From Bigelowiella natans CCMP2755 (Eukaryota > Protista > Cercozoa): a stretch of 39,045 nucleotides of DNA. How positions within the stretch are numbered: position 1 is the stretch's first letter; each line of letters opens with the position of its first letter. Made by a program: the position numbers and the translations under genes. The notes beneath the pieces were generated by a model. That model made no database searches. It was given only the letters and a program-made list of their open reading frames with translations, and was not told where the DNA came from. The stretch spans positions 1 through 39,045 of the forward strand of contig ADNK01003320.1 of assembly GCA_000320545.1 (NCBI GenBank). The letters are read 5' to 3'. Of this stretch, positions 1 through 39,045 are shown in pieces.

Positions 1-1675
1 CACACACACACACACACACATACACACACACATTGCTTTGCTGCTGCATAGTTCTGTACCGTAAACAGCCAATTCGTTCCGATAGGCCCGAAGGTAGGCC
101 CTTCCAGATTGGGGAGCCTGTTGGTATTATTTGCCATCATCATCACCAACCATCAATCATCAATCATCGATCACCATTGCTATATTGTTATCATCGTCCA
201 ATCGTGTCCGCTACATAGCGCAACGCACGCGTTTGCATAAGAATAAAGACACACGTCGATTGACGAGACGAGGAACTCAAAGATGAGAGGGAGGGGGAGA
301 GAGAGGGGGGGGCAGAGAGAAAGCTAAGAAAATGCCGTGCTCCATGATTTTTGACACCTCTCCCTCCCTCTCGCTTCGCTCTCGCTCTCGTTCTCTCGCT
401 CTCTCTCTCATACACACACACACTCACACGCACGCACATACCAGAGAAATGGCTGATTCATTTGACCTATGGGAAGAACCACCGGGAAGTGAAGAAGTAG
501 GGGAAGCGGACAAGGGGGAGAGGGGAGGAGGGAGGAGGGAGGGGGTGAGCACTAACACATCGACTACCACACCGAGCTAAGGTGCTAAAGCTGCTGTTAT
601 TACGCGCGGACAGAATGCTGCCGGAGGCAGACATGACAGACATGGATGGGCCGTGTCGCCTCCGGCAGCATTCGTGCTTCTCCTCACCAAAGCAAGAGAC
701 ATGATGATGCGACGATTTCTCGGACAAACATCGGGGGAACATCTCCGCCTCCAGCGCGGAAGATTCCTCCCGTGCCGTCACCGTCAGCCGTCGTATCGTC
801 GCATTGCTGATGGCGTTCTCTCTCGATTTTCGGGGGGGCAAATTGCGAGGGTGAGGGCATCATGGCTGTTACTACCATCGGTGGCAAGGTTCTGCAGCGC
901 ACGGTAGAGCGCGATGAAGATCGGAATCTGGGCGAATGCCGGCAGGAGACCTGCGAGGGGATTGACCTACATAGCAGCCGCCCAAGCAAATGGGATTAGC
1001 ATACGGAGGTGGTGGAGATTCAAGAGGTGATTGATTGCGTCTTATGCTTGTTCCAAGATGTTATGGTTGGTGCCGAACCCCGCAGCATTCATCAACCCTC
1101 CCCTTCTTCTTCTTCCCCCCCTCCCCCCCCCCCGCCCCCTCTCCTCTTGCCTTTCTAACCTGATTCTCTGCGTAGACACTTTGGAGTTTCTCTGCGCTTT
1201 TGTTGGGATCGTCTTTGTATCTATGTACCAGAAGGGTAAAATTGGTGTTAATACATACACGCACACACGCACGCACGCACGCACGCACAAAGCGAGGGGG
1301 GGGGGAGGAAAAGAGAGAGAGATTGATTGAGAGCTACTCACTATTTCATCTTCTTTTTCCACTACCAATACGAAGTATAATGAAAAACACGGACGTTGAT
1401 TGATTCGTAGGGAAAGAAAAACCACCAGCATCTTTTTGTGTGTGTCCAGCGATTATAACCCTCACTGTCTACTTCAATATCAATGTCCGTCGATATTTCT
1501 TATTGCCGTGGCTCTTTCACCGTGCTCGATTACTACGACTACGTCTTCTACTTGTTCTTTTTCTTCTTCTTCTTCTCTACTACTACTACTGCTACTACTT
1601 TGCTTGGATTTCTTTGATCTTAGGCTGAATGATGCCCATTCTCTCAGTACCTTTGATCTGTGGGTACCATATGGA

Positions 1676-1736
<61 letters not shown>

Positions 1737-2058
1737 ATGTACACTTCTATGTAATGTACACTTCAAGAGATAAATACTTCAAATACACTTATTTATTTAT
1801 TCATATGTCCAGTGCTGTTGATTCTCGCCAGGCCCCCACGTCCTCCCCCATCCCCATATCCCCATATCCCCCCCCAAAACCACTCTATCCATGATTCGTC
1901 ATCAGGATACCTGTTGCTCGTTCAGAGGGAAGGTGAGGAGCTTCACAAACACGGTGAACAGCACGATAGAGAGGCCAATCGATTGCTCGACGCCTACTTT
2001 CTGTGTTGGATTGATTCAGTGAGTGGTTGAGCCCCGTCGTTGCATTAGCGGCAGCAGT

Positions 2059-2095
<37 letters not shown>

Positions 2096-2170
2096 CAGAT
2101 ACGAGCAAATTTAATGTTTGTTGACGATGCATGCAGCAGTGGAGTAAGACATGCAGGCTTTGTGGCCTTC

Positions 2171-2222
<52 letters not shown>

Positions 2223-2270
2223 AGTGTGTGTGTGTGTGTCTGTGTGTGTGCAGTATATTACACTATATTA

Positions 2271-2311
<41 letters not shown>

Positions 2312-2600
2312 CCTCCCTCCCCCATTTCAATATTCATATCCACGGAGTATATTTGAATCATTTCTGCCCCGCTGCCGCCTCCTCCGCACAGCGCGAGACA
2401 GCAGCAGCGACGACGAACCTGTAGCGAGTTGGACATGAAGAGGATGGTCCCGGCGATGAGCTTCACAAACTGCCCGAAAGGCCCGACTGCGAGAACAACG
2501 CACGCACACATTAACAGGGACGTATATCCTTGGCTTTCTTCGGAAGAAACACGATGAAAAACAGAGCCCCCCCCTCCCCCCCCCCCCCCCACCGCTCCCC
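1..2600. repeat. Microsatellite-rich introns of ALB3: (CA)n, (TA)n, (CT)n, (CAG)n, (CTT/CTA)n, poly-C/G
   Basis: Examples: (CA)n 1-32, (CA)n(TA)n 1677-1733, (GCA)n about 2052-2093, (TA)n(TG)n about 2178-2249, (CT)n 2276-2307, poly-C about 2567-2590. Confidence 0.95.
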
Positions 2601-4106
2601 CCCATCCCTTTGTTTCACCTGATTTTTCCTGCTCGGAAACAACTTGCACCGCATCGGCGAGGGACGCGAACAGTTGTGGTGTTATCGTATCCGCAGCCTA
2701 ACGATACCGACGGATGGGGGAAGAACGCGCATTTTCATTTTCAGTCTTGGCGAGGCGACGCACCCCGCTTTATGCGAGCTGTCTATATATCTATTATGGG
2801 GGAGTACTGTACACGGGCTGTCTATAATATTTATATGCAGGAACGCTGTATGGAACTAGTTATGTATCAGCTTTCACTACCACGGCTTTAGAGGCCACAG
2901 CTGCATGCTCGACGATATCTGCAGGATGAATATGAGAAGGATTAGCGCGACGACGATAAGTAGACCGTTCAGCCCTTTTTGTCACTTCCTATGTCCTACC
3001 CCTCCTCCCGCCCCCGCCTCGAAATTGTTTTTCAAAGAACGACGATAAAGTCCGAATATGCCGAATTTGAATATCGAAGCAGTTCCGAAGCATGTTAATG
3101 GCGCATATCATCCTCACCCTTATTTGTCTGTAGTGTTCCTACGATGTCATTGATCTCTGGTACTGCATTTACATTTAGCTGGCTTCTTCGCACGTGATTG
3201 CTTGGCTTGCGTGCCAAGGGGCGCGGAGCACGGAAGGAGGAGGATGATACACGCTGCTGGCGAAGCAATGCTGGAGAGACTGAGAAATGAGCAGAAACAA
3301 ATGATGAATTTTAGGGATTAGAAATGGTATAGGCGTTTAGAGTTAAATAATATATATTTAACGTATTTCTTCCCTCTACATCCCCTCACTGCCTCACGTT
3401 GCACCACTCACACTGTTGGCTGTGCGATGATGGCGACCACTTCATTTAACTATTATTTACAGTTAAAACTAACGACTATGGCAGCAAAATTGGGGTGCTC
3501 GCTCATGCTTGCGCGATATGGTTTCAGTACTAAGACCGCATTATCAAATGAATGAATTCGATCAAACACACAACACAAACCTGCTTTTCTGACGGCTACT
3601 GAAGACGATCTGAAGGGCAACGAAACACACATCGATTCGCTCAAATTGAAGTAAGAAATTTTAGGAAATTCAAAGATAATCATGATTTCAATTTGCTTCG
3701 TCGAACAAAATCTCCTAGTTTGGTCGACTTTTGAATGGAAGCGCACTGTGCAAAGAACATCCACGGCGAACCGTGAAGGTCAGGTGCATCAGCGTCACGC
3801 ATTGCGTAAGAAAGGTATTGTTCGATGACATGGACGAGGAAATATTGAAATAGAATGATCCCATGGAAAGCATTCTCTTTCATTAGTCCTTCAAATGAAC
3901 GGAACGTAGTTCCACCGTACCCCTCTACGTGGCCCTAGATGATGGATATACCTAAGATCTGGATTCGCCAGGAAAGCACTGGCTACGACCACAGTTATGG
4001 CAATCGATCCAACGATAGCTGCAACAGTATATGTGCGTCTGGACCGAGGAATTCTCTCTTCCACGAAGGTGTGGTATTCAGCGGCGGTAGGGGGGTTGGG
4101 CGCCAT
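60..4106 (-). CDS. ALB3: Plastid ALB3/YidC/Oxa1-family membrane protein insertase with bipartite targeting leader (3' end lies beyond the left edge of the window)
   Basis: Phase-consistent GT-AG exons: 3118-3279 (SPALLRQQRVSSSSFRAPRPLARKPSNHVRRSQLNVNA, transit-peptide-like), 2881-2918, 2619-2697, 2419-2486 (GPFGQFVKLIAGTILFMSNSLQ), 1911-2000 (KVGVEQSIGLSIVLFTVFVKLLTFPLNEQQ), 1599-1657 (IKGTERMGIIQPKIKEIQAK), 1160-1220 (YKDDPNKSAEKLQSVYAENQ), 876-966 (VNPLAGLLPAFAQIPIFIALYRALQNLATDG), 442-466 (QMNQPFLW), 60-117 (LPNLEGPTFGPIGTNWLFT). These are typical Alb3 motifs. The first exon 3952-4106 (hydrophobic signal peptide) is assigned by position; how it links to 3279 is unresolved. Confidence 0.9.
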
Positions 4107-4689
4107 TATTCAGATTTAGGAGTTTAGGAAAGGCTCCTGAAATAAGAGGTTTGAGCCTTATTATTGCATAAAATGGTACTTTCTTGCGATAACATGACAT
4201 AAATGGCTTGGTATTTTCTATAGTCTTTGAGAGATTGTGTAGATGTGTGAACAGTCTTCATTCTTCCTATAGTGTAAACTCTAATTATTGTCGCAGCCGG
4301 AAATATGGTGAGGATCAAGATCTCGATTCCAGAACCGCTAAGTCTGAAAATCAGCCCTCTACCTTTCCCTTATTTTTCTTGTGAGGCGGATTGGAGGATA
4401 ATTTCTTCGTGCGAATTGACTTTCATATTGTCACAGGATGAAAATGAAACTCCAATTTGATCATTAATTTCCGAAAAGGTAAAGCGCGCCGAAACTGGCC
4501 TTTTAGAACGAACCGTGGTAGAAATCGACACAAACCGCTCGCATCTTTTGTAGATCTTGCTACATCGCCACTCGTAGCTGGTGGGAATCCGGTGAAAAAT
4601 CACGGAAATCATCCAGGTGGTTGGCTGCCCAGTTCAAATTTTTGCAACCACGCGATATTTGATATTTTTTCGATTACGTGAAATCCTAG

Positions 4690-5424
4690 GAAATCATCGG
4701 AAACCAGCGGCCCACATTTGACGATTTTCCACTGAAGTTCGCAGTTGAGATTTCCGTCTGCGCTCGGGAAAAGTTGGTCCGAAATCTGAGTTGCGACTGT
4801 GAAATCAAAACTGATGAACAAGCAAGAGAAGTAACCTTTTCAATGTCGAGTGGTTTCCTTCTCTTGCCGATCTCCTACCCCGGAAGAAGAAGGTGGGGTA
4901 GGGAAACTCACAACGAGAGAACATTGACAGTCCCCCCATCCTTGTGGGCAGACCTCATTTGGCGAGTTGTTGTTCTCCATGACATCTGCACATCGCAATG
5001 AACAGTGCTTTGCTTCCCCCTCCATCAATCCATCGACGTGGAGGCTGTTGAGCATCCGAAATCGGCAGCACAGCCAAACAGAGGAACCAGCTTGTCTGTG
5101 CACTGAATTAGACCCCAAATCTAGAGATTCCTGTTCGAATCCAGACAGTCGAAAGCATGTGTCGTGGTTCACAATTTGGGCCCGTGAGCAGAGCCATCTA
5201 GACGTGTGTTTGCACACCACGCTAGGACGCCCTGCTAGCCTAGCGCCTGCACCAAGCGCGCTGAACACAACCAAAAACTGTTCATGTGGAAGATTTTGTT
5301 ATTTGATTCGTGCACACATGCCGGCTGTGTTGCAGCACAGCTTCAACATCAGGTCGTAATGATGTCTTCAAATGAGAGCCAAATTCATCTGGGCTCATCC
5401 ATCAAGGTTTTGAAACGAATGACA
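4690..5424. other. TpA-depleted intergenic block with a small CTAG cluster, downstream of the kinase stop
   Basis: 4901-5424 has five CTAG (5121, 5198 and three in 5222-5243) and only three other TA. 4690-4831 has no TA. The flanking AT-rich DNA is TA-rich. Confidence 0.7.
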
Positions 5425-5511
5425 TAGTGCAATCATTTTCGACGAAAAATCGGACATTTATCATTGACTGTTGCCATAGTAGATCCGACAAACTATGCGT
5501 GGTTACTCTTG

Positions 5512-8028
5512 TTATGCTTCGGATTTGAAATCCCCTCTTCCTTTTTCCAATAGGGACTGCACTTTCGGATTTCCACTAGATCGCGGGGATCGTGGCGGCG
5601 TGCCACTTCCAAAGTCAGACGTATTACCACTACTCTCTCTATGCAAACGCGTAGGGCTTTCTGATGCTGCTCTAATAAGTCTCGCTTCAGCTTTTTTCAT
5701 CGCCAACCTGTAATTATAGCACATATCGATCTCATATTGACGATTTTACTGTAAAATTCACGAGATCAGTAACCTGTGCAGATTTGAGAATTCGCTAATT
5801 TGCCTTCTATGGTTTTTATTTCTACCCCTAGTCCGAGTTGAGTCTCCTAATGACTCCTCTGTCGATGCTTATGATGAGAATGTTCAATTTCAATTACTCT
5901 ACCACACAAGACGCAAAAATAAAATGGGATATGAGAACTGTACTTGTTTCGTGTGGCTCATCTCCAAGAGTATCCACAACTTGCAAATTGCCCATTTGCA
6001 GAATAGCAAATGCCTAAATCAATACAGCCTTAGAAATACGAAACTTCAAAGGCTTTCTTGAAAAATGAAGCGTACTTCTTTAAGCATATCCTTCAAGCTA
6101 ACATCGACACTCTCACCAAGAGTTTGCTTCAGGATCTCATTCATTATATTTCTCTAATATTTTGGACAATATAGCTCGTCATAAGTTTCGGATCAACATT
6201 TAATGTTTGTTTTACTTACAATTCTGGCCATAAGATAAATGTAGTGAGCTACTCTTAAAAGCTTGTGCCGAAGAATCTAAAAACCAATGATTAATTATCC
6301 CTCAAATTCTTCAATACAAAATAAAAACGCACCATTTTCTTGACGTTGCTTGTTCGTTTATTCACTGCAGAACTTTCAATTATTGGAATTTGTTACTGGA
6401 AAATCCTAGATTCATTAACCAATTTTAGATACCTTTTGATGTTTGATGCCGATTTACTAGTTTCGTAGTCAACACAGTTTTCTTTTATCCACGGATGTCT
6501 TAAACACTGGAATCCATAATATCAGTTTTGACATTAAAAATATAAATCTTGAAATATTTTAATCGGTGCATTGCATTTTACAAAAGTAATGTAAGGTCGT
6601 ATATAAATCTTTGCGAACTAAGAAACAGATATGACCTCTTCAGCATTCAAGCGCCTGTCGGGATACTTTTGGAGTAACCCGAGAATTAGATCCTTTACCT
6701 GCAACATCTATGATTGTCACTATTTCCCACCCAATTGCATATTAATTTTCACCTGATCAGAGGATCCTTCCCAATATCGTTTTGGGAATCTGATTTTCGC
6801 TCTTCGGATCTGCGTATGGGATGATGAATGACAAATCGATTGAGTTGGAACCAGTATTACGTGTTTGAAGAACTCGGGCAGAGTCCTCTTTCTTGAGAAT
6901 GGAGAAGTTCCTACAAAACCGATAATATGTCATAACATGGGGCAATGTACTCGACATTTTGGTAGAGCACCACTCATAAGTTCGTATGTAAGAACTCCGA
7001 GAGACCACATATCGCAACCGGTTCCATATTCAATCTTTCCATGCTTGTTCTTGAAGACGACTTCCGGGGCAACATACTGCGGTGTGCCTCTAGAAGAGGA
7101 CGTATAGCCTATAAAATTGTAATCATTTGATAGTTGTTTTTTTTAAGGATGTTCGATGGAGTAATACCCTTTTTATTATCGATGCATTTTGCAAAACCAA
7201 AGTCAAGAATTTTCAGTGAAGTCATTCCGGGGTCCTCTGAAGCAGGCTGGTTTTATTACCAACGTTAGATAAAGGCTTGATAGTGATTACAGATTAACTT
7301 ACCTTGGAAAACATGATATTTTGTGGTTTAAGATCACGATGGACTATTCCTAAACTATGCAGATACGCCAATGCCTTGCAAATACGCATGGTGCATGTCG
7401 CCACATGCCATTCTGTAATGTCATCTTGATGATTTTGAGCAAATCGATCATAGAGAGTTACTCCTCTCATCAACTCCTATTTGATAACGCCATGTACACC
7501 AAACAATTATATTATTTCTTGTACCAAAAAGTAGTAAGTTGCCCACCTGTATCAAGTAAATTTTTTTTTCACTCTCAAATGCTTCGATAAGATTACAGCA
7601 GTGAGGATGATTTATTTGCTTCAAGATTCGGATTTCCATTTCCACCAAGCTCCTGGAACAGACATTACAAACAGTTTTTCATAACTTAGCTCGTACTCAT
7701 ATCTAATCTGACCAACCGTTCGTCTGCATTAAGTTTGTCCTTTGCAATCGACTTTGCAGCATAAAGTTTCTGGTTGAAATTGGAATGGGATTCAATGGTT
7801 CAACACATTCTGTGACATTCGCAGCAGTGCGCCAGATTAGACACTCGTCGGTTGGAATGGTGGAAAGCTAGAAAAACGTGAAATAAACATAGTTAGATAT
7901 GATCGCCACGTCTACAAACCCACTTTCGTCTTCTTTTCCTCAACGCGGAACACGCGAGCGAATGCACCTCGGCCCAAAACACCTCGTTTCGTGTAGCGAT
8001 TCCGCAGGTGGGTCGCTCCGATCCCCAT
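5512..8028 (-). CDS. Ser/Thr protein kinase, CAMK/CDPK group, multi-exon
   Basis: ATG at 8028. Spliced exons give [35 protein letters not shown]|[13 protein letters not shown]..|[32 protein letters not shown]|[26 protein letters not shown]|..[10 protein letters not shown]..|[27 protein letters not shown]..|[24 protein letters not shown]. All catalytic motifs are present. The last exon is taken as the 5512-5724 ORF; the exons of the C-terminal region are less certain. Confidence 0.88.
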
Positions 8029-8079
8029 AGTAGCTGGAAATAGTAGCTGGAAATAGTAGCTGGAATAAGTAGCTGGAAA
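8028..8079. repeat. Four tandem copies of a 13-bp unit (TAGTAGCTGGAAA) abutting the kinase start codon
   Basis: Units at 8028-8040, 8041-8053, 8054-8066 (1 mismatch) and 8067-8079 (1 mismatch). Confidence 0.9.
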
Positions 8080-8730
8080 ATGTCGCAGGCAAGAAACACA
8101 CAGCATTTCAGTGCTTTTCCACCATGAACGCGATGCATTTTGTATCTCGAAATACGAGCGCTAGGGTTTGATATGGAAATCCCGTTAAGATGTTTGACAC
8201 ATGCAGAGATTTCCCTCGATGACCAAAATAACGGAAAGTCAGAATTCAAATGATGTCGCAATTAAGAACCATCACCCAATTCAGGTATTTTAGACCCATC
8301 GTACAGCAGTTTTGGTCAACTTAGTGCCATGGCAACAATGGCAACTTGCCGACGCTGTCGTTTTTACCCCGTTGTGGATGTGCAATAAGTTGTCGCGTTC
8401 ACGGAACGGATGGCATTTGCAAGGGCTGAAAGTTGAACTTCGAGCCTTCAAGTCGCGCAGTTCGTATCTCAGTACACATCGGACGGACAAAACGATCCGT
8501 ACTCCGACGGTGGCGCGCGATTTTCACATGTCGCAGAGGCAAAATTTCCTCCAATTTTATTGAGGGCGAAAAATTAGGACAGAATTCGGAACGGGTTGAC
8601 AAAATCTGCTCCGCCACAGAAACATCAGATTGTTGTTGACACGAGACTCTCAACGGAGGAGGGATAAGCAAGTATTCAGTGCCCCTTGCTCTTGATTAGT
8701 TAATGAATAAATCGTGAAGGAAAGAAGACA

Positions 8731-11700
8731 ATGCTATATTCGTCACCGTCTCGCCGACAACTACCATCTGGCGGCTACTCAAGACCGGCAGGAAGGGACA
8801 TGGGCATGCCTCGCTTTGCGAACATCCCAAGTGGTCTTCCACCAGTATGTCAAAGGTTGACTTTTGACAGATCGTCATTCAATCTAATTTATAGATCGTC
8901 GTGATGTCTAGATTGGCGAAGGCCCGAGACCAATGCAAAGCCATCTCTCATATAGTTAGAGATTGGGCTGCGGCTAGCGAGACCTATGCAAAGGTTCAAA
9001 TATTTCCTCCAAGCATGCCCTCAACTGACTTTATTTACATATTTCTAGGCTCTGGGAAAGCTCTCTTCCGCTTACCCCTTTCCAAAAAGCCAAGGAGATT
9101 CAAAAAGTAAGTTCCCATCCCATTTTATTGATTTAAGTTGAGCATTCCATGTGCAGATACATTCTCCCTGGACAAAGGATATAAGAGCCTGTGTGATAAC
9201 TTCAATAGGACATCAACTCTGTATGTGGCTTTCATGTTTGTGAAAGTTTCTCCTAAATACATATGTACTTTATTCAGATTGCTAGGAGCGAGTGCTCAAG
9301 TTAAAAAGTCTCATGGATCTTTTGTTGAATTTGTTCGTTCACAAACGGCGGTACGAAATAAGATTACGAGAAATTTAGGGATCATGTTACCAAGAAATAC
9401 ATGTTTGTTTTGAACAGGAAAAACGAGAAATATTTGTAGAAGCAAATAAAAGAGAAAAACTTTTGCAAAAAGCGGAAGATTCTCATGCAAGTGCAAAGAA
9501 GGTCCTCAATTTTCAAAGCCATAAATATTCTTGATTAACCATATTATATCATATGCTTATGGATAGGCATATCGTTCTTCGCTGAAGGTTTGTAAAATTG
9601 TTACATAACATCTACAGATTAAAACTTGAGTATTTACTTAGGAAGCTGAGCGTCAGCTACAAAAACGCAAGGACTGTAAGCGGACTTTTCCATAATTGTT
9701 TAAACCAAATTATATGCGTTTTAAAAATACATAGATAAATGCATGTACTCTTTAATATTTACCTATGGCGGGGGGTGGGGGGGCGTGATGTTTGTAGTCA
9801 AAGCTCAAAATGCTGGACAGCAAAACTTAGCCCAGGTCTTATGGCTAAAGGTAATTGCATTTCGGAGAAGACACCAAATGGGACTTAAGTTCAGCTTGTT
9901 TCAGCAATTCTTTTAAGAACTTTGGTATCTATCGTTGATATAATTGTTTAGAACATTGAGCAGAACATCAAAAAGACGTTGGAGAAGTCAAAGGTTCTTT
10001 TTTAATTTGATTTTCAAGACGGTACCTTTCTAGGTTATATTCTTTTTATGCATTTTCACCCTCTCCACTAGGCTACACACGAAAACTACCTCAAACAGTA
10101 TTCGAAGTTGCGAAAAGTACAAGAGGAGAACCTCATGGCAATTAGTCAAGTATCCAAATTTTTTCTCGGTTAGTGTGAAGTAAAGTATAAAAGGATATCT
10201 GTTCAGATAATGGGTCTGATGGAACGTATTGATAAAAAAAGAATCGAAAGGGTAGGAAAATATTTCTATCAGTAGGCTTTGAACCTAATTTTCAATACGT
10301 AGTGTAAACGGATGTTGAGCAAGATTTCGAGGTCCCTTCAAATATTTTTCAATTCAATCAACGGGGAACAAAACGTAAGGCATGAAGCCGAAATCCCAAA
10401 AAAAGTTCACTTGTCAATAATTCTTTCATTTTCCTTCTCCTAGCTTGTTCAGGAGGCCATCATGCAGATCGATTCTACAAAGGACATCCAACAATTTGTT
10501 AACACGTTAGTGAACGAACGTGGTAGGTTAAAACTGAATAATCAGTCACGGGTGAAACTTACGTTTCCGCTGCAGGTTTCTTGGACACTACCAATTTTCG
10601 CTCTGTTACTCTTCAGCCTTACGAGGTAATTCTAATTGAATCAACAAGTCTGTTCCAATCTTCAGCGAACTGTAATATAGGGAGCAACCTTGAAGGAGGA
10701 AGGACTTCTTTTAAGGTAAACATGAAAACAATTTTGATCGGATGAACCAATCAATTATTATCATTTCCTGTTTAGTATCCCACGATCAATGAAAATGGAG
10801 ATAGCAAGGCCGATCAAAGAGGTAACTGAAAGTTAAATATCAAACTCGGCTTAATACGATACGAATCTATTCTAGGAAATTGATTTTGCATCTGATGTCT
10901 TCCTGAATGAAGATCTGAAGATGATGTTCCGCGATTTCCTGGAGAGTGTAAGAGCACATGTACACTTTCCTCGTGCAGTTCTTCCACCGATAAAAATACT
11001 TTGCTCAGGAAAGAAGTAGTGAAAATATAAATCTTCTTGATACGAATAATGAATTCATTCGGCTATGTGTGGATTTCACATTTACAAACGGACCCAAGTA
11101 GATTCCTTCTGATCATTATTTTATTCGATCTAACAACCTAATTCGTGCAGATGTCTCAAGACTTTAGAAGAAAGCATGAGGGAAAGTTCAAAAGAAACTG
11201 CTTTTCTCGATGAGGAGGAGGAACAACCTATGTTTAAGCTCGACCTGGAAATAGATGGGAAAACCGCAGCAGGTCTCTGATATGGAACTCTTAGTTGTAT
11301 CATTACTTCTCGAAAATTCTAATGAACAAACTCTCAGCTGTAAAAACACAAAAGGATATTGATGACAATACGACAGATCCTGAAATAGGAAACGGTGTTT
11401 CTTCTCCGAGAAATTCAAATTCAAGAAGAGGTTCGGGAGCTTTAGCCAGTAAATTGTTGAAGCCTGGAATATATGCAATACTGATTCAAGTGCCATACAA
11501 TGCTGTGAAGGCTCTACAATCCAACAATTTGCTAAGGGAAATCATTATACATCTGTGCAACTTCAAGGTAACCCCAATTTTTAGCAAAACGTAATATGAG
11601 CCCTTAAAATTTGATTAGAGCTTCGGCTTCGAGAGGAACAGATTATGAAAAGGTATACTTCAACCAAAAGATGTCATCCTGTTGACTAACACAAGCAACA

Positions 11701-14700
11701 TATGTTAGGTTTATTCTGCCGGAAGCCAGTGAGGAGGTGATAAGTGATAAGGAGCATAGATTTAATCTTGGTATAAGATCCTTGATTGTAAAATAGGTGA
11801 ATATATCGGACAATTCAAAGCAAAGGATATCAAAGAACTGGCAAATGGTCTGTGTTATATCATTAGACATTGTATGCTCTACTTATTTTCCAAACTTCAA
11901 TGAAGATTAAGCGTAATAACTGCGTGGACCCTGCACTTTTTTTGAAAGCGGCGACAGAAACCCAATCAGTTCCGTACCTTTTATCTTATTTATCATTTTA
12001 CTTTGATGATCTAAAGAACGGTTATTGTTTTAAATGAATAAGATGATGCAAACGGATACCCTTCGACGATTCCATTCTTCAGATGAATATAGTTCTGCGA
12101 GAGAAATGAAGGAAGTAGTGTTTTCTTTGGCCAGAATCCCAGTATGATTGACAAAGTGACCCTTGTGTAAGTGTTTAGTTCGTCTTGCCCGCAAATTGCA
12201 ACAACCGCCTCCGATCGGAATTTACATTAGTGAGCAGTTTGATAAATATTCATTCCGAAGAAGGGAAACGTATAAAGGTTCTCAAGAGTCTAAGCAGTTA
12301 CCGAAAAAACGTGAATCATCTAAATAAATTCTTTCATAAAGGAATAGAAATAGAAAAATGGCTTCAAGGCGAAATTGACGGAAATCCTAGTAATAAGATA
12401 TTTTTCTCCCAGGAAAGATAATGGAATTTATACGAATATGTAGAGTGGAATTTAAAAGAAGGTAATTGAAACTTATGTGAAATGGTCATTAGGTATCGTA
12501 CTTGAGGGTGGAACAGCTGCAGAACTAGGAATCCTATTGCTGCAGCACCAATATTTGGAACCTCAGTGCGCAGGTGTTCAAGGTCATGGGTGGAATGCAC
12601 AAGGTATGATCGAATCTATGCTTTGTGTCTAAATACCATATATAATTACATAGTAGCACTAAATCAAGCGTTTCACTGAAACCTATACCTATTCGAATTG
12701 TCTTCTTTTAGGATATTATCGAGTAGCTCGGGGTGAGATTGTATCAGACAACCCTAAGAGGGGAAGATTTCGCGGGCGCGAAATAGATCTCAGTGAAATA
12801 GGAACCAGGGATAGCACGCGAAGACGAATAACGGAAGACTTAAAGGAAAATCTAAAAGAATCTATTAGCATAAGAGAATTAGGCATGGACAGATTTATTG
12901 CAGAATCGGAAATCAAGGCTAGACTTCTCTCAATCATGGATGGAGCTACCCTTGTGAACCGAATTTTGATCACGCCAAGATTGACATCAATCAACCTTTC
13001 CAATACAAATCTTGGGAGAGATACGTAAGTGCTGACCGCTAACTGCTTCTATGCTTCTATGCTTTGGGAAAAAGAGGTGCTTTCTAATGGAGCTTCTTTC
13101 ATTATATTTTGACATAGATATGTGGCACTATTCGTACTTCTTCGACATATGACTGACTTGAAGCAGTTACACCTTCGGCGTATCGGATGCAATGGTTTTT
13201 GTAAATACTTATTGTGCCATATTGGGTGAAGGCTTTACAGTTGTCTAACCACCTCAGGTGATGTACTTGTTGCACTTAGTGCTTTGATCCAATCCAGTTC
13301 TTCCCTGAGAGAAGTCGACTTAGGATTCAATGATATTGGAGTTAGAAACGATGAAAAGGAGCAATTTAGTGACGAAGGGGAGCCTCTGATTTTAGGAGCC
13401 ACTGTTCTGGGAGTTCTAAAAGATGGAAGAAACGATGAAGATGACACATCTAGCAATAGAGGGATACAGTCAGACACTTTCCATAAATCAGAAGAAGTGA
13501 AACTGGTCTTAGATCAATCTTCTCCTTCTCGAAGCCACGACAAATCCGCGTCACCAAGTACCATAGCTGATATTCTTCCTTCAGATTTGCAAGCATTGTT
13601 GAACGGAATTACAAAGTCGTCCAATTTGGAGAAACTTGATTTATCTCACAACAAATTGCGGTATATCTTCAACAATGTCATCCGATGAACTTTCTAATTT
13701 GTGTTGTGTGAACAGTAAAAACTTCTTCACAGAATTGGTAGACGGACTGGAGCGAAAATCAGGCCAGAATTCAGAGTCAAAATTTCAAACGGAAGCCGAA
13801 ACTATATTCTCTTGTGTCCTCTACGATCTCGATCTTACGTAATGACTACACGTGGTAGATTGCTTCTCAAATTTTAAGTAGTACAATTTCGGCAGTTACA
13901 ACCAGTACGATTTCACCGGAACAGAGATTGAGTCCCGACTATCGTCAATACTGCGAAAAAATAGGTTGTATCCCATTACTTGCTACTTGCCTTCTTCTCG
14001 AATATGACCGCTACATGTGTAACATAAGGGCCAATTTCAAACGGAAAAGTGTCATTGATGAAAAACGTATGAATAAAAGACATTCCACGGGAACATTTGC
14101 TCTAGAGGCGCTAGGTATTTGATATCTTGTTTTTTGAAATAGTTGAAACAGTGTGCTATGTCATGCTGATATAAAATTTAGGATCTGAGTTCGATGATTG
14201 GTCGTCCGAAGGGACGGGTAGCCAACGAAGCAATCATGGAAAATACCGAAGAAAAAGAATGGTGAAAGTTTCTATTACAATTTTCTGAAAACACTCACTC
14301 ATGTGTGAATTATAGACAATTGGAATGCGATCAACAAGAAGCCCTTCAATTTCTCCCACTTCCCGGCCAGGTAAGAGATATTCTATTGAACGATGTTTTC
14401 TGATATATGTAAATATGTGTATATTTAGGCTCGAGAGATGAGCACAGAAATTTTGCCTCTCGGTCCGTACCGGTAATCTAAATTACACTCAACGAACTGA
14501 AAGAGCAAATTCGGATTAGGATTGTTGTTATTTATCAATCAGAAGAGTAGTGTTAATATTAAGAATCGAGTGAACTCTCATTCAGAGCACTCCCAAAGTT
14601 TCCGAAAGAATTTCTCAGAAGGTAGCATAGGATTGCAGCCCACATTGATGAGCACACAGTTATGATGAATCTCGGCTTGAATACATTGTGTGAAGGGCCG

Positions 14701-15630
14701 GATCCAATCCAACAAAATAATAGAAATATTTCCCAACCATCTCCTCCGAATGCGTCGCCAATATCAATAACTCCTCCAGGTCTTCTCTTTAAAAGTATAA
14801 AGTTGAGTTTATTGTTTGAAAATGGATACCTAATATCATGAATCTTAAAAAGCAAATGAAGCTGATCCAACTGGCTCGAAAGAAACTAAAATAAAGGCAG
14901 TAACTACTAGTAAAATGAAACTTGAGGAAAAGCCGACCCCAAAACTTAAGCCATCATCAGAAGCAATAGAAGTGATTGAGAAGATAAAACCTACAAGCGA
15001 GGATTCTCGGATAAATGTTGCACCCTCAAAACCATATGGGGACCTGGTTGAGGGTAGGGAAGATTCATCGGAGAAAGTTAACGTTGCAAAAGAATTGAAA
15101 AAAGAAGACGATAAAAAAAGAATTATACCCAAGAATGTTGAAGGAGTGGAAAAGAATATTCCCCGGAAGCAAGAAGAGAATAGCAAAATAGGAAGGGGAG
15201 AAGCAAAGGAAGGAGAAATTCCCCAAGGAACTAAGAAAACTGAACTAGTAGATAACGAAAAACAACAACATAAGGCAAAGGAGAAGCCTGCAGTTGTAGC
15301 TAAGAGCCGTTCCATGACTGATATTGAAAAGTCTAAAGCTAAGAAGAAAATCCCGCCCCTTGCTAAAAGTCAGTATCCAAGTGATATATTGAATAATTAG
15401 GATTATTAAAATATTTGATATAATTTAGGAGACTCACTAGTTCTCAGTCGTGTTGCATTATATCAAGCACAGGTTAGTCGATCATCTAGTCGTACAAATC
15501 TGTTCCTAATCTCCTATTTGACTTTTGACGTATGCAGTTAAAGAAACTCGAGGTCTCAAGATCAAGGACTCCTAAGAAGAAGGTATTTAAAGTACTTCGA
15601 AGAGCTGATGGTGAAGTGTCTACCGTATGA
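8731..15630 (+). CDS. Large multidomain protein: N-terminal F-BAR(FCH), RGS-like domain, ribonuclease-inhibitor-type LRRs, charged low-complexity tail; dozens of short introns
   Basis: F-BAR: SRLAKARDQCKAISHIVRDWAAASETYAK|ALGKLS ... IMGLMERIDKKRIER ... EAIMQIDSTKDIQQFV (8904-10520). RGS: VFLNEDLKMMFRDFLES|ERSSENINLLDTNNEF (10876-11055) and FILPEASEE|VNISDNSKQRI (about 11710-11835). LRR: LTSINLSNTNLG, LKQLHLRRIG, LREVDLGFNDIG, LEKLDLSHNKL (12980-13660). The K/E-rich ORF 14915-15400 follows. The start (8731, donor GTATGT) and stop (15628-15630) are inferred. Confidence 0.75.
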
Positions 15631-15696
15631 ATATAATGGCAGATTCGCTTATTCCGGAGAAGTGCTACTATCGATGATGCAAAAGATAATTATAAA

Positions 15697-16380
15697 TTCG
15701 GATCCAAATCTCAAGACCCTGTTGATGTGAACGGTGCGGAATGATCAAGATGCCATTTGAGCATCATGCCACACATGATGAAAGAGTAGGTGCTATTTCA
15801 GACTTGCATGCAGTCGCTGCCATTTTGTCATCCCAGCCAAATGCAGTGAGGATGCATTGTCACAACCCAAAAGGTCCGAACACCAGCATTGTGTGTCCAT
15901 GTCTAGATGTGCACTACATGAAAGTGCCAGCCCTACCATGAGGGAGGGATTCGAATCCAATGCACATGAACCATTGATTGTTTGTGAATCGATCCAAAAT
16001 TGAGCCACAATGAAAGCTACAAAGCCTAGAAGGCTAGAAGGAGCACATCTAGACATGTGCACTCACCATCTAGCCATCCGCTAATCTAGTGATCTAGATG
16101 CTGTGCTGTGATGCTGACATCTAGACATGCATGCACGCGCGCACACGTCCTAGCTCTAGAGCTAACTTGCTAGCTAGCTAGGTAGCCGTAAAAAAATGTG
16201 AGGGTTCATCTCGTGCTAGCGTGTCCGTTGTCGCGCTCACCCTCCACTAGTCTAGCCCTGGCTAGCTGGACTAGTTGTCTATGGAGTGCACGTCCGCTCT
16301 GTCTGTCTAGCTCTAGAGCTGTTCTAGCTGTTGCGTGCACGCCGAGCGCAACACCCGCCTCTAGACCTGCAATCTAGCAA
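15697..16380. other. TpA-poor, extremely CTAG-rich block between two convergent gene ends
   Basis: 22 CTAG in 16026-16377. Most remaining TA are in CTA or TAG half-sites. Confidence 0.9.
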
Positions 16381-16458
16381 TGCTGGAATGCGTTGCAAGC
16401 TCCTATTTCTTCCATGCTGTTCATTTTGACTAACATGATCAAAGATCTACCCTTCTCG

Positions 16459-17882
16459 CTAATTTGATCCGCCGTCGACGCCATTGTTCGTACTGCGTCG
16501 ATCAAAACAAGCTCTAAATCTAGCCCTGTATGGATGTATTTCAGCGAACTGCTGATGTGGCAGATCAACATAAAGGTACACATTGGCTGCCGCGAGTCCC
16601 TCCTCCTCTGCAAGGGCAATGAGATTTAAGATCCTCATCCTGACGAGCGGGAACAGATCGGGATTGCAATGCAAAGCGCTCACCTCCTCCAAGTTCACTG
16701 CTACATATGGGAAAAGCTCCCCCCAGGCCCTATGCCTCGCAGTGAATTGCCGCGAAAAGACCTCCCTACCGCACGACCTCGTTGCTTTCGCAGGTTGCAA
16801 GAACTCGATGGCTGCTAAGTCGTCGAGCTTCGGGAGCTGCGACATGAACCGAAGCTCGGATGGGAGCACCTGCATCGAAAGTGCAAGTCACGAGTATCCG
16901 GGGGCTTCTCAAAAAGGATAGAGCTATACGTACGTAGTGTCAACAACACGAAAACTACGAGCGTTCATGAAATCAAAAAGTAATTCATCGGAAGGAAAAA
17001 GAGTGGCCGCGAAAATGCTTTCCTACACTGAGCGATAACCAACTGCTGTTTATTACCCTGAAGTTGTTCCACAAAAAAGCTCCCATGTCCGAATCATCGT
17101 GGAGGCAGATCGAACGAAATTTGCCGCTAATTCGTGAGAATGCAGCTACGAGGGGGTTTGACATTACAATGCATGTGCCCCCGCTCACATGGATGGTAGA
17201 TTTTGAGTACTTGTGTGCCGGATGCTCTGTGATTCCCACATAGCCTACCCTCCCCACCAGCGCCATCTCCGAGGAATTGTACAGATTGAGGGCCCTCAAT
17301 ATATTCCGGGGAAAAATGAACGCGTCTTCCGAACAGCGCAAATACCAGTCTGCAAGAGGGTTGGAGCGGTGTGCGAGCACGAAGGCCCTCTCGGTTTTGC
17401 AACAAACACCTTCCTCGTAGCTGTTCACCATGCAGCCGTCACGTTCCAGGCCCTTGAAGGACGTCGCATTTTTCACGCCCACGTAATTGATGAGGATGCT
17501 GCCGTCGTGAATTCCAGAGTTGAATCGTGAGAACGAGCTTCCAGCCCAACCACTCCGAAGCGTAGTATTCAGGGAAGCGAAGTCCTCTTCCATTGTTATG
17601 ATCGTGACGGAGAGTAATGTGGAGCGCTCTTTCCGTGAAGACTCAACCTTTGCATAGCTTCTTCGCACAGCTTTCTCATGTTGACTAGAATTAGAATCCC
17701 CCGACCTGCATCATGTTCGCGAGTTGGCGGAGCATGCAAACGGAAAGCGATGAGGAGAGGGCGAAGCTTCAACTTTACCTACCCCTCCCTACACACATGA
17801 AGGCACGCCACGCTTACCGAAGACACAACTGACAGAGAGCAAGAAACACCGTCAGCCCCACCCCGAGTACAACTTGCCGCAT
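16459..17882 (-). CDS. Type II membrane glycosyltransferase, GT31/fringe-like, about 374 aa, 3 exons
   Basis: Exons 17818-17882 (MRQVVLGVGLTVFLALCQLCL signal anchor), 17057-17705 and 16459-16869, phases consistent. Motifs ADWYLRCSEDAFIFPRNILRAL, SGGTCIVMS and HDDSDMGAFL match the fringe/C1GALT1 pattern (DWF..xDDDT, GG.G.V.S, EDV..G..L). Confidence 0.75.
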
Positions 17883-18489
17883 TGGATCTGTGTGAGAGCA
17901 CGCAACCTTCGTCGGGTTACATTCAGCTTGACAACACGTTGTTCCAGATTTAGGCACAATTTTACGGCTGAATACATCCCACAGTGAAAAGAAAATTGGT
18001 GCTTCATTGAGCCCATTTGCCCATTTGCAATGAATTGACATCCCAAAATTTCCGGTGTGCCGAGCGATTACGCAGTCACATCGAAGAAAAACTGTTCTTG
18101 CCAAACAACAACCCCACAACAACAGCCAGGGGCTCCTGCCAAAACGAGTCAGTATTCGGTAGCATGATTCACAACAGCAGTTCAAAAAGACATGACGTGT
18201 GCCATTTGTGCAAGAAAGCCGAGAATCTGCCATCAAATTGAACATTTTCAAGGCAATTTTTCACCATTCTTCCCGCAAATGAAGCCATTAGGTCCAAATT
18301 CCATGGAAAAAACTCGAGTGACCCTCTCGAGTTGCACCGGTGGCGTCACAACACGGCCAGGTTTTTTGCCTCGGAGCCACGAGGGTTGGTGACACGTTGG
18401 TCCTTGCAATGAGCATGTTGAGGCTCTGCTGAACGCACACGCCTGTCTCCCATGTGGTTCTGGCGCACGCAGATTTGATCAATGCTTTG

Positions 18490-18538
18490 TTCAATGTTCA
18501 ATGTTCAATGTTCAATGTTCAATGTTCAATGTTCAATG
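18490..18538 (+). repeat. (TTCAATG)n heptanucleotide tandem repeat, about 7 copies
   Basis: ttcaatgttcaatg... read directly. Degenerate versions occur at about 19780-19802 and 20737-20755. Confidence 0.9.
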
Positions 18539-18551
18539 CTCAGCTTTTGAA

Positions 18552-19753
18552 ACAATGAAACAATGAAACAATGATGAAAAACTGCATTTCCAAAGTGTGG
18601 CAAGACACTTGCAGTGTTTTGATTTTCCCAAATCTCAGCAGAGCGCAGCACCATTCTTGATTCCTTCTGGTTGTTTGGATTTCGCCGATGCGGCGCGATG
18701 CGGCAATGTGGGTGGGGGTTTGGTCACCTCCCACCCCTGAACCACATTCCTGGACACCGGTGGGATGGACAGACATGTCGCCCCAGCCACCGGTGACCAG
18801 GCAGCCAAACGAAGGACGTGTGGATCTGCACTCAAGATTCAAAGTCACATTCGGAAAAAAATTGGTGTGATGCGGCAATGGGCGGGGGGTTGGTCACCTC
18901 CCAACCCTGAACCACATTCCTGGTCACTGGTGGGGTGGACAGACTTGTCGCCCCAGCCACCGGTGACTTGGCAGCCAAGTGAAGGATGCATGGATCTGCA
19001 TTCAAGATTCAAAGTTGCATTCGCCGAAATGGCACTGGGTGGTGGGTTTTTCGGTTGCGAGGGTGGCTTTTCCCCTCATCCCCGCACCACATTCCTGTTC
19101 ACCGGTGGGGCAGGCCACCGGAGAATTGGATGCCAAGTGAAGGATTTTCGGATCTGTGTCCAACGTTCACCCCGGATGAATCCCGTCAGGATGAAGGTGT
19201 CCTCCTCAAACTTTGTGCCCTCCAGGCAATGTCTCCATTGGGCCGAGGATGTTGTGGTTGGCGTGAAGCCAGTGCTTCTGGTTGCAATGATGGGGGCTTT
19301 GTCTCCGCAAAAGCCGGGGATGTTGTGGTCATTGCGAAGCTCGCTGTCCAAATGGACTGGGAACGAAGAATGCATCCTCCTCCGTCTTCATGCCTTCCAG
19401 TGAGGGCAATGTCTCCGCAAAAGCTGGGGATGTTGTGGCAGGCATGAAGCAGACCACGAAGGTGTGGTCCATGGGATTGTTCTCTTGGGGTTCGCAGGTG
19501 TGGTGTTCTTGCTTGGTGATCTCCAAGCACGAGCAAACCATCACGACAGGATTTGGGGATGCGTGGTCCTGAAGTTGGCACTGAAAACAATGAAACTAGG
19601 AACGGAGGAGTGACTGCAATGCCATTCTTGATTCCTTTTGGTTTCACCAAATGGTCCTCACTGAAGTCAGTTCGAGGCACTGCGTTTCGTGCACTGCAAG
19701 TGTCTTGTTGCACTTTGGAAACGTGGTTCTTCATCATTGTTCATTGTTCATTG
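18552..19753. repeat. Inverted repeat pair of about 60 bp (18552-18616 and 19692-19753)
   Basis: caatgatgaaaaactgcatttccaaagtgtggcaagacacttgcagtg versus the reverse complement of the second arm, caatgatgaagaaccacgtttccaaagtgcaacaagacacttgcagtg. Confidence 0.85.
18697..19180 (+). repeat. Tandem repeat of about 170 bp (two good copies, one degenerate), with further copies at 20778-20950 and 30173-30355
   Basis: Shared core gatgcgg..ctgaaccacattcc..ccccagccaccggtgac..gccaa(g/a)(t/c)gaagga..gatctgca, with a 170-bp offset between copies 1 and 2. Confidence 0.9.
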
Positions 19754-21952
19754 CTCCGTGTGCAAGTCCCACGTGCTTTGTTCAGTGTTCAACGTTCACT
19801 GTCCACGAAGACACGTGTCTCCAACACCTTCTGTTTTCCTGTCAAGGAACGTCTGACATCAGTGACCGTTTTTTGTGTGGGGTCCGCGTTGGATTCTTCA
19901 ACGACACAACACGTCATCAAGCAAACCTGTCACATGCACAACAAACAATGAGCTGCTTGCTCAAACATTCAGCAGAAACTGCTCTCAGCTGCCCGTCGCG
20001 CAGTGCTGCCTGGCTCCCTGTTGAGACGGGCTGTTGAATCATGTCGTCGGTCCGTTCCAATGGCCAAAGTCACACCAAGTCGTCTGCACCAAACTGCCTC
20101 CGTTTCGTGTCTGAACAACCGAAACTGCGACTTGGCAACTGCTCCCAATGGAACGGGCCGATTGCCCAACTCGGCAACATCCATCACAACAATTGACTGG
20201 GATGTTTTGCTTGCTGCTGCATTCCCATGACGTGTGCGCTCATGTGAAATTGTTCCAACGGTCCGTCACCTTGTCTCTCGTCACCTGGCTGAACCTCGTG
20301 ACAAGGTGTCACCTTGCGTGTTTTTCCGTTCATGCCTTCACTCTGGCACTGGAAAAATTGCGCCTTGCCTTGGGTGCCACGTCTGGTGTTTCTTTGTTCG
20401 ACTGATGAAGAAATCGACAGGGCTTTCCGACGAACCATTGATCTGCTCGATGATTTCGCTGCTGTTCGCCAGTCTGGTTTTTCCCCACGCTGGCATGCTC
20501 CCAGTTTTTCCTTCCCCAGTCCTGACGCTGAGCTGTCAGAACTTGCCAGCTTGCCTGACAATTGACGGCTGTCAGCCTTCACTCACCTTCAACAGGGTGA
20601 TGACAAGTCCTTGCAATGACGTTTGTCGAGGCTCTGCTGCGTGCTCACCTGGCCATGCCAGCATGTCTGTCCAGCTGTCTCCCGCCGTGTGGTTCTGGCG
20701 CACGTGCTGCGTGGTTTTGATCAATGCAATGCTTTTTTCAGTGTTCCATGTTCAACACATGCACCCTGTTGGCGCGCGATGCGGTGATGGGCGGGGGGGG
20801 TTGAGTCACGAGGGTGGCTTTTCCTCCCATCCCTGAACCACATTCCAGTTTGCCGGTGGGACAGACAGACGTGTCGCCCCAGCCATCGGTGACTTGGTTG
20901 CCAAGTGAAGGATGTTTGAATCTGCATTGCAAACTTTTCCCGGATGAAGCCTTTGCTCAAAGCCCCACAGCCGTGCAAAGTTCGCGCGCTTCCACTCAAA
21001 ACATCAGAAATGCGTGATGTTTTCAAAACACGACGCACTTCTGAAAGCGCTCAAAGTGCGAGCCAGCTAGCCAGGCGCCCAGCTAGCCAGGAAGCAACGT
21101 GAAAATGACCGTCAATGAGAGTCACCATCAAGCACATCACTCGTTTGCACTTTTCGCACGTTTCTCGTGTGCACCAGTGCAGGGAACCTTCCAAGCAGCT
21201 TTGCCGCACCGCGCTCGCGTTCCAAGGCCAACCACGTGTTTTCGCCGAAACTTGAGCCAAAAAACAAAGAGTTCAAAGTGTTCAACTGGCAGTCATTTGC
21301 GGCATCTGGACGTGGTGAGAGCACTCAATTGCGCCATGTTTGAACGCCAAACTTCAAAAATTGAACGAGCCAGCTCGTTTTGCAGGCAAACGCTAGCACG
21401 TGAAGTGAGTGACGGAAACGTGTCAACATTGGAACACGCCAGCACGTCCCCAGCTAGCCAGCCATGCTAGCCAGCTGGCCAGCTGCGTTCAGCCACTCGC
21501 AATTTCTTTTTGAGGTGACACGTGCACAGGTGCATGTCCTCGCAATGCGTGTGCCGCCTTTGTCCTGCCGGCACCAGCTAGCCAGGGCATGCTAGCATGC
21601 CAGCTAGCCAGCATGGCACACCTAGACATGCACGTGTGTGTGTGTGTGTGTGTGTGTGTTGATGACGCACCGAAGTGCAATTCCAACAACAACACGTGCC
21701 AGCGACACCATGCTAGCAAGGCTAGCAAGAGCTTGCAATCGGTGCGCGCGCTTGCTAGCTTTTGCGCATCACGCCAGCATGAGTGAATGGCCAGGTGGAA
21801 GGGAAGCTGAATTCGCATCGTAATTCTTGAAGTGCCATCTCTGATGAAATCAAAGTCAGCACGTTCAAAAGTTGACATGCAGCAGTGCGACACACGAATT
21901 GGATCTTCGCCAGTTCGTGGTGCAAACCACAACTTGATCGAGCTAGCGAGGG

Positions 21953-24900
21953 CTAAATCACGACAGCATGACTCTTCTCTGAATCACGATTTCCTCCGAG
22001 ATTGCTGTCTGGGTTCCCAGGCGTGCCAATGACGACTTCAGGATTGATGCTCATGCTTCTCGGAATCAAAGTTGATCTGTCCGTCGCCGCCGAGGAAACT
22101 GAGGCACCGAAGCGCGTTCCAGCCGACATGGTTGAAGATGCCGTGTCGATTGCTGATCTGCCAAGCGCTTGGCTGCTGATGGGTCGCAACACAGTGGACG
22201 TCATGCGGATGCTGGCTCCGCTGGTCGCGCGACTTCCAATTGAAGTGCGGTCTGCATGCGCCTTGGTCAAGGACAAGGGCCGAACCTCGATTGCATCGAC
22301 GGTTTTCATCTCTTGTTCGAAGTGGCTCAGCTGAGCGTTGGGATTCGAGATGATCCTCGCCCTTCTGGGAGCACGACCTCTCCTGTGATTGCCATCTCCA
22401 TCCACAGTCCGCGAACCCCGGCTTGCAGAGCGCGATGACCGCTGTGGTCGCTCAGCCGATGATCTTCGCGATTGATGAAAGCCCTTGTTCTTGGTCGCTT
22501 TTTTCTGAGAGGGTTGGCAGCAAAGAAGGTTGCTTTCAGATTGCACTCGCTCAGTTGTGTGCCCTAGTGTGTTGTGTGTGCATGCGTGCATGATTGTGTG
22601 TCTTCTTAGGCCTTGGAGAGGGAAAATTACGAACCCAGTCGATGCAGTACATGGACAAGAAAAAAAACTTTTGAGGGTAAATGCGGGCTCAAGAGGGGAA
22701 GGAAGATTGCAACAGTCGAATGTGGTACGTTAATTGCATGGGAGATTCCATCCTTTGCGAACCAATGTATGGAGGAGAGAGCAGCGGCTTCGCAGAAGAT
22801 CGCGCATGCGTACAGGGCGTATCTTGTGGTGAGCGGAGCGAATCCACATGCGATGAAGAGGGCGCTCATTAACACCAGCGTTGAAGCAAACCACAAGAGA
22901 AATACTTGAAATTTCCTGATGTAATTTCGTGGTTCAAAGTAAAAGATGAATTAAAATGGAGAGACAAGGACGGGTACGGAGTTAGCACTGTTTTATGTTT
23001 TTGGCCAATCTTCTTCTTTTCATCAGGCTTGGGAGGGGGAAGTGTGAACTACGTTGCCACCCGACTATTTTTTTGCATCAGTGATTCTGTCAAAACAAAC
23101 ACCGTCATTCATGATGCTCATTTCCGATGACTTTAAAGATTGGCACCAATCACCATCAAGATCACATGTCTGACAACTCTCATTAAGCGCATCATCACTA
23201 TCACCACCACTTCCATCATCATAATCATGATTCAACGGCGTGTGTACTCCTAATTGTATTGAAGAGCCGGTAGCCGTAAATGTAGACAGCAACGATGATG
23301 ACTACGAACAACCCGACGAGAGCGCCCGTTGCAATAGTGACAGCGGAAGGATTATTATTTCGCCTCATGTAGCCGAAGAACAACAGGAAGATAACCCAGC
23401 AGGCCACAATAGCCGATACGGTGGACCAACAGTAGCACTTCTTAACCTGCTCAAACGGGGTTTTGGAAAGCCTCTTATTGTGAACGATGCTGATCCACTG
23501 GAAAACGAACGTCATGTACAGTGCCAACGAGAAGGTGTAGGGCAGGGCTAGAACGATAATCACGCCGCCAATGTGCACCGCCTCCGCTCCAAAGCCTGGG
23601 AGGATTTGCGCGATGAGCGCGAGGGAGGCAATCCGCACAACGCAAAGACCAAGCCCGATCACATGAGGCCCCCCGATGATTGAGAACACATCGATTCCTG
23701 CAAAGAGCAGGCGTAGTACTTGCACCGCGAAGACGAGTCCCAAGACAATGTAAACGCCAACGAGGGCGGAAAATATAGCTAAGGGCGGCTGTGGGGTGCT
23801 ATCCTGCTGCGAGCAGCCGTTAAGGTCAGAGAGGAGAGCGAACTCGGTAAGGTGGCGACAGCGGCAAATGCCTCTGCTGCTGTTGGTGCTCGAGGAAATA
23901 TATCTGCAGCCTGCAGTGCTCCAGATCTCTCTCTCGGTATCCCAAAACCGACACGACCGACGCAAAGCTTTCTCCTCGGGCGGAACTGGCCCGCATCTGT
24001 CACCATCTGGGGTGAGGGCCTCGAAGATGATGTCGACGACTCCGTCGGCGGCAGAATTTCTGCTGTAGTTGTTCCTGGACGTGAATATACTGTCCCCAGA
24101 AGAATTGTAGATGTTGATGGACACAACGGGCGAGAGGCGCCGTCGTTCCCCTCTCCTTGAGCTGTTGTCCACTCGCAAAGGACGGCACGTCGTGACATCA
24201 AGCTGAACCTCATTCATGCCTACGATGACCCGAGGGCGGACGGAAGATGCTGATGAGGCTGACGGGGACGCGAGTACGGAGACTGAGGACGTGCTCAACT
24301 CGGCCTTCTGGTCTGCAAAGGAGCTGCTCGTCGATGCTTGAAACGCGAAGCTTTGGTATCTAAGAGGCCCCGAGTTGGAGCCCGGGGGAATGACGCTTCC
24401 CGATGTCCTCAGTACTTCATCCATCTGCCGAATGGAGTCGTCCACGAGCGCACACGCGCCTCCTCGTCGGCCATTGCCATTGCGATTGCGCCGACTACCC
24501 GTGCTACTTCGTTGCCTCCCGGCGCTATGGTGTACTCCAAGCCCGCGCCTTAGCAGCTCCGATAGCACGACTGCGCAGCTCTGCCCAATGTCCCCAGCGA
24601 GATCCTCTGGGGAGGCGTACGAGATAACCTGTTGAACGGACGCGGACAAGCTATCGGCGCGCTCGATCGAGGCGTCGGAGAAGACTGGCGAGGTCGCAGC
24701 GGCCTCGAGAACCTGGATCACCAGAGCCTCCTCCCCATTCGCCATCTCTGCCTGCGACAGCACGGCAGTGACGAGATCATTCATCCTTTCCTCCACCACC
24801 GTCCATAGGCCCAACGAAAGATCCGATAAGCTCCCCGAGGAGCACTCCCCTCCTCGGAGCTCATTCGACTGGTCTTGGCAAGTGCTCGTCGCACGCGGGT

Positions 24901-25729
24901 CTAGGGGGATGCCGGAGATCTCCTCAAGAGCGTTTCTTGCCAGAGCGAGGGCCTGGTCATGTAGCTCATAAAGCTTGAGCTTTTCGAGCGTGAGGCGAAG
25001 CTCGGCGCAAATGTCATCATCTGGCACCTCGCCAGAGGCCAACACGGCAGCTGATTCTATCATCGTTCTCACATTTGCAGCAGCATGGATGGCCGCTGCA
25101 CAATTCTCTCCGGCCCCCGAGGCAGAAGTGCTATGAGCGGGCGGTGCTACGGCTACCATGCCTGCAGGCTGGGAGATATAGCCTCCGAGCACATCGCGGA
25201 TAGTAGCGATGATCGTGAAGTTTCCAGGGGACAGGACAAAGCTGGGCAAAACAGCATTTAAGGATTGTATGGGAGAACGAGAGAGGGTGAATGATAATAT
25301 AATGGCAATCAAAACTGTGATACTCATAGTGAGAAAATAATAATAAGAAGACGAAGAAGAACAAGAAGAACAAGAAGCACAAGAAAAAAGTAGATGGAAT
25401 AGCAATAATTAAAGAACGAAGGTAGCGACTGGGGAAATATGGAAAGAGAAGAGAAAATAATGCAGAAGGAAAAAGAAGACACACCTTGCCGAGTTTCTAG
25501 GAGCGAAGCTCCGCAGGACCTGGACGCCTCCTTTATAACTACCCGCACTATCAGAGGAATGATTTCCAGGAAGATATCCAAAAGAGTAATGGAGAGGGAT
25601 ATTGATTGACGTCGCATCAGCTGAAGCGAGAAATATTGTCGCATACGCAGAGCCATTGAGGGGGGCAATACTTGTAGATGAGACCGATGGCACGTCCAGA
25701 GCGATCAGGTTTATCTTTTTATGCAATAC

Positions 25730-25779
<50 letters not shown>

Positions 25780-27060
25780 TTATGTTCGAAGCATAATAAA
25801 TATTGGAACCTACTGCTATTGTTCTTGCAGATCAATCGCGTCATAGCTCATCGAAGTAACTCACCAGGATGCTGGATGTCTGTTTCGTGGTCGCATCGGT
25901 CACTCGTACTGATATTTGAAACCTGATAATCCACAAGACACCTTGTCAATTTCCGAACTCAAAGAGAGTTTAATGTAGAATCCGCTCCCCGCATGGCGTA
26001 AAAGGACGACTGCGAGCGAGAGCGAAGAGAGAAACCGTGCAACCCAACAGCGAATATCGTGAGGAGGGAGGGAAGAGGGATGTGGTTTTGGGAAGGAAAA
26101 CGTCGTGCAAACATAGTGACACACGTGTTTGCATGTGCTGGGAGACTCGCGAGGTCCATGTACACAGATGCCTAAGAATAAACAAAAACGCCAGTGAATA
26201 TGCCATCTTTCATCTTTCAAATGCGCCGCCGTTGATGTTGCTCCATCCTCAAGCTAATATGCGGCTTTGTCCTTCTACTTTATAGACACTTGCTAGTTCT
26301 AGAGGAAGAAATACAATCGAGAGATGTATATGCGTTCTGTCGGTGCTCACGGTATCTGCCAGAATCGAAGTGTTGTCCAAGCGCCACTCGTACGTGAACG
26401 ACTAAGTTGTTTGGAAAATTCGGGGGAGATTACGCACCGTTTACTACTTGTCTACGGTAAAGTGGATATGTGGTGAGTACGTTTCCTTTCGGCTATGGGG
26501 AAGTCGTGAAAATCAACTCACATCCTTCGCCTCTTGCACGTTCGCCACGAGTGTGATCTACCAAAAGGAAACACGGGTTATTGCAGTTCGGTATAGGTAG
26601 CGCTGGACAATTCTAGTTCAAATCACAGAAGATGCCCGTGCCAGAATTACAGCAAGCTCCAAAAGGAGAGGAGATTGCTGATGCAGTTACCTTGCCGCTA
26701 CGAGAAATGGACAGCTCCCTGCTTGACACACCCGAAAGCGCCACCTTCTGTATGATGCATTATGCATGCTGCAGGATGAGCATTTGCGCAGCATGGGTGT
26801 GCATACGTGCGTGCCTGCGTGTTGGTCTATGCTTCTAGGATGTCTCTGGTTGTTATCATGGTGCTACAAAAGATATCGAAGAGCCAGTGATGGTGAAAAT
26901 GGAAATTGCGAATCTCCTTCTTTTAGATGCCAAATCAATTCCTTGTTTCATATTCTTGGGACATGTGTGATACCGGTCTAGATGTGGAAACTACAAGGAC
27001 GTCAACCGACGTCGCGTCTTCTCGGAGGAGAGTGCCTAGAGTACATGCAGAAATACAAGG

Positions 27061-27101
<41 letters not shown>

Positions 27102-27797
27102 TTATGTATACATAATTTTATATCTTATATCTTTCCCTTAACTAGGTAGAGGGAAAACCCCGACCATTGGACATCATCAAGATCGACGCACAAGTCGTGA
27201 CACCGAATCGTGACACCGAATACAAGAAAAGAGGGAGCAATACCTTCATTAGAGAGCACCGAGAAAACAACCGTAACGTTGAGTCGAGTACCTTCATAGG
27301 AGAGAAGAATCATCGAGAGGGCAGCTGTAATCTCAGAAATCACATTTGCCGACGTTCATCTACACAACGCCCCCCACGCGCATAATTCATATTCTTCTTG
27401 GGCAATGTGTCGTAACCACGCACGTGACTATTCTGTTGGAGGGAACAGCATGCTAGGCACATGGTATGATTTAGGCGATTTGATGTAGAACGCGTGTACT
27501 ACTAAATCTAATTATAGGCGTCTCGCGTGCACTGCAGAGCTACCCTCCGGAAGCTTGCTGCCGTCGATGAAGGCCACTGATCTAGTATTCGAGGCATTGA
27601 AAGTGTCGCATACTCGGCCGTTCTGCACGTGTAGTTAAAAAAAAAAGTGCCCGTGAGTACCCGATTGTTGGCATCGACATGCATAGCATGTAGCATGTAG
27701 CATGTATGTCACTGTGCGGGGGCAATACAAAAGGGCAGCTACAGTCTACAAATACAACGTAAGGTGTCTCCCTCTCCCCCCCCCCGACCCCTCTCTT

Positions 27798-27851
<54 letters not shown>

Positions 27852-29877
27852 ACACACACGCAGGCACGCACGCACGCAAACAACACGAATACGCGCACAG
27901 CATATTCATTTACAAGCTGACACCACAGAGCTTACAGTACCGTGAGATTGTAGCACGACCAGGAAAAGTTGTGCACGCTGCTCAAGCTGCTACTGCCTAC
28001 TGCATCCGGATCGAATGACTCGCTAGCGTCAAATTCAAGGCCGTTTGGAGGGAGCGCCGACACCTCCCGATAATGCCCGCCGCCGAGAACAGCGACCACG
28101 CTACGAGATGTAGTATTTGCCTTGGCCTTAATAAGGTAGATTGGAGAAGGTTTCAGGTTAGGTGCTCTTTCATTGTGTCAATGTAAGATCGGCTAGGCAG
28201 CCAGGGGGGGGCACACGTGTAGTTGCTGCTTGTAAGCATATGTATGTACTTATATATTAGAATAAATAAATGAGTATATTAGTATATTATCTATACATAT
28301 TATATATATGTATTATTTCTAACTAATATATCGATGTATGGGCCCACCGAAACATTAAATATGCCCCTCGGTCCGTACGCGGAGCTGAAGTCCGAAGAAA
28401 AAATGACCACATAGCTTTCTCTCGGCTCCAAGTGCCCTGGGGCTATTATCAGGCTGGTTTCATTGGTTGGAACCCCAGCCAGGGTTAAATCCTTCATCGG
28501 GCGGCTACCCCGCGCCAGGCGACGTATAGTCCATGAATGAGCGAAATTGGCGATGATGGAAGTGCTGAGGTTGAGCTGCGGGTGGGTGATAAGAGCATAG
28601 ATCACCGAAGAGGATCCCGGGGACAGGGCACTGATGCCGGAGAGGCTAACACTAGGTATTCGTCCATTGACGACCTCCACCGGGTGCTCCTTACACACGA
28701 CGAACTCCGAAGTAGAAGAGAAGTTAAAATGCATGCAGCCCGTCAGGACGACTTCCTTGCTGGGGCTCGTTCCAAGCAGCACAGTGAGGTTCGATGGACG
28801 CAGCACAAGCGAAGTAGCCCAGGAACCCATCATGATGGAATCTCCATCCACCGCCCACGAGCAGGTGATGGCGGTCGCATTGGTTGCCTCCGGGCACGTG
28901 GTTTCGATCGTAGCCTTTAGGCTCGCGTCGCTTGACTGAATAGAGGGTCCGAATATGCTTACACATTTATCCAAGTCCAACGGAGGCGATGAAGATGTCG
29001 GCGCATTGGTTACTTCAGAAGGGGATTCACTGGGGGCGAGAGAAGGAACGAAAGTCGGGCTTGCAGAAGGACTCATACTTGGGCATGAGCTTGGAGCCAC
29101 GCTCGGGACGCTGGTTGGGGAGGCGCTGGGAGATCTACTGGGAGATTTACTAGGAGACGAGCTCGGACCGCCGGTTGGGCTGGTGGTAGGTGTGTTTGTG
29201 GGAGATCGGCTTGGAGATTCACTTGGAGACGTGCTCGGAGTGCTAGTGATAGGCGTGCTTGTGGGGACCTGGGTTGGGCTGATGGATGGAGAGCCGCTTG
29301 GAGACGTGGTAGGGGCGTTGGTTGGACAGGCGGTAGGTGAGCTTGTGGGTTGTGTGGTTGGGGCCAAAGTTGGGACCATAGTTGCCATAGTTGGGGCCTT
29401 CGTCGGACTGATGCTCGGAGATCCGCTGGGAGACTCACTTGGAGACGTAGTCGGACCGCTAGTCGGACAGATGGTAGGCGATTTTGTTGGAGACCTGCTT
29501 GGAGACCCACTCGGAGACATGCTTGGAGCGCTGGTGGTAGGCGTGCTCGTGGGTTGCACGGTTGGGGTCGGTGTTTCTTTAATGCAGACTTGGTAACCAT
29601 TGTGATTTCCCAACGAAATGCCCGTGCAGATCCTCCCATCGTTCTGTCCAGTAGTCCGTCGATCATACGACGGGCAACTGGGATCAGAATTGCAGTTGTT
29701 TTTTAGATATGTTGGAGTCCTCCACGTGTTGATCCGGTTCACACAATACTTGTTATCGACACAACGGTAACCACTTGCACAGGCCAAGGGACAGCTCGCG
29801 CTCACTAAGTTAGTAGCTACTATCACCCCGAAAAAGATCAGGAAGGGCAGTCCATGACTGCCCGATCGACAAAGCAT
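21953..29877 (-). CDS. Adhesion-GPCR/polycystin-like receptor: signal peptide, Cys-rich segment, PT-repeat stalk, REJ, GAIN/GPS, 7TM, Ser/Arg-rich tail
   Basis: ATG at 29877 (MLCRSGSHGLPFLIFFGVIVATNLVSA). REJ motif FDASESFDPD at about 28005-28035 and APLNGSAYATIF..PLHYSFGY at about 25570-25670. GPS motif CRFWDTEREIWSTAGC..ICRCRHLTEFALL. TM1-5 lie in the 23248-25270 exon, followed by micro-exon 23053-23086 and the TM6-7 exon 22729-22915. The predicted last exon is 21953-22504. Exons in 25.8-27.9 kb are only partly resolved. Confidence 0.8.
28990..29575 (-). repeat. Coding PT/PS tetrapeptide repeat stalk (PTTS-PSES-PSGS-PSIS-PT...)
   Basis: 12-nt periodicity within the 28300-29892 ORF. Confidence 0.9.
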
Positions 29878-30112
29878 GGAGAGCACTCCCAAGCTCGCAA
29901 GGGGTTGGCACTGCGAGTGCTCAAGTTAAGACTACGATTCTTAATTACAATTCCCAAGAATTGCACGGGCGTAACCCCGTGTAACCGCATAATTTGAGTG
30001 CACTCTTGAGAACACGCACAAAAAATAGGCCCCATTGGGAGCAGGAATCTTTCTCAGGGGGCGTTTTTTTGCCAAAACGCCCTGATGTTCACCCGTGCCA
30101 GTCCTTCCTTTA

Positions 30113-31055
30113 AAGTTCTCCGTTCAAAAAAACTCGAGCGACCCTCTCGAGTTGCACCCTGCTTGGCGCGGCGATGCGGTGACGCGCGGGGGGGGGGCTC
30201 GGTCACGAGGGTGGCTTTTCCTCCTGTCCTGAACCACATTTCTGTTCACAGGTGGAACAGAATAGGCAGACGTTTCGTCCCAGCCACCGGTGACTCGGTT
30301 GCCAAATGAAGGATGTTTGGATCTGCATCGTGATGCGGTTTTTCTCGAGTGAAGCCTTCGTTCGATCGTGCGACTGCTGGACTGATTGTTGAATGCTGCT
30401 CGAATGGGTTCATCCCAAGCAGTTTTTACTCCCGAAAAACCTTTCCGTGTTTCCTCTCAGCCACAGTGTTTCGGTCACAAACTTCACAATTGACAACCAC
30501 CGATCGCACAAAGTCCAAAGGAAACGTGTGGACTGAAAACTCCACTCTGTTTGGTGTGAGCTTTGGGGAGGCATTTTGTGCGGCAGACGCAGCTGACAAT
30601 TGGACAATTGAACTCTGGAAACAGCAATCTGAGCAATCTAGCAATCTAGCAATGCAATTGAATCATCGAATGTGCAGCAGCAGTCCAGCTAGCCAGCACT
30701 AGCAGTGCACACACACACACACCTGGCATGCCAGCATGCTGCTAGCATGCTGATGCCGTGACCAACAGCACGCCACATCTAGACACGTCATTCTCTGTCT
30801 ACAATTAGATGAGATGGTCTAGCATGTGGCTGTGAGAGCATCTCTAATTGGCTAGATTTTTTAGTTGCCACGATGCGTGCCGAATGATGTGCTGCACATG
30901 GCCTCATCATCCCTCAGTAAGCACGCTAGCATGGTGTGCGCATGTTCAAAATTTACATCCAACATCGCAGTGACATTTTAATTTACGCTCTGCACGCATT
31001 TCTAGATGTTAGTAGGGTCCACTATCTCATGCGGGATGGTGCTATAGCTATCTAG
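30113..31055. other. TpA-depleted block ending in a CTAG cluster, downstream of the TPC gene
   Basis: 30113-30799 has only two non-CTAG TA (30263, 30427). About 11 CTAG lie in 30638-31055. Confidence 0.85.
30126..30365. mobile_element. Short non-autonomous repeat element (hairpin terminus plus one 170-bp unit); uninterrupted homologue of the element split at 18338/20760
   Basis: aaaaaactcgagcgaccctctcgagttgcacc matches 18307-18338 with 1 mismatch, and the continuation matches 20760-20958. Confidence 0.65.
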
Positions 31056-31126
31056 GCCATGTGTTTCCAAATTGTTAATCTTCAAGCACCTGAATCCGAT
31101 GATGTCGCCTTTCATGCTGATCACGG

Positions 31127-32942
31127 CTAGCAGAGTTCTATGTGTTGTTCCCAGGCGCATGCACTGCAATTGCTATCGAAGGAAAAATCGACTGGGTGTT
31201 GCTTTTCTTTACTTTCATCTTCTCCAACTTCTCCGCATCTTCTTTCGCGTGCTCGTCGTTCCCATCGTTAAGGCCATCATCCGAGGCGTACTGAACCAAA
31301 ACGGTCCCATCAAGAAAACGTGCGTTTCGAAATAAGTTGGGACCTCATCTAAATTGGGCCAGAAAAAGATATTCATGGTTCTTGTAATTTATAATTCAGT
31401 ACCTTAGAATCATAAACCAAGCCTTTTGTGACTTTTAGGAGCTCCTCGTCACGCAGGGCAGACTGCGCGCTCTCGACCTGCACACGATATCAAAGTGGGG
31501 GGGGGGGGGGGGGGAATGTGAGATAAATGTGGCAAAATGCAGTTCTTCCACGTGACGAGCAGCGACTACCATTACACCATACGAATTTAATCCTTTGCGA
31601 CAACTCGCAGATACGATATTCAACAATCAAAGATGTCTGATCATGAAATCAGTTGCCGCGATTTAAGCTAAAATGCGGGTGGGTCGTGGATGTTCTTCGG
31701 CGCGGTTACGAGTGTGTTCCGGCACAAAAATTGAAGAGCCTTGCAAGGAATGAAAGGCTCGAGACCCGAGGAGGATCCTCACCGTTTGGTATGCCCATGG
31801 CTCGACGCGAATGATCTTGAATAGCCCATCTCTCGTTCGGATTTTCCACGATTCTTCTTCCACGTACTTATAACGAAGAAGAAGCCATTCAGACACGATA
31901 TATCCATCAAGGTGCATATACACACGCGCGCACAATATTTAGATCTTACTGCTGCTAGCCCCAACCCCACCACCACCAAGGCTCACACATCGAGACGAAT
32001 GGCCCATAATGATGGGACAGTGTATACACACCTCCTGGTTTTTGCTGAAGCCTTGAATGATAAGCGCAGTGACAACGTTGAGTACCACCTGTCGTGTTGT
32101 TTTGGGGGGGGGGGGGGGGGAGGGGGGGATAAATTTTGTAAAGGTGAAATGATACGTGAGTAAGAACGGTCAACAACAATGGTTCCAAACACAATCCTCT
32201 TCTCTCTCTCAAGCCCTTGCGCTTACCATGCATACGATGAAGTAGAAGCTGACGAAGAACATACTGTATGCGAGCCTAAGAAAAAGAGTCATTTCATCCG
32301 AAAACACGGAGAATTAAGGGAACTTTACAGCAAAGACAGTCTGTTTTCCTAATGCCCCCCCCCCCCTCCTCCTCCTCCTCCTCCTCCCCTTCTACTTTAC
32401 CTTGTGTCAGGCAAGACGGTAAACATGACATCGTTCCAGTTATTCGTCGTTGTGATTTGGAATAACGAGAGAACAGCGGGCCAAAAACCTGGGATGTCGC
32501 CCGATTGGAATTTATTACAAAGCGGCACAATCTTCACGATAACCAACGTAAAGTGTCGGTATCTCTTGCGGTGGGTTTCTGCAGTAGCACATACCGTCAA
32601 ACGACTCGATCTTGTTGTATGGAAACTTTCCTAGGGCACGATAGCTGAACGTTTGTATACCTGTATAGTACATCAGGCGGTCGCGGGTTTAGATAAAAAG
32701 GAATAAGAGAGGAAGGGGGGAGGGGGGGCGAGGGGGAACGAGAACGACATGAATGCTCTTTAACAAATCGTAGGGAAACATATTCAATATGGGCATCTTC
32801 GATGCGTTCTCCCAATTCATTTCTCAGTATCTGTAAGGCAGCTCTCATATGGTGGTGCATACCGATAACGACAAATATGTAGAATATCACGAAGAGTAGG
32901 ACCAGAAGCCACAGCACTGTCTGCAGCGTCCTGTCAATACAC

Positions 32943-32981
<39 letters not shown>

Positions 32982-32998
32982 CGAATCAGCGCATGCCA

Positions 32999-33032
<34 letters not shown>

Positions 33033-33226
33033 CTACTACTACCAATCAGAACTGGCCATTGCACAAACAACGTGAGCAATCGCAATGAGCTTGCAGCAGC
33101 GGCAGCAGCAAGAGGAGGAGGAGGAGGAGGAGGAGGAGGAGGAGGAGGAGGAATAGCAAAGCTGAAAGCCCATAACAGGAGATCGATATCTCGGATATCC
33201 CAACGAACACCATAATGATCCTAAAT

Positions 33227-33263
<37 letters not shown>

Positions 33264-33675
33264 AACCGCCTTCAATGCGTGCTGCGACCGGCCGGCCAAA
33301 ACGAGCGTACCCGAGAATGCTCCTCACAAGCCTGGTGAGCTTCTTACTCGTCGTCAATATCCGAACGACACGCAGGGCCCTCCCAATCGCCAGCCAGCTG
33401 TGCAATAACAACAATAATAGTACGAGGAGAACAACGGATGGACAAGGGTGGCAGAGACAACAACGACCGCAACTACCATCAAATAGGGGAGGGCTTCGAT
33501 GAGAAGACTCGACTCCCTCTCGCCTACTCACTATTACCCTCACTATCACTACTACTAGTGCTGCTGCTGCTGCTGCCACGCTAACCGTCCAAAGAGTAGC
33601 ATTTCAACTGGAATGGCTGTGAATGCAATGGCGGAGTCGATGGGTTGCTTCTGAGAGTTTTGATTGTAGCAGATT

Positions 33676-33712
<37 letters not shown>

Positions 33713-34406
33713 TGTAGTAGTGGTGGTAGTTTTTGTTCTTGTTCCAGTGTTGTGTTGTTAGAAAAAGCAGCCCCTAGCACTCATCCTCCGGTGTCGTTTC
33801 AGCATAGCACACCTCAAGCCTCATCACCTCTTCTACCACCACCACCACCACCTCTTCTTTTGCTACGACAACAACACACACACACACACACACCTTCATG
33901 TATTCTGTGAGGTTTTGAATATAATAAAAACTTGTCTCCTCTGCCTGGCTTCTCTGGTGTTTCTGCGTCTGCTGCCGCTGCTCCTGATGGTCAACCCGAC
34001 GCCATCGCTGCTGCTGCTGCTGATCATGATGAAGCTGCTCAGCATTCGCCTTCCAAGCCAGTTCTATCCCGAATACCAACGCCACGAAGATACTAACAGG
34101 TGTCCAGAGGGAAGGAGGGGAGAGGGGGGGGGGGGGGGGTCAAGCAGGAGATCATAACATCCCTATCGTACGTCTCTCACTGCCGCTCATCGTCATCTTC
34201 GTCATCGTCGTCATCGTGTAAAAATGCTGCCATGATGGTGCATATCGACGGAGGCGATGCTGCGGTAACGGCAGTTTCAAGAATGAATGCCTCTTGTTGT
34301 TTCTGTTTGCTGTGTGCTCCTATCATATCTACTACCATGTGTAATCAACCCAGGTGTTCCCGCCGTCCTCCTATACGAATGGATTTCGGTGAAGTAGTGA
34401 AAGTCA

Positions 34407-34443
<37 letters not shown>

Positions 34444-34956
34444 GGGACAACGAATAGAAGCGAAGCCGTGAAATTGTGGAGATTTCTTGTTTGCGGTTGG
34501 GAAATCATTGCACACACGGAACGGCGTTGGAATAGATTTACACCCCCGCCCTGCCCTCTCCCTAACGTAACCCCAGAGATCGATGCAATACGTCGTAGCG
34601 ATGTACCCCTTGGTAGAAGCAAAGTGCGAAGGCGTTAGCGTACACAGAACTAATGAAAAGCGCCCTGGAAGAACAAAGAAAAAGAAGAAGAAGAAGAAGA
34701 AGAAGAAGAAGAAGAAGAAGGGGGAAATGAGAAAAGGAGGAGAAGGCTACGGAATAGAAGCTGGGAGGCATAAGCTGGTTGGTACATGCGCTCAAAGGAA
34801 GCTTCTAAATTGCCAATGGAGAATACTCTTAGCCAAAGATGCTCAGCTAGTCCCTATCGATGTCGTGGTGATTTCGTACTATTGCTTCTTGGTGAGGCGT
34901 GTACTTTCTAATAGTTTCCCAACGATGACAACGGCATGTGTATATATCTTATATAG

Positions 34957-34993
<37 letters not shown>

Positions 34994-35436
34994 GGTATGT
35001 ATATGTGTATATGTATATACATGGGCTACTACTACCAGAGCAATATTTCCGATTCGGGCACTAAAGCACACATCTAAGCCAGCGACCAGGGTGAAGGAAA
35101 TGGGGGGGGGGGGGGGCGGGGGTTGGGTAGGTCACAAAGAAACAATACTGATGATGATGATGATGATGATGAAGATGATGTTGATGACAGTGATTTATTG
35201 GATTCTGCCAAATGAACATTGTATACGCCGATGTTCTCTAGCATCTTCATCATCAGCAGTGCCACTACCAGCTTGCAGGTTCTCCATGATCTTCCAAGGA
35301 AGCCATAGCAGCAATCCCTACACGTTGTGATGTTCGGGTGCGGCGACGATGTGGACGATGCGTCATCTGCTCCTCAATCATAGTAGCAGCCAGTGGTAAC
35401 AAATATACAAACGTTTTTATTTAGATTTATACACAG

Positions 35437-35483
<47 letters not shown>

Positions 35484-35861
35484 TACATATACACTGCACC
35501 ACACTCACACTATTATAGGTACGATGACGTGTTTCTTGAGGATACTGACTATGTGGAATTCACCGACGATTTTCATCCTGCTTTGCTGTGTCGCAGGACG
35601 AAAATCCCCGGTGTTGAGAAAACAAATGCGCTGACGGTTCTTTTGACACATGAGTCAGATGCGAGTGCGAATTTGTGCAAGAATCGTCCATAATGGAGAA
35701 CATTAGTCGTTGGTTTTTTGACACATGACATCACTATGGAGTTGTTGTTGCTGCTCTTGAAGATGAAGATGGTGATGATGACGATGATGATGGTGATGGA
35801 GATGGCGACAAGAGCGTCATCATCATCATCATCGTCACCAAGGGAAAAGAAGAACAAATGA

Positions 35862-35900
<39 letters not shown>

Positions 35901-36263
35901 GGCGCGCATCTTCATCGGAATCGTTGCATGTTTCTCCACGACCTAATTTGCCAAATGACTGATAGCCAACAAAGCTCCTGTTGAACCGGAGCGACGGCGA
36001 GGGCATCGTCTGCGCCCTGACACGCCACTGAAACCGATGCTGCTGCTCCAGCTGGAACGCTGATTAGTTATGGTGGGAGGAACGAAGAGGGCGGAAGAAA
36101 GGAGCATAGAAGTGATCGACAACAAACAGCGACATTTCGCGATTACATTATATCGTCTTGTAGAAGGATATTGAAGTCCGAATACGACGGAGATGCAAAT
36201 GAAGTCCGAATACGACGGAGATGCAAATGGGGCAGAGAGGGAGAAAGAGAGAGAGAGCGAGCG

Positions 36264-36301
<38 letters not shown>

Positions 36302-36507
36302 ATTGATTGATTTTACAGTAATAATATGTAAGAATCGAAGCCTTTTCCCTCTGTGCGTGCATTAGCGACTTGACCACATGCGTGCATACATATTGTGTCA
36401 ATCGTATCTGGTTTTGCCACCTCCTCCACGCTCGGCGAGGAGTTCCAAGGAAGGAGACTCGCCAAAATCGGAAGAATACTCAGATTCGCTGCGCAACCCT
36501 AGGAGGA

Positions 36508-36548
<41 letters not shown>

Positions 36549-37630
36549 GGGGGGTGGTGGAGGAGTTAGAGACAGCAAACGCAGGCACACTAAACGCATA
36601 TCCTCCGCTCACGACACATCATCCTTGTTCTCAATCAACGCTAGCAGGATCTTCAATGCGGGATAGCATGGCTCGTTCCAAGTACCCATCCGATCTGTGT
36701 GGACGCTCGAGTCGCTTTCGCGGCCTATCGACTGCGGCTGCCCGCTAGACCGGCTCTCTTCCCCAGCATGCTGCTCATCTGCAGATGATGATTAAAAACA
36801 GGACACCGAACTCAAGTGAGATATCGCCTCGTTTCCGCTGGTGCGATTCGTGCTAGAAAAACTTCCTCGCGGGGGCGGAAATGTAATGTTAGGGAGCCGA
36901 CAGACGTCTCTCTTGCGACTGGATTTCCTCTCGGGGGGATATCATTGCATCATCGAGATGTACCATTCCTCTTGCTGGCGGTGAGCATCTTGCTGCTACC
37001 CTCTCCTCCCTTCGCCGGGCCCACCCCAACAACGGTTCTGCCAGCATTGTCCCCGGTAGTCTTGGGGTTGTTCTTCATCACGATTCGGATGGAAGAAACA
37101 GCGTTTTCCTTCTTCTCTTTCTTCTTCACCTTAGAGCCCTCCCCAGACACGATCAAAGGCTGCGGTCTCTGTCGCAGCCTTCCCTCGGCCTCCTCCCTGG
37201 CATTGTCTTGGGAATTTCCGTTGGACGCAGAGGCAGGGTTTGCGGCGTTTTTCGCGGAGTCGTCGCCCCCCTTCCGCGCTGCTGGGAAAGCAATAGGTAG
37301 AAGCCCTGAGGTAGGTGAGTGATGAGGGGGGGGGGGGGGCAAGGGGAAGAGAGCAGAAGGGGCGGCGTCTAAATGAGCGATGAATTTCCTAACTCTACAT
37401 CTTGTTTTTGCAAGTTTGACAAAGGCAAGCAGCAATCATCAAGTAACCCTCCTCAATACATCCATCATCGATCTTGGCAGCGTCTTTTCTTTATTATGAA
37501 TCCCATCCCCCCTCCCTCCTCCTCCTCTTCCTACCGTTCCTAAGCTTCTCGATTGACAACTTGCGCCTTCTCTTACGGTACCTGTGTGGGCCGTCGGTCA
37601 CGGGTTTGGGACGCAAATATATATGCATAG

Positions 37631-37678
<48 letters not shown>

Positions 37679-38128
37679 CAAGGAAAAGGGCGCGGCATTA
37701 CTCCTTATTAGATTCCAGTTTGACGAGCTTCAGACGCAACACATCCAACAATCGGACCTGTATCATCAAGCACACAGTGAAAGAGCCAATCAAACCCAAC
37801 CCCCCTCTTCCATGCTGTTATGCCGCCGATGACAGAGAGAGAAGGAAAATTAAACAAGGCAAATCATTACTATGGGTCTCTGTGCTATTGCTATGCTGCT
37901 AACTGCTATAGGAGGGTGCATAGCATCGTTTTCTACACGAGGCGGAGATTAACTATCACCCATTGCCTCCTCTGAATGCAGTATGGGATGTCTTGTTGGC
38001 ACATCGTGTGGAACATCACTCGTATCTGACCACAATTTCGAGTTTCCGTATCAGTCATATATGTATAGTATTAACACGTAGATGTGTGTGTGCGCGCGCG
38101 CGTGTGTGTGTGTGTGTGTGAATACATA

Positions 38129-38186
<58 letters not shown>

Positions 38187-39045
38187 ATACAGTTGAGTCA
38201 TTAAATCGCGGTGTTGGGAGTAGAGGGTCGTCACCTCCTCCAGAGGCCGATTGCGATGATGGTCAAGATGCTCCACGAACTCCGCGAAGACTTTGAACGA
38301 CACCCCGACCTGCAAATCACCGCAGCTTACACTCACCGTTTTTGCTCCTTTCACCCAATAAAGCCAAAGATAAGGGGGGAAATCCTACGACTACGCATAT
38401 CCCCAACGTTTGAGCACCAACGCCAACATCACTATTCTGCCAGGAATACCCGCTTGTCCTCTGCAACCATCTCTAAGTCGCGCGTTTTAAAGCTAGTTTC
38501 AATCCCCCCCCCCCCGCCTTTGTCCTCCTCCTTTCCGGTTTTGGTTGTCTCTAAGGCCCGGCCTTGTTGCTGCGATTTCGATGTCAGGTCGTTGTTCTTC
38601 TTCTTCGTCTTCTTCCTGCGTCGCATGGTAGATGAGGAGGGGGAGGAGGAGGAGAAGGAAGGGGGGGGCTCCTTATCACTGCCCTTGCCTACACAGCAAA
38701 CACACACAAACACACAAACAAATATACTAAATTTATACTATATAACTATGGTGCGAAGATTGGTGGTAGTAAGTGCAAGAGTAGTTCGTGCAGTCCTCGC
38801 CACCTGAACACTCGGCTTGAGTCGCTTGCCCCGTCTCTATCGTCGCCTCAGCTGCTTCCCCTCCTCCCCCCTCTGTCTCTCCCTCCTCCTCTTTGATGTC
38901 TTGATACTGGTAGCGGTCCTGTGGGTCTTTTTGAGGGCCTCCTCCCCCCCCTCCTACCACTGAAACTTGTTATTCTACCGCTCGCTCTCCCGTAAGCTGC
39001 TGCTGATGGATATGATGATGATGATGCGTGATGGGGCGGGCAAGG
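31127..39045 (-). CDS. Two-pore channel (TPC)-like cation channel, 3' half: cytosolic linker, domain II and tail; 5' half lies beyond the right edge
   Basis: Phase-consistent exons: S3 33586-33650, S4 33311-33397 (WLAIGRALRVVRILTTSKKLTRLV), S5 32863-32930 (TLQTVLWLLVLLFVIFYIFVVIG), 32595-32660 (IQTF..ESFDG), pore 32401-32488 (FWPAVLSLFQITTTNNWNDVM), S6 32227-32275 and 32032-32088 (MFFVSFYFIVCM|VVLNVVTALIIQGF). S1 and S2 lie near 34570-34665 and 34050-34092. The assignment of linker exons (35-39 kb) and the stop (31127) are tentative. Confidence 0.8.
32080..39045. repeat. Microsatellite-rich introns of the TPC gene
   Basis: Examples: (GCA)n 32945-32977, (CA)n 33001-33030, (GAG)n about 33112-33150, (AGT)n 33677-33711, (AAG)n 34681-34720, (TA)n 35446-35481, (CAT)n 35864-35900, (TA)n(GA)n 38132-38185. 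Confidence 0.95.
36173..36228. repeat. Perfect 28-bp tandem duplication
   Basis: gaagtccgaatacgacggagatgcaaat at 36173-36200 and 36201-36228. Confidence 0.9.

Follow-up and report, generated by a model that had tools for sequence, protein, structure and literature searches.

Footprints of Tc1/mariner-type elements, such as the TA-CWG-TA of Sleeping Beauty, consist of a few constant end bases that are flanked on either side by the duplicated target site and that derive from annealed donor overhangs. The elements piggyBac and Kolobok also leave a duplication of 4 bp, with TTAA as a fixed target, and the excision of piggyBac is seamless, without a footprint. Direct duplications of 2-4 bp that depend on topoisomerase II are found in yeast top2 mutants and in the cancer signature ID17; in these cases, fill-in of a break with a 4-nt stagger results in a direct duplication with no constant filler. 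More generally, a direct duplication of fixed length at a symmetric target indicates that a dimeric enzyme (transposase, integrase or nuclease) made a staggered cut.

In Bigelowiella natans, foreign DNA is subject to TpA-to-CpA/TpG hypermutation (Mettrop et al., bioRxiv 10.64898/2026.01.13.699255). Hypermutated DNA is delimited in that preprint by an observed-to-expected ratio (o/e) of at most 0.43 for TpA and of at least 1.52 for CpA+TpG (10.64898/2026.01.13.699255). The preprint describes substitutions, and mentions neither CTAG nor 8-bp insertions nor 3' UTRs (10.64898/2026.01.13.699255). Here, we analyse a stretch of 39,045 bases from this species, which we refer to as the window, and a dense CTAG cluster within it. 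We find that most of the CTAG in this cluster represents one stereotyped 8-bp insertion, which consists of CTAG and a copy of a 4-bp target (X4 becomes X4-CTAG-X4) and which we call a scar.

The CTAG cluster between two convergent genes

The main cluster (16026-16377, 352 bp) contains exactly 22 CTAG by direct count. The whole window contains 115, so that about 1.0 would be expected per 352 bp (Poisson P = 7e-22); the enrichment that had been noted in a first-pass annotation of the sequence, including its count of 22, is thus exact. That annotation had also described the cluster as something other than a simple tandem repeat. This is borne out by TRF, which detected just two tiny arrays inside the cluster (AAGGCTAG x2.5 and AGCT x6.8). 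As TRF is nearly empty and a search of the 91.4-Mb assembly with 15880-16460 returned no match other than the region itself, the main cluster is single-copy DNA, and both a tandem repeat and membership of a repeat family can be dismissed. A contig from a 2021 DNA run is identical to the reference across the main cluster and shows no 8-bp polymorphism there.

Some DNA contigs deviate from this arrangement. Run X2 yielded a contig that is identical to the reference and, in addition, contigs in which 15914 is joined to 16037, so that 122 bp are missing, and 16390 is joined to 16045 through 26 unrelated letters. Furthermore, the word depth over the cluster region at 15914-16391 is two to three times that of the flanks. 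These odd joins and the raised depth could reflect a rearranged second copy or allele that is missing from the assembly, or they could be unitig artefacts.

We used spliced RNA contigs to place the cluster relative to the two convergent genes. The plus-strand gene has twelve introns of 54-74 nt according to these contigs, and its stop was located by joining the exons that they define. The intron table gives the last intron as 15583-15642 (plus strand, GT..AG, 60 nt). The TGA at 15628-15630, which had been taken as the stop of this gene, lies within that intron, and the true stop is at 15742-15744. From this stop, the 3' UTR extends to 16107 (15742-16107, plus strand), with RNA contigs reaching 16044 and 16107; in the raw RNA reads of run X22, plus-strand coverage is zero after 16160. 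On the opposite strand, the stop of a Fringe-like gene had correctly been placed at 16459 (16459-16461), and stop and 3' UTR together occupy 16114-16461 (minus strand, spliced RNA contig). The spliced contig of this gene comprises 16114-16867 and 17055-17937 and encodes a product of 340 amino acids (P0001), with which a search retrieved one transcript contig of 1,235 nt that contains 13 nt of 3' UTR.

The transcript ends given by RNA contigs are approximate. The main cluster consists of two distal 3' UTRs, one from each convergent gene, that meet to within a few bases of one another, and it is transcribed. This agrees with the earlier observation that the densest cluster lies where two 3' ends meet. 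The introns of the plus-strand gene within 13661-15642 are of the GT..AG type with a weak 5' splice consensus; they have kept their TpA and contain no scars.

Three further clusters had been reported at 5121-5243, 21067-21946 and 30638-31055, and we recover them with 5, 13 and 11 CTAG. The small cluster at 5121-5243 lies in a TpA-poor bin downstream of a minus-strand kinase gene; it includes three scars in which three of the four flanking positions agree (3-of-4 scars). The cluster at 21067-21946, directly below the stop of a receptor gene, includes seven exact scars, mostly CCAG-CTAG-CCAG. The third cluster lies below a putative minus-strand ion-channel gene and contains 12 CTAG when followed to 31130 (30638-31130; 11 to 31055), with three exact scars, among them the tandem CAAT-CTAG-CAAT-CTAG-CAAT. 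The minus-strand orientation is verified for the kinase, the GPS receptor and the Fringe-like gene, and weakly so for the ion-channel gene (E = 0.003). All four clusters thus lie just past a stop in the window, as the first-pass annotation had it; however, the densest one is situated inside transcripts rather than downstream of them. Nor do the clusters all belong to one transposable-element family, which had been raised as an alternative: 21000-21960 and 30572-31200 have essentially only self-matches in the assembly, and the clusters are single-copy. Directly adjoining the cluster at 30638-31130 is a repeat of about 170 bp (30400-30571) with at least 10 copies elsewhere.

As a contrast region, we considered the head-to-head spacer at 8080-8730, which contains one CTAG and no scar. 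The absence of a cluster from this spacer had been recognised before, but the accompanying claim that it keeps its TA applies solely in comparison with the clusters: at 0.48, its TpA o/e is below the window mean of 0.71, and the clusters have 0.02-0.44 when CTAG is set aside. Genome-wide, triplets of closely spaced CTAG (CTAG-N0-12-CTAG-N0-12-CTAG) occur 15,617 times per strand and 1,441 times in a reversed control, a 10.8-fold difference.

An 8-bp insertion with a symmetric target

By comparing the flanks of each CTAG, we found that about 10-12 of the 22 CTAG in the main cluster are exact X4-CTAG-X4 scars (16034, 16049, 16070, 16121, 16156, 16174, 16216, 16262, 16313 and 16374) and that seven belong to 3-of-4 scars. 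An outlying exact scar, ATGT-CTAG-ATGT, is found around 15903 in the 3' UTR of the plus-strand gene (15899-15910). When exact and one-mismatch scars are peeled out of 15890-16400, 16 units are removed, which account for 25% of the DNA there, and only five of the 23 CTAG are left.

Across the window, 21 of the 115 CTAG are exact scars, compared to 0.45 expected (0.4% by chance; binomial P = 1e-28), and all 21 lie within or beside clusters. The same signal is present in 20 loci that were drawn blindly from other contigs (121 kb), where 45 of 301 CTAG are exact scars (P = 1e-55). After the removal of simple repeats, identical 4-mers flank 13.5% of CTAG cores, compared to a background of 0.79%, and no other tetranucleotide comes close. 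Variant footprints with other core lengths and sequences did not rise above background. Extrapolating from 45 scars in 121 kb, the genome would contain tens of thousands of scars, about 34,000. One of the 20 loci (L020) carries a (CCCTAA)n telomere repeat at the start of its 31-kb contig (4-255) and a scar-rich island at 8114-8633.

Single scar words can also be counted in the whole genome. The word ACATCTAGACAT has 1,733 occurrences, spread over many contigs, compared to 10 of its control, whereas GACACTAGGACA, a word of equal composition that violates the target rule described below, has 42, compared to 9 of its control. A search for two different scars in a span of 30 nt gave 52 matches in this genome and none in the control; the two-scar signature had no match in a metagenome collection. 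We found no paper that describes CTAG scars, and a literature search on CTAG footprints and on elements with a 4-bp duplication yielded nothing relevant.

Insertion can be followed in the copies of a high-copy repeat family, one of which lies at 18549-19756. We aligned 12 copies of this repeat as a paralogue set in which filled and empty sites and the decay of CTAG can be compared. Copy L027 reads GGC-ACTG-CTAG-ACTG-GGT, whereas seven other copies read GGC-ACTG-GGT. A second 8-bp CTAG insertion is present in copy L030, at a site that itself derives from CTAG, and these two are the only private 8-bp insertions in the alignment. At the level of aligned paralogues, a difference of exactly 8 bp between filled and empty sites is direct evidence of insertion.

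The repeat itself, with copies also at L022-L032, is about 1.1 kb long and has a constant right end at 19753-19759. A 65-bp module at 18551-18617 recurs in inverted orientation at 19690-19756 and also inserts alone (51 bp in L030). The DNA word depth at 18549-19756 is 100-250 times that of single-copy DNA. RNA reads with a loose poly(T) end before 18478 point to the end of a polyadenylated minus-strand transcript.

The 66 exact scars from the window and the other loci reveal a symmetric target. The first base of X4 is A or C in 91% and the last base is G or T in 91%, and the outer bases are C or G in about 70%, which gives the rule S|MNNK|S. Favoured targets are CTAG, CATG, CCAG, AGCT and CAAT. 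Furthermore, 26 of the 66 scars adjoin another CTAG or have CTAG itself as X4. Among 3-of-4 scars, mismatches between the two X4 copies are of the TpA type in 16 of 73 cases, compared to 53 of 610 (P = 0.001), although this excess says little, as the majority of these mismatches are transversions or chance matches.

These observations bear on the possibility that the clusters are decayed (CTAG)n or (X4CTAG)n microsatellites that grew by replication slippage. In line with slippage, CTAGCTAG is 17-fold over expectation, and short runs exist, such as the CAAT run mentioned above. Yet most scars are single units with differing X4 in unique contexts, and hardly any tandem array is found in the main cluster. 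Slippage would produce neither the MNNK rule nor the 40-fold difference between ACAT and GACA scars, and we thus regard a microsatellite origin as scarcely credible.

TpA erosion and the decay of CTAG

The scars are concentrated in DNA that has lost its TpA. Per 500-bp bin, we counted 0.94 scars at a TpA o/e below 0.45 (calculated with CTAG set aside) and 0.075 at an o/e of at least 0.6, i.e. scars are about 12 times denser in eroded DNA. The most strongly affected region of the window is a TpA-erased island of repeat copies at 17900-22300 (TpA o/e 0-0.04, CpA+TpG o/e 1.5-1.6), which includes the cluster at 21067-21946. Both 18001-22000 (TpA o/e 0.00-0.10, CpA+TpG 1.53-1.62) and the cluster at 21067-21946 (TpA o/e 0.29, or 0.02 without CTAG; CpA+TpG 1.64) fall within the cut-offs of the preprint. 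The 3' UTRs of the main cluster (15700-16458) are borderline, with a TpA o/e of 0.26 without CTAG and a CpA+TpG o/e of 1.47.

The island spans 4.4 kb between two tandem minus-strand genes and has long ORFs in all frames because its TAA and TAG stops have been erased. A classifier based on ORFs and codon usage, which we tried for gene orientation in the 20 loci, was misled by such TpA-erased DNA without TAA and TAG stops and by tiny exons, and it was dropped.

The scar cores decay by the same type of change. Among core variants, CCAG (3.2%) and CTGG (2.1%) exceed the other one-step neighbours, which remain at background level (0.4-1.6%). At ancestral CTAG sites in the repeat alignment, most copies have CCAG or CTGG and some have CTAG. 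As only these two cores exceed the background and CTAG is ancestral in the repeats, the direction of change is from CTAG to CCAG or CTGG. This contradicts the proposal in the first-pass annotation that CTAG is a mutational sink fed by CCAG and CTGG, which are here the derived states.

Despite this decay, CTAG persists longer than TpA in other contexts and is thus partly resistant to the TpA mutator. In the repeat copies, TpA is retained in 47% of cases within CTAG (at three sites only), in 10% within one-sided contexts and in 2% elsewhere. Likewise, of the 206 de novo TpA mutations of the viral region in Table S2 of the preprint, a hand count places 20 in a TAG-equivalent context, compared to about 23% expected (10.64898/2026.01.13.699255). 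A modifying enzyme at CTAG, as had been suggested, is not needed for the enrichment and could play a role only in this partial resistance.

The resistance raises the question of whether sparing alone could be the cause, such that CTAG merely survives TpA-to-CpA/TpG hypermutation and nothing is inserted. TpA does survive much more often within CTAG than elsewhere, fewer hits than expected fall on the TAG context in the mutation-accumulation data, and CTAG makes up 13 of the 14 TpA in 21067-21946. Sparing cannot, however, lift CTAG 20-fold over expectation, nor can it yield identical flanking 4-mers or paralogues that differ by 8 bp. Sparing is thus a real contributor but is refuted as the sole cause, and that it acted without insertion is extremely improbable.

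We further considered that CTAG is a cis-element under selection, for example one that directs termination or polyadenylation, marks a chromatin boundary or is recognised by a base-modifying enzyme; termination, boundaries and modification are among the readings of the first-pass annotation. The clusters do lie at gene 3' ends, both convergent transcripts end inside the densest one (with approximate ends), and the palindrome CTAG would serve both strands. Against this reading, the target-site duplications show that the CTAG arrived by insertion, and the same scars are present in repeat copies that are dead and lie nowhere near a 3' end. Moreover, the scar cores decay with no sign of purifying selection, and the size and spacing of the clusters are irregular. 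Nothing supports a termination or boundary signal, as the duplications mark insertions and the CTAG lie inside transcripts. We thus consider a selected element very unlikely, while a secondary co-option of scars as cis-elements is possible.

Besides the CTAG scars, the data contain insertions of a different kind. In Table S2 of the preprint, seven of 13 de novo insertions end in ACA (10.64898/2026.01.13.699255). These are +ACA, +GACA, +CAACA, +ACACA, +CATTACA and two of 11 bp, and the table also lists a multi-base change TGGC>AACA (10.64898/2026.01.13.699255). Our repeat alignment contains a private +AACA and two private 11-bp insertions. Insertions ending in ACA may represent a second stereotyped class.

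Origin of the scars and comparison with known systems

With moderate confidence, we interpret the clusters as piles of 8-bp insertions that accumulated in unconstrained TpA-eroded DNA, here the distal 3' UTRs, and that are the remnants of transposons. A dimeric enzyme would cut with a 4-nt stagger at MNNK sites, and the constant CTAG would be what is left of the two ends of a mobile element after its departure. Excision footprints are normally heterogeneous, whereas the scar observed here is uniform. Because of this uniformity, we propose that the element ends carry self-complementary CTAG overhangs (or CTA/TAG overhangs that overlap by TA), which probably anneal and are ligated without processing. 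Since the duplicated 4-mers are preceded by G and followed by C and since CTAG is a preferred target, each scar makes new targets. In this way, G|X4, X4|C and the CTAG core would serve as new half-targets, and scars would seed further scars. This feedback, together with the tolerance of insertions in 3' UTRs, would generate the clusters, and the visible enrichment would result from repeated insertion combined with the slower loss of CTAG compared to other TpA.

Our search for a parent element was negative within the following scope. A scan of 160 kb for inverted-repeat elements of the forms CT..AG, CTA..TAG and CTAG..CTAG with a 4-bp duplication returned only noise. A Pfam search of the genome detected no DDE_3 (Tc1), mariner or piggyBac domains and, for DDE_1, only two pogo-like ORFs. 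No superfamily is known to us in which a 4-bp duplication of variable sequence goes together with CTAG as the remnant. Among 21 de novo indels from the published mutation-accumulation lines (3,132 line-generations; 10.64898/2026.01.13.699255), none is a scar. With about 34,000 scars and 5-10% neutral divergence, the long-term average would be roughly 3e-4 new scars per genome per generation and about one would be expected in these lines, so that this absence is weak evidence.

The two pogo-like DDE_1 matches (G000:C2661:202080-202535 and G000:C2845:6046-6501) lie in stop-free frames of 600 and 543 amino acids and are possibly intact or domesticated. The abundant repeat at 18.5-19.8 kb was considered as a parent and rejected, as it ends in ...TTGTTCATT and not in CTAG.

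A serious rival to the transposon-remnant reading is a nuclease route that involves no transposon. A host or viral nuclease would introduce 4-nt staggered breaks at MNNK in TpA-hypermutated, convergently transcribed chromatin, and repair would fill in the ends and add CTAG from a fixed source. The enzyme and the TpA mutator could, for example, both belong to one system of genome defence. This route would fit the uniformity of the scars, their tight co-location with TpA-eroded DNA and the outcome of the 160-kb scan and the domain searches for a parent. In addition, a 4-nt stagger is typical of type II topoisomerases, which are active between convergent genes. On the other hand, we know of no repair route that adds a constant tetranucleotide. 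Plain X4X4 duplications, the expected by-product of fill-in, show no excess of MNNK (2.5x, compared to 2.7x for KNNM). On balance, we doubt that a nuclease alone produced the scars.

A more speculative version combines both arms into one defence. A novel cut-and-rejoin system, which might be a defence nuclease of the host or might be a mobile element of a new class whose CTAG ends are self-complementary, would be aimed at TpA-hypermutated chromatin, such that the DNA there is mutated as well as cut out and the record of this is written in the 3' ends of thousands of genes. We regard such a two-armed defence as unlikely.

Irrespective of their source, the scars record the cutting rule of an enzyme, namely a 4-nt stagger at S|MNNK|S, and they account for the 'palindrome-rich' 3' intergenic DNA of Bigelowiella natans. 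As young TpA sites of known ancestral sequence, they can be used as an internal clock and to assay the context dependence of the TpA mutator. For annotation, they serve as a warning that a high density of CTAG, GCTAGC or TCTAGA should not be mistaken for regulatory information. Should the source prove to be a transposon of a new type or a nuclease with a role in defence, it might also be of interest as a tool with clean and predictable junctions.

When comparing the scars to described systems, we find the closest likeness in Tc1/mariner footprints, which share the constant remnant between duplicated target copies and the symmetric target. In contrast to these footprints, the target here comprises four variable bases (MNNK) instead of TA, and the remnant is the palindrome CTAG and is uniform. 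Furthermore, there are tens of thousands of scars, and neither resident copies nor a Tc1/mariner transposase were seen here. The duplication length of 4 bp is shared with piggyBac and Kolobok; however, the target is variable here, and the piggyBac domain was not found in the genome. Unlike topoisomerase II-dependent duplications, the scars contain an added constant CTAG, and the plain X4X4 duplications of this genome are without MNNK bias. Base J of kinetoplastids is likewise located at the ends of convergent transcription units, but it is a base modification without insertion of sequence, and the pattern observed here can, as far as the sequence goes, be explained without a modification of this kind. 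The TpA hypermutation of Bigelowiella natans affects the same DNA, and the scar cores decay by exactly the change that it introduces. The two processes nonetheless act in opposite directions, as TpA is gained with each scar and lost through the mutator.
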